A stretch of 64,000 nucleotides of DNA from Phycisphaerae bacterium (GTDB lineage: Bacteria > Planctomycetota > Phycisphaerae > UBA1845 > Fen-1342), in assembly GCA_033764195.1 (NCBI GenBank), contig JANRJD010000032.1:362262-426261 (forward strand), in the 5' to 3' direction. The position numbers and the translations under genes are program-made. Positions 1 through 64,000 of this stretch are shown piece by piece (positions within the stretch are counted from its first letter, which is position 1; each line of letters opens with the position of its first letter). The notes beneath the pieces were generated by a model. It made no database searches, was not told where the DNA came from, and saw nothing but the letters and a program-made list of their open reading frames with translations.

Positions 1-78
1 GGGACTACCCTCTATTCATCGAATGAGGATCGCCCCGGCGACCTGAACCGGGCGGGTGTACCCGGCCGATAGGGTGTA

Positions 79-1425
79 GTGGCGAAAATTGCCGACGGAA
101 CCTCGATGCCGAATCCGCCCCATCAGCGTGTCCTCCTGATCACCCGCGACGCGGCCCTTCGCGAGGCCGTGGCCTCGGCGGCGCCGCGCACGGGGGTGTT
201 GCGCTGCGCGGAATCCGTCGGCGAAGGCGCGCTCGATTGGGGGACTGCGAGCGAGTGCTGGATTGATTTGGATACGGCGCCCGTGCCGCCGGCGGGGCCC
301 TTTGCACGGTACGTCTATTTCGCGCGGCGCGGGGCGGAGCTGCCGCGCGTGTTTCCGACCGGGCTGCTCGTGGCGAATCCGGCGACGCGGACGGCCATTT
401 CGGTGCTTTGGGCCGAGGCCATGCGCGAAGATCGCGATGCGCCCTGGCGGCTGTTGCCGATCTGGGTCGCCACCTACCAGACGCTCGACCTGCCGCGCTT
501 GCAGACGCTGCTGGTGGAGCACCTGCCGCGTCAACTGGGTTACAACCGCGCCGCGCTTTACCTGCGCCCGGCGATCGGCGAATCGTGGTTGCTGGCGGCA
601 TCGAGCCCGCTCTCCGAAGTCGAGAGCATGAACGATGAGCGCGACACGATCCGCCGGCTCGACGCAATGGTCGATGAGCCGTCCGATGCGATCGGCGGCG
701 AGGATTCATTCGCGACTTTTCTGCCGTTGGCGACGGCGGGGGAAATCGTGGCGGTGTTGAAGTGCAGTGAGCCGCTCGCGGGCGCGTGTCGCGAGCCGGG
801 GCGCATCGCGCCGCTGCTCGAGTTTTGCGCGCGTTGCCTGCAGCACGCCTTGCGATTTTCACGCGCCGATCGCGATGCGCGGTTCGACGCGTTGACCGGC
901 CTATACAACCGCCGCGGGATCGAAGAGCGACTGCAGATCGAACTGCGCCGCGCCGCACGCTATCACACCGCGCTGTCCATCCTGATGGTCGATCTGGACG
1001 GCCTCAAGCAGATCAACGATCGCGATGGTCATCCCGCCGGCGACGAGGCGATTCGCCACGCCGCGGCGCGGATGCAAGCCATGCTGCGCGAATCGGACTG
1101 TGCCGGAAGGCTCGGCGGCGACGAGTTTCTGGTCGTCTTGCCCGCGACCAATGCCGAAGGGGCGCGGCTCGCGGCGGAGCGAATTTTGAATCAGTTGCGC
1201 CAAAAGCAGGATGCGAGCGGAAAGCCGCTCATCGGGGCCAGCATCGGCGGCGCGGAAGCGGCGCGCGGGGCGGCCGTGAGCGAGCTGATCGCCATCGCCG
1301 ACGACGCGCTCTACGGCGCGAAGCGCGATGGTCGTGGTTGTGTGCGCGTTGTTTCGACGGCCGGCGGCGATGGGGCCACCGCCAACGCGGATCTTGCGTT
1401 TGCCCCAGGCAAAATGTCGAAGTAG
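79..1425 (+). CDS. Diguanylate cyclase (GGDEF domain) with degenerate N-terminal receiver/GAF-like region
   Basis: 448-aa ORF with the GGDEF signature RLGGDEFLVVL and upstream ALTGLYNRRGIEERL, typical of active GGDEF domains. The stop codon at 1423-1425 was checked. Confidence 0.85.
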   Translation: MAKIADGTSMPNPPHQRVLLITRDAALREAVASAAPRTGVLRCAESVGEGALDWGTASECWIDLDTAPVPPAGPFARYVYFARRGAELPRVFPTGLLVANPATRTAISVLWAEAMREDRDAPWRLLPIWVATYQTLDLPRLQTLLVEHLPRQLGYNRAALYLRPAIGESWLLAASSPLSEVESMNDERDTIRRLDAMVDEPSDAIGGEDSFATFLPLATAGEIVAVLKCSEPLAGACREPGRIAPLLEFCARCLQHALRFSRADRDARFDALTGLYNRRGIEERLQIELRRAARYHTALSILMVDLDGLKQINDRDGHPAGDEAIRHAAARMQAMLRESDCAGRLGGDEFLVVLPATNAEGARLAAERILNQLRQKQDASGKPLIGASIGGAEAARGAAVSELIAIADDALYGAKRDGRGCVRVVSTAGGDGATANADLAFAPGKMSK

Positions 1426-1473
1426 CTCGCGCGCGAACCCGCCCCCAACCCCTGATCCATCAGACACTGCGAC

Positions 1474-1547
1474 TGCGCCCGGAGGGACTCGAACCCCCAG
1501 CCTTCGGTTCCGAAGACCGACGCTCTATCCAATTGAGCTACGAGCGC
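1474..1547 (-). tRNA. tRNA-Arg (anticodon TCG)
   Basis: Reverse complement folds as a canonical cloverleaf. Acceptor stem is GCGCTCG/CGGGCGC with one G-U pair. T8/A9 and a D-arm GCTCAATTGGATAGAGC are present. The anticodon arm TCGGT-CTTCGGA-ACCGA has U33 and anticodon TCG. The T-arm is GGGGG-TTCGAGT-CCCTC and the discriminator is A. CCA is not encoded. Confidence 0.75.
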
Positions 1548-1732
1548 GCTAAAAGACTGTAGAGGAGTATACGGCGTTCCGTCGCGACTGTCAGGTCGGC
1601 GTCGGACCGGCGCGCGACTTAGCCCATGCAGTGCGTCGGCGGCGGCGGGGCCCATCCGATGCGCAGAGATCACCCCGCGCCGCCGACGGCACGTGCAAAA
1701 TCAATTCAACCGCACAAGGACTCCATCACGCG

Positions 1733-2719
1733 TTAGAGACCGCGATACTGCAGGCTGGCCGCGTCCATCCGCGCGGCCTGGCCGGCGCTAAAGCGGAACA
1801 TGCAGGAGTCAGTGCTGTAGTCCATGAAATTAGTGATCGGGTCGAGGCCGGAGAGGTTGCGGCACGAATCGCGGCCTGTCGGGCAGCCCGACGCGGGCGA
1901 GCGCTCCGCCGGCGTATCGCTGACGTAGTCGCCGGCAGTGGCGTTGCAACCGCCCTGGAACGTGTGATAAAGGCCGAGCCAGTGGCCGACTTCGTGCGTC
2001 GCCGTGTCGCCCAGGTTGTAGGGCGAGGCCGAGCCGCCGGGCATGCTGCTATTCAGGATGACGACACCGTCGTCGGTCGGGTTGCCGGCATACCACCAGG
2101 GGAAGGTCGCCCAGCCGAGGATGCCGCCGCCGGGCGCGGCGCAATAGAGGTTGAGCGTGGTCGCGTCGCCGCGGCGGAGAGCGGCCTTGGCCTGAGCCTC
2201 GGCCGAGGAGCCGTCGGCCATCGTGTACCACGTGCTGTTCGTGGTCCTGGTCACGCCCGCAAGCTGGAAGCGGAAGATGGTGTTCACTCCGCCGGTCGCG
2301 CCGCTGAAGGAGTTGTTGAGCACTGCGATCTGGTTGTCGATCCAGGTTTGCGGAATGTCGCCGTTGGAGATGCCGCTACCACGATTGATGACGTGGACCC
2401 AGACCTGCACGGTGACGGTGCCGGCGCCGTAGGTCTCGTCCATCATGTCGCGCTGCTCGTCGACATTGGCGGGGTTGTTTTCGATCAGATCGATCTCTTC
2501 GGGCAGGGGTTCGAGCGTGGCGCAGCGGCCGCCCGAGGCGAGGAAATCGTCATTGTTCAGAAACACCGTGTCGCCGATGACGATCTTTTCGTCGATCGCC
2601 GGAGCGCCGGAGTCGGTACCAAGCGCGGCATTTGGATTGCCGGCCGGTTGCGGCGCGGCGGCGATCAGGACAAATGTCAGCGCACCAGCACCCCCGCATC
2701 CCAGCAGACGTCGAAACAT
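1733..2719 (-). CDS. Secreted zinc metalloprotease, metzincin (M43/pappalysin-ulilysin-like)
   Basis: HEVGHWLGLYH = HExxHxxGxxH metzincin motif. Signal peptide MFRRLLGCGGAGALTFVLIAAA. The start was reassigned from the track ORF (2977) to the ATG at 2717-2719, which precedes the signal peptide. Confidence 0.75.
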   Translation of the reverse strand: MFRRLLGCGGAGALTFVLIAAAPQPAGNPNAALGTDSGAPAIDEKIVIGDTVFLNNDDFLASGGRCATLEPLPEEIDLIENNPANVDEQRDMMDETYGAGTVTVQVWVHVINRGSGISNGDIPQTWIDNQIAVLNNSFSGATGGVNTIFRFQLAGVTRTTNSTWYTMADGSSAEAQAKAALRRGDATTLNLYCAAPGGGILGWATFPWWYAGNPTDDGVVILNSSMPGGSASPYNLGDTATHEVGHWLGLYHTFQGGCNATAGDYVSDTPAERSPASGCPTGRDSCRNLSGLDPITNFMDYSTDSCMFRFSAGQAARMDAASLQYRGL

Positions 2720-3007
2720 GAAGTGGCTCCTGCTTCGCGGCGCGCGGAATCGCGTTCGCCGCCGTGTGTGTGTACAGCCGTCGCGTTGACGGCTCTTGCA
2801 AGAAATGCGAGCGGAAGTATACGAATCGCGCGGCGCAGCTTGCAAGGGACAACTCGTTTCAAAAGCCCCGCTTTCCGGCGGCAGGGGCCGGGGTGTCTTC
2901 GATCGCGCGTGTCGGAATAGCGCCGGGGCGCAATCGCTTTTGGGCCCACGCGGAAGCGCGCACAGCCCGCCTCGCACGAACTATCATGTTCGCCACCGCT
3001 TCAACGC

Positions 3008-3024
3008 CACACACACACACACAC
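3008..3024. repeat. (CA)8 dinucleotide microsatellite immediately 5' of the RBS/start of the alcohol dehydrogenase gene
   Basis: The run cacacacacacacacac is followed directly by GGAGAA and the ATG at 3039. Confidence 0.6.
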
Positions 3025-3038
3025 GGAGAACGCGAACC

Positions 3039-4046
3039 ATGATTCACGCTTACGCCGCTCACGCGCCCAACACGCCGCTGAAGCCATTCCAATATGAGCC
3101 GGGACCGCTCGGGCCCGAAGACGTCGAGATTGCGGTGCAGTATTGCGGCATCTGCCACAGCGATCTGAGCATGCTCCACAACCATTGGCAGATGAGCGCG
3201 TATCCGCTGGTCGCGGGACACGAGGTCGTCGGGCGCGTCGCCGCGAAGGGCGAGCGCGTCGCGCACCTGGCGATCGGACAGAGTGTCGGCCTCGGCTGGT
3301 TCTCGCGTTCCTGTCGCAGCTGCGAATTCTGCAACGACGGCGACTTCAACCTCTGCACGACCAACGAGCAGACCATCGTCGGGCGGCATGGCGGATTTGC
3401 CGATCGGGTGCGGTGCCACGGGGCTTGGGCGACACCGCTGCCCACTGGCATTTCGCTCCAAAGCGCCGGGCCGCTCTTCTGCGGCGGCATCACGGTCTTT
3501 AATCCGCTGGTGCAGTTCGACGTTCGCCCGACCGATCGCGTGGCCGTGATCGGCATCGGCGGACTGGGGCATATGGCGCTGCGATTTCTCGAAGCGTGGG
3601 GCTGCGAGGTGACCGCGTTCTCATCCAACCCGGCAAAGGCCGACGAGATTCGCGCGATGGGCGCGCATCACATCGTTGACTCGCGCGACGCCAACGCGCT
3701 GGCGAAGATCGCCGGCTCGCTCGATTTCATCTTGTCGACGGTGAATGTGCCGCTCAATTGGGAGGCCTATATGGGCACGCTGCGGCCGCGCGGCCGGCTG
3801 CACTTGGTCGGCGCCGTGCCCGAGCCGATCGGCGTGGCGGCGTTTCCGATGATCGTCGGTCAGAAGCAACTCTCGGGTTCGCCATTGGGCAGCCCCAACA
3901 CGACGCGGCGGATGCTCGAATTCTGCGCACGGCACAAGATCGAACCGACGGTCGAGGTCTTTCCGATCGCGAAGGTCAACGAGGCGATCGCCCATCTCGA
4001 GGCGGGCAAGGCGCGCTACCGGGTGGTGCTGGAAGTGGCGCGCTAG
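3039..4046 (+). CDS. Zn-dependent alcohol dehydrogenase (cinnamyl/YahK-like, NADP-dependent)
   Basis: GHEVVGRV zinc-ligand motif, CGICHSD and a second Cys cluster CRSCEFCNDGDFNLC, plus a Rossmann motif GIGGLGHMA. The start was set at the ATG after a GGAGAA RBS, whereas the track ORF starts at 2796. Confidence 0.85.
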   Translation: MIHAYAAHAPNTPLKPFQYEPGPLGPEDVEIAVQYCGICHSDLSMLHNHWQMSAYPLVAGHEVVGRVAAKGERVAHLAIGQSVGLGWFSRSCRSCEFCNDGDFNLCTTNEQTIVGRHGGFADRVRCHGAWATPLPTGISLQSAGPLFCGGITVFNPLVQFDVRPTDRVAVIGIGGLGHMALRFLEAWGCEVTAFSSNPAKADEIRAMGAHHIVDSRDANALAKIAGSLDFILSTVNVPLNWEAYMGTLRPRGRLHLVGAVPEPIGVAAFPMIVGQKQLSGSPLGSPNTTRRMLEFCARHKIEPTVEVFPIAKVNEAIAHLEAGKARYRVVLEVAR

Positions 4047-4132
4047 TTGCGGTCTATTCGTCGGGTCCGCCGTGCGAACCGCTTCACTAGAGGCGGCGAA
4101 GCAACAGCGCCCAGCGGACTCGACTTCAGCGT

Positions 4133-5485
4133 TCAATTTCTCGCCACAAACTCCGGCAAGCCCGGCCCGCGCGGCGTGCCGCAGCGCTGCAGGTTCTCGA
4201 AGAAGCGGCGGCGGCGGTGGTCGACAAACTCCGGGTCGTAGAGCCGCTTCGCCAGCTCGACGATGCCGCTCTGCAATCGCTCGGGGGGCATGTTGGTCGG
4301 GCGATAGTTCACGTCAAACAGTGTGCAGCGCCGCCAGTCGCCGGGGTGCAGAATGCGCCCCGCCGCCAGCAGCCGGTCATAGAGCGGCGTGCCGGGGAAG
4401 GGCGTGAGCACGGTGATCTGTACCTCAAACAGCGCGGTGCGATCGGCGAAGTCGTAGATCGCGTCGAAGACCTCTTCGCCTTCGCCGTCGAGCCCGAGGA
4501 TGAAGCAGCCGTTCACCGTGACGCCGCGCGATTGAATCGCGTGTACCGCGGCCTCGTAGCGGTCGTGCATTTTCAGCTTCCAGTTGCGCCGCAGCTCGAT
4601 ACCGTCGAGGCCGCGCGTCGCCGGGCTTTCGAGGCCGATCAGCACCTGGCGACAGCCGGCCTCGCGCATCAGATCGAGCAGCTCTGGGTCGTCGGCGATG
4701 GAGATGTCGGCCTCAGTGAACCACTTGATGCGCTCGGGGATCAACGCGCGGAGCAATTCCTTGTAGTGCTTCTTCTGCGCAAAGCTGTTGTCATCCGCAA
4801 ACTCGATGAACGGCTGCGCCCAGATTTCCTTGATCGCCCGCAGCTCCGCCAGGACTCGCTCGACCGGCTTCACGCTGTAGCGCGGCGTAAGCAGGATCGA
4901 GCTCGCGCAGAAGTCGCACTGATGCGGACAGCCGCGGCTGGTTTGCAGCGGAATGCGGTTGTAGCGATCGACGTCGAGCAGATCGAAGCGCGGCAGGGGG
5001 GCATCGACCAGGTGAAAGTGTTCGCCGGGCCGCGCCTGATAGCGCGGCTTCAGTTGCCCGCGGCGGGCGTCGTCGATCAATCGCGGCCATAGCGGCTCGG
5101 CCTCGCCAATGACGATCGCGTCGGCGTGCTGCGCGGCTTCGTCAGGCAGCTTCGTGACATGCAGCCCGCCCAATACCACGCGCGTGCCCCGGGCGCGATA
5201 GCGATCGGCGACGGCGTAGGCGTCATGAATCTGTGCCGAAAAGGAGGAGATCGCCACGAGGTCAAAGCCATGGGGCAGGTCGGGCTGCTTACGCAGATCG
5301 GCGATCTCGTGATATTCGACCTCGCAATCGGGCGGCGTCAGCCCCGCCAGCGTCAGCAGCCCAAGGCTCGGCATCGAGGCGATCACCTTGCTCCGCTCGA
5401 CGACGCCGGGCATGGTCAGCCCGGCGGCGTTCAGCTCCTCGCTGAACGCGCGTATCCCACTCATCGCAATCAACAGAATCCGCAT
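4133..5485 (-). CDS. B12-binding domain / radical SAM domain protein
   Basis: N-terminal cobalamin-binding-like Rossmann segment (MRILLIAMSG...) followed by the radical SAM motif CPHQCDFC (CxxxCxxC). Start set at M29 of the track ORF. Confidence 0.8.
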   Translation of the reverse strand: MRILLIAMSGIRAFSEELNAAGLTMPGVVERSKVIASMPSLGLLTLAGLTPPDCEVEYHEIADLRKQPDLPHGFDLVAISSFSAQIHDAYAVADRYRARGTRVVLGGLHVTKLPDEAAQHADAIVIGEAEPLWPRLIDDARRGQLKPRYQARPGEHFHLVDAPLPRFDLLDVDRYNRIPLQTSRGCPHQCDFCASSILLTPRYSVKPVERVLAELRAIKEIWAQPFIEFADDNSFAQKKHYKELLRALIPERIKWFTEADISIADDPELLDLMREAGCRQVLIGLESPATRGLDGIELRRNWKLKMHDRYEAAVHAIQSRGVTVNGCFILGLDGEGEEVFDAIYDFADRTALFEVQITVLTPFPGTPLYDRLLAAGRILHPGDWRRCTLFDVNYRPTNMPPERLQSGIVELAKRLYDPEFVDHRRRRFFENLQRCGTPRGPGLPEFVARN

Positions 5486-5733
5486 CGCTGCCTCACTCCA
5501 CGCGGCCGAATCGAGGGAGCACGACCGCCAAACATAGCTTACGCAGGAGGGCCAGCGGGGAGGCAGCAATTGATGGAAAACGACGGGAAAACGGGGGTGA
5601 GTGAATGAAAGTGATTTATGAATTCGGGGGACATGAGCGGGTTCCGCGGGGCGAACTTTAGCGCACGCCGTTGGGGCAAAGGCGCGACGAGACTCGACGG
5701 CAGGCCGGACCGAGATATCAGAGCAATCATGGA

Positions 5734-6867
5734 TCAGCGGACGCCATTCATCCGCAGATCAACCAACAGTTCGGAAAGCGCATGCCGCGCGGTGGGATTG
5801 TCGGGCAATGAGCTGCGATCTCGCGCGAGCTCCAGTTCCCGTGTGAGCCGCTCAAATTCGTTTCGGTGAAACTCGAATTCCTTGATATCTGCCGTCTGCA
5901 GGGCGGCGTGCTCCTCGCCGCGCAGTTTGAGCGCCAGCAGTTTGTCGACGTGCGAAAGGTCGAAGTGGTCGTTGAGCCGCATCAAATTGGCCTCGATCTC
6001 GCCACTGCGCATCAAGTGGATTCCCGTGAGCAATACGCGATAGGTGTAGAGCAGCGTCTTTACGCGCGGCCGGTGGCGAAAGAGGGCCCACTGTTTGCGC
6101 GAAAAGCCCAGGTAATGGTGCGCGTGATGTCGCGTGATGCAATCTCGGGCGATGTCGATCAGCCGGGCGTGCGTCTGGCCGGAATGTATGACAAGCGGCG
6201 AGAAGAGCTGCTCCAGCACATACCCGTTTCGCTTCAGCAGCATCTCGAAATATTTGCGGGCGTCGTGCGTGACCAGGTCGATCTCGAGCGGGATTCCGAG
6301 ATTCTCGGGCGCTGGAGAGCCCGACGCGTCGAGCGCAGCGAAGCGATCCGTCGAGACCTCAATCGTCTCGCGCGGCTCAGTCAGTCCGATGACCTCATGT
6401 ACGGGCAGAAGATGAACGCCGCGCAGGTCGTAGTCGGAGTTGACCGACGGAAAGCCGTAGAGGTGCGCACCGCTGACCGTTGCAAAGAGCAGCGGGTAGG
6501 GCTGCTCGGCGACCAACTGCTGGAGCACGGGGCGAGAGAGCCGGATGGGATCGTAGGTGGGCCGCGCAGCGCACGCGTCGGGGCCGCCGACCGTCGGAGT
6601 CGCGTCGCGATCGGGATGTTCCGGATTCCAGCGATCTCGAAGTGATCGCAAGAGATCGAGGTCCAGCGGGAATCCGTTGGGGCCGTCGTGGACCACAAAG
6701 TCGAGCCGGCAATAAGGGCACAGCGCCGTCTGGCCGTCATCCGTCCAGTCGTAAATCGCGGCGGGCCGAAACGTGTTGAGGCAGTAATAGCAACCGCAGC
6801 GACGGCTCTGTGCGATCTGCTCGCGCGTTCGGAAGCCGGGCGCCTTCTCCAGCCATGGGTTCGACAT
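5734..6867 (-). CDS. Pol-beta superfamily nucleotidyltransferase (YcgL/PF10127-like) with N-terminal Cys-rich CPCC-type zinc ribbon
   Basis: N-terminus has CGCYYC ... CPYC, a four-Cys CPCC-like arrangement. The NTase motif is SGAHLYGFPSVNSDYDLRGV (G[GS]...DxD). The C-terminal ~200 aa are paralogous to the next gene. GC content is lower than in the flanks. Confidence 0.65.
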   Translation of the reverse strand: MSNPWLEKAPGFRTREQIAQSRRCGCYYCLNTFRPAAIYDWTDDGQTALCPYCRLDFVVHDGPNGFPLDLDLLRSLRDRWNPEHPDRDATPTVGGPDACAARPTYDPIRLSRPVLQQLVAEQPYPLLFATVSGAHLYGFPSVNSDYDLRGVHLLPVHEVIGLTEPRETIEVSTDRFAALDASGSPAPENLGIPLEIDLVTHDARKYFEMLLKRNGYVLEQLFSPLVIHSGQTHARLIDIARDCITRHHAHHYLGFSRKQWALFRHRPRVKTLLYTYRVLLTGIHLMRSGEIEANLMRLNDHFDLSHVDKLLALKLRGEEHAALQTADIKEFEFHRNEFERLTRELELARDRSSLPDNPTARHALSELLVDLRMNGVR

Positions 6868-6909
6868 CGAGCAGAGTGTAATTCACACCCGCGGAGCGCG
6901 CCGCGCAGC

Positions 6910-7917
6910 TCAATCCCCCACGGCGCTACGACGAGCCCGAAGGAGCCACGCGTTTGCCGCTTCGTAATCGGGGCGATCCGGCAGGGTCGTCGCGGCGTAG
7001 GCGGCTTCGAACTCCGCGTGCAGCGCGAGCCGCCAATGATCGAGTTCGTTCCAGGCAATCGCGCCGCGCTTGATGGCGAGCAATCGATCGCACTGGTCGT
7101 CGACGCGCAACGGGACGCGTCGCTCGCGCAGCGCTGTGATCCCCGACAGCAGCAGCCGGATCAGGTGCATGGCATGCTTCCATTTCACCTCGCCGCGATT
7201 TCGCAGGTCGCTCTCCAACTTGCGAAACTGGCTCATTACATACCCGTTGTAGGTCTGATAGATCAGCTTGCTGAGGAAGCCCTCGCGGATCGCGAGCAGC
7301 TCACTCATCAACGGCGTCACGTGCTCGACGAGCGGCGAATACAGACACTCCAGCACGTTTGGGTTCGCCTTCAGCGCCAGCACCAGGAATTTTTGGGCCT
7401 CCCAGAAACACTCCTGGGCGGCGTCGTTCTCGAGTTGCTCCGGCACACCCGCCAGCGACCAATGCCGCTCGGCCGGCGGCAGATACACGCCGCGCAGATC
7501 GACATCCGAAGATTCGCTGTCGAGCCCATAGGCGCGCGAGCCGACGACGCAGCGAAAGATCACATGGCGGCGCAAATCGTGTTCGTCGACGGTGGGGGCA
7601 AGGTCGTTTCCCGCGTCGTGCGGTCTCAGGCCGGCTTGCTCGCGCTGCAGGGATTTCAGCGGGGCGAGTTCATCGCGATGCAACTGGGCTAAAGTCGTGT
7701 CGGCGAAGCGGACCATGTAGGAGTGCTGAGCGTCGCGGGGGGATTTCACGATCACCGCGACGGCGCCCGCCGGGTGAGCCCGCCCGCCGCCGACGGGAAC
7801 GATGGCGATGCGTGTGACGATCTGCGTGCCGGGGGAGAGGATCATTCCATCAATATTACATGGCGCGGTAGGGGCGGCGCCTCTGCGTTTCGAGGCGCGA
7901 GCGATCTCGAAACGCAA
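6910..7917 (-). CDS. Pol-beta superfamily nucleotidyltransferase (YcgL/PF10127-like), paralog of the downstream gene, with unique ~110-aa N-terminal extension
   Basis: NTase motif VGSRAYGLDSESSDVDLRGV. The C-terminal region aligns by eye with the 5734..6867 product (LECLYSPLVE vs LEQLFSPLVI; LLLSGITALR vs VLLTGIHLMR). There is a 43-bp gap to the downstream gene. Confidence 0.65.
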   Translation of the reverse strand: MRFEIARASKRRGAAPTAPCNIDGMILSPGTQIVTRIAIVPVGGGRAHPAGAVAVIVKSPRDAQHSYMVRFADTTLAQLHRDELAPLKSLQREQAGLRPHDAGNDLAPTVDEHDLRRHVIFRCVVGSRAYGLDSESSDVDLRGVYLPPAERHWSLAGVPEQLENDAAQECFWEAQKFLVLALKANPNVLECLYSPLVEHVTPLMSELLAIREGFLSKLIYQTYNGYVMSQFRKLESDLRNRGEVKWKHAMHLIRLLLSGITALRERRVPLRVDDQCDRLLAIKRGAIAWNELDHWRLALHAEFEAAYAATTLPDRPDYEAANAWLLRARRSAVGD

Positions 7918-7946
7918 GGATTCAGCGATTCGCCGTGCGGTTTGTG

Positions 7947-8948
7947 TTACCTCCAGAATCGGTTACGCAAAGATTTCTGGCTCACATCCGGAAACGGCAG
8001 CAGTTCGGCAACCATGGCGCGCTCCTTGCTGCGAGCGTGGATGGTGACTCTGGACAAGTTCCTGACTTTCAAAAGAGGGCGCAGGCGGGCCGCGTTCAAG
8101 CCCGCGTCTCCAGAGAGCTCGAATTCGCGCAGGTTGGGAGCCGTCGTCAACGGGCGCAGGTCGAGCAGATTGGTCGTGCCATTCATGCAGAACCGAGTCA
8201 GGTTTTCGCAATTTCTGAGCGACGGCAGCTTTCGCACATGCCGTAACTGATCAAGAAAGACCTCGCGCAGCGCCGCGCAGCGCGCAAGTTCGGACAGGTC
8301 GGTCGGCCCGCTGATTCGCCACAGTTCGAGATACTCGAGCCGCCGCAAGTCGCCCAAATGAGCGAGGTTGGAAGTGCCGCCTAGCTTGATCGCGAGCCAT
8401 TTCAACTTTGACAGCGGAACGAGAGCTTGAAGATTCGGCAATGTCACGCTCTGAATCCAAAGTCGCTCAATCCGCGGCAATGCGGCAATCCGCTCAAACT
8501 CTTTGACCTGCCCCTCAAGAGCGAATGTGCGGAGCTTTCCAAGAGCCGACAGTTCGGCCATCGACATTCGTGAATTGCGTTGGGCTACCAGCCAGAGCCA
8601 TTGGAGGTTCGCTGGCAATTGCTCGCCAATTCTGCGGACAGTGTTCCAATAGAGTTCAACGCGAAGCCGCTTCAGAAATGGAAAGAGTTGCAGAAACTTA
8701 AGATCCCCGGCAGTTGCGTCGCTCCATATGTGGAGATCAACCGCGGGGCGCTCACTCATGAGTGCCGCGAGCCGTTCCCACTCTCGCGGTTTCAGTGAAC
8801 ATCCGACGGAGACCTTTTCAACCGTCGGTTCGAGTGGCCGAAACGCGTCTCGGTCGAGGGGGCGAAGAAAATCTCTCTCGTCCGGTCCGTCGTCGCGCTC
8901 AAGTTTCTTTGCGACCATGCTTTTTGAACCTGCGACTGAATTAGCCAA
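7947..8948 (-). CDS. Leucine-rich repeat (LRR) protein
   Basis: Tandem ~22-residue LxxLxxLxLxx repeats run through residues ~90-300 (for example LEYLELWRISGPTDLSEL and LREFELSGDAGLNAARL). GC is about 52-57%, clearly below the neighbouring DNA. It lies 30 bp upstream of the NTase gene on the same strand. Confidence 0.6.
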   Translation of the reverse strand: MANSVAGSKSMVAKKLERDDGPDERDFLRPLDRDAFRPLEPTVEKVSVGCSLKPREWERLAALMSERPAVDLHIWSDATAGDLKFLQLFPFLKRLRVELYWNTVRRIGEQLPANLQWLWLVAQRNSRMSMAELSALGKLRTFALEGQVKEFERIAALPRIERLWIQSVTLPNLQALVPLSKLKWLAIKLGGTSNLAHLGDLRRLEYLELWRISGPTDLSELARCAALREVFLDQLRHVRKLPSLRNCENLTRFCMNGTTNLLDLRPLTTAPNLREFELSGDAGLNAARLRPLLKVRNLSRVTIHARSKERAMVAELLPFPDVSQKSLRNRFWR

Positions 8949-9099
8949 ACCACCTCATTTTTCGCGATCCTACACCGCGAAACAGGGCCCGTAACGGCGT
9001 TGACGACATGAAGACAGAACCGGTCTCCGCCTCTCCGGCAGTATCCGCCAATGTCCGCCACACCGCCCCCGCCCGGCACGCCCTTTGCGTCGCGCAAAT

Positions 9100-9117
9100 C
9101 TGTTTCACGTGAAACAG
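9100..9117. promoter_or_regulatory. 18-bp perfect palindrome CTGTTTCAC|GTGAAACAG upstream of the LRR-NTase-NTase operon (candidate operator)
   Basis: Perfect inverted repeat read directly from the sequence. It sits ~150 bp upstream of the LRR start codon (8948, minus strand). Confidence 0.3.
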
Positions 9118-9163
9118 GTTTGCCGGGAAGCCCCCTGTACGGCGCTGGCTCCATGCGCGACCG

Positions 9164-9181
9164 CGCAGGCTGAAGCCTGCG
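9164..9181. terminator. GC-rich hairpin CGCAGGCT-GA-AGCCTGCG downstream of the Uma2 gene (REP-like family member)
   Basis: 8-bp stem with a 2-nt loop. Related copies lie at 55531-55548 and 45967-45987. Confidence 0.35.
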
Positions 9182-9245
9182 GCTCGTCACTAGAGAACGG
9201 CCAAGGCAGGGCGCGGAGTACCGCGACCTGTCCTACCCAATCGAA

Positions 9246-9815
9246 TCACTCGTCCGGCGGAAGCTCGGTCAGCCAGAGTGCGGCGGCGGAGAAGCGTAGG
9301 CCGGGGAAGGCGGGTGGGGAGATTTCGGCGTTGGCGGCGAAGCGGCCGGTGGGGGTGAAGACGCCGGCTCGATTTTCGAACAGCTCGAAGGTCTGGGCGA
9401 TCGGGTCGACCAGCCAGTAGTGGGCGACGCCCGCGGCGGCGTATTGACGGGTCTTCACGCCGCGATCGGTGGCCTCGGTCGATTCGCTGAGCACTTCGAT
9501 GACGAGTTTCGGGGCGCCGATGATGCGGCGGCGTTTGAGAATGTGCTTCTGTTCGGTCGCGATGAAAACGATGTCCGGAGCGCGGACGGTGCGGTCGCCG
9601 AGGCGGATGTCCATCTCGTGGACGACGATGCCGGCGCGGTGGTTCTCGGCCCATTCGGCCAGGATGTTTTCGAGCCGCCGCGCGGTGTACTGATGCGGGA
9701 AGATGTTGTGGGGCGACACGACCAGGTTCCCCTCGTCGAGCTCCAGGCGCACCGTGTCCGGCGTCTGGATCTCCAGGAATTCGTCGGCGGAGACGTGGGT
9801 GCGTTCGATGATCAT
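9246..9815 (-). CDS. Uma2 family endonuclease (DUF820, putative restriction endonuclease-like fold)
   Basis: 189-aa product MIIERTHVSADEFLEIQTPD...VRLELDEGNLVV... with D/E-rich PD-(D/E)xK-like core IVFIATEQKHI...EVLSEST, typical of the Uma2 family. Confidence 0.75.
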   Translation of the reverse strand: MIIERTHVSADEFLEIQTPDTVRLELDEGNLVVSPHNIFPHQYTARRLENILAEWAENHRAGIVVHEMDIRLGDRTVRAPDIVFIATEQKHILKRRRIIGAPKLVIEVLSESTEATDRGVKTRQYAAAGVAHYWLVDPIAQTFELFENRAGVFTPTGRFAANAEISPPAFPGLRFSAAALWLTELPPDE

Positions 9816-10053
9816 TTGGACGTGATTGTAACTGGGGGCCCGGTGTAAGAGGCGGGTGGAACCCGCCCTACGTGCGGACAGATCGGTCCGGAAAAGCCGA
9901 TAATCGTTGCGGAATGAACCCTGCCAATTTGCGGTTGTAAGCGGTTACACTGGCGTCCGTGCGCTGGTTATTGCGGAGCCGGTCGTCGGCGGAGCCGCTG
10001 GGTCGCTCCGCCGCTCTGTGGCTTCGTCGCTTTCCCCCTAGTTGAGGTGCTTC

Positions 10054-12408
10054 ATGCCGCTGTTCGATCGCTTCGTGAGGGGTCTGTCTCGCGGGTTCTG
10101 GAAAAACACAACCACACTCGCGGCGATCGGCATCGGCGCGGGCTGCGTCGCGAGCGCGAGTGCGGCGGACAAGGTGCGGCACGACGGCGATCGCGTCGTT
10201 CGGGTCACCGTCGCCGATGAGGCACAGCTCGAAACGCTGCTGAAGCTCACCGACGACGTCTGGAGCCACCATGTCGACGCCGACAGCTCGATCGACGTGC
10301 GGATGACTCCGGTGCAGTTTGCGAACCTTGAGGTGTCGGGACTGCCGTACACCGTGCTTATTGAGGACCTGCAAGCGCAGCTCGACGAGGAAGATGCGCG
10401 TCTGGCCTCGCGCGGCGTTGAGCAGGGCCTCGCCAATCCGTTCGACGACTATCTGCGGTGGGAACAGGTCAATACCTATCTGAACACGCTGGTCGCGCTG
10501 CGTCCCGACCTCGCGTCGATCGTCGTCGTCGGCACATCGCTGCAAGGCCGGCCGATGACCGCGATCCGCATCAGCAGTCCGGGCACGGGGCCGGGCGGAA
10601 GCGCGAAGCCCGCGATTTTCTATCATGGCGGCATTCACGCGCGCGAGTGGATCACGGTGCCGACGGTGCTCTGGGCCGCCGATCGCCTCGTCCGCGACTA
10701 TGACACCAACGCCGAGATTCGCGCCCTCGTCGACCGCTGTGAGTTTTTCCTGCTGCCGGTGATGAATCCGGACGGCTACATCCATTCGTGGGATGTTGAG
10801 CGGCTCTGGCGGAAAAACCGCCGGCCCAATGGCGACGGCAGCATCGGCGTCGACCTGAACCGCAACTTCGGCTTCGGCTGGGGCGGCGACGGCGCCAGCA
10901 CGATCCCGAGCGACCTGACCTATCGCGGCCCGTCGGCCTTTAGCGAGCCTGAGACGCAGGCCATTCGCAACTTCATCCTGGCCCGGCCCAACATCGTCGC
11001 CTATAACGACGTGCATTCCTATTCGCAGCTTTTGCTCTGGCCCTGGGGATATACCGATGTGCTGCCGCCCGATCAGGCGGAGTTCGATTTCATCGGCACG
11101 CAGATGGTCGATCTGATCCGCGCGCAGAGCGGGCGGAACTACACGCCGGGCCCGATCAACACGACGATCTACCCGGCCTCGGGCGGCTCGATCGACTGGG
11201 CCTATGGCGCCGAAGGCATCATCGCATTCTCGTATGAGCTGCGCGATACGGGCGAGTTCGGCTTTGTGCTGCCGCCGGATCAGATCCTTCCGACTGCTCA
11301 GGAGATCTTCCCGACCTTCCTGCGTCACGCCGAACTGCGGAGCGCGCCGGTGCGGATCACGTTCCCGAACGGTCTGCCGAGCCTCGCGGCGCCGGGCGTG
11401 GCGACGCAGTTCGACGTGCGGATCAGCAATATCGCGGACACGCTGAACGCCGCCTCGCCGCGGCTTTTCGCGCGAAGCGGGCCGGGACTGCCGCTGAACG
11501 AATACACGCTCACTTCGCTCGGCGGCGACCTCTATCGGGCGGAGTTGCCGGGCCGCGGCTGCGGAGCGCCGACGGAGTTCTACGTGACGGCTGCGGGCAA
11601 CACCGGCGCGACCGCCGGCGCCCCGTTGAACGCGCCCAGCGGCTTCTTCACGCTGCCGGTGGGCGAAGAGATCGAGACCTTCCGCGATAATTTTGAAACC
11701 AACCTGGGCTGGACCGTCAGCAACGATCCGTCGCTGACTTCGGGTGCTTGGGTCCGCGGCGATCCGGTCGGCACGACGAGCGGCGGCCCCGCTCAGCCGG
11801 AAGACGACAACCCCGCCGGCACGGGCACCCAGTGCTACGTCACGGGGCAGGGCACGCCCGGCGGCGCGGCCGGGGCGCAGGATGTCGACGGCGGTTCGAC
11901 GCGGCTGATCTCGCCGGTCTTTGATCTGACCGGAATTATGGATGCGCGGCTCAGCTATTACCGCTGGGTCGCCTCGAACGGCACCGACACGCTCAACGTT
12001 GCGGTTTCGGCCAATGGCACGAATTGGGTGACGGTCGAAAGTGTGCCGAACAATCGCGCGTGGAACTTCGTAGAGCTGCGTGTGGCCGACTATCTGCCGG
12101 GCGCGACGAGCGTCCGGGTCCGATTCACGATGACCGACGACGCACCGGCGTCGCTGGCCGAGGCCGCGATCGATGACGTCGTGGTTTCGTCGGTGCAATG
12201 CACGAGTAGTTCGCCGATCGGCGATATGAACTGCGACGGGTTCATCACGGTCGGCGATATCGCCGGTTTCGTCCTGGCGATCACCGATCCGGCGGCCTAC
12301 GCGGTGCAGTATCCGACCTGCAACGCTCTTCTGGCCGACGTGAACAACGACGGTTTTGTGACGGTCGGCGATATCGGCGGATTCGTGGCCCTGTTGACCG
12401 GCGGGTAA
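10054..12408 (+). CDS. Secreted M14 zinc carboxypeptidase with C-terminal double dockerin-like module
   Basis: HAREW (HxxE zinc ligands), NPDGY and DLNRNF motifs of M14 carboxypeptidases. Signal peptide present. The C-terminus reads NCDGFITVGDIAGFV...[15 protein letters not shown]. The 885-aa antisense ORF 9868..12525 is rejected. Confidence 0.85.
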   Translation: MPLFDRFVRGLSRGFWKNTTTLAAIGIGAGCVASASAADKVRHDGDRVVRVTVADEAQLETLLKLTDDVWSHHVDADSSIDVRMTPVQFANLEVSGLPYTVLIEDLQAQLDEEDARLASRGVEQGLANPFDDYLRWEQVNTYLNTLVALRPDLASIVVVGTSLQGRPMTAIRISSPGTGPGGSAKPAIFYHGGIHAREWITVPTVLWAADRLVRDYDTNAEIRALVDRCEFFLLPVMNPDGYIHSWDVERLWRKNRRPNGDGSIGVDLNRNFGFGWGGDGASTIPSDLTYRGPSAFSEPETQAIRNFILARPNIVAYNDVHSYSQLLLWPWGYTDVLPPDQAEFDFIGTQMVDLIRAQSGRNYTPGPINTTIYPASGGSIDWAYGAEGIIAFSYELRDTGEFGFVLPPDQILPTAQEIFPTFLRHAELRSAPVRITFPNGLPSLAAPGVATQFDVRISNIADTLNAASPRLFARSGPGLPLNEYTLTSLGGDLYRAELPGRGCGAPTEFYVTAAGNTGATAGAPLNAPSGFFTLPVGEEIETFRDNFETNLGWTVSNDPSLTSGAWVRGDPVGTTSGGPAQPEDDNPAGTGTQCYVTGQGTPGGAAGAQDVDGGSTRLISPVFDLTGIMDARLSYYRWVASNGTDTLNVAVSANGTNWVTVESVPNNRAWNFVELRVADYLPGATSVRVRFTMTDDAPASLAEAAIDDVVVSSVQCTSSSPIGDMNCDGFITVGDIAGFVLAITDPAAYAVQYPTCNALLADVNNDGFVTVGDIGGFVALLTGG

Positions 12409-12486
12409 GGAGTGGCCGGCGGTCGCGGCTTGCCCGCGCTCGCCGCGCCGAATATCCTCCGGCTGATGCATGAGCAATAGAGCGTT

Positions 12487-12508
12487 CGCCCGCGTGAAGC
12501 CGCGGGCG
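12487..12508. terminator. Hairpin CGCCCGCG-tgaagc-CGCGGGCG downstream of the carboxypeptidase gene
   Basis: 8-bp GC stem, 80 bp after the stop codon. Confidence 0.35.
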
Positions 12509-12567
12509 TCGCTGTTTATCGGCAATCATCGCGGGCGCGGTGCGCCGGCGAATCGGGAGCGAAAACG

Positions 12568-13497
12568 ATGTCGCAAAGCTGGTACAAGAACGAGAATTAC
12601 GACCCGAATCCGGAACTCAAGATCTGGATGGACGGCAAGATCGTCGCCGCTCCCGATGCGAAGGTGAACGTCTTCGATCACGGCCTGCTTTATGGCGACG
12701 GCATTTTCGAAGGCATCCGCATTTATAACGGCAAGATTTTTGAACGAATCGCCCATCTGCGGCGCTTCCTCGATTGCGCTAAGGCGATTCGCCTGCAATT
12801 GCCGCTCGATATGAAGGGCCTGAGCGACGCGCTCGACGCCGCGCTGCAGGCCAACGGCATCGTCGGCCCGGGAAAGACGGGCTACATCCGCCTCGTCGCG
12901 ACGCGCGGCGTCGGCGTGCTGGGCATTTCGCCACTGCGCACCTGGAAGCCGAGCGTCATCGTCATCGCCTCGACCATCTCGATGTATCCCAAGGAGATGT
13001 ACGAGAACGGCATGGCGGTGATCGTCAGCTCCTTCACGCGCAACCACCCGAACGCGACGCCCGCCCGCATCAAGAGCCTGAACTATCTGAACAACATCCT
13101 CGCCAAGCTGGAGGCGCACGACGCCGGCGCGGGTGAGGCGATCATGCTCAACCACATGGGCTATGTGGGCGAGGCGACGGGCGACAACGTTTTCATCGTT
13201 CGCGATCGGCAGATCTGCACGCCGCACGTCGCTTCGGGCATGCTCGAAGGCATCACGCGCGGGACGGTGCTGAAGCTGGCCCGGAACGAGGGGATCGAAG
13301 TCTCGGAGCGCGTGCTGGAGCGCTTCGACCTCTACTCGGCGGACGAGATGTTCCTGACCGGCACCGGCGCCGAGGTCATTCCGGTAACGAAGATCGACAA
13401 TCGCCCGGTCGGCGACGGCAAGGTCGGGCCGATCAGCAAGCGGCTGATTGAGCTGTATCGCAACCATGTGAACGAGGCGCCGGATATTCGGCCGTAA
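12568..13497 (+). CDS. ilvE: Branched-chain amino acid aminotransferase (class IV PLP fold)
   Basis: Typical class IV aminotransferase N-terminus ...WMDGKIV...AKVNVFDHGLLYGDGIFEGIRIYNGKIFE, with conserved HLRRFLDCAKAIRL and EMFLTGTGAEVIPV. Confidence 0.9.
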   Translation: MSQSWYKNENYDPNPELKIWMDGKIVAAPDAKVNVFDHGLLYGDGIFEGIRIYNGKIFERIAHLRRFLDCAKAIRLQLPLDMKGLSDALDAALQANGIVGPGKTGYIRLVATRGVGVLGISPLRTWKPSVIVIASTISMYPKEMYENGMAVIVSSFTRNHPNATPARIKSLNYLNNILAKLEAHDAGAGEAIMLNHMGYVGEATGDNVFIVRDRQICTPHVASGMLEGITRGTVLKLARNEGIEVSERVLERFDLYSADEMFLTGTGAEVIPVTKIDNRPVGDGKVGPISKRLIELYRNHVNEAPDIRP

Positions 13498-13548
13498 ATC
13501 GCGTCGTTCTTTCTCGGTGTTGGTTTTGCGGAGCTTCTCGGGTGGCAT

Positions 13549-13570
13549 GGGTCACGGTACGCCGTGACCC
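13549..13570. terminator. Bidirectional terminator hairpin GGGTCACGG-tacg-CCGTGACCC between convergent ilvE and heme-protein genes
   Basis: 9-bp perfect stem. Confidence 0.4.
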
Positions 13571-13637
13571 GTGTTTCATGCGGCAGAATGGGACAGCGGT
13601 GGCTCCCCATCGTCCGCCAAGTCGCCTTCCAGGCTGC

Positions 13638-14393
13638 TCACGGCGCGACTCGTCTTCCCATCCCCTGCGGCAAGCCAAACAGGCGACCGTGCGGCGCGGA
13701 TCGATGGCATTCCACGCACGATTCGATCAAGCCGACTTCTTGAATCGTCTGACGATCCGCGGCGACGCTCGCATAGACCCAGCCCTCATCGGTGCCTGGG
13801 GTACCCGGCGGACCGACCTGCATCATCATGAATAGGCCTTGAAATTCGCCTGCTCGAAAATACTCACCGTTGATCTGGAGAATGTCGGGTCGGGCTTCCC
13901 GCGCGAGCGGAGGGCAGACGTCGGCTCGGGTCTCAAACACTGAGACTGGCATGTCGGTCTCGGGTGTTGAGTCCGCACACGGAATTGCCGCCCACGATTG
14001 CTTAACGAGAATCTGGTCGTTAGCGATCACAGGCCGTTCTCGATACTCGTCGCTGAAGTCTGTGGCCGATTTGTAGGCCGCGCCGTGCTTCGCATAGAGG
14101 TAATACAGCTTCCGGCCGTGAGTCGAATCATCGCGGCTGGCGCTCTGGTGAATGCCATGGGGCGGCAGATCGCGGCATCCCATCGGCGCCATGTTCGGGT
14201 CGTCCGACACGCGTTCCCACGTCGCGTATTCGGCCATCGCGGCTCGAACGCGATTGGTCCATTCGTCCCTCGGCACGGCGACACGCCGATCGAGCGGCGT
14301 CGGATCGACCCGCGGTCTGGGTATGAACGCCATCGCGCCGATCAGCAGCGCTGCGCCAGAAGCCGCAACGAGCCATGCCTTGGACGAACTCAT
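13638..14393 (-). CDS. Secreted c-type heme protein (C-terminal CVECH heme-binding motif; cytochrome P460 / c-prime-beta-like architecture)
   Basis: Signal peptide present. A single CxxCH lies 25 residues from the C-terminus. It is a paralog of the next gene, with ~50% identity by eye. Confidence 0.55.
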   Translation of the reverse strand: MSSSKAWLVAASGAALLIGAMAFIPRPRVDPTPLDRRVAVPRDEWTNRVRAAMAEYATWERVSDDPNMAPMGCRDLPPHGIHQSASRDDSTHGRKLYYLYAKHGAAYKSATDFSDEYRERPVIANDQILVKQSWAAIPCADSTPETDMPVSVFETRADVCPPLAREARPDILQINGEYFRAGEFQGLFMMMQVGPPGTPGTDEGWVYASVAADRQTIQEVGLIESCVECHRSAPHGRLFGLPQGMGRRVAP

Positions 14394-14490
14394 CTCGATC
14401 CCCAGTGAGCAAGAGTCTGAATGGAGATTTCGGAAATGCGTGAAACACTCCCGATCGCAATACTCATTCTACCCCGGCGTTAGCCCCAAC

Positions 14491-14570
14491 ATGAGAAGCA
14501 CGCTCACCTCGATCAGCCTGTGCGCATTCGCCGCGGATACCCCTCCGGCCGCGGATGCGTCGGCCTTCCC
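14491..14570 (+). pseudogene. Degenerate duplicated 5' fragment (signal-peptide region MRSTLTSISLCAFAA...) of the serine-hydrolase gene found intact at 15349
   Basis: ~110-bp region 14440-14545 is ~90% identical to 15300-15400, including the ATG and signal-peptide codons. The reading frame then diverges and overlaps the antisense heme-protein gene. Confidence 0.4.
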
Positions 14571-15262
14571 TGCGGAAGCCCGAACAAGCGGCCATGCGGC
14601 GCCGCTTCATGACACTTCATGCACGACTCGATTAAACCGAATTCGAGGATGGTCTTTCGATCGGAATCCACGGTTGCGTAGACCCAGCCCTCATCGGTTC
14701 CGGGCGTGGCTGAAGGCAAGACGCGAAGCATCAGGAAGAGGCCGTGAAACTTGCCAGTGCGTAGCCAACCGTCGGCGCTTCTCGTGTACTCCTCCGGTAC
14801 CGGCCGCCACCAACTGTCCGGGCCGGGCGGCGGCGGCGCGCATTTCTCCGCAATCCAGGATTCCTTCACGAGAAACTGATCCGGTGCGTCGATCGGTGGG
14901 TCAAACGCGTACATGCCGAACTTCGTCGCCGTGAAATACGCTTCAGCGTCTTTCGCGAATAGGTAGTAAAGCTTCTCTCCATGCGTCGCGGCGTCGCCGC
15001 TTCGGCTGCTGTGAGCACCAAAGAGGGGAAGGATCATGCAATTAAGCGGAGATCGGTTCGGGTTGTCCGAGACGCGGTCGTAGCGACGGTATTCGTCGAC
15101 CGCACGCAGCGTGCGCGCGCGCCACGCGCGCTGTAGGGCCGCGATTCGGCGATCGGGAAGCGCCTGGTCGAGACTCGGTGCGGGTGTTAACGCCACCGAT
15201 CCAACAAGCAGCGCTGCGCTAATGGTTGCGACAAGCAACAGTTTGGTCGGGTACATCGGCAT
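14513..15262 (-). CDS. Secreted c-type heme protein, tandem paralog (C-terminal CMKCH motif)
   Basis: Same architecture as 13638..14393. The start was moved to MPMYPTKLLLV... because the track's extended N-terminus lies in the duplicated noncoding promoter sequence. Confidence 0.55.
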   Translation of the reverse strand: MPMYPTKLLLVATISAALLVGSVALTPAPSLDQALPDRRIAALQRAWRARTLRAVDEYRRYDRVSDNPNRSPLNCMILPLFGAHSSRSGDAATHGEKLYYLFAKDAEAYFTATKFGMYAFDPPIDAPDQFLVKESWIAEKCAPPPPGPDSWWRPVPEEYTRSADGWLRTGKFHGLFLMLRVLPSATPGTDEGWVYATVDSDRKTILEFGLIESCMKCHEAAPHGRLFGLPQGRPTHPRPEGYPRRMRTG

Positions 15263-15348
15263 CCCCATCATCGTGAGAATAAGATTTTCGGAAATGTTTG
15301 AAACATTCCCGATAGCAATACTCATTCTACCCCGGCGTTAGCCCGATC

Positions 15349-16575
15349 ATGAGAACCACGCTCACCGCGATCAGCCTGTGCGCATTCGCCGCCGTCGCTC
15401 CCGCCGGCCAGCCCGCCGCCTGCGATTATTCGCCCGTCACGGACCCTGTCGCCGCGTATTTGCAGAGCCGCCCGAATGTCGGCGGCGTCGGCCTGCGCGT
15501 CGTGCAGCGCGGCTTTGTGTTGCACGAGCAATATTGGCGGAGCTTCAACGAGAACACATCCATTCCCGTCGCGTCGGCGACCAAGCTGCTGTCGGGCATC
15601 GCGATCATGACGCTCGTGGACGACGGACTGATCGATCTCGACGCACCGGTTTCGACCTATCTGCCGATCGAGTTTCCGGCGGGCACGCTGAAGGGTTCGA
15701 TGACCGTGCGACAGATGTTCTCGCACACGGCGGGCCTGCCCGGCTCGTCGCCGTTCATCTCGGACAACACGATCACGCTCGAAGAAGCAGTACGGCGCAT
15801 CGGCGCGCAGACGCCGCTGATCGCTGCGCCGGGGACGGAATTCAACTATGGCGGCGTCTCGATGCATGTGGCGGGGCGGGTGGCTGAGGTGGTGACCGGG
15901 CAGTCGTGGGTCACGCTTTTCAACGAGCGCGTCGCAACGCCGCTCGCTCTGACGGGCACCGCGTATGACGGGATCGGAGTGCCGACGAACCCGCGCATCG
16001 CGGGTGGCGCACGCAGCAGCGTCGAAGATTTCTCTCATGTGCTGGAGATGCTGGCGAATGGCGGCGTGTATGAGGGAGTGCAGGTGCTATCGGTGCAAGC
16101 GGTGCAGACGATCCTTGCCGACCAGACGAATGGGGCGGCGGTCGGATCTGTGCCCGACGGCGTTGACCTGTATCTCGGCTACGGCATCGGCAATTGGATC
16201 GAGCTGCGCGATGCGACCAGCAACGCCCCGCTCGAATTCACCAGCCCCGGCGCATTTGGAACGACGCCTTGGGTCAATCCCACGCTCGGGCTTTACGGCG
16301 TCTTCCTCGTTCCGGACCAACTGGCGCAGGTCGACGACATCACCGACGACATTCGCAATTTCAGCCGCGTCGTCGCGCAGCCGCTGGTGGGCGATCTGAA
16401 CTACGACGGCTTTGTGACGGTGGGCGATATTCAGGGGTTTGTGCTGGCGCTGACAAATCCGACGGCGTATGCGTTCATCAATCCGGGCTGCAACATCAAT
16501 GCGGCGGATGTGAATGGCGACGGAGTGGTCAGCGTGGGCGATATTGGCGCGTTTGTGGCGGGGCTGACGGACTAG
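15349..16575 (+). CDS. Beta-lactamase-fold serine hydrolase with C-terminal dockerin-like module
   Basis: Signal peptide present. SxxK active-site motif ASATKLL. The C-terminus reads [18 protein letters not shown]...NGDGVVSVGDIGAFV. Confidence 0.8.
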   Translation: MRTTLTAISLCAFAAVAPAGQPAACDYSPVTDPVAAYLQSRPNVGGVGLRVVQRGFVLHEQYWRSFNENTSIPVASATKLLSGIAIMTLVDDGLIDLDAPVSTYLPIEFPAGTLKGSMTVRQMFSHTAGLPGSSPFISDNTITLEEAVRRIGAQTPLIAAPGTEFNYGGVSMHVAGRVAEVVTGQSWVTLFNERVATPLALTGTAYDGIGVPTNPRIAGGARSSVEDFSHVLEMLANGGVYEGVQVLSVQAVQTILADQTNGAAVGSVPDGVDLYLGYGIGNWIELRDATSNAPLEFTSPGAFGTTPWVNPTLGLYGVFLVPDQLAQVDDITDDIRNFSRVVAQPLVGDLNYDGFVTVGDIQGFVLALTNPTAYAFINPGCNINAADVNGDGVVSVGDIGAFVAGLTD

Positions 16576-16615
16576 TTGCGCGTTGCGGGGGCAGAGCCGC
16601 GAGTTACAGAAACCA

Positions 16616-17230
16616 TCAGCCGACGCCGATAGCCCGCAGCTCGCCGCGCATGCGCTCCGCGTCGCGTGCTTCCATGTAGGGCAGATTCGCCTGCGTGTTG
16701 GCGATGGCCGCGGAGAAGGCGGCCTGAGCAAAGGCCAAGCCCGCCTTCACATCGGTGATGAGGTTTGGATTCGCGATCGATTGCAGCGTTTGCAGATCAG
16801 ACCCGACGCGGCGCGCCAGCACCGCGGTCTGAAAGGGCACACCGGCCGCGATCGCCGCGGCCGATTGGATCTTGCCGCCACGCATGGGGTCGGTGCGGTC
16901 GAGCTTGAATGCCGAAGAAAGCCCGGCGTAGGCCTCGGCGTCCTGGTCAATGAGGCGCTGCAGCATCTCGCGCGCCTGGCGGAGGTGTTCGCGAATGATG
17001 CGGACGTCTTCATCGACGGCCGCGAACTTGGGGCGGCCGACGGTGAACGCGGCGACCATCTCCCCCAGGCCGGCGGCTAGCGCCGCGACGAGCGCCGCGC
17101 TGCTTCCGCCGCCAGGCGTCGGCGTCTCGGAGGCGAGCTGCGCGAGATAGCTGCGCAGCGGCGCGTCGATGAACTCTCCGGGCTGATAAGTGCGTTCGCC
17201 GGCCGACATGCGTTGCCCTCTGCCGGGCAT
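16616..17230 (-). CDS. Cyclodeaminase/cyclohydrolase family protein (formiminotetrahydrofolate cyclodeaminase-like, FTCD C-terminal domain)
   Basis: All-alpha sequence with LAQLASETPTPGGGSSAALVAALAAGLGEMV, characteristic of the FtcD cyclodeaminase family. Confidence 0.7.
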   Translation of the reverse strand: MPGRGQRMSAGERTYQPGEFIDAPLRSYLAQLASETPTPGGGSSAALVAALAAGLGEMVAAFTVGRPKFAAVDEDVRIIREHLRQAREMLQRLIDQDAEAYAGLSSAFKLDRTDPMRGGKIQSAAAIAAGVPFQTAVLARRVGSDLQTLQSIANPNLITDVKAGLAFAQAAFSAAIANTQANLPYMEARDAERMRGELRAIGVG

Positions 17231-17407
17231 TTTAACTCAAAGGCGGGTCGGATTGAATCGGGCGCGCGGCGATGACGCGCGGGTGTCCGTCGGCGTTGAG
17301 ACGCACCAGAGGAATGAGATGTGTCAGGGCAAGACCCGCTCACGAGCCCTACCCTGACACATGAAGCCTGTAGCCCGTTGCGGGGCTACGGCGTGGATCG
17401 TCGCGCT

Positions 17408-17842
17408 CTAGACGCCGACGAGCTCTTCCTGCGGCGCTTCCATCTGTTCGCCGGCGAGCAGGCCGACGAAGTTGTCGAGCGCGGTTTCGAACTGCTGCTG
17501 GGCCCACGTCGGGTTGAGGTCCTTGTTGCGGGCGATGGCCTTGGTGAGCAGCGGCTGCTGGCCCGGGACGAAGCACTCGGCCCGAATCTCAAACTCGCCG
17601 ATCCCCGCCGAGCGGAAGAGCACCAGCAGATAGGCGTTCTCGGCCAGCTCAAACTTGAAGGAGCGACGGCCCTCTTCGCGCAGCGGCTTGGAGACGCGGA
17701 AACCATTTTCGGCGAGGAAGCCGCGCATCTCGTCGAAAGCGGGGCCGACGGCCTTTTCGACCGACTCCTCGAACTCGCGGACCCAGTTGGTCTGGGCCTG
17801 GTTCAGGCGATCCAGAAATGATTTCTTCCAGTTGCCGTCCAT
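17408..17842 (-). CDS. Hypothetical protein
   Basis: The composition is balanced and rich in K, N, W and F. The overlapping plus-strand ORF is R/L/G/A-rich junk, so the minus frame is preferred. No recognisable motif. Confidence 0.4.
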   Translation of the reverse strand: MDGNWKKSFLDRLNQAQTNWVREFEESVEKAVGPAFDEMRGFLAENGFRVSKPLREEGRRSFKFELAENAYLLVLFRSAGIGEFEIRAECFVPGQQPLLTKAIARNKDLNPTWAQQQFETALDNFVGLLAGEQMEAPQEELVGV

Positions 17843-18208
17843 CGGTGTGACCTCGCGGTGAAATCGGTGTCGTGTCGCGCCCGTCGACGGCGTACCGTTC
17901 GCCGCGGGGTCTGCGAGCTGTTACCCAGATTGCCAAGAGAAGCCTACGAATCGCGCGAGGGCGCGGCCAATTTCGGTGCGAATCGCGGCGAAATCCGCAG
18001 GGCGGTCCTAGAATGCATGTCCGCTGGCCGAGCCAGCATGAAACCGAAAAACCGTGCTGCTTTGCGTGAACTGGTGCAAGAGTGAAACAGGGAACCCACG
18101 GAACCGCGGCCGCCGCGTGCGACTTCGCGTTTCTGGGGTTCACGGTTTGACGGATGCACTGTCTCGCCGGCCATTCTTGCCGCTGGAAATTTCGATCGGA
18201 GCGTCCGC

Positions 18209-18772
18209 ATGCCTCGTCTCACCCGTATCTACACCCGCACCGGCGACGACGGCACGACCGGACTCGGGACGGGCACGCGCGTGCCGAAGACTTCGCAACG
18301 CATCTGCGCCTATGGAACGCTGGACGAGCTGAACTCGCAGCTTGGCGTCGCGCTGGCGAGCGGCCTCGTCGCGGACTTGATGGCGCCGATGCGGCGCGTG
18401 CAGAACGAGCTGTTTCACGCCGGGTCTGATCTATGCGTGCCCGAAGCGGACAAGGCGACGATGCCCGTGCCCAAGATCGAGCAGCGGCACATCGACGGGC
18501 TTGAGGCGCTGATCGATCGTCTGAATGAGAGCATGCCCGCGCTGGAGAATTTCATCTTGCCCGGCGGAACGCTCGGGGCGGCGCAGCTTCATGTCGCGCG
18601 CACGGTCTGTCGCCGGGCGGAGCGCGAGGTCCTGCTGCTGGCGGAGCGCGAGCCGGTGGGCGAGCACATTGTGGCCTATTTGAACCGCTTGTCCGACGCG
18701 CTGTTTGTCTGTGCGCGCTATCAGAATGCGAAGTCGGGCGTCGCCGACCCGACCTGGGACTCGCGGGCGTGA
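18209..18772 (+). CDS. ATP:cob(I)alamin adenosyltransferase, PduO/MMAB type
   Basis: N-terminus [19 protein letters not shown], with a conserved PduO-type fold throughout. Confidence 0.85.
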
Positions 18773-18960
18773 GGGGCGGAGGCGACGGGGCCACGGAGCC
18801 GCCAAGCGACGGAGACGAAGAGCCGCAGGGTTCAGTCTGCGCGGTCGTCCGCCCGCGGCGCCGCTTGCGCTCGTCGCAGCCATTGGTCCGGCTTCTGCTT
18901 CAGATTGCGATCGGAATCGCATGTTTGCCGATCTTTGCTGCCGCATCGGAGGATTCGTCC

Positions 18961-21246
<2,286 letters not shown>

Positions 21247-21299
21247 CGCACCGCTCTGCGTTGCGCGAGCGCAAGTTGGAAATGTGAATGTCGAAAACG

Positions 21300-21318
21300 A
21301 ACAAGGCGGCGCCTTGTT
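21300..21318. terminator. Bidirectional terminator hairpin AACAAGGC-ggc-GCCTTGTT between convergent genes
   Basis: 8-bp perfect stem with a 3-nt loop. A second small palindrome TTGCGCgaGCGCAA lies at 21261-21274. Confidence 0.4.
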
Positions 21319-21396
21319 CTCCGGCGTCACTCCGCCCCACGAACCCCTTCTGCATTCTTCATTCTGCATTCTGCATTTTTGCCTGCAACTCGCCAT

Positions 21397-22134
21397 TCAC
21401 CCCGTCACCACATTCTCTCCCACCTTCAATCGCTGCCCCGCTCGATCGCCATAGACCTCGCTGGTCGGTGCATCTCGCAGGACGCGGCCGTCGCGCATCT
21501 GCACCACACGGCGGGCCTGCATCGCGACATCGGGTTCGTGGGTGACGAGCACGATCGTCACGCCCTGCTCATTCAGATGGTGAAACACGCCCATGATCTG
21601 CTCGCCGGTGCGCGAGTCGAGATTTCCAGTCGGTTCGTCGGCCAGGACGAGCGAGGGCTTGTTCACGATTGCGCGGGCGATGGCGACTCGTTGTCGCTCA
21701 CCGCCGGAGAGCTCGTTGGGGTTGTGATGGGCCCGCTTCTCCAGGCCGACGCGGGTTAGCGCCTCCATGGCGAGCCCGCGCGTGCCGAGTTTGCGGGCAT
21801 AGAAGAGCGGCACCGCAACATTTTCGATCGCCGAGGTGCGCTGAATGAGGTTAAACGTCTGAAAGACGAAGCCGATTTCGCGATTGCGGATGATCGCCAG
21901 CTCGCGATCGCTCATGCGGCTGACATCGCGGCCGTTGAGGATGTAGGAGCCGCGGGTAGGGCGGTCGAGGCAGCCGATGAGGTGCATCATCGTGCTCTTG
22001 CCGCTGCCCGAAGCGCCCGTGATGGCGACAAACTCGCCGCGCTCGATGTCGAGGTCCACGCCGTTCAGGGCGTTCACCGTCACCGGCCCCATTTTGTATT
22101 CTTTGGCGAGTCCGCGGATTTCGATCAGCGCCAT
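21397..22134 (-). CDS. ABC transporter ATP-binding protein (MacB/LolD-like ATPase, no fused permease)
   Basis: Walker [13 protein letters not shown] signature [14 protein letters not shown] and Walker [13 protein letters not shown]. Confidence 0.9.
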
Positions 22135-22170
22135 GACAGGCTCCGGTCGCGCGCGTTCCTGCCGGTGGAG

Positions 22171-23547
22171 CTAGTCGTCATCGCCATCTTCTTCCGGCGG
22201 CAGCTTGGTGTAGACCTTGTCCGCCTCGGTCAGCTTTTCGTCGCCAAGTGTGCGGACGATTTCCGTGAATTCGCCGTCGGTGATGCCGAACTGACACGGC
22301 ACGAACCGTTTGCCGGCCTGGTCCGCCGAGCCGGGCGGCGGCGGCGTCTTCACCCAAACACCCTTCTGCCCGCTCTCGGCCTTTACCGCCTCACTGGGCA
22401 CGCGCATCACGCCGCTGGCGCTTTCGACGGTGAACTCGACCTGGGCCTGCGAGCCGAGCGGGAGCTTGTAGGCCTCAGGGTCGGTCACTTCGACATAAAC
22501 GTCATACTGAATGATCGACGAGCCGACGTTCAGCTTGCCTTGCGGCTCGACCCGCAGGATGCGGCCTTTGAAGCGCTTCTCGGTGAACGCGTCGACATTG
22601 AGCAGCACATCGCCCGTTCGGGACTTCAGGCGCTCCGCCTCCGCTTCGGCCGCTTCGCGCAGGCCCGGCATCTCGGGCATCGAATCCACCGGGGAAATAT
22701 CGAGCACGCGGCCATAATCCGATTCGTCCACGCGCGCGATGACGATCTTCTTGGCAACGTCGGCCACGGTGGCGACGACGGTACCGCCGGTCAGGCTCTG
22801 CGTACCGGACTGGACGACGTTTCCGACCTCGATTTTGATGGTGGCGACGATGCCGTCTTGCGGGGCGCGAATGGTCGTTTCTTCCAGCCGCTCCTTCGCA
22901 TCGCCCAGCGTCGTCTCGGCGCTCTTGAGCAGTTGTTCCTGAATCTGCTTGTTGTTCTCGGCGTCGGCCACCGCGACGGTTTGAGAGATCAGTTGCTGCT
23001 TGGCGCGATCCAGACTCGCCGCGGCAATCGTGACCTGGCTCTTCGCGGTGATGACTTCAAACGGACTGGATCCCCCGAGTCCGGCACGCTTTTCGATGTT
23101 TTCGTAGTCGGCTTTTCGGACTTCGAGCGTCGCTTCCGCTTCGATGATCGCCGCGTTGGCGATCGCGACATTCGCCTTCGCCGTCTCGATGGCGTTCGCG
23201 GCCTGGCGCACCTGCAACCTGAGGCGATCGACGTCAGTTTGCGCGCGATCCACGCTGCGCTGCTCATCTTCCGGATCAAGCTTGACGAGCGGGTCGCCTT
23301 GCTTGACGTAGCGACCCGCCACGACCGGAATCTCGATCACGCGGCCCGACGCTTCGGGCTTGATCTCAATGTCCTGATTCGGCCGAATCAGCCCCGACGC
23401 CGTAATCGGCACACGGATGTCGCCGCGCGTGACGTCGCCGAATTTCGGCTGCTGCCACGGCGCGGGCATGCGGACATTGGTGCGGACGTAGTACCAGCCG
23501 AAGCCCCCGATCAGAAGGAACACCAGCAACAGCAACCACTTGTTCAT
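22171..23547 (-). CDS. HlyD/MacA-family periplasmic adaptor (membrane fusion protein)
   Basis: N-terminal TM segment, long coiled-coil with alanine-rich heptads, and beta-barrel segments. It is directly upstream of the ABC ATPase on the same strand. Confidence 0.8.
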   Translation of the reverse strand: MNKWLLLLVFLLIGGFGWYYVRTNVRMPAPWQQPKFGDVTRGDIRVPITASGLIRPNQDIEIKPEASGRVIEIPVVAGRYVKQGDPLVKLDPEDEQRSVDRAQTDVDRLRLQVRQAANAIETAKANVAIANAAIIEAEATLEVRKADYENIEKRAGLGGSSPFEVITAKSQVTIAAASLDRAKQQLISQTVAVADAENNKQIQEQLLKSAETTLGDAKERLEETTIRAPQDGIVATIKIEVGNVVQSGTQSLTGGTVVATVADVAKKIVIARVDESDYGRVLDISPVDSMPEMPGLREAAEAEAERLKSRTGDVLLNVDAFTEKRFKGRILRVEPQGKLNVGSSIIQYDVYVEVTDPEAYKLPLGSQAQVEFTVESASGVMRVPSEAVKAESGQKGVWVKTPPPPGSADQAGKRFVPCQFGITDGEFTEIVRTLGDEKLTEADKVYTKLPPEEDGDDD

Positions 23548-23814
23548 GCAGCTCCCGAAGTCGCTCGAAGTCGGTCAAGGCGATAGCGGAAAGTCTGTTC
23601 GAATCACGCCGGGGAAATGCGGCCACTCTGCCCGCACGAAATCCGCTCAATAAAGGTTACGCCGATCGCGCCGCTGCCGGGGACGGCGGGACAAAAACTG
23701 ACAATCCCAGCGGCGGCGGCGGCGAGTTTGGAGGTGCGAGTGCAGAGTGTCGAGTTCAAGAGGCGGCGCTATGGCGTTTTCTTCAACTCATAACTCTGCA
23801 CCCGCAACTCGAAA

Positions 23815-24921
23815 CTACGCCGTCCACGGCGTGTAAGGCAGCTCAAACGCCTCCGCCACGGGCTTATACGTCACCTTGCCGTGGGCCATGTTGATGCCCA
23901 GCGCGAAGCCGGGGTCGGCGGCGCAGGCCTTCTGATAGCCCTCGTTGGCAAGCTTCAGCAGATACGAAATCGTGGCGTTTGTCAGGCCGAACGTGCTCGT
24001 ACGCCCCACCGCGCCCGGCATGTTCGCCACGCCGTAGTGGACGATGCCGTCGACGACATAGGTCGGGCTCGAGTGCGTCGTCGGCTTGATCGTCTCGACG
24101 CAGCCGCCCTGATCGACCGCCACATCGACGATCACCGCGCCGTGTTTCATGAGCGTCAGGTAGTTCTTCGGCACGAGCTTGGGCGCCTTCGCGCCCGGCA
24201 CCAGCACCGCGCCGACGACCAGATCCGCCTCGGCCAGATGTCGACGAATCGCCTCGGGCGTGCTGTAAAGCGTGGTCACGTTGGCGGGCATCACGTCGTC
24301 GAGATAGCGCAGGCGGTCGAGGTTCGTATCGAGAATGAACACATTCGCGCCCAAGCCGGCCGCGACCTTGGCCGCCGCCGTGCCGACCACACCGCCGCCG
24401 ATGATCAGTACGTTGGCCGGCTCGACGCCGGGAATGCCGCCGAGCAGGATGCCGCGGCCCTCCATCGGCTTTTCGAGATACTTCGCGCCTTCCTGAATGC
24501 TCATCTTGCCGGCGACTTCGCTCATCGGCGTCAGCAGCGGCAGGCGACCGGTCTTGTCCTCGATCGTCTCATACGCGATCGCGACGCAGCCTGAATTGAG
24601 GCAGCCGACCGTCAGCTCGCGGCTGGCGGCGAAGTGGAAATAGGTGAAGACCACCTGCCCCTTACGGATGTGCTTGATCTCCTGAGCGAGGGGCTCCTTC
24701 ACTTTGCAGATCAGGTCGGCACGGGCCCAGACCTCGTCCGCCGAGGCGACGATCTCGGCCCCCAGCGCCGCGTATTCGTCGTCGACCATGCCCGACCCCA
24801 CGCCCGCGCCGCGCTGCACCAGCACCGTATGCCCGGAACGACGCAATTGCTCTACGCCCGCCGGCACGACGGCGACGCGATACTCATCCGACTTCACTTC
24901 CTTGGGCACGCCGATGACCAT
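23815..24921 (-). CDS. ald: Alanine dehydrogenase
   Basis: MVIGVPKEVKSDEYRVAVVPAGV... and NAD-binding GGGVVGTAAAKVAAGLGANV. The start was moved to M22 of the track ORF, and the ATG at 24919-24921 was verified. Confidence 0.9.
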   Translation of the reverse strand: MVIGVPKEVKSDEYRVAVVPAGVEQLRRSGHTVLVQRGAGVGSGMVDDEYAALGAEIVASADEVWARADLICKVKEPLAQEIKHIRKGQVVFTYFHFAASRELTVGCLNSGCVAIAYETIEDKTGRLPLLTPMSEVAGKMSIQEGAKYLEKPMEGRGILLGGIPGVEPANVLIIGGGVVGTAAAKVAAGLGANVFILDTNLDRLRYLDDVMPANVTTLYSTPEAIRRHLAEADLVVGAVLVPGAKAPKLVPKNYLTLMKHGAVIVDVAVDQGGCVETIKPTTHSSPTYVVDGIVHYGVANMPGAVGRTSTFGLTNATISYLLKLANEGYQKACAADPGFALGINMAHGKVTYKPVAEAFELPYTPWTA

Positions 24922-25096
24922 GAACGATCTCTCCGCTGGGACTTCGTTGTTTACGCCGAAACTGGAGCGGATAGTAACGCGCATCGCAGCGCTGGTGGCA
25001 TACCAGCGCCCTTTGCGATGTCGTTCGCGGGCGAGCCCCCGCGGCGAGCGAACCGGAGCAACGGGCCGGGCCGATCACCCGCGCCGCGCAGCGCCG

Positions 25097-26344
25097 CTAA
25101 CCGCCCAGCAGCCGCTCTGCACCGCGGACGGCCAGCAGCGCCACCAACCCGTGGCCGCAACCCAGTCCCTCGGGCAGCGAAAACTCGAGGTTGCGCAAGA
25201 CGCAGGCGACCTGTGGCCCCATGACGCTTGCCCAAAAATCGACCACCGGAAATCGATCAGCGTTGCGATAGAGCCACGCGAGCATGCGCAGGTCGTCGGC
25301 CAACACGCCGGAAGCCGATTCGATCGCGCTCCGGACCGCCGCGTCATCGTGATCCATGAGCGATCTCGCGAGGCGGACGACGGCGTTCCAATCGCGACAG
25401 TAGCCGTCGATCCGCGCCGCCTGCGCCGCGTGCGTCAATCGAAAGCTGTCGAGCATCGGCAAGTCGACGATCAGATTCGATAAGTCGGAGCGATAGTCCT
25501 GGTGAAACAGTTGGTTGATCAACGATCGGTAGGGGCGCGGGGTGGCGTTGAAGGTGCCCATCTCCATGTGCCGGCCGATCAGGATCGACCGGTCGCGCAG
25601 ATCGCAGACTCGAACCGCGATGCCGGCTTGCTCGCTGGCGCGCGTGGCGACGCGGCGAACGTCGTCGCCGCTCCAGAACGTGCAGCGAAATCGTTCCACT
25701 TCGTCCACCGCTGACTGGTCGACCAGATACCCCATGTGGTACTCCAGATACTCGCCGCTGCCGCGCGACCAGTACTTGGGCCACTCGGGCGAGAAGCGAC
25801 CCAGCAAATCGAGCACGACAAACGCGGGGCGCGATGCGTGTCGCGCGATGTCCCCGATCAGTCGCGTCAGTTCGCCTTCGCTCAGGTGCGAGAAAGATCC
25901 GTAGGACGAGTAATACAGGTCGAAACTCGGCTCATCGGCGAGAGGAAAGCCGCGGGAGAGGTCGGCTTGTTCGAAACGCACATACGGGCGATCGGCGAAG
26001 TTGCGCCGTCCCTGTGTGACCATGCCCGCTGAGATATCGACGCCGGTATAGCACTCGAGGTCATCTTCGATGGCCACAAAGGTGCGATCGCGCTGGCGAA
26101 CGGCGTTGGTCACCGGGACGTGAGTGATCAGATGAAGCCCTTCACCCGCGCCGCAGCCGAGGTCCACCACGCGCAGCTTGGGGGATTGGCGAAGCAGCGC
26201 TTCGAGTGCCGGGCGCAGGGTCAGCTTGGTGCACGTGTCCTCCCAGAATTTTCGGGTGTAGTCCTTCTTGCCGTGCAGGCCGCTCTCGTCGCGGCCGTAA
26301 AACCCCATCGCCACTGCCGCATCGTAAAACTCGGTTTTTGCCAC
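25097..26344 (-). CDS. Class I SAM-dependent methyltransferase domain protein with long C-terminal extension
   Basis: SAM-binding motif I VVDLGCGAGEG and the downstream acidic motif YTGVDIS. Confidence 0.65.
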   Translation of the reverse strand: MAKTEFYDAAVAMGFYGRDESGLHGKKDYTRKFWEDTCTKLTLRPALEALLRQSPKLRVVDLGCGAGEGLHLITHVPVTNAVRQRDRTFVAIEDDLECYTGVDISAGMVTQGRRNFADRPYVRFEQADLSRGFPLADEPSFDLYYSSYGSFSHLSEGELTRLIGDIARHASRPAFVVLDLLGRFSPEWPKYWSRGSGEYLEYHMGYLVDQSAVDEVERFRCTFWSGDDVRRVATRASEQAGIAVRVCDLRDRSILIGRHMEMGTFNATPRPYRSLINQLFHQDYRSDLSNLIVDLPMLDSFRLTHAAQAARIDGYCRDWNAVVRLARSLMDHDDAAVRSAIESASGVLADDLRMLAWLYRNADRFPVVDFWASVMGPQVACVLRNLEFSLPEGLGCGHGLVALLAVRGAERLLGG

Positions 26345-26662
26345 CGGCGTTCCTTTCTTGATCTTGCGTTCACGTCAAAACGCTGCGTCTCTCGCCGCGT
26401 CCGCTGGAAAGCGCGACGACCACCCGGGGCCCCGAGCGCGGTGGACCGCGCGGAAGGAGCCTCAGGATCGAGCAAACGCAGAACGGCCCCGCATCGCCTG
26501 ACGAGTCGATGTGGGGTTGGAAAAAGTTGTGTTGAGCGTGTGAAAACGCTTAGGGAGGAGGCTTGGGCCGCATGGCGGAAACTCCAGCAAGTGCCTGCGA
26601 GGTTAGCTGACGGGCTCGCGGTGCTTGATCCGCGTTCGGCGACATCGCCGAATTCGCCCCGG

Positions 26663-26691
26663 CGTCGCGAGCAGTCAATTTGCTCGCGACG
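26663..26691. terminator. Hairpin CGTCGCGAGCA-gtcaatt-TGCTCGCGACG downstream of the glycosidase gene
   Basis: 11-bp perfect stem. Confidence 0.3.
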
Positions 26692-26869
26692 CAGTTGGGT
26701 TCCCCGCCGCCATCAGATGGTGATCCGATGGCGTTCGGCTGCTTCAGCAAACCGATAGTACTCGCCAACCAGATGTCGGCGACAGAAATCTGACAAAAAC
26801 GGACCTGCGAGATACGCCGGGACTCAACGCGATGCTCGGCAATGACACCTAGCCACTTGGCCGTACTCG

Positions 26870-29800
26870 TTAGTCGAGTTTCGACGTGATGCCCGGCAAC
26901 GGGCGACCATCCATCGTCTCCACGTGTACGCCAAAGCCCCAGTCGCCCGTGCCCTGATCGATTCGCAGGACGAGCGCGTTGCGGCCTTGCTTGAGTTGAA
27001 TCGGCGCTCGGTCAGAGCGCGACGTGTACGGCCGGCCGACGATCTTCTGATAGACCTGCGCGCCGTTGAGCCAGATGGTCACGCCGTCATCGCTGCCGAG
27101 GGCGAGCTGTGCGGGTTGCGCTGCGGGCGCGTCGATGAAGACGACGCAATAGGCGCAAGCGCTGTCGGGCCGCCAGCCGAAGACATCGCGGAAATTCACG
27201 AAGAACTCGCTGGTGAGATCCGTTGTCGCGTCCACCTTCCGCACGGTGCGATGCCACTGCGCCGGCTTGCCGTCTCGGCCGGGCCAGGTCTGCGTCGTGT
27301 CGAGCTTCGTCAGTCCCGACATCGCCGAATCGTGCGTCTTTGCAGCGTCGGCCTCGAACGGGCCGGCGATCCACCAGCCGTTGATCGAAGGCAGGATCGA
27401 CTGCTCGACCGGAATCGTCGCCGTCCAGCGGCCCGCCGGATCGGCGCCGCCCTCGCGCGCGAGCTGGATCGCGGCCTGAATCGTCGTTGTCTGCGGCAGC
27501 GTGTCGCCAGTTTGTGGGATAACGAGGCTCGCCGAGTCGATCGCGACGCGATGGACGCCGACGGTCTTGTCGTCGGACCGTTCGAACTTGGCGGCGGCGC
27601 CGGCGGGCTCAAACGTCACGGCGAGCTTGTTGGGAGTATCCGCCGCAGCCGCAGGCGCGACGCCGACAACGAGGTCGAGGCCGGGCTTCTCGCCGCCGCG
27701 GAATTCGAACTCGGTCGTCAGGCCGAGGCGCGAAGTCAGCTCAAGCCGCGCGGTACTCGCCGAAGCTGCTTCGGCTGCCGATGTGCTTGCCTGAACGAGT
27801 TCGCCGATCGGCCGCCCGGCTGCTGCCTCGAATTGATAAAGGCCCGCCGCTCGCGTCACGCGCAGTTCGTTGTAGTGCTCGGCGTTGGCCGAGGGCGTCA
27901 TGACGGTGCAGGTGCGCGAAGCGTCGTCATAAAGCGAGATCGCCACCGGCTTTCCTTCGCCGCCGCCGGTGGCCCCCGAAAACCATTCCACTTCGTCGGG
28001 CTTGGCGATGCCGTGAATGACGTATTCGACCGAACGCTCCGCAGGCAGTCCGACAACTTTGCCAAGCCGAGGAGCCACTTGGATCGTGAGCGCGTTGTCT
28101 GTGCTTTCCAGGATGCGCAGAGTCGTCAGCGCCTCTCCAACGGACGGATCCGGAACGGAGACGCCGTCGTCTTCAAACAGAAAATCCATGCCGGCCTTGC
28201 CGGGGACGACGTGAGCCGCAATCGAGGCGCCGGCTGTCGTGTTCGGCTGTGATTTGATGCCCGGCCGTGCGCGACGCGTGACATCCATCGGAATCACCGA
28301 CCCTGCCCGCGCAAAGAGCGGAATCTGCTGGAGCGGCGTGGGCAGACGCAGTTCCTGCGGCCCCGTGAAGCGCTGGCCCGTAAACCAATGCACCCATGTG
28401 CCGGGCGGAATCCAAACCTTCGCGGTCGCGCAGCCCGTGAAAGCGTTGCGCGGCGCGGTGATCGGCGCGCAAAGCAAATCATCGCCAAGCATGTATTCGT
28501 GCGTGTAGCTATAGGCTTCCTCAATGTTCGGCCACTCGTAGTACATCGGCCGACAGAGCGGCATGCCGCTGCCGTAGCATTGCCGTGCTGCCGTATACAG
28601 ATAAGGAATCAACTCATAGCGCAGCAGCCACGCATCGCGCATGGCCTCGAAGTACTCCTTAGGAAATTCCCAGATTCTGCGCTCCGCGAGCGGATTCTTC
28701 GTGGTGTGTGTGCGAAGGACCGGGCTCAGAATGCCCCACTGAATCCAGCGCGTATACAGCTCCGGCTCGACCGGCCCCGGCTGATGGCCGCCGATGTCGT
28801 GGCTCCAATAGGCATAGCCCACGTTGCCGGCGGTCGCGGTGAAGTAGGGCTGAAATGCGAGCGACGGCCAATCGCAGAACGTGTCGCCGGAGAAACCGAC
28901 CTGATAGCGATGGTTGCCGAGCCCGCCCCAACGCGAGAAGAGGATCGGTCGGGTCTTGTTGCGAGCCGGGTTCTGGGTCCAATCTTCCCAATGCAGATGA
29001 TTGAGCCACGGTAGGGGATCGAGGCCGGCCATGCCGCTGTCGACGCCCTGCTGCCAGTCGATCCACCAGAAATCAACGCCGCGGGCCTCAAGCGGGCGAT
29101 GCAACAAATCGAAGTAGGCCCGCATGTACTTCTTGTCGATACAGGAGAAGGGCACACGATCGGTCGTCGCCGGATCGACGCCGACCGCCTTGCAAACATC
29201 TGCGAACGCGGCCTCATGCTTGCCGACGCCGTCCGCCGGATGGAGATTCAGCGTGACTTTCAGACCCTTCTCGCGACACCACTTCATGAAGCCATCGGGG
29301 TCGGGGAAATACTTGGGGTTGAACGTGTAGCCGGTCCAACCGTCGAGGTGCCAATCCATGTCGATGACGAGCACGTCGAGGGGTACGCCGTGAGCTTCGA
29401 ACTGGGCGACCAGTTCGCGAAGTTCGGCTTCGCTATACGCCCAATAGCGCGACCACCAGGCCCCAAAGGCCCAGCGCGGCGGCATGGGGATCCGTCCGCC
29501 GATGGAGATGAAATCACGCAGCGCGCCGGTGTAGTCTTTGCCAAAAACAAACAGATACCAATCGAGGGAAGCAGGATTGGTGCGCGGCGTGGCCCAGGGC
29601 CATTCCTCTCTCGTAAATAGAATTCGCTTCGAATCGTCGACGAAGCTCCAGCCGCTCCGCGTGAGGATGCCGGGCTCCATGTCCGCGGCCCCGGAGATTC
29701 CATCGAGCGTTCGATAGGTGCCGAGCAGGTTTTGCGGCGCCGGTTCACCGGTCTTCCAGCGGACTGGGCTCGGCGGCCCCGCGCCGTCGACGCCGAAGGG

Positions 29801-30199
29801 CGGGATCAGCAGATCGACTTGGAGGTTGTCGCTGTCAAAGGGCTTGCCGTTCGGTCGATAGAGCAAGTGAATGTGATCGGTCTTGAGCGATAGTGCGTCG
29901 CCCGCTTTCTCGACCGTGAATTTTGGCACGGGCAAGCGGCGATTGACGACGAAGTAGGAGGCGCGGTCTTCGAACGCGGACGTTGGCGACCATTCGAGAC
30001 GCATGAGCCCGTCGTTCAGGACGGTAAACCGCGCCTGACCGAGAGTAATGACGGCGGCGGGGTCGGCGACGGGGTTGTTTGATGGTTCAATCGCGGCCTG
30101 TGCGATTGCCGGTTGATTGAGTATGCAAACAGAAAGCCACAAAGTCGCGGCAAAAGCACCACAAAATCGGCGAAAATTGTGTTGACATGGTGCAAACAT
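26870..30199 (-). CDS. Secreted glycoside hydrolase, GH31-like (alpha-glucosidase/xylosidase-type) with C-terminal beta-sandwich/carbohydrate-binding-like domain
   Basis: Signal peptide present. PLDVLVIDMDWH resembles the GH31 DVxWxDxDYM segment, and FWWIDWQQG resembles the nucleophile region WIDMNE. The family call is by motif similarity only. Confidence 0.5.
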   Translation of the reverse strand: MFAPCQHNFRRFCGAFAATLWLSVCILNQPAIAQAAIEPSNNPVADPAAVITLGQARFTVLNDGLMRLEWSPTSAFEDRASYFVVNRRLPVPKFTVEKAGDALSLKTDHIHLLYRPNGKPFDSDNLQVDLLIPPFGVDGAGPPSPVRWKTGEPAPQNLLGTYRTLDGISGAADMEPGILTRSGWSFVDDSKRILFTREEWPWATPRTNPASLDWYLFVFGKDYTGALRDFISIGGRIPMPPRWAFGAWWSRYWAYSEAELRELVAQFEAHGVPLDVLVIDMDWHLDGWTGYTFNPKYFPDPDGFMKWCREKGLKVTLNLHPADGVGKHEAAFADVCKAVGVDPATTDRVPFSCIDKKYMRAYFDLLHRPLEARGVDFWWIDWQQGVDSGMAGLDPLPWLNHLHWEDWTQNPARNKTRPILFSRWGGLGNHRYQVGFSGDTFCDWPSLAFQPYFTATAGNVGYAYWSHDIGGHQPGPVEPELYTRWIQWGILSPVLRTHTTKNPLAERRIWEFPKEYFEAMRDAWLLRYELIPYLYTAARQCYGSGMPLCRPMYYEWPNIEEAYSYTHEYMLGDDLLCAPITAPRNAFTGCATAKVWIPPGTWVHWFTGQRFTGPQELRLPTPLQQIPLFARAGSVIPMDVTRRARPGIKSQPNTTAGASIAAHVVPGKAGMDFLFEDDGVSVPDPSVGEALTTLRILESTDNALTIQVAPRLGKVVGLPAERSVEYVIHGIAKPDEVEWFSGATGGGEGKPVAISLYDDASRTCTVMTPSANAEHYNELRVTRAAGLYQFEAAAGRPIGELVQASTSAAEAASASTARLELTSRLGLTTEFEFRGGEKPGLDLVVGVAPAAAADTPNKLAVTFEPAGAAAKFERSDDKTVGVHRVAIDSASLVIPQTGDTLPQTTTIQAAIQLAREGGADPAGRWTATIPVEQSILPSINGWWIAGPFEADAAKTHDSAMSGLTKLDTTQTWPGRDGKPAQWHRTVRKVDATTDLTSEFFVNFRDVFGWRPDSACAYCVVFIDAPAAQPAQLALGSDDGVTIWLNGAQVYQKIVGRPYTSRSDRAPIQLKQGRNALVLRIDQGTGDWGFGVHVETMDGRPLPGITSKLD

Positions 30200-30840
30200 G
30201 AGGTAGACTTCCTTTCACTTGGCGACGGGGGTGTCCCGCGCCGACATGGAACCATGACGTGAAAAGCGTAACTCACATTCGAACCGCCGGTCAATCGACC
30301 GCCCGACCGCTCGGAGTGGCCAATCTAGGGCCGATCTCCTGCGATTTTGGAGCGATAGACCGAGTGCGGCAGCCCGGCGCAGAAGCGCTTCACGCGAACG
30401 AAATGTTCGTGCGCGGGTCCGACCCTCCCTAATAGCTCAAATTCACCGAGTTTTCTCGGCGAAGAGCTCCGGAGGCGAAGGCCTTCGGAGCTCTTCTCGC
30501 TTTTGGCGATCTGAAACGCGGCCGGCAGGGCCGGCGACGGGGCCCGCGCGCGCTGACCCGGCGGGTGTTCCCGTAGGGACGGTTGGCGTCTGAAGAGCCG
30601 TGCATCGGACAGGTAAGGACCGGTCGAAATCCGGTTCCAGAGTAGTTTGCGTGAAACTGTTAGAAATTGATGGTGAATCATGATGGAAGTGGAAAAACTC
30701 ATTCGGGTGATGCTCGAATGGATCTGTAGGGAAGCAGTGAATTGGCTGTAGCGTTGCCGGCCAGCGGCGCGCCGTCTGCGGCTTTAAGGTCGTTCGGGCG
30801 GCGTGTTCCGGACATGGCATCGGAACGGTGCGTTACGGGC

Positions 30841-30913
30841 ACGTTGGTCGCTCAATTGGCAGAGCAACAGATATGTGAATCTGTGCGTGCGAGTTCGAAC
30901 CTCGCCCAACTCC
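30841..30913 (+). pseudogene. Degenerate tRNA-like element (intact D-arm and T-arm, defective acceptor and anticodon loop)
   Basis: The D-arm GCTCAATTGGCAGAGC and T-arm GCGAG-TTCGAAC-CTCGC are canonical. The anticodon stem ACAGA/TCTGT encloses an 8-nt loop. Only 5 of 7 acceptor pairs form and there is no CCA. It is probably a pseudo-tRNA or an att-site remnant. Confidence 0.35.
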
Positions 30914-31257
30914 CCCTCTCCAGGACGATCGCAAAATCGTCTTGAGAACCGCCGAAAGGCAACTGAATGCGAACCGGCGGCGCGATGGCGCCGCAAACCT
31001 GTCGCAATTTGTGGCTCGTGGTTTCGTCGAAGAGTGGTCGCGCCGCGGGTGTGGCTGCCGATCGCGACAAACCGCGGGTGATTGCGACAACGCTGCGCGA
31101 CTTTGCGAGTCCGCGATTTTCGCCTGCAAACGGCCCGTGCGGGGCGTCTGATGACGGGGAGGCATCAGACGCCCGGCGAGCCGGGAGTGTGCGAAGCGCG
31201 GAATCCCGTCGGCGACAACGGGGTCGACGGCGCGGTCGTCCGCCGGTTCGCGGTTTT

Positions 31258-31306
31258 TCTTGTTGGACATTGGATTTGTTGGATCTTGGATTTGTTGGAT
31301 ATTGCG
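31258..31306. repeat. TTGTTGGA(C/T) iterated direct repeats (two 16-bp units TTGGATTTGTTGGAT plus extra copy), AT-rich, ~125 bp upstream of the SPFH gene
   Basis: The sequence reads cttgttggaca ttggatttgttggatc ttggatttgttggata. Confidence 0.55.
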
Positions 31307-31426
31307 ACGAAACGAAACCACTCAGTGATCGGATCGCGGCGCCGGCGAATTCGCGACCGCGCAGGCTAAAGCCCGCGGCTCGTGATTAGAAACAACTGTC
31401 GGCGATTCATTGTTTGAGGGAGGTGC

Positions 31427-32572
31427 ATGATGCGGATGAATTTGATTACGCGAGTTCTGCGGTCGCAGCGCGGCCTGCACTATCGCTATGGCGAGTTCCG
31501 CGGCCTGCTGCAGCCGGGGCGCTATTGGTTTTTCAGCCGGCTGTGGAGCCGCGAGCGCGACCATGTGGACATTGTCGACACGCTGCTGACGCGGTTCGAC
31601 GCGTCGCGGCTCGACGTGATGTTGGAAAACGCCGGCCTGCGCGCAGAACTGGAGGTCGTCGACTTGCCCGACCATGAGCGGGCGGTCGTCTGGCGGCAGG
31701 ATCGCGCCTGGGCCGTGCTCGGGCCGGGTCGCCACGCGTTCTGGCGTTCACCCTATCGGCTGCGGATCGAGCGCTTCAACATCGCCGACTTCTGGCTGAA
31801 TCTGCCCGCGGCGGATGTTGAGGCGGTGGCGGCGTTGCCGGGAGTCTCGCGCTGGCTCAACGCGATCGACGTGGCCGAGCACGAGAGGGCGCTGCTGCTG
31901 CGCAACGGTAAGCTGGTCGAGACGCTGGGCCCGGGCCGTTACCTCTACTGGAGCGGCGCCGGCAAGGTCGCGATTCGCACGGTCGATCAGCGCGATCAGC
32001 AGGCCGACGTTGCGGGTCAGGAGATCATGACCCGCGACAAGGTCACGCTGCGGCTGAACGCACTGATGCAGTATCGCGTGATCGACGCGGAGCGCGCCGC
32101 GACCAGCGTCGCCGACTATTCGCAGGCGCTCTACCGCGAGGCGCAGCTCGCGCTGCGGGCGGCGGTCGGCGCGCGGTCGCTCGACGACTTACTGGCGGAC
32201 AAGGACGCCATCGGCGGCGAGGTCCGCGCAGCGCTCTCGGAGCGGGCGCAGGCGATCGGCGTCGAGGTTCGCAGCGTCGGCGTGAAGGACATCATCCTTC
32301 CCGGCGATATGAAGGCGATCCTGAATCGGGTGATCGAGGCCGAAAAGCAGGCCCAGGCCAACCTGATCCAGCGCCGCGAAGAGACCGCCGCCGCGCGAAG
32401 CCAGGCGAACACGGCCAAGCTGTTGCAGGACAACCCGCAACTGGCGCGACTGCGCGAGCTGGAGCTGCTGCAGGAAATCCTGCGTGGATCAAACGCGACG
32501 TTCGTCTTCGGCAATGCGGATGTGCTGGAGCAGATGCGCGGGCTGACGACGACGGCCAGGCCGCGCGGGTGA
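31427..32572 (+). CDS. SPFH/band-7 (stomatin-prohibitin-like) protein with triplicated N-terminal motif
   Basis: Band-7 core QEIMTRDKVTLRLNALMQYRVIDAERA... with a C-terminal coiled coil. The N-terminus carries three copies of the SPFH entry motif (HERAVVWRQDRAWAVLGPGRHAFW, HERALLLRNGKLVETLGPGRYLYW and an earlier QPGRYWFF). Confidence 0.8.
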   Translation: MMRMNLITRVLRSQRGLHYRYGEFRGLLQPGRYWFFSRLWSRERDHVDIVDTLLTRFDASRLDVMLENAGLRAELEVVDLPDHERAVVWRQDRAWAVLGPGRHAFWRSPYRLRIERFNIADFWLNLPAADVEAVAALPGVSRWLNAIDVAEHERALLLRNGKLVETLGPGRYLYWSGAGKVAIRTVDQRDQQADVAGQEIMTRDKVTLRLNALMQYRVIDAERAATSVADYSQALYREAQLALRAAVGARSLDDLLADKDAIGGEVRAALSERAQAIGVEVRSVGVKDIILPGDMKAILNRVIEAEKQAQANLIQRREETAAARSQANTAKLLQDNPQLARLRELELLQEILRGSNATFVFGNADVLEQMRGLTTTARPRG

Positions 32573-32660
32573 GAAAGATGCCCGCGGGCCGCGAGCGCCG
32601 CACGATGAGAATCGCGCGGTGTGGAGCGGCTCGCGGGCCGCCGATTCTCGACATTCAGAT

Positions 32661-33797
32661 CTACCGGTAGAAGCCGTCGGATAGAAGCTCGCAACAGTCG
32701 AAATAGTCACGACTAACCTTACAGGTACTGACTTGCGCGCCGGGGTAAATTCCCCAATCCACGGCGATTTGATCGAGGCTGGGCGAATCGGTCGCCTGAA
32801 TGAAGCGGCCCAGGCTGCTGTGCTCCCATACCTCGATCACTTCGAACAAGTCGCAACGGCGCGCGGAGGCGGCGACGACGAAAAACTGGTGCCCGACGCG
32901 AACGCCATCGTTGTCGCCACGATTGAAGATGACCTGGATTGGGAAAAACCAGGGCTCGCCCGAGTATTGGGAATCATTTGCGCGGAGCTCGGGCGGCAGA
33001 ACCCGAACTTCGGTAATCGCCCCTTCGATAGGTTGATCAAGGAGCAGGGCGCCGTACGGAGGCGGAAATTCAACGCTCGCGCCGGGTAGCTCTGAGTAAG
33101 TTGCGTCCGTGTACGCCGGGGCGAACGATCCGCATCCGTTCCATGTGGCAAGCAATCGCGGCATTTCTGACTCCGGAACCAAGCCTCGAGCATTCCTGTA
33201 GCGAACGACGAAGTAGTCGCCGCTAACTTCGTGGTCGTTCTTCCCGATCGCAGTAAGCCGGAGGCGCGACTCACCGATTACCTCGATTGAGCCGAACTTC
33301 GGCAATACTCGCGACCATCCACTATGCGAGTGCCAAGTGAACCCGCCGCCCGGCGCCAGCTCATACTCCCCGCCAGCATCCATCACCCCCCACGTTTCAT
33401 AGTGTCCAGCCCAAGGGTGGCCTCGGAGCGACTCAAGTTCGCCTTCGATTGCGCGACGGCGCGCGTGCGCACGAGAACAGATGACATCGCCCGCCCAATC
33501 CGCGATCGCTCTCGCAAAGCGATTGCCACTCCACGAAGACTCGAAAAGTGATTCGAGCGTCGCAGTCGGTAGTACGCGCGCCAGCACGAATGGAAGTCCC
33601 CAATACGCAAACGCGGCTCCTCCGCCGAGCGTCATCAGCGCGATCCCCACTCGACGCAGGATTCGGTTCCGCCGCGCGCGCCGGCTTGGGGCAGGCGTGG
33701 CTACGGACGTCCCGCATTCGGGGCAAACGCCAGGATCGATCGGGTAATCGCAGCGAGGACAGAAGCCGGAAGGAGTGTGGGGAACAGTCATGATCAC
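32661..33797 (-). CDS. Hypothetical membrane-anchored protein with N-terminal zinc ribbon (CPRC...CPEC), low-GC
   Basis: CxxC-x14-CxxC then a TM helix, followed by a ~300-aa domain with no recognisable motif. GC is about 56% versus ~68% in the flanks. Confidence 0.5.
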   Translation of the reverse strand: MIMTVPHTPSGFCPRCDYPIDPGVCPECGTSVATPAPSRRARRNRILRRVGIALMTLGGGAAFAYWGLPFVLARVLPTATLESLFESSWSGNRFARAIADWAGDVICSRAHARRRAIEGELESLRGHPWAGHYETWGVMDAGGEYELAPGGGFTWHSHSGWSRVLPKFGSIEVIGESRLRLTAIGKNDHEVSGDYFVVRYRNARGLVPESEMPRLLATWNGCGSFAPAYTDATYSELPGASVEFPPPYGALLLDQPIEGAITEVRVLPPELRANDSQYSGEPWFFPIQVIFNRGDNDGVRVGHQFFVVAASARRCDLFEVIEVWEHSSLGRFIQATDSPSLDQIAVDWGIYPGAQVSTCKVSRDYFDCCELLSDGFYR

Positions 33798-33860
33798 GCG
33801 GCCCGCGGAGCATTGTGACCTATCGTAGCCGTGATCAGTAAGGAGTGCTGGCCGTCGGCT

Positions 33861-36563
33861 CTAGCGTTCCAACTGTTCCACCAACCAGCAAAACTTCGCT
33901 CGAAAATCCGCCTGCGCGGGCCCTTCGCCTGCGATCAGCGGGACTGTCGCATCGGCGATGGCGAGCGCATCCATTCTGCGGCGGGCGCGGGCCAGGCAGT
34001 CGGCGAGCATCCACCGCGCCGAGATTACGCTCGTATCTTGTGCCGGCAGAAGCGCAGAGCGGATTTCGAGGCAATCGCGAATCAGCGACTCACCCGACGC
34101 GGGGTCGCCGTTTTCAACGAAAGCGCGGCCGAGCAATCCCGCTGTCTGCGCGAGCGACAAGCGTGTCTTCCGGGCGGCGTCGTCCGACGGATCGATCGGC
34201 AAATCGAAATCAGTCTCCGAGAGTTGGCGGCAATGCTGCTCGCAGAGCAGCGCGATCGCGTCGGTCCAGCGGCCCACTCGAACCATGTAATAGCCGAGTG
34301 CATCAACCGTGCTCTGACAGGCCGGGTGGTTGCGCCCCTGAAGCTCTTCGCCGATTGCCAGCGACTCTTCCATGATCGGGACCGCCTCGGCGTAGCGTCC
34401 GGTCTCGCCTAGAAACCAGCCGAGGTTATGCAGCGCGCCGCGCAACTCCATGTGTCGCGGCGACTGGATGCGGCGCAGGCGTACGCATTCGCGAAGCAGC
34501 GCCTCGGCCTCCGGCCGCCGACCCAGGCGGGTGAGGACCGTGGCCAGATTTTGCTGCGCCGTGAGCAGATAGCGATGTTCCGGGCCGACGTGTCGTTGAT
34601 AAATCTCGATCGCTTCCTCCAACACAGCGCGGGCCTTCTCGTACTCGCGCGTTTGATTGGTCAAATAGCCTCCGAATGACACCAGCGTGGACGCCAGCCC
34701 GAACTCGCGCGCGGCGCCGGCCGCACGATCGATGGCGATCGCCTGCTCAAAACTCTCGGTCCCGCCCGCAATGTCGCCGCGATCAAACAGCGAGCCGCCG
34801 AGGCTCGCGAGCGTGCCCGCGTATTCGCCGCTGGCTTTCGACTGAGACTCGCGCGCGGCGAGAGATGCGCGGAAGTATTCCTCGGCACGGGCGTAGTCGC
34901 CTTTGCCGCGATACATGACGCCGATGTTGGATAGTTGACGCGCCACCGCTTCGCCGGTCTCCGCGCCGGCGCGCCGCGCGAGCTCCAGCGCGGCGGTGAA
35001 TTGCCGAATCGCTCCGTCATAGTCGCCGCGACCTTCGAGCACTTCGCCCAGGCCGGAAAAGGCGGACCGGAGCGCGATTTCGTCGCCGGGGTCGGTTGCC
35101 TGACGCAGGGCCAGCGCGGCGGAATACTGCTTCTCCGCAGAGTCGTAATCGGCCAGATTGATGTAGGCGCTGCCGAGCGCTTCGCGAACGCTGGCCTCTA
35201 CCAGAGGCTCATGGGTCAGCGCCCCTTCCTCGATCGCCTCTGTCGCATCGGCCAACATCGCTTCGAGCGTGACGGGGCCGCTGACCCGGGCTGGGTCGAC
35301 GGCGCCCAGGACCTGATCGCGCAGAAAATCGAGCGACGCCTCGGCCTGTGCCGCGCGGCGGGCGGCCTCGCGGTTGGCGGCGATGGCCGTTTCGCGCGCG
35401 GCCTCCGCGGCTTCGCGTGCCGCGTCGGCCTGTTGTCGTGCCCGAGCCTGGTCGACATACATCCACGCCAACGCTCCCGCAGTCGCAAGCAGCAGCAACG
35501 CGGCGCCTGCCGCGGCACGCACGGGCCAGCGATGACGGTGCAGCATTTTTCGCAGCAGGTAGACCTGCGAATCGCGCTTGGCCGAGATCGGCTCGTTCGC
35601 GAGGTAGTGCCGAAGATCGGCCGCCAGTTCACCGGCGGTCTGATATCGCCGAGCGGGTTCCTTCTGCAGGCACTTCAGCACAATGGTCGAAAGCTCATCG
35701 TCGACGCCGCGCTGCAGCGACCGGGGATCGCGCGGCTCGACCTCGCGCACCTGGCGTATGAACTCCGGCAGCGCGGCCCCGAGCGGATGTGGCATGTGCC
35801 CGGTGAGCGCGTTGTAGAGCATCACTCCCAGCGAGTAGACGTCGCTGCGGGTGTCGATCTCAGTCTGGCGACCCTCGAGTTGTTCGGGGCTGGACCAGGG
35901 CAGCGAGCCGACAAACTGGCCCGTCTGCGTCATTTGCGAGAGATGTTCCGCGCCATTTGCGCCTTGCAACTTCGCGAGCCCGAAGTCGAGCACGCGCGGC
36001 TCGCCCAACTGGTCGATCATCACGTTGCCGGGCTTCAAGTCCCGGTGAATCACCCCGCGCACATGCGCCGCCTGCACCGCGTCGGCGATTTTCGTGAAGA
36101 GGGCGAGCGTGCTTTCGATCGACCAGAGGCGATCGGTGGCGCGCGCCGCCAGCCAGCGATCGAGCGGCGCACCGTCGACAAACTCCATTACGCAATAACA
36201 CGAATCGCCGGCGAGGGAGCTTTCGTGAATGGCGACGATGTTGGGGTGGCGGAGCTGCGCAAGCAGTTCGACCTCGCGCTCGAAGCGGGCGGCGGTGGCG
36301 CTCGCGTCGCCCGGCGCCGCGCCGCGAAGCACCTTGATCGCCACGCGCCGCTGCGTCCCAAGCTGCATCGCCTCGTACACGACGCCTTGCCCGCCGCGGG
36401 CGTGTTCCGAAAGGATCTGATAGCCGGGAATGGCGGGGGGACCGAGGCGGGCGGTGGGGCTGATGGGGCGAAACTGCTCCGCTCCGCGCCGCGCAGAGGC
36501 GACCTGGTTGGCGGCCAGAGCGATCCAGTCGTCGAGCGGGCGGTTGGAGGAACCTGGGTTCAC
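33861..36563 (-). CDS. Ser/Thr protein kinase with TM segment and C-terminal TPR-repeat sensor domain
   Basis: Kinase subdomains are present: GQGVVYEA...AIK, HRDLKPGNVMI, DFGLAK and SPEQ. A TM helix is followed by multiple TPR-like repeats. Confidence 0.85.
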   Translation of the reverse strand: MNPGSSNRPLDDWIALAANQVASARRGAEQFRPISPTARLGPPAIPGYQILSEHARGGQGVVYEAMQLGTQRRVAIKVLRGAAPGDASATAARFEREVELLAQLRHPNIVAIHESSLAGDSCYCVMEFVDGAPLDRWLAARATDRLWSIESTLALFTKIADAVQAAHVRGVIHRDLKPGNVMIDQLGEPRVLDFGLAKLQGANGAEHLSQMTQTGQFVGSLPWSSPEQLEGRQTEIDTRSDVYSLGVMLYNALTGHMPHPLGAALPEFIRQVREVEPRDPRSLQRGVDDELSTIVLKCLQKEPARRYQTAGELAADLRHYLANEPISAKRDSQVYLLRKMLHRHRWPVRAAAGAALLLLATAGALAWMYVDQARARQQADAAREAAEAARETAIAANREAARRAAQAEASLDFLRDQVLGAVDPARVSGPVTLEAMLADATEAIEEGALTHEPLVEASVREALGSAYINLADYDSAEKQYSAALALRQATDPGDEIALRSAFSGLGEVLEGRGDYDGAIRQFTAALELARRAGAETGEAVARQLSNIGVMYRGKGDYARAEEYFRASLAARESQSKASGEYAGTLASLGGSLFDRGDIAGGTESFEQAIAIDRAAGAAREFGLASTLVSFGGYLTNQTREYEKARAVLEEAIEIYQRHVGPEHRYLLTAQQNLATVLTRLGRRPEAEALLRECVRLRRIQSPRHMELRGALHNLGWFLGETGRYAEAVPIMEESLAIGEELQGRNHPACQSTVDALGYYMVRVGRWTDAIALLCEQHCRQLSETDFDLPIDPSDDAARKTRLSLAQTAGLLGRAFVENGDPASGESLIRDCLEIRSALLPAQDTSVISARWMLADCLARARRRMDALAIADATVPLIAGEGPAQADFRAKFCWLVEQLER

Positions 36564-36686
36564 GATGAAATCTGCCTATTCCGATAGCGCGTCGTGTCGC
36601 TCATGGGGGCGTTTCTCGGCTCGCCGCCGCCGCGGAACGCAGCTCCGCCGCATCGTGCCATCTGAGCGACGAACGCGCCGCCGCCT

Positions 36687-37292
36687 TCACGCGATCGTGC
36701 TCCAAAATTCCGCCGGCGACATGATTTCGGTCAGCCGCGCGTGCGCCCGAGCGCGGAGCATGTGTACTGCACCGGGCGAGCGACCAATCGCCTGCGCCAC
36801 ATCGGCGATCGACCGGCCCTCCAGATCGTAAAGCCGCACCACACTCTGATAGTCCTCCGGAAGGGCGGCGAGAGCGGCGTGCAGGGCGGTGCGGGCTTCC
36901 TTTTGGCCGACGACGCGGCTGGGAGTGGTCGAAGTGACACCGAGCAAGGCGATCAGATCGACGCAGGATTCATCCGCGCCGCGAGCGGCCTGCACCGCCG
37001 GCGGCGGCCGCTTCAGCCGCTCGAGGCCCTTGATCGCGTCGCGCAGGTTGTTGTCGGCGATGCGGCTGAGCCAGCGATAAAAGCTGCCCGCCCCGGTCGG
37101 CGAGAAACTGTCGATCCGCAGAAACGCTTCCAGGAGCGTCACCTGAATCACGTCGTCGGCGTCGATGGCGCTTTGCCATTTGGAATCGATCGAGAGCTGA
37201 TTGCGGACGAGCGGCGCGTGTTGACGGAGCAACTCCGACAGGGCGGCGACATCGCCCGCAACGGCGGATTGCATCAATTCGGCTTCGCTCAT
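36687..37292 (-). CDS. ECF-type RNA polymerase sigma-70 factor
   Basis: Region 2 (LLEAFLRIDSF) and region 4 helix-turn-helix (GRSIADVAQAIGRSPGAVHMLRARA). It is co-oriented and directly upstream of the kinase. Confidence 0.85.
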   Translation of the reverse strand: MSEAELMQSAVAGDVAALSELLRQHAPLVRNQLSIDSKWQSAIDADDVIQVTLLEAFLRIDSFSPTGAGSFYRWLSRIADNNLRDAIKGLERLKRPPPAVQAARGADESCVDLIALLGVTSTTPSRVVGQKEARTALHAALAALPEDYQSVVRLYDLEGRSIADVAQAIGRSPGAVHMLRARAHARLTEIMSPAEFWSTIA

Positions 37293-37409
37293 ACGGCTGC
37301 GAGAATCATCCTACCACGGGTGCGACCGATCTCGGACTGCCGAAAAGTCGCTCCGTCGCGGAAGCCGCAGACCGCGGCGGTCGAACGGGGTCGGTAGGGG
37401 CCCTAACCG

Positions 37410-38117
37410 CTACCTGCGTTTTTCGAGGGTGACGTGATAGCGCGAATAGCGAAATCGCTCGGTCAACGATTGTTCGGTCATGAGCCGCGCCGAGCGGATT
37501 TCGAAGCGCGTGCCGGCAAAAAGCTCGCGAACCCGCTCGAAATTGAAGTAACTCTGGATTGTGTCGCGTTCGTGCGGCGTTTCGACCACTGTCTCGCCGG
37601 CGAACTCCCGATGGTGATTGCTGTCGTCGCCACTGATCAGATCGACGAATAGCGTGGAACGAACCACGCGGTCCAACTCGCCCACGCAGCGCCGCGCGAG
37701 TGCAAACGGCATGCTGTCGAGCACGCCGCAAGCCGTCGCAAAGTCAAAGTATCCCGCTTCGAACGGCAGGGGGGATTCGCCGTCGACCAGCCGCAGCCGA
37801 TCGATCGCGGCGGTCTGCCCGGCGGCGGCGAGCAGGCGCCGAGCGACGTCGAGGCTGGCGGTGGAGATCTCAACGCCATGCGCCTCGACGCCGAACTCCT
37901 CAAATAGAGCGACATGACGACCGATGCCGCAGCCGAAATCGAGCCCGCGCAAGCGCGTGCGGCCCGGCGGCGGCGTCAGGATGTCGCGAAAGGTCTCGAT
38001 GCCGGTGCGCTTGCGGATCGAGCGGTTCAGAAACTTGACCGTCTCTTCTTTGGGATAGAAGGCGTAGTTCTCGCCGCGTTCGTAGCTGGCGTTCCATGCG
38101 TCGCTGCGAGTGTTCAT
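37410..38117 (-). CDS. Class I SAM-dependent methyltransferase
   Basis: Motif I LDFGCGIGRH. Start set at MNTRSDAW (M36 of the track ORF). Confidence 0.65.
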   Translation of the reverse strand: MNTRSDAWNASYERGENYAFYPKEETVKFLNRSIRKRTGIETFRDILTPPPGRTRLRGLDFGCGIGRHVALFEEFGVEAHGVEISTASLDVARRLLAAAGQTAAIDRLRLVDGESPLPFEAGYFDFATACGVLDSMPFALARRCVGELDRVVRSTLFVDLISGDDSNHHREFAGETVVETPHERDTIQSYFNFERVRELFAGTRFEIRSARLMTEQSLTERFRYSRYHVTLEKRR

Positions 38118-38333
38118 CCGGGGACCTTTCGCGGTTTCGATTGAGCGATGGCGTGTGGTCTGTCGGTCGCCGCGTCGCGGCCGGGGTGCATCGCCCGGTT
38201 GCGAAGCGCTATCTCTGACCATCGGCTCGCTTCACCGTCGCCCCCGGGGCAGACCCGGTCCTCGCGCAGCGACTGCGCATTTCGCGAATTGGATGCCGCC
38301 CCCCGACATGTCTATCACTGCGCCGATCGGCCA

Positions 38334-39593
38334 CTATCCCGCCAGCGGGAATTGCTTGCACATCTCGCGCACCTCCTCGCGGACGCGCTGAAGGCCCGAT
38401 GCCTCGCCGCGCGTCGAGAGCGCGGCGTGCAGCAATTCCGCAACGCGCGACATGTCCGCCGGCCCCAGCCCGCGCGTGGTGAGCGCCGGCGTGCCGAGCC
38501 GCAGGCCGCTGGTTTGCGTCGGCTTGCGCTCATCAAAGGGGATCATGTTTTTGTTCGTGATCATGCCGGCCTGCTCCAGCCACGCCTCGGCATCCTTGCC
38601 CGTCACGTCGGCAAAGGCCGGCCGCAAGTCGACCAGCATCAGGTGGTTGTCGGTGCCGCCGGAGACGAGGCGATAGCCACGTGCGGCGAGCGCCTCTGCC
38701 AAGGCGCGGGCGTTGACCACGATCTGTTTCTGATATTCCTTGAATTCCGGTCGCAGAGCCTCGCCAAAGGCCACCGCCTTGCCGGCGATGACATGCATCA
38801 GCGGGCCACCTTGCGAGCCGGGGAAGACCCATTTGTCGACCAGCGGGCCGCGCTCAGCGTCGCACAAGATTAGTCCGCCGCGCGGGCCGCGCAGCGTTTT
38901 GTGCGTGGTGGTGGTCGTAAAGGTCGCGTGTCCGATCGAGGTCGGATGAATGCCGGCGACGATCAGCCCGGCGATATGCGCCACATCAGCCAGCATCAGG
39001 GCCCCGACCTCGCGGGCGATCTCGCCAAATGCCGCGAAGTCGATCGTGCGCGGATACGCCGATGCGCCACAGATGACGAGCTTCGGCTTGTGCTCGCGGG
39101 CCAGCCGGCGCACCTCGGCCATGTCGAAACGCTCCGTCTTGCGGTCGACGCCGTAGTGCACGACGTTGAAATAGGCGCCGCTGAAGTTGACCTTCAGCCC
39201 GTGCGTCAGGTGCCCGCCGTGCGCCAGATCGAGCGACAGGATCGTGTCGCCGGGCTTGAGCGCCGCAAGAAACACGGCGGTGTTGGCATTCGCGCCGCAG
39301 TGCGGCTGCACATTCGCATGAGCGCAGCCGAACATCTGCTTCGCCCGCTCGCGCGCCAGGTCTTCGATGACGTCGTAATGGACGCAGCCGCCGTAATAGC
39401 GCTTGCCCGGATAGCCCTCGGCGTACTTATTCGTCAGAACGGAGCCGACGGCCTCCCGCACAGCGCGCGATACATGATTCTCCGAGGCGATCAGCTCGAG
39501 CGTCGTCTCTTGCCGTTCCTCCTCGGCGTGAATCAGCCCAGCGATTTTTGAGTCGACGTCGGCGAGCGAATGATTGAGCAGCGAGTGTTTCAA
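38334..39593 (-). CDS. glyA: Serine hydroxymethyltransferase
   Basis: [26 protein letters not shown] and the PLP-lysine region [14 protein letters not shown]. Confidence 0.9.
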
Positions 39594-39708
39594 GGTTCAC
39601 AATCCTTGCATTTCGGGCCTGAGGGGCCGGCCAGCGTTTCTCGGCTTTGTAAGTGTATTCGCCTTTGCGACCAAGCGGGGGGCCCGGCCGCAGCGACAGA
39701 GCCGTTGT

Positions 39709-41127
39709 TCATATGGTCAATCGCATCGCCGCCGCCCGCGAGCGTTCCGACGCGTCGGCGATACGAAAAATGAAATACGAACTCCCCGCCAGCCCGGCCG
39801 CAATCACGAACGCACCGACCCCGAGATGCTGATACGCCACGTATCCCAACAGCGGCATGATCAGGCCGCGAGCCCCGGTGAGCGCGACGTGAACCGACAT
39901 GTAGAGCTCGGTCTGATGCTCCGGAGCAAAATGCAGATGGCCTAGATTCCAGGCGATCTGCCCGCCGCCATGCGAGACGCCGTAAAGCCCCCGCGCAACG
40001 ACCAGCAGCACGAAGCCGGCCACCACCGCGAAGGGCAGCGTCAGCTTCAGCAGCACCATCGCCGCCGCAAGACAGACATAGTGGCTGATCCAGCAGAGTG
40101 AGTTGGTCAGGCGATAGCGCACCACGCCGACGCGGTCGAAGTAGGGGGTCCAGAACGGGATGACGATGAATTTCAGCGCAGTGGGGATATGCACTAGGAG
40201 CACGACCGACCAGAAATAGCTCAGCCCGAGGTCCTTCGCGACGGTGCTCGTCACCGCCGGGCCGGTGAAGAAATTGGCGGAGCCCAGCAGAAACATGCCC
40301 ACCTGATAGCGGGCGAAGGCCCGGTCGTCGCGAAGAATCGCGAATGACTCCGCCAGGCCGGCCCGCGCGCCGCCGCGGGCGCGCACCGGTGCGTTGCTCG
40401 AGAGTTCGTCGTCGATGGAGGCCGTCGCGTCGTCATCATCATCGGGCGGCGGCGCGCCGCGTCGCGCGGCAAGCTCGCGGGCAGTGCGACGAAACTCGCT
40501 GCGTTCGCCGCGAACCCGCCAGCGCAGCAGCGGAAGCAGCGCCAGCGATCCGCACCCGGCCACCGCGAGATACCCCCAGGCGTAGGCCCGCTCGTTCCAG
40601 TCAAAAACGAGCCCAAGCACGCCCGCGGCGATCGCCGCAATGAGCAGCCGCACGGTCGATAGCCGTCCGGCGATTCGCCCGCGATGGGTAACGGGATAGT
40701 TCGCACGCCAGATCGTGGTGCGGAGCGTCACCAAGCCCGACAGAAAAAAATTCGCCAACGCGATCTGGGCGGCAAAGAGCCAGCCACCCCAGGCCGGTTC
40801 GGACGGCGTGAAGAAGATCGAGGCGAGCGTCAGGCAGGCGCTGATCGCGATGGCGCGATACATCGGCGCCCGCCCGCGGCCTCGCAAGAAGACGCCCCAG
40901 AGAACGTTGAACAGATTGACGACGACCGGGACGCCCCAGGTCACCGTTACCAGAAAGTTAGATCCGTGAAACGTCTTGGCGGCGATGACGCTGGCGATCT
41001 CTCCCTCGACGGCCCCAACCACCGCACCCCACAGCAGGAGATGCCGAAGCTCTTGCCGATAACTCAAACGGGAGAGGTAGGGCAGGTCGGCGGTGCGGAG
41101 AAAATCGAACAGCGCTCGCATCGTCAA
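39709..41127 (-). CDS. MFS-type transporter with acidic Ala/Asp-rich central loop
   Basis: About 12 hydrophobic segments arranged 6+6 around a long charged loop (PPDDDDDATASIDDELSS). Confidence 0.65.
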   Translation of the reverse strand: MTMRALFDFLRTADLPYLSRLSYRQELRHLLLWGAVVGAVEGEIASVIAAKTFHGSNFLVTVTWGVPVVVNLFNVLWGVFLRGRGRAPMYRAIAISACLTLASIFFTPSEPAWGGWLFAAQIALANFFLSGLVTLRTTIWRANYPVTHRGRIAGRLSTVRLLIAAIAAGVLGLVFDWNERAYAWGYLAVAGCGSLALLPLLRWRVRGERSEFRRTARELAARRGAPPPDDDDDATASIDDELSSNAPVRARGGARAGLAESFAILRDDRAFARYQVGMFLLGSANFFTGPAVTSTVAKDLGLSYFWSVVLLVHIPTALKFIVIPFWTPYFDRVGVVRYRLTNSLCWISHYVCLAAAMVLLKLTLPFAVVAGFVLLVVARGLYGVSHGGGQIAWNLGHLHFAPEHQTELYMSVHVALTGARGLIMPLLGYVAYQHLGVGAFVIAAGLAGSSYFIFRIADASERSRAAAMRLTI

Positions 41128-41324
41128 TTCGTGTTTCCGCCGCGAATCCTACGGCAAAAGCGCCGCAAACGCGCGTTTGCCGCGCGACTGACTACGATTC
41201 TCTTTGACAGCGCCGCGCATGCAACCGATAATCCGTAAATAGTGTAAGTTCGCCAGTTGCGGACTCTGCCGACGCCCGACACGCCGGCGAAAGGTCGCTC
41301 GGGGCGACGAAAGGCTGGTTTGCG

Positions 41325-41579
41325 ATGATGCTCGGATTTATCAACGGCCTCTCTCCCATGCACCTGTTGGTGATCGGGCTGGTCGCGTTGCTGCTCTTCG
41401 GCAACCGCCTGCCGGAGGTCATGCGGGCGCTGGGTAAGTCGATCAACGAGTTCAAAAAGGGCATGCACGAGGTGGACGATAACTTGCGCGACAAGCCTCC
41501 CGCCCGGCTGAGCCCGCCCAACGACCCCACCGTCGCTCAGAAGGAAAACGCACCCGCCAAGGAACCGGTGGAGCGGTGA
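41325..41579 (+). CDS. tatA: Sec-independent protein translocase TatA/E family
   Basis: N-terminal TM segment LLVIGLVALLLFG followed by the amphipathic helix NRLPEVMRALGKSINEFKKG. Confidence 0.8.
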   Translation: MMLGFINGLSPMHLLVIGLVALLLFGNRLPEVMRALGKSINEFKKGMHEVDDNLRDKPPARLSPPNDPTVAQKENAPAKEPVER

Positions 41580-42091
41580 GCAGCGGAATGACCGGCCTCG
41601 GGGCGGTGCTGGCCGAGCAGATGGAGTGGACGAGGGATTGGACCCGGCGGCTGCTCGCCGACGTGAGCGGGGCGGATTGGACCTTTCAACCCCAAGCCGG
41701 CATCGGCCACATTCTCTGGACCTGCGGCCATCTCGCGGTTTCGCAGAACGTCCTCGTTTTTCAACGCTGCCTCGGCAAGAGTGCCTTGGACGAGGCGTTC
41801 TCGGCCCATTTTCCGATGGGCGGGCCGATCCCCTCGGCTGTCGAACACAAATTTCCAGAACCCAAAGCCGTACTCGACGTCATGGAGAGCATGCAGACCA
41901 AGACGGTCGCGGCGATTCGCGAGATGAGCGACGCATTGCTCCGCGAGCCGGCGTTTGGCAAGGATGGCGCTGCGCATCCTCATTATCGCGACAAGCTGGG
42001 TGCCGTCACCCATTGCTTTCGCCACGAAGCGTTTCACGCCGGCCAGATCGCGCTCATTCGACGCCTTCTGGGCAAGTCGTTTCTGCGGTGA
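41576..42091 (+). CDS. DinB/YfiT-like (DinB_2) metal-dependent four-helix-bundle protein
   Basis: His triad positions (HILWTCGHL ... FRHEAFHAGQ) typical of DinB_2. The start codon overlaps the tatA stop (ATGA). Confidence 0.65.
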   Translation: MSSGMTGLGAVLAEQMEWTRDWTRRLLADVSGADWTFQPQAGIGHILWTCGHLAVSQNVLVFQRCLGKSALDEAFSAHFPMGGPIPSAVEHKFPEPKAVLDVMESMQTKTVAAIREMSDALLREPAFGKDGAAHPHYRDKLGAVTHCFRHEAFHAGQIALIRRLLGKSFLR

Positions 42092-42138
42092 CCCGCGCTA
42101 CGACCGCCGGCGCCACCGCAAATAAAGGACCATTTCCG

Positions 42139-42969
42139 ATGAAATTCTCGCCTTTGCTTCGCGCTCTTTGCGTTCTCTCGTTCGGTGCCGCGGTCGCTAC
42201 CGCTCAGACGCCGGCTGCGCCGGCGCCCGCCGCGCAACCGGAGCTGACCAGCGGCCGCCGGATCCTTGAGAAGTCGGATGCGGTGCTGAAGTCCATCACG
42301 GCCGCGACTTACGATGTCGAAGCTTTCGCCGGACCGGTGCAGGCGCCCGACATGGTCAAGTTTGCGGGCAGCGGCTCGGTCGCCGACAAGGTCGACCGCG
42401 GTCTCCCGCGATTTCGCGTGAAGGGATCGATGACCACCAAGGGTCGCGATGCCGCCGGCAATCCGGTCCCGGGCAAGGAACTTGAAATCGCTTACGACCG
42501 CAAGGAATTTAGCACGATCAATGCATCGGAGCGGATGTACGGCGTCTCGCGCAACCCGATGGACTTCGGGCCGATCGTCGACATGACCGCGATCGCGATC
42601 GCCCACGAGTATTGCAACACCCAGCCCTTCAAGGCCGAGCTTGAGGGCAGCGTCGATCTCGAAGCGAGTGAGGCAATCGGCGGCGTCGATTGCTACGTGC
42701 TGAAAGTGGTCTATCCGCAGGGCTCGCTGGTGACGCGCTTCTGGATCGGCAAGAGCGATTTCCTGCCGCGCAAGATGGTCCGCGAGGCGGATCAGGGGGC
42801 CAACGGTCGCGTCGTCGGCACGACGACTCTGACCAACGTCCAGGTGAACCCGACCTTGGCCGAAGACGCCTTCCGCCTGAAGCGGCCTGACGGATTTGGC
42901 GACTTCCCCGCCCCTCAGCCCGTCGTAACGTCGCAATCGGTGGCCGGCAAAGAAGACCCGCGAAAGTAA
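42139..42969 (+). CDS. Secreted hypothetical protein (LolA-like/outer-membrane-lipoprotein-carrier-like beta fold suspected)
   Basis: Signal peptide MKFSPLLRALCVLSFGAAVATAQ. The in-frame upstream part of the track ORF overlaps the DinB gene, so the start was set at this ATG. Confidence 0.5.
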   Translation: MKFSPLLRALCVLSFGAAVATAQTPAAPAPAAQPELTSGRRILEKSDAVLKSITAATYDVEAFAGPVQAPDMVKFAGSGSVADKVDRGLPRFRVKGSMTTKGRDAAGNPVPGKELEIAYDRKEFSTINASERMYGVSRNPMDFGPIVDMTAIAIAHEYCNTQPFKAELEGSVDLEASEAIGGVDCYVLKVVYPQGSLVTRFWIGKSDFLPRKMVREADQGANGRVVGTTTLTNVQVNPTLAEDAFRLKRPDGFGDFPAPQPVVTSQSVAGKEDPRK

Positions 42970-43002
42970 TCCGCGGGCCTTCGCCGAAGCGCCGCGACCG
43001 GA

Positions 43003-43230
43003 CTATTTCTTCATCGCTTCCATCGTGGAAATGACTTCGTCATTCTCCGGGAAGCGACCGGTCTGATGCTTGCTGTAAATCATCTTCCCGTCGACAACGA
43101 CGTCGAAGATTCCGCCGGTGCCTTTGATCAGCTCCGCCTGAACGCCGAACTGATCCTTGATCTCGTCCGCCAAACTGGCGGCTCTGGGCAGATAGTTTCA
43201 CATCGTGCAGTAGGTGATCGACACCTTCAT
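43003..43230 (-). CDS. SelW/Rdx-family selenoprotein (CxxU motif; in-frame TGA = selenocysteine at codon 11)
   Basis: Hand translation gives MKVSITYCTM-U-NYLPRAASLADEIKDQFGVQAELIKGTGGIFDVVVDGKMIYSKHQTGRFPENDEVISTMEAMKK. The TGA falls exactly at the Sec position of the Rdx CxxU redox motif, and the GxFxV and GRFP family motifs follow. The gene is absent from the ORF track because of the internal TGA. Confidence 0.7.
43165..43182 (-). promoter_or_regulatory. Candidate SECIS-like hairpin (GCCGCCAGUUUGGCGGAC) 17 nt 3' of the in-frame UGA
   Basis: CCGCC/GGCGG stem with an AGUUU loop containing G and U. The spacing is roughly compatible with a bacterial SECIS. Confidence 0.3.
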
Positions 43231-43287
43231 GCGATTGCCTCCTTCTCCGCTTACATAGAACTCAGGATGTATGCGTCCCTCAACGGG

Positions 43288-43887
43288 TTACTTCGACCGC
43301 GTCGATGCCCACGAGGATAGCGCCTCGATCAGCGGCCGTCGCTTGGGCTTATAACTTTCGAAACCCAGTTGATCCATCTCGTCCAGCGCGCGCTGCAACG
43401 GCCAGCCCTCCCGCGCGATCCGATAGGCCGCGCAGAGCACGCCGGTGCGATGAAAACCCTGCTCGCAATGAACCAGCACCGGGCCGCCGCCTTCGTCGAA
43501 CACCCGCAGAAAACGCTCAAAGACGTCCGCCGGCGGCATGCGCTCGTCGGAAAACGGAAGATGCACAAAGCCGACGCCGTTCGACTCGCACCAGGCCCGC
43601 TCCTTGCGAAACCATCGGCCGCGCAGGGGGTGTCGCGTGCCGCCTCGGGCGCAGACGATCGTGCCCAGTCCGTGCTTGCGTCGGATGGTTTCGAGATCGG
43701 CCACGCGCGGCTGTCCGCTGCGCAGCAATACGCCAGGCGCCACCACGCTGAAATGCGCCAGCCCGTCATATCGCGCCCCGACCAGCCCCTGCAGCCAGAG
43801 CCACCACTGCTGCGGCTCCATCCAACGCGGGCGCGGGGCCGTCTTCAGCGCGGCCTGGTTCGCCTGAGCTCGTGCGCCAGCGGCCAT
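43288..43887 (-). CDS. Protein tyrosine / dual-specificity phosphatase (CX5R active site)
   Basis: VHCEQGFHRTG is an HCxxGxxR(S/T) P-loop. The start overlaps the pyrH stop by one nucleotide (TAATG). Confidence 0.7.
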   Translation of the reverse strand: MAAGARAQANQAALKTAPRPRWMEPQQWWLWLQGLVGARYDGLAHFSVVAPGVLLRSGQPRVADLETIRRKHGLGTIVCARGGTRHPLRGRWFRKERAWCESNGVGFVHLPFSDERMPPADVFERFLRVFDEGGGPVLVHCEQGFHRTGVLCAAYRIAREGWPLQRALDEMDQLGFESYKPKRRPLIEALSSWASTRSK

Positions 43888-44609
43888 TAGCGCTCCATTC
43901 CGACGCTGGTGCCGACCTTTTCGCCGACGATGACGCGCCGCATCGTGCCCGGTTTCAGCAGATTAAAAACAACGATCGGAATGCGGTGCTGCTCGCAGAC
44001 GTCGATCGCGCTCACGTCCATCACTTTGAGCCGCTGATCGATCACCTCTTTGTAACTGAGCGCCCCATAGAGCTTTGCGTCGGGGTTTTTCTTCGGATCG
44101 CTGTCGTACACGCCGTCGACCTTGGTCGCTTTCAACAGCGCGTCGGCGTTCAGCTCGGCTGCCCGGAGCGCCGCGCACGAATCGGTCGTGACGTGCGGGT
44201 TCCCCGTGCCCGCCGCCAGAATCACCACCCGGCCGCGGTTCATGTGCTGCAGCGCCCGGCGACGAATAAACGGCTCGCAAACGCGCGTGATCTCGAGCGC
44301 GCTCTGAACGCGGGTGTCCTTGCCCGCTCGTTCCAGCCCTTCCTGCAGCGCCAGCGCGTTCAGCACCGTAGCCAGCATGCCCATGTAGTCGGCGGTCGAA
44401 AGATCGATGCCCAGATCTTTCGAAAACGTGGCGCCGCGCATGAAGTTTCCGCCGCCGCAGACGACGGCGACCTGCACCCCCAAATCGACGACCTCGCAAA
44501 TCTCGCGCGCCGTGCGATCGAGCTCTTCACGATGGATGCCCCAACTTCCGGGCGGGCAAAATCCCTCGCCGCTGATCTTCAGCAGCACGCGTTTGTACTT
44601 CGATTGCAT
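43887..44609 (-). CDS. pyrH: UMP kinase
   Basis: KRVLLKISGE...VVCGGGNFMRG and VDGVYDSDPKKNPDAKLY are classic PyrH motifs. Confidence 0.9.
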   Translation of the reverse strand: MQSKYKRVLLKISGEGFCPPGSWGIHREELDRTAREICEVVDLGVQVAVVCGGGNFMRGATFSKDLGIDLSTADYMGMLATVLNALALQEGLERAGKDTRVQSALEITRVCEPFIRRRALQHMNRGRVVILAAGTGNPHVTTDSCAALRAAELNADALLKATKVDGVYDSDPKKNPDAKLYGALSYKEVIDQRLKVMDVSAIDVCEQHRIPIVVFNLLKPGTMRRVIVGEKVGTSVGMER

Positions 44610-44861
44610 GAAATTCCTAAACGGTTCGCACTTCGTTCGACAATGTCATCTTACGGGGACATCCGCCGTTTGCCCATGAGCGAAGCCGGCCGAAGGCGCC
44701 GTCAGACCAGCCTTCACGATTCTCGCGGACGGCGAACCGGCGCGCTGGCGTGCGCGCCATTGCGACGTTCTCGCTCGCCCGCCCCAGCGCTCCCGAAGCC
44801 ACCGCTCGACCTGCACAGGATTTGCCAGCCCGCGCCGGTTTGCGGTATCACGACCGCAACG

Positions 44862-45941
44862 ATGGGCACTCGAAAAGCAGGCAACGGCAACCTCACCTAC
44901 CGCGCCGCCGGCGTCGACATACACGCCGCGGATGACTTCGTCGATCGCATCGGCCCGCTCGTGCGGCGAACCTACGGGCCGCGCGTCATGGGCGGCCACG
45001 GCGGCTTCGCGGGCGCCTTTCGGCTCGATTACGACGAAAAGCTGTTTCAGCGCAACTATCGCGACCCGGTGCTGATCGCCTGCACCGACGGCGTCGGCTC
45101 CAAGCTGCTGGTCGCCATCGAGAGCGGGCGGGTCGACACGGTCGGCATCGACCTTGTCGCGATGAACGTCAACGACCTCATCACCACGGGCGCCGAGCCG
45201 CTCTTTTTTCTCGACTACATCGCGGTTCACAAGCTCGACCCGGCCCGCGTGGCGCAGATCGTGGGCGGCATCGCCCGCGGTTGTGAGATCTCGGGCTGCG
45301 CGCTGCTGGGCGGCGAGACGGCCGAGATGCCCTCGATGTACTCGCGCGGCCACTTCGACCTCGCCGGCTTCGCCGTGGGCGTGGTCGAGCGCGGCCGCAT
45401 CATGAACAGCAAGCGCGTCCGAGTCGGGGACATCCTGATCGGCCTCGGCTCCGACGGCATTCATTCCAATGGCTACGCCCTCGCCCGCCGCGTGCTGATC
45501 GAACATGCCCGCCTGCCGCTCGACAAAGAGGTGCGCTCGCTGGGCGAACCGCTCGTCGATGCGCTGCTGCGGCCGACGCGCATATATGTCCGCCCGATCT
45601 GCGAGCTTTTGCGAAGCTATCGCGCCGCGCCGCCCATCAGCGGCATGGCCCATATCACCGGCAGCGGATTGCCCGGCAACGTGCCACGCCTCTTGCCGAA
45701 GGGCTGCAACGCACTGATCGAGCGCGGCTCATGGCCGATTCCCCCGATCTTCGGACTGATGGAGCATCACGGCGTCGCCGAGCAGGAAATGTACGACGTC
45801 TTCAACATGGGCATCGGCTATGTGCTCGCGGTGAGGCCCAAGTCGGCGGCGCGGGTGCAGCGAGCGCTGGAAAAAGCCGGCGAGCGAGCATTCGCCATCG
45901 GGCGCGTGAAGAAGGGGCAGGGCGAGGTGGAGTTTCGGTAA
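44862..45941 (+). CDS. purM: Phosphoribosylformylglycinamidine cyclo-ligase (AIR synthase)
   Basis: YRAAGVDI...ACTDGVGSKL...DLVAMNVNDL. Start set at the ATG at 44862 within the longer track ORF. Confidence 0.9.
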   Translation: MGTRKAGNGNLTYRAAGVDIHAADDFVDRIGPLVRRTYGPRVMGGHGGFAGAFRLDYDEKLFQRNYRDPVLIACTDGVGSKLLVAIESGRVDTVGIDLVAMNVNDLITTGAEPLFFLDYIAVHKLDPARVAQIVGGIARGCEISGCALLGGETAEMPSMYSRGHFDLAGFAVGVVERGRIMNSKRVRVGDILIGLGSDGIHSNGYALARRVLIEHARLPLDKEVRSLGEPLVDALLRPTRIYVRPICELLRSYRAAPPISGMAHITGSGLPGNVPRLLPKGCNALIERGSWPIPPIFGLMEHHGVAEQEMYDVFNMGIGYVLAVRPKSAARVQRALEKAGERAFAIGRVKKGQGEVEFR

Positions 45942-45966
45942 GCGGAAGCGGCGCATCCTCGAAGCC

Positions 45967-45987
45967 CCGCAGGCTCTAAGCCTGCGC
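45967..45987. terminator. Bidirectional terminator hairpin CCGCAGGCT-cta-AGCCTGCGG between convergent purM and DUF1559 genes
   Basis: 9-bp perfect stem. The stem sequence is shared with the hairpins at 9164 and 55531. Confidence 0.45.
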
Positions 45988-46079
45988 GGTCCCGCATCCG
46001 CCAGCGCCGCGTCGACGATTCGAGCGACTTCGCGTTTCGCAGGACCGCGCGGACCGATGTCCGCGGCACTCCAAAGCGA

Positions 46080-46925
46080 TCAGAATCCGGGCCAGTGCTG
46101 CTCGTAGTAGCGCGTGAAGAGGATTTCCGCCCGCTCGCCATCTGCGTGCAGCTCGTGATATCCCGTCTTCGCGCCGGCGCTGTTTGTGTTGCGCTCAAAC
46201 TGGTCCATCGCGTTTTCGAGATCGTTGCGCTTGGCCAGTTGTCCGCGATGCGGATACTTCGGGCGGAATGGCGATTCCGTGCCGCCCACCGAGTCACGGA
46301 TGATCGGAAATCGCACGTTCCACTGCCCGCGCTGGTTCTGATTCAGCCCGCTCGTGACATACCGTCGCCCTTCGATCATGCGCAGTGGACGGCCATCGAA
46401 ATGGACGTAGTTGCTGATCGCCGGATCGACCAGGCTGCCGCGCGCCGGCACGCTGTCATACGGCATTCCGCGGCCGATCGCCCCCGCGGCGCTGAATGAG
46501 TACGTCATTTTCCAGCCCGTTTCGCCCGCCGAGACCGGAAAACCCGCCGTCGCACTGGGGCAGCGCCAACTGCCGGGCTGCACATACTTCATCAGCACCA
46601 CGCCGACCGTCGTCGGAAAGTTTTCGTTGAACGGGTCCGCGTCGGGCCCGGTGCCGGCAACGGTCGAACCGAGCCGATTCACATCTTCCATGAACGGCGC
46701 TCGGTCGGCGTTGGAGTAGCTGTAGGTCAGCACGCCGGTCCAGATGCACCGCAGGTTGTTCAGGCAGACCACCTTGCGGGCCGAGTTGCGCGCCGCCGAC
46801 AAATGCGGCAGGAGCAGCCCCGTGAGCAGCGAGATGATGCCGATCACCACCAGCAGCTCAATCAGCGTGAACGCAGATCTCTGAGTCCGATTGCGAGTCA
46901 TGTCTGTCATCCTTTTCCCGGACAT
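46080..46925 (-). CDS. DUF1559 protein with prepilin-type N-terminal cleavage/methylation domain (planctomycete type II pseudopilin-like)
   Basis: N-terminus [19 protein letters not shown] is the class III signal/methylation motif. Confidence 0.85.
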
Positions 46926-46936
46926 GAATCCTTCGA

Positions 46937-48067
46937 TCAGTTGGTCGTCAGCAAGGCCACAAACGAGCCGATGTCGCCCACAGTGACAAAACCGTCGCCA
47001 TTCGTGTCGGCGGCGGTCGGGTCGCAGTTGGGGAACTGAATCGCGTATTGCTCGGGGTTGGTGAGTGCCAGCACAAAGCCGCCGATGTCGCCCACCGTGA
47101 CGAATCCGTCGCAGTTGGTGTCGCCGGGGATCACGCTGGCAAAGATCAGCTCCAGCTTCGGTGCGGCCAGCCCTGGCTCGGCGTTCACACCCTCTTTGGT
47201 GACGAAGTTCGGCAGCGCCGACGTGCCGCCCATCTGCACCGTCTCCGAAAGCGACGTGATCGCGACGATCAATCGCCCGCGATTCAGTTGCTCAAGGAAG
47301 TACTGGCGGATCAGCGGATTCGCAGCGGCGACATCGATCTCAAAAACGACCGCAAACGGCGGGGCGCTCGCGCCGGGCGTGTAACCCTGCGGCACTCCGG
47401 TCGCCCACGGCGCCGGCGTAAAGCGCCCGACGCCCGCGGCCTCGTTGTGCAGCCCCTTCACGCTGTCTTCGCAATGAAGCTGCACGCCGCCCGCGCCATA
47501 TGTCATCGGAAACGGGTCACGTGCCGCGTTCGCCGTGCTGGTTGCGCCGATGTAGGGCGTGAACTCGGTCCAGGTCGTTTCCACGGTGGTCGGACCAAAC
47601 CCGACGCCGAAAAGCTCGATCGGCCGACCCGGATCGCTGTCGCTGCTTTCGCCATCGACATCGCCGGGCAATCCGCGTGCCACGCCGTCCGCGTTCACCG
47701 TGCCGTCGCCATTGAAGTCGTAGGTGAACCACTCGTCGGCGCTGGTATCGATCAACCAGGTCGCGCCGCTGCGGTTGAAGATGGTGATGCGAATCGTTTC
47801 AAGATCGTCGTAGCTATTCGCGCCCTGATTCGCGGGGATCTGCGAATCGGTCCGCCACGCCGCCAGCATCACGCCGTCGCGGTCGTTGAAGCCAAAGAGG
47901 CCGGTCGTGCCGAACAGCGACGCCGTCGGTCGCACGCCCGGCTGAAAGTTGAACGGATAGTGCCAGCGATCGTCGCTGGGCGTGGCGAAGGTAAAGCTTT
48001 GCGCCGCCGCCAGCGACGCAAACGCGCCGCCGGCGATGATCGTCTTGAGTTGCTTTGTGATCTTCAT
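46937..48067 (-). CDS. Secreted protein with C-terminal double dockerin-like module
   Basis: Signal peptide present. The C-terminus reads [62 protein letters not shown]. Confidence 0.65.
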
Positions 48068-48100
48068 GGTTGTCGATTCTCGCCTTGCATGTTTCGCGAA

Positions 48101-48796
48101 TTAGCGACGACGCACCGCGGCCAACGCCCCGACCGCCAGCAGCGCCAGCGCCGACGGCTCGGGCACGATGCTCACGTTGTCGATGTCAAAGCTGAAACCT
48201 TGGTTCAACCCCGCCAGCCCCGTCGGGACGCTGACGCCGATCTGGATATGGCCGATGCCCACAAAGCCGTTGAAGCTGTTCGCTCCAAAGACGGCGTTGA
48301 AATTCAGGCTCTCGAACGAGATGAACTGCGGGTTGGTCGCCTCCAGCGCCAGGCTCAGCGTCGTCCACTGACCGGGCAGGACGGGCTGAAAAAAGACCGC
48401 CGTCGCACCGGGGAAATTCGACGGGCCGGAGAAACGCGCGAAAAAGTTCAGAGGCTGCGTCGCGTTGTGCCGCACCTGCATGCTGAACTGCGTCACGCCC
48501 TGCGCGATCCAGTCGCCCACAAAGGCGTTGCCGCTCGAGTTGAAATCATCCTGCGCTCGGAAAATGACCGGCGTGTCGTTGGCGGCCGAGGTCGCGAAAT
48601 TGAAACCGCCGCTGGCGTGGCTCGAATTGCCCGGCCCGCCCGCCGCCGACCAGTTCAGCGCGCCATTTCCGGCGGAATTGAACCAGTTGGCACTGTCGGC
48701 GGCAAAAGTCTCGGTGAACGGAACAGTCGCGGCGTTCGCGCCGACAACGGCCAGCATCAAGGCCGCGGCGACGGACTTCAGGGCGAATCGCTTCAT
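48101..48796 (-). CDS. PEP-CTERM sorting-domain protein
   Basis: The C-terminus is VPEPSALALLAVGALAAVRRR: PEP motif, TM helix and Arg cluster. Signal peptide MKRFALKSVAAALMLAVVGANA. There is a good RBS (GGAG) 9 nt upstream of this ATG, and the start was reassigned from the track ORF. Confidence 0.75.
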   Translation of the reverse strand: MKRFALKSVAAALMLAVVGANAATVPFTETFAADSANWFNSAGNGALNWSAAGGPGNSSHASGGFNFATSAANDTPVIFRAQDDFNSSGNAFVGDWIAQGVTQFSMQVRHNATQPLNFFARFSGPSNFPGATAVFFQPVLPGQWTTLSLALEATNPQFISFESLNFNAVFGANSFNGFVGIGHIQIGVSVPTGLAGLNQGFSFDIDNVSIVPEPSALALLAVGALAAVRRR

Positions 48797-49010
48797 CTCA
48801 CATCTCCAAAAATAGAAATCTGGGCGCGGGGGGCAGCCTCGCGGGCCGCACTCCCCAAAAGGGCATCTCTCAACGTTCACGCGGCTTGGCAAAACACAGC
48901 CGCGACACGGGTATTTGTAGGAATAGCGCGAAATGCTCACGCGACGCGCAAAACGTTTCACCCGGGGCGGGCGCAATCAGCGTTTTGAATCTCGCGATGC
49001 GGGAGCGCGA

Positions 49011-49568
49011 TTAAGCGCAGGCGGGAGGGGCACGGTCCGGCGCGACCAGCAAGTGGGCACGAGACCGAAGGGAGGCAAGCAGACGCTCGACGACCGCTGC
49101 ATCGAGCAGCCGCCGCTGAGCCGCGCGGGAATGACGACCGGCGATCGAGAATCGCCGAGCGACGATCTTCGCGACAGCGGCAAGCGCCAGGACGACGAAG
49201 GAGATCAGCGGCGCCTCGTTGAACGCGGCGCTGAGCGAATGTTGCAACATCGCGAAATCGGCGTCCCAAATCACGCCCGAGTGCAGCAGCGCGACAATGA
49301 TGACGAAGCGCAGCCAAAATGCGGTCGTATTGGGGAATCGCAGCCAGGCGACGTCGAGGACCTTCAGGAGGCACAGCGCTTGAGTGCCGAGCAGAAGCGA
49401 CAGCCGAAGAATCCCGCCCCATTGCACGTCCGCCGCCACGCCGCCGACAGCGCTGAAGAGCGCCGGCATGTGACCAATCAGCAGCACCAGCCAAAAAGCG
49501 CGCGCCGCAAGGTCGGCGAAACCGCTGCCGAATCGATCAGAATGGCGGGTTGTACGAGCCCGTTCCAT
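49011..49568 (-). CDS. Hypothetical membrane protein (about 4 TM segments)
   Basis: Hydrophobic segments are present and the overlapping plus-strand ORF is low-complexity. There is no motif and the call is uncertain. Confidence 0.3.
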   Translation of the reverse strand: MERARTTRHSDRFGSGFADLAARAFWLVLLIGHMPALFSAVGGVAADVQWGGILRLSLLLGTQALCLLKVLDVAWLRFPNTTAFWLRFVIIVALLHSGVIWDADFAMLQHSLSAAFNEAPLISFVVLALAAVAKIVARRFSIAGRHSRAAQRRLLDAAVVERLLASLRSRAHLLVAPDRAPPACA

Positions 49569-49710
49569 AGCGTCACTGTATATCGGCGCGCCGCGTGCTT
49601 CAATCGCGGAAGATGAATGGTGCCAAAAATATCGCGGCTGAAAGCCACTCTTTTGGTGCTATTTCCGCACCCTTGCGCGAGCCGCCGCAGCGAAACCGCG
49701 CACAACGCCA

Positions 49711-51288
49711 TCAGTCAGAACGTGCGCCTCGCGGCTCGATTGCCACCTCGCGTGATTTCAACATTCCCCGCAACTCCGCCATGCGCACGATCGGCGGCAA
49801 TTCGGTCAGCGTGCTGAGGATCATGCCCTCGCTGCTCGGAGCGCGCAGGCTGCCGTGAACCGCGGCCATGTCGATGAATTCGTCCAATTTGGGGCTGCCC
49901 GCCGAGAATCCATCTTCGAGCGACAGCAGCACGGTCGGCACATTCTGAAACAATCCATGAAACGCCCGCCACAGCCGCGCCAGCGGATCAGGAAACACGT
50001 GCTCTTTTGTCGCGTTCCACCACGCATCCGCGTCGCCGAACCCACTCGGATCGAGCTGCCCGCCCGCCCGCAGAGCGCTTGCGATTGCTTCGAGCTGCAA
50101 CGGATCGCCGCGCAGCATCTCATAGCGATAACGCGCCCCGTCGCGCGAAATCCGCGCCTGTCCGTCGCGGCTGAGTACCATCACCGCGTCGCCATCGACA
50201 AAAGCCGCCAATTCCACGCCGCCCAGATTCACCGCATCCGCCGCAACCGCCGGCGTCTGGGCATAGATCGCGATCATCGACACCAGGCCCCACTCCGGAA
50301 TGACCAAATCCTGCGGGCCATTCAGCGTCGCGCCCGGCCGATATCCGGCCCGCTCCAAATTGCGCACGATCGACATTCGCCGATAGTCGGCGCAGTGGTG
50401 TCCGTGATCGGACATGAGCGTGATATCCAGCCGCCCCTCGTAGCGGAACATCAGCTCCTGAAAGAGCCGGTCATATTGAATCAGCGATTCGACATGGCCG
50501 GTTCTGCCGCGCTTCGAGCCGGTGCAGGACGTGCCGACCATGTACACCAGAAAGGTCTCCTGGTCGCTTGCCTCAAAGGCCTCCTGGAGCTTGCCCAGCC
50601 CGTGCTTGAACCACTTATCGGGATAGACATACGCGAATGCGTGGTCGCTGATCGGCAGGTGATAATCGACGCACTTCATCCACGGCGCGTTGCCTTCCCG
50701 CAAATACAGATTCGGAGCGTCGCTCAGGCGCTGCCCGTCGAAGTATTGCGCCTCGACGCCCGGCACCGGCGAGACCCCAAAGAACTCCGCCAGACACGGA
50801 TCCGTCATCACCGGAAAGGGGCTGACGATGCGCGTCGGTCGATGGAAGTACGCCAAGCGCCCCTGCGCGTGCAAATCCGCAACGATGTCCGGCGGAATGC
50901 TGTCGCTGATGATGAAGAGGTGCCGCTTCGGCTGTCGCTGTTGCCCGACTGGTTGCTGTGCGACCGGCTCCGAACCGGTCTCCCCGTCTTTCAAATCCGG
51001 CGCATCCGACACGCGACTCGCACGCGGGTAGCGCACCTCCACCCGCCGCTCCATCGTCCCATCGCCGTCGGCATCGAGCGCCATCGCGCGCACACCGCCC
51101 GACTGCGGATCGAGCGTCTCCGCCCGATCGGCCCGCCCGTCGCCATCGACGTCATACCGCCGCTCGACGACCCGACCGCCTTCGCGCACCGTCTCGATCG
51201 CCGCCGGCGGAAACGATCGCGGCGTCACCGTGCAGCCCGCGATCATCGTCGCAAACGCGACCGCGGGAAAGAAGGAACCGCTTCTCAC
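49711..51288 (-). CDS. Alkaline-phosphatase-superfamily lipoprotein (type I phosphodiesterase/nucleotide pyrophosphatase-like)
   Basis: Metal-ligand-like segments [13 protein letters not shown] and LMSDHGHH. Lipobox ATMIAGC. The start was placed at a GTG overlapping the hbd stop (GTGA). Confidence 0.45.
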
Positions 51289-52157
51289 GCGCCGGCCTTG
51301 CTGTAGTCGTAAAAGCCCTTGCCGCTCTTGCGCCCCAGAAGCCCCGCCCGCACCATCGTCCGCAGCAGCGGCGTCGGCCGGTAGCGGCTGTCGCCCAGGT
51401 CGCGATGCAGCACTTCCATGATGAACAAACACGTATCCAGCCCGATCAAATCCGCCAATGCCAGCGGCCCCATCGGATGATTCATCCCCAGCTTCATCAC
51501 GCCGTCGATCGTCTCCGCGTCCGCCACGCCATCGGCGAAGCAGCAGACCGCCTCGTTGATCATCGGCATCAAAATGCGATTGCTGACGAACCCCGGATGA
51601 TCCTTGACCCGCAGCGGCGTCTTGCCGATCTCCTTCGAGAGATTGACGATCAGATCGGTCACCGCCGGATCGGTCCGCAAGCCCGACACCACCTCGACCA
51701 GTGCCATCAGGGGCACCGGATTGAAGAAGTGCATGCCGATGAACAGCTCCGGCCGCCCGCTCACCGCGCCGAGCTGGCTGATCGAGATGCTGCTCGTATT
51801 GCTGGCGAAAATCACATCTTTGGGCACATTCTCGCCCAGATGCCGCCAGACCGATTGCTTCGTAGCCGGGTCTTCGGTGATCGCCTCAACCACGAGGTCG
51901 CACTTCTCGACATCCTCGAGCGTCCCCGGCCGCAGCCCCGCCTTGGCCTTGTCGGCGACGGCCGCGTCGAGCTTGCCCTTGCTGACAAACTTGCCCAGCG
52001 AATCGCCGATCGACTTCACCGCGCGGTCGGTCGCGCCGGGCTGACTGTCATAAAGCACCACCGCGCGGCCGCTGGTCGCAAACGTCTGCGCAATGCCGCT
52101 GCCCATCTGCCCCGTGCCAAGCACGGCGACTGTCTTGATCGTGCTGCGAAAGCTCAT
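51285..52157 (-). CDS. hbd: 3-hydroxyacyl-CoA / 3-hydroxybutyryl-CoA dehydrogenase
   Basis: [17 protein letters not shown] Rossmann motif, the NTSSISI signature and the C-terminal dimerisation domain. Start set at MSFRSTIK within the longer track ORF. Confidence 0.85.
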
Positions 52158-52429
52158 GCGATCCTCACTCCGAAAACCGAGACGAAAACGATCCCCGAGC
52201 GGGGATCGTAGGTCCGTCGGGTAGCACGGACAACGGTAACAATCGTGACCGTGAATGGAACGGATAACGGTACTCCGTTGTCCGTGTCTTGGGGCGGGGG
52301 CGCACGGCTCGGCAAGTGAAAACACGGACAAAGTCCGTGCCACCCGACGTTGCGCCGCGCCGCCAAGTCGCGGAGCCCGTGTGCCGCGCTTCTGTCTTTG
52401 TCTTCAATTCGCGCTTCGCGATTCGCCAT

Positions 52430-54010
52430 CTATTCAAACAGCCGGCCCTGGCGCGGGTCGTCCGCCGTGCTGCGGATTTCGCCGTCGGCGAGTTGGGTGA
52501 GCAGTCGCTGGCCGCGCTTTACGTCCTTCGCGCTGCGGATGACGTCGCGCGTCGCCGCGTCGCGGACGACGGCGTAGCCGCGGCGGAGGAGGGTTTGGTG
52601 TTCGCCGGCGCGGAGGGCGGCGAGGGCCGTGTCGAGCGTCGCCCGGCGGGCGGCCAGCAGCGACATCCAGATCGAGTGCATGCGTTGCGAGCGCTGCGCC
52701 AGGCGCTCGTCGAGCCGGGCCCACTGTTGCGATGGGCTGTCGCGCTCGACGCTCGCTGTGGCGCGGTCGAGGCGCTTGCGGAGCCAGGACAAGCGCGATG
52801 CGACGCTCGCGCCGGCGCGTTCGCGCAGGCGGTCGAGCCTGGCGGCGGCGCGCTCGATGTGCTGCCCCGCGGCGACCTGTGCCAGCGTCTGCGCGGCGCG
52901 GTCGAGTTTGCGCTCGATCGCGCGGCGGCGATCGGCCCAGGCCTCGCGGAGAAATCGGGTTTGATCGTCGATCCACTGCGCCCGCTCGCGCAGACGCCGC
53001 TCGGGGCGAGCGAGCGACTCGCGCGCGGTTCGCCGCTCCAGCGCCGCGCGGCCGCGCTCCACGCCGTCGAGCGCGAAGCGCCGCGCCCGGCGCTGCGCGA
53101 GGTCAACCCGCTCACGCAGCGCAAACTGATCGGGCGAGACCATCTCGGCGGCGGCGGTGGGGGTCGCAGCGCGGACGTCGGCGACGAGGTCGGCGATGGT
53201 CACGTCGATCTCGTGTCCCACGGCGCTGATCACGGGTAAGCGGCTTGCGGCGATGGCGCGGGCGACCGCCTCGTTGTTAAACGCGGAGAGGTCTTCGCTC
53301 GATCCGCCGCCGCGGCCGACGATGAGCACATCCAGACCATCGCCGTGCTCGGACCAGCGCTGCGCGAGTGCGATGGCGGCGACGATCTCGGCCGCGGCCC
53401 CATCTCCCTGCACGCGGGCGGGAAAGAGGTCGACCGTGAGCGCGGGATAGCGCCGCGAAATCGTGCGGACGATGTCCTGAAAGGCGGCGCCGGTCGCACT
53501 GGTGACGACGCCGACGCGCTCGGGCACCAGCGGCAGGGGGCGCTTGCGGCCCCCGTCGAACAGCCCCTCGCGGGAGAGCTTCTCCTTGAGTTGGCGCAGG
53601 GCCAACTCCGCCGCGCCGGCCCCGACCGGCTCGATGCGGCGAGCGATCAGTTGATAAGACCCGCGCGGCGAATAGACCTCGATGCTGCCGGTGGCGACGA
53701 CGCGCAGCCCCTCTTGCAGGGGGAACTTGAGGCTCGCGGCACTGCTGCGCCACATGACGCAGCGCAGCTCGCTCTCGCTGTCCTTCAGCGTCATGTAGAT
53801 ATGACCGCTGGCGGGGCGCGAATAATCGGCGATTTCGCCGACGACGTGCAGCGTCGCGGGCAGGTGGCGCGCGATCGCGCCGCTAATGAGCTCGTTGACT
53901 TCGCGAACGGTGAGATTGCGATCGGCCGCGCCGCCCGCGCCCGACGCACGCGCCAATTCGGCATCGGGCACTTTCACGCGGCTGGGATCGAAGGGTTGTC
54001 GCTTCGCCAT
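52430..54010 (-). CDS. xseA: Exodeoxyribonuclease VII large subunit
   Basis: N-terminal OB-fold region (LTVREVNELISGAI...HVVGEIADYSRPASGHIYMTLKD) and the catalytic region VGVVTSATGAAFQDI...GRGGGSSEDLSAFN. Confidence 0.9.
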   Translation of the reverse strand: MAKRQPFDPSRVKVPDAELARASGAGGAADRNLTVREVNELISGAIARHLPATLHVVGEIADYSRPASGHIYMTLKDSESELRCVMWRSSAASLKFPLQEGLRVVATGSIEVYSPRGSYQLIARRIEPVGAGAAELALRQLKEKLSREGLFDGGRKRPLPLVPERVGVVTSATGAAFQDIVRTISRRYPALTVDLFPARVQGDGAAAEIVAAIALAQRWSEHGDGLDVLIVGRGGGSSEDLSAFNNEAVARAIAASRLPVISAVGHEIDVTIADLVADVRAATPTAAAEMVSPDQFALRERVDLAQRRARRFALDGVERGRAALERRTARESLARPERRLRERAQWIDDQTRFLREAWADRRRAIERKLDRAAQTLAQVAAGQHIERAAARLDRLRERAGASVASRLSWLRKRLDRATASVERDSPSQQWARLDERLAQRSQRMHSIWMSLLAARRATLDTALAALRAGEHQTLLRRGYAVVRDAATRDVIRSAKDVKRGQRLLTQLADGEIRSTADDPRQGRLFE

Positions 54011-54013
54011 GGC

Positions 54014-55474
54014 TTATGCCCGCGCGCGTTCGGCCGCCTCTGCCTGGGCCTCCAGCGCCGCGAGGCGCGGCCCTTCCGCCTGTTGGACGACGAGGCAACC
54101 GACGGCATCGCCTAGTACGTTGGTCGGCGTGCGGAAGAGATCGAGAAACGCATCCACCGGGAGGATGATCGCGATGTAGTGGGCCGGCACGCCGACCGCC
54201 GCCGCGACCATCGCCATCGTCACCAATCCTGCGCTCGGCACTGCCGCCGCCCCGACCGCCGCGAGAACCGCCGTCAGGAAGATCAAACCGCCGTTGACCC
54301 ATGTGAGCGTGACGGGCACATCGTGCAGGCCGCTCAATAGCTGGATCATGAAGGCGACCGCGACACCTTCGTAAAGCGCGGTGCCGTTCATGTTGATCGT
54401 CGTGCCCAGCGGCAGGGCGAAGTTGGCGATTTTGGGGGAAACGCCGAGATTTTCGGTGCAATTGGCGATGTTCACGGGTAGCGAGGCCATGCCCGAGCGC
54501 GTACTGATCGCGGTCAGCAGCGTCTCGCGAAAGCCGAAGAAGAGCTTGGCCGGCGAGGTCGCGCCCCAGACCCAGGCGATCGCGAGGAGCACAATGCAGT
54601 GCAGCGCGAGGCCCAGCAACACCGTGCCGCAATACCAACCGAGCGAACGAAAGACGTCGGGGCCGCTCTCGGCGACGAACTTGGCCATGATGCACATGAC
54701 CGCGATCGGCGCGACGCGCATCAGCCAGCGCGTGATTTTCATCACGGCGACATTCAGCCCTTCGAAGAATGAGGCCGCCGGGCGACCGCTCGGGCCGCTC
54801 GCGACCAGCGCGATGCCGAGCAGGGCGGAGAAGAAGATGATGCCCAGGGAATTCATCGAGACGAGCGACTGGAAGGGGTTCATGAGCAGTGGTTCGATCA
54901 CCGTCGCTTTGAGCGCCTCGAGCGGAGTCTGCTTGCCGGCCGCGGCGATGCGTTCGAACTTGGCGCGATCGAGCGAGGCGGCTTGTTCTCCGCGAGCGGC
55001 CGCCAGCCGCATCAGATATTCGACCTTCGGCTTGCCCGCCGCGTCGAGCGCCGCCCCGCCGCTATCGGCCTCGAAGGCGGCCTGAATCTCGGCCTGCCGC
55101 TTCTCATAGGACTCGCGCAACGCCAACGACCCGGCGGAACGGCCGGGCTGAATGACGCTGACGAGGATCAGGCCCAGCAGGGCGGCGAGAGAAGTGGTGA
55201 TGGCGTAGTAGATGAGCGACTTGCGGCCGATCGCGCCGAGTTCGTGCAGGTCTGGCAGACTCGTGATGCCGCTGACAATGCTTGCCAAAATCAGCGGCGC
55301 GACCAGCATTTTCAGCAGGCCAATGAAGAGCACCGGACCAAAAAGGTCGAGCCACCAGACGGCGCCGCGAAAGAGCGTCGCGTCGACACCGGGCTGCGGG
55401 CGGTATTGCCAGAGCAGCAGACCCCCAACGACACCCAGAAGCATGCCGAGGAAGATTTGATTGTGGGCCTTCAA
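54014..55474 (-). CDS. Dicarboxylate/amino acid:cation symporter (DAACS, GltP-like)
   Basis: Multi-TM protein with the conserved DAACS segments GTALYEGVAVAFMIQ and PVDAFLDLFRTPTNVLGDAVG. Confidence 0.85.
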   Translation of the reverse strand: MKAHNQIFLGMLLGVVGGLLLWQYRPQPGVDATLFRGAVWWLDLFGPVLFIGLLKMLVAPLILASIVSGITSLPDLHELGAIGRKSLIYYAITTSLAALLGLILVSVIQPGRSAGSLALRESYEKRQAEIQAAFEADSGGAALDAAGKPKVEYLMRLAAARGEQAASLDRAKFERIAAAGKQTPLEALKATVIEPLLMNPFQSLVSMNSLGIIFFSALLGIALVASGPSGRPAASFFEGLNVAVMKITRWLMRVAPIAVMCIMAKFVAESGPDVFRSLGWYCGTVLLGLALHCIVLLAIAWVWGATSPAKLFFGFRETLLTAISTRSGMASLPVNIANCTENLGVSPKIANFALPLGTTINMNGTALYEGVAVAFMIQLLSGLHDVPVTLTWVNGGLIFLTAVLAAVGAAAVPSAGLVTMAMVAAAVGVPAHYIAIILPVDAFLDLFRTPTNVLGDAVGCLVVQQAEGPRLAALEAQAEAAERARA

Positions 55475-55530
55475 CGGATGCTCCGCGGCGACATGCGAGG
55501 TAGGGGGGCTATCAGCAGGATTTGGAACCG

Positions 55531-55548
55531 CGCAGGCCGAAGCCTGCG
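55531..55548. repeat. REP-like hairpin CGCAGGC-cgaa-GCCTGCG (third member of the CGCAGGCY...GCCTGCG family)
   Basis: Intergenic, between the symporter start and the VOC gene end. Confidence 0.4.
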
Positions 55549-55569
55549 GCGGTTTGAATCAATCTGAAA

Positions 55570-55998
55570 TCAATGGTCGTGGTCGTGAGCTTCTTCTTCG
55601 AGGATTTCGAACAGCTCGAACGAGTTGCCGTCCGGGTCTTCGACCGTGACGGTGCGCAGCCCCTCGTAAGTCTCGATCTCGTCGACCTGTGTGCCGCCGT
55701 GCTCCAACAGGCGGACGAGCGTCTGGTCGAATGTGGTCGTCGCGATGTCAAAGCGAATCGTCGGCCGCGCCCCGAGCGGCGGGCGCTCGTCCTGTTCCCA
55801 GGCGCCGGTCGGGCCAAAGAGCCGTAGCGCGGAGCCGCCATCCGGAAAGTCGAGTTGCGCGTAAGCGCTATTCTCGGTCATTTCCTTCTCGGCTACCTCC
55901 AATCCGAGTCCGTCGGACCAGAACCGCAGTGCCGCCACGAAATCACTGACGTAAACGTGAACATCGCCGATGAACAGCATGGAACTCGCCTTTTGCAA
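55570..55998 (-). CDS. VOC-family (glyoxalase/bleomycin-resistance fold) protein with His-rich tail
   Basis: Paired beta-alpha-beta-beta-beta modules, with metal-ligand-like H/E positions and a C-terminal HDHDH. Confidence 0.65.
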   Translation of the reverse strand: MQKASSMLFIGDVHVYVSDFVAALRFWSDGLGLEVAEKEMTENSAYAQLDFPDGGSALRLFGPTGAWEQDERPPLGARPTIRFDIATTTFDQTLVRLLEHGGTQVDEIETYEGLRTVTVEDPDGNSFELFEILEEEAHDHDH

Positions 55999-56137
55999 GG
56001 TCGCACCGGCGGAAGGCGGCGGCGAAACATCGCCTGCCGCAACCGGCGCAGCGTCATTGGACGCGGCGCGTCGGAGTGTGTCAAACCAAGGGCGTCGTTC
56101 GGCCCGTTGCCCCTGGCGACCCGCGGGGCGCGCGTCG

Positions 56138-59100
56138 CTACGGCGTGCGCGGGCGTGTGTGCTGATCGGCCCAGGCGCGCCAGGCGGCCGCGCCCTTTGG
56201 ATCGTGCTCGTCGAGCCGCAGCCGCTTCAATTGGGCGTCGACCTGGCCGGCGATATGTCGGTCGTAATAGTTGAGGTCCCACAGTCGCAGCGTGCCATCG
56301 AGCGAGACCGACGCCAGCAGCGACGTCCGCGGCACAAAGCGCAGCTTCATGATCGCGCCGCCGTGGCCTTCGAGCGTGGCGAGTCGGCGGCGCGTCGGCA
56401 GATGCCAGAGTTGAATCACGCCGCCCGCGTCCCCGGTGGAGAAATACTCGCCGTCCGCCCGCACATCGAGTGCGTAGATGTCCTGCTTGTGGCCGGAAAG
56501 CGTCTGCAGCGGCTCCAGCGTCTCCGCATTCCAGATGCCGACGGTGCGGTCGGTTGCAGTGACGATCAGCAGCCGCCCGTCGGGCGAGAAGCGGATGGCT
56601 CGCAGGGGCGACGGCGCGACGCGCTCCTCGGCGGCGCCATCGGTCAGGCTCCAGACGTGCAGCTTGCCGACGCGCGAGCCGCCGGCGACCCGCCCGCCGC
56701 GCGGATCAAAACTGAGTTGCGGCACGCGGGATTGCGCCCCCGTGAGTTCGAGCGCGAGCTTGCCGTCGGCGACGTTCCAGACCCGAATGACGTAGTCCGC
56801 CGCGCAGGTACCGAGGGCGGTTCCGTCGCTGCTGAAGCTCACGTGCGTCACCTGATGCGCGTGAGCCAGCCGTCGCAGCGGCTCGGCCAACTGGTCGGCG
56901 GCCCAGATGAGCGCGTAGTCGCCGGTAGCGGCGGCGACGAACTTGCCATCGGGCGAGACCGCGATGCTGAAAATGGTGGCGTCGTCACCGCCAAAGTCTT
57001 CGTGCACGCCGCGAGCGAGGTCGTAGCGATGGAGCTTGCCGCTCTGGCCGGAGGCGACCAGCCACGCGCCATCAGGACTGACGTCGACGCTGTGCAGCGG
57101 CTCGCCGTCGAAGCGCACGATGCGAACGCCGGCGTCGGCCGGCATCTCCCACAATCGAATCTCACTCGAGGAGGCGGTCCAAAGCGCGCCGTCGTCTCGC
57201 GTGAAGCCGACGCAGCGGATGCGATCATCGTGAGCCACAAACTCGTTTCGGCAGGCGCCTGTGGCCGTGTCAAATACGCGCACCGTGCCCGACATGTCGC
57301 CGATCGCGAGCAGCCGATCGTCGCCGCTCAGCGCCAGGTGTCTGTGAAGGCCGGGGCGCACGCTCAGCTCAACGACGCCCGTCGGGCGCGAATCTTCGAT
57401 GGTCCACACCCGTCCGGGCGATTGAAACCAGCCGTCGGCGAGCAGCCGATCGTCGCGAGAAAAGAGCAATTGTCCGCCGCGATTGGGCGTGCCCGCCGGC
57501 GCGGACGCCGCGGCCGATCGCCCCAGCAGTTCGCGCGTCTCGATGTCCCAGATGTAGATCGCGCCGGCGCTGTCGCGCCCGGCGAGCAGCCGCTCGTCGC
57601 TGGTGATGGCGGTAGAAACGAGCTCCTCCCCCGCGACGCGAAAACGTGCGAACTCGGCGCCGGTGGCGGCGCTCCAAACAAAGATGCGGCCATCGGCGGG
57701 CGCCGCGATCCAGCGGCCGCCGGTGGAGATCGTCGCCACGTCGTAGTCGGTGTTGCGGATGCCGGCAGCGGTCAAGACGATCGGCGGCTGATCAACGCTG
57801 GTCAGATAGTGCAACTCGTCCTTGCCCAGCAGCAGCACGGCGACGCCATCGGGATGGATCACGGGCGTGGCATCCCGCGGAAGCTCGGGGAGCGCGACGC
57901 GGCGAACCACGTCGCCGCTTTCGTCGATGCGTTGTAGACCATGCCCCGGCGCGTACCACCACACTCCATCGCCAGCGGTGGCGACGCGGGCCAGACCGAA
58001 TTTGCTACCCAACGGCACAATGGTGCGCAGGCAGGGACGCCGCCGATAGGCCTCCCACAGCGCCCAGCGCGGCTCCGGCGGGCCCGGTGGGGGGGATGCA
58101 ACGAGCGGATCGGTGGCCTGCGTGCGCCGCGCCAGCAGGAGCTCGCGCCACAGCAGATCCTCCGCGGTTTGCAGATTGCCGAGCATTGCCGCCATGCGGC
58201 CCTGCTCGATATTGCCCGCGGCGAGCGACTCGGCCAGCGACGCGGCCGATTGCACCGCCGCCTGCTCCAGCCGCACCGATTGGCGATAGAGCAGGGCCAT
58301 CACGATCGATGAACCGATGAGCAGGCCCAAGAACATGCCCGCCGCGATGAAGCGCAGCCGATAGCGCCGCAGCGCCTTGCGAAGCATGTACATCGCGCTG
58401 TCGCGCTTTGCCTCGATCGGCTCGCCGGCCAGGTAATGGCGCAGGTCACGGGCGAGATCGCCGGCGCTTTGATAGCGGCGCTCGCGATCTTTCGAGAGGC
58501 ACTTCAGCACGATCGTGTCGAGCTCGTCGTCGAGGTGCTCGATGCGGCTGACGCTGCCGGAGCGAAGACTGCTCGGGCGAACCGGATCTTTGAAGAGGAT
58601 TTTGTCGAGTGCCTCGCGCAGGTTGCTGCCCATGTCGAAAGGCAGTTGCCCCGTGAGGAGCTGATAGAGCATTGCGCCGAGCGAATAGACGTCGGTGCGC
58701 AGATCGATCTTCGCCGCGCCGCCTTCGACCTGTTCCGGCGAAGCCCAGGGCAACGATCCGACGAACTGTCCGGTGCGCGTCATCGCCGATTCATCGGTGC
58801 CGGCGTCGGTCTTTGCCAGGCCGAAATCGAGCACAAACGGCACGCCCGAGCGGTCCACGCGGACGTTGCTCGGCTTCAGATCGCGGTGAATCACGCCGCG
58901 CAGGTGAGCGGCATGGACCGCTTCGCAAACCGTCACCATCAGTTGAAGCGTGGTCGCCGCGACGGGCGACAAGCCGCGCCGAATCGGGCGAGTCGCGGCG
59001 TCGGGCTTGCTCTCGTCGCTCGGAGCGGCCGCGAGATCGGCATAGCGCGAGCGGCCTTCGGCGTCGAGCGACGCGATGTAGGCGTCGAGCGGCAGGCCGT

Positions 59101-59572
59101 CGACATAGTTCATCACGAAGTAGTGCACCCCGGCGACAGCGCCGGCGTCGTGAACGGCGATGATGTTGGGGTGGTCGAGGCGAGCCAGGGTCTCGATTTC
59201 GCGCTCGAAACGCGAGCGATCGGCGAGCGTCGCGAACGGCCCTTGCTTCATCACCTTGATGGCGACGTCGCGCTTGGTGGAAAGCTGGCGCGCCTGATAG
59301 ACGACGCCTTGCCCGCCGCGATGGGTCTCGCCCAACAGTTCATATCCGGGCACGGCGATCGTGCTGTCGCCATCGAGCGGGGCGGGAGCGGTCAGGCGCC
59401 CGTGAACCAGAAAGTCCGCCAGGAATTCGTTGTTCTCGCGGATTCGGGTCAGGGCGTTTGTGCAAAGCGGGCAGTCGGCGATGTGAGCGCGCACCGGCGC
59501 GTCGACCGCCTCGCCGGCGGCGAAGCGCTCGAGCTGCTCCATGGGTGGGCAAGCCACGCCGGTTTCCGCCAT
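56138..59572 (-). CDS. Ser/Thr protein kinase with N-terminal zinc-finger (anti-sigma-like), TM segment and C-terminal WD40 beta-propeller repeats
   Basis: N-terminus has CPPMEQLERF...HIADCPLC. Kinase motifs are GQGVVYQA, HRDLKPSN and DFGLAK. There are many WD-type repeats, for example IRLWEM, IRVWNV, IQLWHL and LRLWDL. Confidence 0.85.
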   Translation of the reverse strand: MAETGVACPPMEQLERFAAGEAVDAPVRAHIADCPLCTNALTRIRENNEFLADFLVHGRLTAPAPLDGDSTIAVPGYELLGETHRGGQGVVYQARQLSTKRDVAIKVMKQGPFATLADRSRFEREIETLARLDHPNIIAVHDAGAVAGVHYFVMNYVDGLPLDAYIASLDAEGRSRYADLAAAPSDESKPDAATRPIRRGLSPVAATTLQLMVTVCEAVHAAHLRGVIHRDLKPSNVRVDRSGVPFVLDFGLAKTDAGTDESAMTRTGQFVGSLPWASPEQVEGGAAKIDLRTDVYSLGAMLYQLLTGQLPFDMGSNLREALDKILFKDPVRPSSLRSGSVSRIEHLDDELDTIVLKCLSKDRERRYQSAGDLARDLRHYLAGEPIEAKRDSAMYMLRKALRRYRLRFIAAGMFLGLLIGSSIVMALLYRQSVRLEQAAVQSAASLAESLAAGNIEQGRMAAMLGNLQTAEDLLWRELLLARRTQATDPLVASPPPGPPEPRWALWEAYRRRPCLRTIVPLGSKFGLARVATAGDGVWWYAPGHGLQRIDESGDVVRRVALPELPRDATPVIHPDGVAVLLLGKDELHYLTSVDQPPIVLTAAGIRNTDYDVATISTGGRWIAAPADGRIFVWSAATGAEFARFRVAGEELVSTAITSDERLLAGRDSAGAIYIWDIETRELLGRSAAASAPAGTPNRGGQLLFSRDDRLLADGWFQSPGRVWTIEDSRPTGVVELSVRPGLHRHLALSGDDRLLAIGDMSGTVRVFDTATGACRNEFVAHDDRIRCVGFTRDDGALWTASSSEIRLWEMPADAGVRIVRFDGEPLHSVDVSPDGAWLVASGQSGKLHRYDLARGVHEDFGGDDATIFSIAVSPDGKFVAAATGDYALIWAADQLAEPLRRLAHAHQVTHVSFSSDGTALGTCAADYVIRVWNVADGKLALELTGAQSRVPQLSFDPRGGRVAGGSRVGKLHVWSLTDGAAEERVAPSPLRAIRFSPDGRLLIVTATDRTVGIWNAETLEPLQTLSGHKQDIYALDVRADGEYFSTGDAGGVIQLWHLPTRRRLATLEGHGGAIMKLRFVPRTSLLASVSLDGTLRLWDLNYYDRHIAGQVDAQLKRLRLDEHDPKGAAAWRAWADQHTRPRTP

Positions 59573-60181
59573 CTATGACTCGCCGCCGGGACCCTCTTCA
59601 AAACGCTTCACGATCTCGCGCAGCCGTTCGACCACGCGATTCTTCGCGTTGTAGATTTCCTGTGGCGAAAGTCCCAGATCGGCCGAAACGCGGTCGATTG
59701 GCTCGCGGTGCAGCACGGCCCGCTCAAAAGCCTCGATCGTGCGTTCCTCAAAGCGCGAGCTGCGTTTGAGCTCGGCGATGGCCTGATGAAACATGACGCG
59801 GCGCTGCTCGGCTTCCCAAGCGGCCTCGATATCGATCGAATCGGACATGTCCTGAATGGCCGACTCACCGCGGGCTTCGCGGCGGCGAACCTCGACGCGG
59901 CGCAGGTCGGCGAGGCGACAGCGGGCGATGCCGATCAGCCAGGTGCGCAGGCGGCCCTGCTCCCGGTCGTATTTGCCGGAGCGGTAGTCCTTCACGAAGC
60001 AGGCGAGGGTGTCCTGGGCCACGTCGGCGGCGTCGGTCTCGTTCAGCCCCATATGCCGCAGGAAGCCGAAGAGGATGGGCCGATAACGGCGGTCGAATTC
60101 GTCCCAAGCCCACGAGCCGCCGGACTGGTGCAGCCCCTGAAGCAGTTCAGTTGTTGTATTAGTGAGTCCGGTTGCGTTCAT
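59573..60181 (-). CDS. ECF-type RNA polymerase sigma-70 factor
   Basis: Region 2 (DVAQDTLACFVKDY) and region 4 are present. The TAG stop abuts the ATG of the kinase (TAGATG). Confidence 0.85.
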   Translation of the reverse strand: MNATGLTNTTTELLQGLHQSGGSWAWDEFDRRYRPILFGFLRHMGLNETDAADVAQDTLACFVKDYRSGKYDREQGRLRTWLIGIARCRLADLRRVEVRRREARGESAIQDMSDSIDIEAAWEAEQRRVMFHQAIAELKRSSRFEERTIEAFERAVLHREPIDRVSADLGLSPQEIYNAKNRVVERLREIVKRFEEGPGGES

Positions 60182-60451
60182 GGCTCGCCAAAGGGGGTTA
60201 CACGGTCATCCTAGCTCGCGGGGGAGGCCGCTCCAAGCGAAATGGAAGTCGGGCGAGCGGCCCGCGCGGCCGGCGGCGGTGAGATTTTCTTTTTTTTCGC
60301 TCCCGAACCTGGAGATTTCGCCAGTCCCCGCGGATGCACCTAGACCGCACGCACCGATTCCGTACCGATTATCGGGACGGCGCGTGGCTCCCCATCGGGA
60401 TTCGCCGTGCTGGCCGATCGAACACGATCGCCCGAAAAAAGCGAGAACCAT

Positions 60452-63193
60452 ATGTTCACGTCTGGAAATCGTTCCGAATCGTTCGATCGCCCGGTCCCGA
60501 CACGCGGCTTCGCCGGTGAGAAATTCTTACGGCGGACTTTGCTCATCGCCGCACTCGGCTGCATCGTCGTGTCGGCCGGCGCCATGCCGCCCAACGATGA
60601 CTGCTCCACCCCGACCCCGATCACCGGAAACGGCCCTTTCACCTTCACCATGCAAGGTGCAGCGTTCACGCCTCGTCCGGCGTGCGGCACTGACATCGCT
60701 CACGATGTCTGGTTCTGCTGGACGGCGAGTTGCGATGGACAGATCACCATCAGCACCTGCGGTCAGACCAACCTCGACACCCTCATCGAACTTTATGCCG
60801 GCTGCGGCTGCCCCAGCTCGGTGGTGCCCAATCCCGACCTTCTCTGTTGTAACGACGACGCTCCGGGCACAGCGGGCACTCCCGGCTGCGCTCCGCAGAG
60901 CGAAGTGACCTGCAACGTCGTCTGCGGCCAGCAATACATGATTCGCATTGCCGATCGCAACTTCAACGGCGCGCTGGGCGTCGGCGGCGGCACGTTCTCA
61001 ATCACATGCCCCGTCGCCTGCCCGCCGCCGCAGCCGCCGGTTTGCGAAGATTGCTGCGCTGCCACGCCGCATTTCAGCGGCTTCCCCGGCACGGTGGCCG
61101 TCATGACGCAGGAGCGCAGCTCCGGCGACCCGCTGCTGATCGACCACGCCGTCGATCTGATCGACATCTCGAATCAAGGTTCCGCGCCGCTCGGCACGAA
61201 CTGGTGCGGTGCGCCCTTCTACCTGCCCAGCGCCGCGCAGGGCTGGACGGTTCAGGACGTCGGCACGGTCTTCGGCGTAACGCTCGACGACGACGGCAGT
61301 ATCTACCTGACGCACACCAGCATCTATGGCCCCAACGTCGTCTTCCCCGCGCCGATCCACGACGTACTCGGCAGCCGCGCTCCTGTCGGGCAGGGCGCCG
61401 GCGCGATCTACAAGATCAACACGAACACCGGCGTATCGAGTCACCTCGTCAGCTTGCCGAACTTCCTCGAGGCCTCGCCCGCCACGAAGTTCGTCAACGT
61501 GCCGCCGGCGAGCGAGCTCTATCCGGGTCTGGGCAACATCTGCTTCGATTGCCGCTCGTCGAATCTCTTCGTCTCCAACTTCGAAGACGGCCGCGTCTAT
61601 CGCATCACCAAAAATGGCGCGATCGTGGAGAGCTATGACCACGCGACCGGCGCGATCACGCCCTGGGGCGGCAGCGCGCCGGAGTCCGCCGACCCGCCAG
61701 GCTGGTGCCCGCTGGGCGAGCGCGTCTGGGCCGTCGGCGTGAATCAGGGCCGGCTCTACTACAGCGTCTGGGTCGAAGACCTGAATCAGTTCTTCGGCGG
61801 AACCAACCGCGTCGCGCCAAACTACACCGGCGCCAACGAAATCTGGTCGATCCCCGTCTCGCCCACCGGCGCCATCACCGGCACGGCTCAGCTCGAGATC
61901 ACGATGCCCCCGGATCCCAACATGGGCAACGTCTCGAACCCGGTCTCGGATATCTCGTTCACCGACGACTGCTGCATGCTCGTCGCCGAACGCGTGATGA
62001 ACGACGACAGCAGCTCCGGCGCACACCGCGCCCGCACGCTGAAGTTCTGCCAGGACGCCGCCGGCGCCTGGTCGCAGACGACGGACCAGTTCCTCACCGC
62101 TACCGGCGCGCCGGATTCGAGCGCAGGCGGCGTCGCGTTCGACTCCAATCCGTCCACCGCGCGGCCGATCTGGGGAACGTTCGACGCCATGGGCAACGGC
62201 GCTGTCGATTGCGCCGGCGGCCCGTTCGTCTACGGCTTTGCCGGTTTCCCGCTTACCGGCGGCACCACTTACACCAACGCGATTCACGTCGATATCGATC
62301 GCAACACGAGCTCGTTCGACAAGTTCGCGCTGGGCTCGATCGACGTCTCCTGCGTCAAGTGCGCCTCGGTGGAAGATGAGTCCATCCTCTGCGACATCGG
62401 CCCCGCCGGCCCGACAGGCACCTACAGCTACACCTACTGCCTCACCAACAACACCGGCGTCCCGGTTCACTACCTGCTCTATCCGACGCAAACGCCCGCC
62501 GTTGTGTGGGTGGCGCAAAACGGCCCGTGGCTGCCCGGCGAGACGCGCTGCTTCACCACCACGCTCACCGGCAACCCCGGCGACGAGGTCTGCTTCCCGA
62601 TCGTGCTTGCCGACGCAAAGGTTGAGGATTGCTGCCGCGTCGATCTGTGTGTAACGCTCCCCGATTGCTCCTGTCTGCAGTTCCCGCGTTACCAGATCAC
62701 CTGCGATCCCTCGGGCAGCGGCTACAACCTGACCGTCATCCTGCAAAATCTGGCCTACTCGCCGATGGGCCACCTGTTCGTCATTCCCGATCCGCCGAGC
62801 AGCGGCGTCGTGGTCACGCCGAACTACCTGCCGCTGGTTCTGCCGCTCTACGGCACGCAACTGCTCAACTTCTCGGTCGCCGTTCCGCCGGGCGTCGATC
62901 CGCTCTGCCTGCGGTTCACGATTCATACGGCCGATCTTGAGACCTGCTGCTCGGTCGTAAAGTGCATCGACCTGCCGCCTTGCGACACCGGGGCGAGCCT
63001 GCCGTGCGATGCGAACTGCGATGGCGTCATCTCCGTCGGCGATATCAGCGCCTTTGTGATGGCCATCACCGATCCGATGGCCTACATCGCGGCTTATCCG
63101 AATTGCCCGCTCAGCAACTCGGACACGAACAACGATGGCTACGTCACCGTCGGCGACATCTCGTCGTTCGTCGACTGCATCGTGGCTCAGTAA
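60452..63193 (+). CDS. Large secreted Cys-rich protein with beta-propeller-like central region and C-terminal double dockerin-like module
   Basis: Signal/TM segment LLIAALGCIVVSAGA. The C-terminus reads CDANCDGVISVGDISAFVMAITDPMAYIAAYPNCPLSNSDTNNDGYVTVGDISSFVDCIVAQ. The 642-aa antisense ORF is rejected. Confidence 0.7.
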   Translation: MFTSGNRSESFDRPVPTRGFAGEKFLRRTLLIAALGCIVVSAGAMPPNDDCSTPTPITGNGPFTFTMQGAAFTPRPACGTDIAHDVWFCWTASCDGQITISTCGQTNLDTLIELYAGCGCPSSVVPNPDLLCCNDDAPGTAGTPGCAPQSEVTCNVVCGQQYMIRIADRNFNGALGVGGGTFSITCPVACPPPQPPVCEDCCAATPHFSGFPGTVAVMTQERSSGDPLLIDHAVDLIDISNQGSAPLGTNWCGAPFYLPSAAQGWTVQDVGTVFGVTLDDDGSIYLTHTSIYGPNVVFPAPIHDVLGSRAPVGQGAGAIYKINTNTGVSSHLVSLPNFLEASPATKFVNVPPASELYPGLGNICFDCRSSNLFVSNFEDGRVYRITKNGAIVESYDHATGAITPWGGSAPESADPPGWCPLGERVWAVGVNQGRLYYSVWVEDLNQFFGGTNRVAPNYTGANEIWSIPVSPTGAITGTAQLEITMPPDPNMGNVSNPVSDISFTDDCCMLVAERVMNDDSSSGAHRARTLKFCQDAAGAWSQTTDQFLTATGAPDSSAGGVAFDSNPSTARPIWGTFDAMGNGAVDCAGGPFVYGFAGFPLTGGTTYTNAIHVDIDRNTSSFDKFALGSIDVSCVKCASVEDESILCDIGPAGPTGTYSYTYCLTNNTGVPVHYLLYPTQTPAVVWVAQNGPWLPGETRCFTTTLTGNPGDEVCFPIVLADAKVEDCCRVDLCVTLPDCSCLQFPRYQITCDPSGSGYNLTVILQNLAYSPMGHLFVIPDPPSSGVVVTPNYLPLVLPLYGTQLLNFSVAVPPGVDPLCLRFTIHTADLETCCSVVKCIDLPPCDTGASLPCDANCDGVISVGDISAFVMAITDPMAYIAAYPNCPLSNSDTNNDGYVTVGDISSFVDCIVAQ

Positions 63194-63216
63194 CCGTTTA
63201 CGAGGCGAGGTTGTGC

Positions 63217-64000
63217 ATGAGTTCCGCCACGCGACGATTCCAGCGGTTTGCAGCGCCCGGCCTGGCTGCCGGGGCCGGGGCGCTGCTTTTTTCGAGCGCC
63301 GCTCTTGGGCAGACGATCCACACCATTCCGACCTTCGGCGCTCCGCCGTCGGGCGATGACATTTCGGTCGCCTACGCGCTGAACTCCAACGGCTCGGTCG
63401 TCGTCGGCCGTGCCAGCGCGACCGGCACGCTCGCCAGTCAGGCCTTTCGCTGGACCATCGGCGGCGGCATTCAGAACCTCGGCCTCGCCGCCGGCGGGGC
63501 GGAGGCCGTCGCCTGGGATGTCAGCGACAACGGCAATCTCGTCGTCGGTGCCGGACCGAGCGAGAGCTTCGCCGAGCAGGTCTGGCGCTGGACCAACCCC
63601 GGCCCCATCACCTCGATGGGCATCTTCGGGGGCACGGCTCGCGGCGTCAGCGGCAACGGCACCTTCATCGCCGGCACGCACCCCGCCGGCGGCTTCTATC
63701 GCTGGACCAGCGCCGGCGGATTCCAGCTGCTCGGCAACTACCCCGGCACGACGCAGGGCGCATGCTCGGCCATCAGCGCCGACGGCACGACGCTCGTCGG
63801 CTTCTCCGGGCTGGGCGTCTTCGGCTCGACCAATCACGCCGTGAAATGGTCGAGCACAAGCGGCTGGACCGATCTGGGCTTGAGCGGCAACTATGCCCGC
63901 GGCCTGGCCTGCTCGGCGGACGGTCAGATCGTCGTCGGCGAAGCAAATTACGCATTCCCGACATTCATTCACGCCGTCCGCTGGAACGGCGCGGTGATGG
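63217..64000 (+). CDS. HAF-repeat (PEP-CTERM-associated extracellular repeat) protein, 3' end beyond window
   Basis: Hand translation with no stop in frame to the window end. The product has a signal peptide and ~45-aa repeats of the form ...A.gVS.dGsvVVG.....QAFRWT..GG.Q.LG, which resemble the HAF extracellular repeat. It is not in the ORF track because it lacks a stop codon in the window. Confidence 0.6.
   Translation, partial: MSSATRRFQRFAAPGLAAGAGALLFSSAALGQTIHTIPTFGAPPSGDDISVAYALNSNGSVVVGRASATGTLASQAFRWTIGGGIQNLGLAAGGAEAVAWDVSDNGNLVVGAGPSESFAEQVWRWTNPGPITSMGIFGGTARGVSGNGTFIAGTHPAGGFYRWTSAGGFQLLGNYPGTTQGACSAISADGTTLVGFSGLGVFGSTNHAVKWSSTSGWTDLGLSGNYARGLACSADGQIVVGEANYAFPTFIHAVRWNGAVM

Follow-up and report, generated by a model that had tools for sequence, protein, structure and literature searches.

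A SelW-like (Rdx) gene with a probable selenocysteine codon, truncated in public annotation, in a Phycisphaerae bacterium

Small SelW-like proteins with a CxxU redox motif, in which U is selenocysteine (Sec), have been recognised as bacterial selenoproteins since about 2005 (PMC1088965). In the Sargasso Sea metagenome they formed the most abundant selenoprotein family, with 48 genes carrying bacterial SECIS (bSECIS) elements (PMC1088965). SelW-like selenoproteins are also found in Deltaproteobacteria, Clostridia and Actinobacteria, and few Cys homologs occur in Sec-using organisms (PMC1794560). The published bSECIS model describes an apical loop of 3 to 9 nt on an upper stem of 4 to 16 bp with a minimum free energy of −7.5 kcal/mol or lower, a G within the first two bases of the loop that is usually followed by G or U, and a distance of 16 to 37 nt between the UGA and the loop (PMC13188914).

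The gene reported here is located in a 64-kb stretch of DNA from a Phycisphaerae bacterium (the window; GC content, 64.6%). We assign it with high confidence, on the basis of sequence comparison, as a functional Sec-encoding SelW-like/Rdx gene on the minus strand, with a predicted product of 74 residues in which the UGA would be read as Sec. With the described bacterial SelW-like selenoproteins it has in common the CxxU motif, a length of about 75 aa and an in-coding bSECIS with a small, G-containing apical loop (PMC1088965, PMC1794560). Sec forms outnumber Cys forms there too; here the UGA was found in all of the best 80 relatives. No essential difference from these proteins was seen, the Phycisphaerae host and the gene neighbourhood being the case-specific elements, and the gene is an ordinary member of a known family; the finding is right but not novel. 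The features of the locus are collected in Table 1.

Table 1. Coordinates (in the window) of the SelW-like gene, its predicted elements and the genes beside it
Feature	Position	Strand	Details
Candidate transcription terminator hairpin	42945-42986	-	Downstream of the stop codon; fold, inference
Predicted SelW-like/Rdx selenoprotein CDS	43003-43230	-	74 residues including Sec11, plus TAG stop; translation, Pfam/NCBIfam profiles, PDB relatives
Final stop TAG of the SelW-like gene	43003-43005	-	Translation
Candidate bacterial SECIS hairpin, in-coding	43167-43181	-	Stem CCGCC/GGCGG (43177-43181, 43167-43171), apical loop AGUUU (43172-43176)
In-frame UGA, putative selenocysteine codon (codon 11)	43198-43200	-	TGA at the homologous codon in relatives
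Predicted redox motif Cys8-Thr-Met-Sec11, CxxU type	43198-43209	-	TGC ACG ATG TGA; aligns with CTQC of 2FA8 and 3DEX
Shine-Dalgarno GGAGAAGGAGG	43238-43248	-	Read from the sequence; 7 nt from the start codon ATG (43228-43230)
DSP/PTP phosphatase	43288-43887	-	HCEQGFHRTG, CX5R motif
pyrH-type AA_kinase	43887-44609	-	Same strand, upstream of the SelW-like gene
purM	44862-45941	+	TIGR00878, 408 bits; divergent from pyrH

Translation of the minus strand from 43230 to 43003 gave MKVSITYCTM-TGA-NYLPRAASLADEIKDQFGVQAELIKGTGGIFDVVVDGKMIYSKHQTGRFPENDEVISTMEAMKK-TAG, a 75-codon ORF with a single in-frame TGA inside the motif C-T-M-U. This is identical to the ORF given in the original prediction, which had been read from the DNA letters and had further proposed that the protein belongs to the Rdx/SelW family, that the TGA occupies the Sec position, that a SECIS-type stem-loop follows it and that the six-frame ORF track had split the gene; each of these proposals was borne out by the data described below. 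As to the last, only a 56-aa piece of the gene, begun at a TTG, is in the mechanical ORF list (43003-43173). The Shine-Dalgarno sequence was graded strong, and the equivalent AGGAGG stands before the ATG in the homologs L005-L010. The hairpin that follows the stop codon has a calculated energy of −32.7 kcal/mol (z = −3.74), was matched by 1 of 200 shuffles, is followed by UUUGCC and extends into the 3′ end of the DUF2092 gene, which is convergent. It may be a terminator that acts in both directions and is shared with that gene, and it is listed as a candidate because the scan for consensus promoters and terminators reported nothing, this hairpin included.

For the profile searches, Sec was entered as Cys in the query. 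The window protein matched Pfam PF10262 (Rdx) with 77.2 bits (cutoff, 22.6; E 1.2e-21), and the alignment placed aa 2-69 on profile positions 1-71 of 74, unbroken across the TGA. It also scored 99.6 bits against NCBIfam NF041051, "SelT/SelW/SelH family (seleno)protein" (equivalog cutoff, 88), and 60.5 bits against TIGR02174, CXXU_selWTH (cutoff, 34.2), so that curated profiles for Rdx and SelT-SelW-SelH proteins were matched above cutoff over the full domain. Eight solved structures were found by sequence, the bacterial 2FA8, 3DEX, 2OKA, 2OJL, 2OBK and 2P0G together with 2LJK and 2NPB, and in the two alignments that were shown, the CxxC (YCTQC) of 2FA8 and 3DEX aligned on YCTMU of the window protein. 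The bacterial structures are Cys-form Rdx proteins (Atu0228 for 2FA8 and SAV_2001 for 3DEX), matched with E values of 1.6e-11 to 1.5e-07 and with CxxC on CTMU; they differ from the window protein in having Cys rather than Sec, a length of about 100 aa with extra termini, and an identity of about 30%. Mouse SelW (2NPB; weak sequence match, E 0.004) and MIEN1 (2LJK) have the same Rdx fold, with CxxU in SelW or CxxC in MIEN1 at the corresponding position. Eukaryotic Sec insertion uses a SECIS in the 3′ UTR with a kink-turn and SBP2, whereas bacterial SECIS hairpins lie within the coding sequence and are bound by SelB.

The fold was assessed on an AlphaFold2 model of P0004, a natural full-length Cys homolog with 51% identity that served as a proxy for the window protein (pLDDT 91). 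The model showed the topology beta1(3-8)-CxxC-alpha1(14-28)-beta2-beta3-beta4-alpha2 expected for Rdx, with the redox motif between beta1 (residues 3-8) and alpha1 (residues 14-28). The best PDB matches of this model were the bacterial SelW-related 2FA8, 3DEX, 2OBK and 2P0G (TM 0.85-0.87), followed by MIEN1, mouse SelW and thioredoxins. A thioredoxin-like beta1-alpha1-beta2-beta3-beta4-alpha2 fold is thus predicted from the proxy P0004 for the window protein.

The identity of codon 11 was addressed by a survey of relatives using one genome per GTDB species, in which 479 relatives were found and the best 80 loci were retrieved. In all of these best 80 loci, which span at least five phyla, the homologous codon was TGA and formed part of a C-x-x-U motif, and the N-terminal pattern M-K-[IV]-S-I-x-Y-C-x-x-U was likewise kept in frame in 80/80. 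The loci came from Phycisphaerae, other Planctomycetota, Betaproteobacteria/Burkholderiales, Myxococcota/Deltaproteobacteria, Acidobacteriota (Vicinamibacterales, Thermoanaerobaculia and Holophagales) and others, the best match (97%) being the Phycisphaerae MAG JALHOX010000101.1. Given the E value of 1.2e-21 for a profile match that runs across the TGA, and the TGA in 80/80 loci, the observation is far beyond chance. Upstream DNA was also read for two of the truncated protein calls described below, on ten contigs (L001-L010), four of which are syntenic with the window and 96% identical, the other six being 68% identical with another neighbourhood. All ten contained an ATG with a Shine-Dalgarno sequence, then M-K-[IV]-S-I-T-Y-C-x-x-TGA in frame. 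P0004, encoded at L093, is a true natural Cys form with TGC at the Sec position. The in-frame UGA, which is kept in orthologs, therefore stands where the Cys forms, P0004 and the solved structures, carry Cys. A SECIS-like segment, GCCGCG-AGUUU-GGCGGU, was observed to be still present in the gene for this Cys form (L093, 771-1013); it would fit either descent of this Cys form from a Sec ancestor or constraint of the sequence by the conserved ASLA peptide.

The candidate SECIS hairpin was present in the window as proposed, its stem beginning after 16 intervening nucleotides from the UGA. It agrees with all four constraints of the published model (PMC13188914): the loop has 5 nt, with G as its second base and U as its third, the stem has 5-6 bp, the UGA-to-loop spacing is 21 nt and the energy is −9.5 kcal/mol (−9.9 kcal/mol with an A-U closing pair). 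The position of the hairpin just downstream of the UGA and inside the ORF is common to E. coli fdhF-type/consensus bSECIS elements (PMC13188914), while the primary sequence is unrelated to that of the fdhF SECIS and the stem is short. Folded as a single sequence, the hairpin showed no significant gain in stability over shuffled controls (z −0.4 and −1.1), and its support is therefore comparative rather than thermodynamic. Comparison was made on a gap-free alignment of 80 sequences. RNAalifold returned three invariant pairs from this alignment and did not recover the hairpin, which was for that reason tested as a named structure. The named helix had 86.6% of cells paired, versus 18-56% when the 3′ partners were slid, and the observed covariation score was reached by none of 500 column shuffles. 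The pair formed by columns 21-33, which are the wobble positions of two Ala codons, was C-G in 65 sequences, U-A in 7, and G-C, G-U and U-G in 2 each, and the stem shows compensatory changes at synonymous sites; pair 22-32 had an internal mismatch in about a third of homologs.

In the 79 relatives the loop read AGUUU (30), AGUCU (25), GGUCU (23) or AGUAU (1), the GU being invariant in 79/79, including the wobble base of the Ser/Gly codon. In 79/79 this codon was AGU or GGU, with no instance of AGC, GGC or UCN, although most of the genomes are GC-rich. Since the wobble U is invariant despite GC-rich genomes, a constraint at the RNA level is indicated, protein coding alone being insufficient to account for it. 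With its wobble U and synonymous compensation, the 80-locus alignment offers a clean example of RNA-level constraint laid over coding sequence.

The region downstream of the UGA was compared over 58 codons. Against L001 and L011, whose proteins are 96-97% identical, there were 6-7 synonymous changes and 1 nonsynonymous change, and against more distant Phycisphaerae and Planctomycetota, dN was about 0.2 and dS about 0.7-1.6, with dN/dS about 0.1-0.3. These values point to translation of the sequence downstream of the UGA, and the purifying selection after the TGA excludes a decaying pseudogene. An alignment of homologs had been named with the original prediction as a check on this point, and it found the UGA position conserved and the region after it selected.

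Purifying selection after the TGA cannot by itself separate Sec read-through from translation of a 56-residue C-terminal fragment that starts at an internal TTG (43173) and has no selenocysteine, and exactly this product is given both by the ORF list (43003-43173) and by the public call for the window gene (P0001, 56 aa, starting after the TGA). We nevertheless consider it very unlikely that the fragment is the real product. Gene callers routinely truncate small selenoprotein genes. A protein database search returned 18 homologs (P0001-P0018), 16 of which are calls of 43-63 aa that begin after the TGA position, and their internal starts are inconsistent in position and codon, as is typical of artefacts. 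The TTG of the window gene falls within the loop of the hairpin and lacks a Shine-Dalgarno sequence, while a strong one precedes the upstream ATG. Furthermore, both the family profile and the solved structures take in, as their first part, the N-terminal segment with the redox motif, which is the segment conserved in frame in the best 80 relatives, and the fragment would be without strand beta1 and the active site. The original prediction had described the gene as unannotated; it is not absent from public annotation, as P0001 shows, but it is systematically truncated there.

Reading of the UGA as something other than Sec, by genome-wide reassignment (code 4 or 25) or by near-cognate read-through inserting Trp or Cys, is judged to be highly improbable. 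One database entry, P0002, does show W at the Sec codon, but its DNA locus (L092, 223-441) has TGA there. The Trp evidently arose from gene calling under genetic code 4, since the locus does not translate to P0002 under code 11. TGA ends 7 of the 20 family-verified genes of the window and several of the homologous Rdx genes themselves; because it is an ordinary stop in these genes, the recoding is site-specific. A conserved SECIS-type hairpin, moreover, would have no role if the UGA were read in any of these ways. Practically no weight is given to a pseudogene, that is, an Rdx gene in which a Cys codon (TGC or TGT) became TGA by nonsense mutation in an organism that lacks the Sec machinery, as the comparative data effectively refute it: the TGA is one base from a Cys codon and the window yielded no genes for Sec machinery, but several phyla carry the TGA throughout the best 80 relatives, the downstream frame is intact with its excess of synonymous changes (6-7 versus 1) in the species-level cluster, and the SECIS hairpin is maintained with covariation and an invariant loop GU.

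Complete gene sets for Sec insertion are present in some, but not all, Planctomycetes, and Sec usage in the group is patchy (PMC4807772). In the 64-kb window, no tRNA-Sec was detected with ARAGORN or Rfam, which gave only a tRNA-Arg and a degenerate tRNA-like element, and selA, selB and selD were not found among about 30 suitably sized ORFs searched with NCBIfam/Pfam. An E. coli SelD probe matched nothing when the ORFs of the window and of every locus, in all six frames, were searched with phmmer, a weak negative given that the probe sequence was unverified. Beside the homologs, no tRNA-Sec was found in 60 loci, and neither a tRNA-Sec nor a SelD-like ORF was found within 3 kb of any of them. 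Because the UGA, the SECIS and the downstream ORF are all maintained, we infer that selABCD would be present in the source genome.

Several other candidate genes were considered and rejected. The tRNA-like element at 30841-30915 (+) was not accepted as tRNA-Sec; it has a 6-nt anticodon loop, was called 'tRNA-?(Thr|His)(gt)' by ARAGORN with a mismatched acceptor stem, and scored only 39.7 bits against the Rfam tRNA model, so that it is probably a pseudo-tRNA or otherwise degenerate. In a syntenic contig, the AIRS/AIRS_C gene next to pyrH looked like a possible SelD, but NCBIfam assigned it to PurM (408 bits). The 689-aa mechanical ORF at 43872-45941 proved to be an artefact, in which an open upstream frame overlaps the opposite-strand pyrH and phosphatase genes. 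A GC3-filtered scan of the window for TGA read-through returned 77 off-frame candidates for a second selenoprotein gene, none of them credible. Separately, a B12-binding radical SAM protein was observed at 4133-5569 (-), for which the named subfamilies gave only weak matches (HpnJ, 98.8 bits versus a cutoff of 577), one of them, at 26 bits, being the CUAEP/CCAEP-tail radical SAM (seleno)protein family; no Sec codon was evident in it.

The neighbours named in the original prediction were recovered. The SelW-like gene follows the pyrH-type AA_kinase and the CX5R phosphatase (DSP/PTP), with a gap of 57 nt, and is convergent with the gene for a DUF2092 predicted periplasmic protein, beyond which lie DinB_2, TatA and an MFS transporter. 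We rejected a link in function between the SelW-like gene and the CX5R phosphatase, the adjacency being seen only in the species-level cluster; a neighbourhood limited to such a cluster says nothing about function. The largest cross-phylum cluster of neighbours was discarded as off-frame low-complexity noise. The sole neighbour to recur, in 11 Planctomycetota genomes (L012, L016, L018, L021, L025, L044, L049, L051, L055, L075 and L076), was a secreted AhpC/TSA-like protein, of which the window has no copy. Its gene is immediately downstream of the Rdx gene and on the opposite strand in 10 of the 11. The protein has about 400 aa, with a thioredoxin fold (PF00578, 35.9 bits) and a long helical C-terminal region, and it may be a functional partner of the SelW-like proteins in Planctomycetota. 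In the one member examined, that of L044, the usual CxxC is seemingly missing (FFFRSDDASVEF).

A wider proposal combines these elements: this clade of SelW-like proteins would be essentially obligate in its use of Sec (80/80 of the top relatives, in at least five phyla), the SECIS and the conserved peptide A-[AST]-[SG]-L-A would form one co-constrained module spread by horizontal gene transfer as a self-contained cassette, the AhpC/TSA-like protein would be the partner in Planctomycetota, and in this organism the SelW-like protein might instead re-reduce the adjacent, Cys-dependent CX5R phosphatase. We regard this proposal as unlikely. The neighbourhood evidence for such partners is weak because the phosphatase adjacency is confined to the species-level cluster and the AhpC/TSA-like gene is absent from the window. 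Elsewhere in the window, a c-di-AMP (ydaO/yuaA) riboswitch was observed at 26577-26750 (-), with 62 bits (gathering score, 38); the ORF downstream of it, of 415 aa at 25097-26344 (-), had no NCBIfam match.

For the SelW-like gene read as a selenoprotein gene, the following mechanism is proposed, which is SelB/SECIS recoding of the standard type. Translation would start at the ATG (43230) behind the strong Shine-Dalgarno sequence, and the UGA at codon 11 would be decoded as selenocysteine. The hairpin CCGCC-AGUUU-GGCGG, 16 nt downstream and with GU in its apical loop, would act as the bacterial SECIS, recruiting SelB.GTP.Sec-tRNA(Sec) to the ribosome and thereby outcompeting release factor 2. 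The product is predicted to adopt a thioredoxin-like fold with Cys8 and Sec11 at the junction of beta1 and alpha1, where the two residues could form a reversible selenenylsulfide. With such a reversible Cys8-Sec11 bond, the most likely role of the product would be that of a small thiol/selenol oxidoreductase, with glutathione or some other thiol as the probable coupling partner. Actual Sec insertion, the redox chemistry and the physiological substrate are in each case predicted.

The finding is mainly of value because it corrects an annotation and marks the organism as a likely user of selenocysteine. The gene illustrates a systematic error, in which 16 of 18 homologous entries were truncated after the TGA and one was mistranslated with Trp. 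It also makes selenocysteine use by this Phycisphaerae lineage very probable, and selABCD should accordingly be present in the genome, possibly along with other selenoprotein genes split by a TGA.
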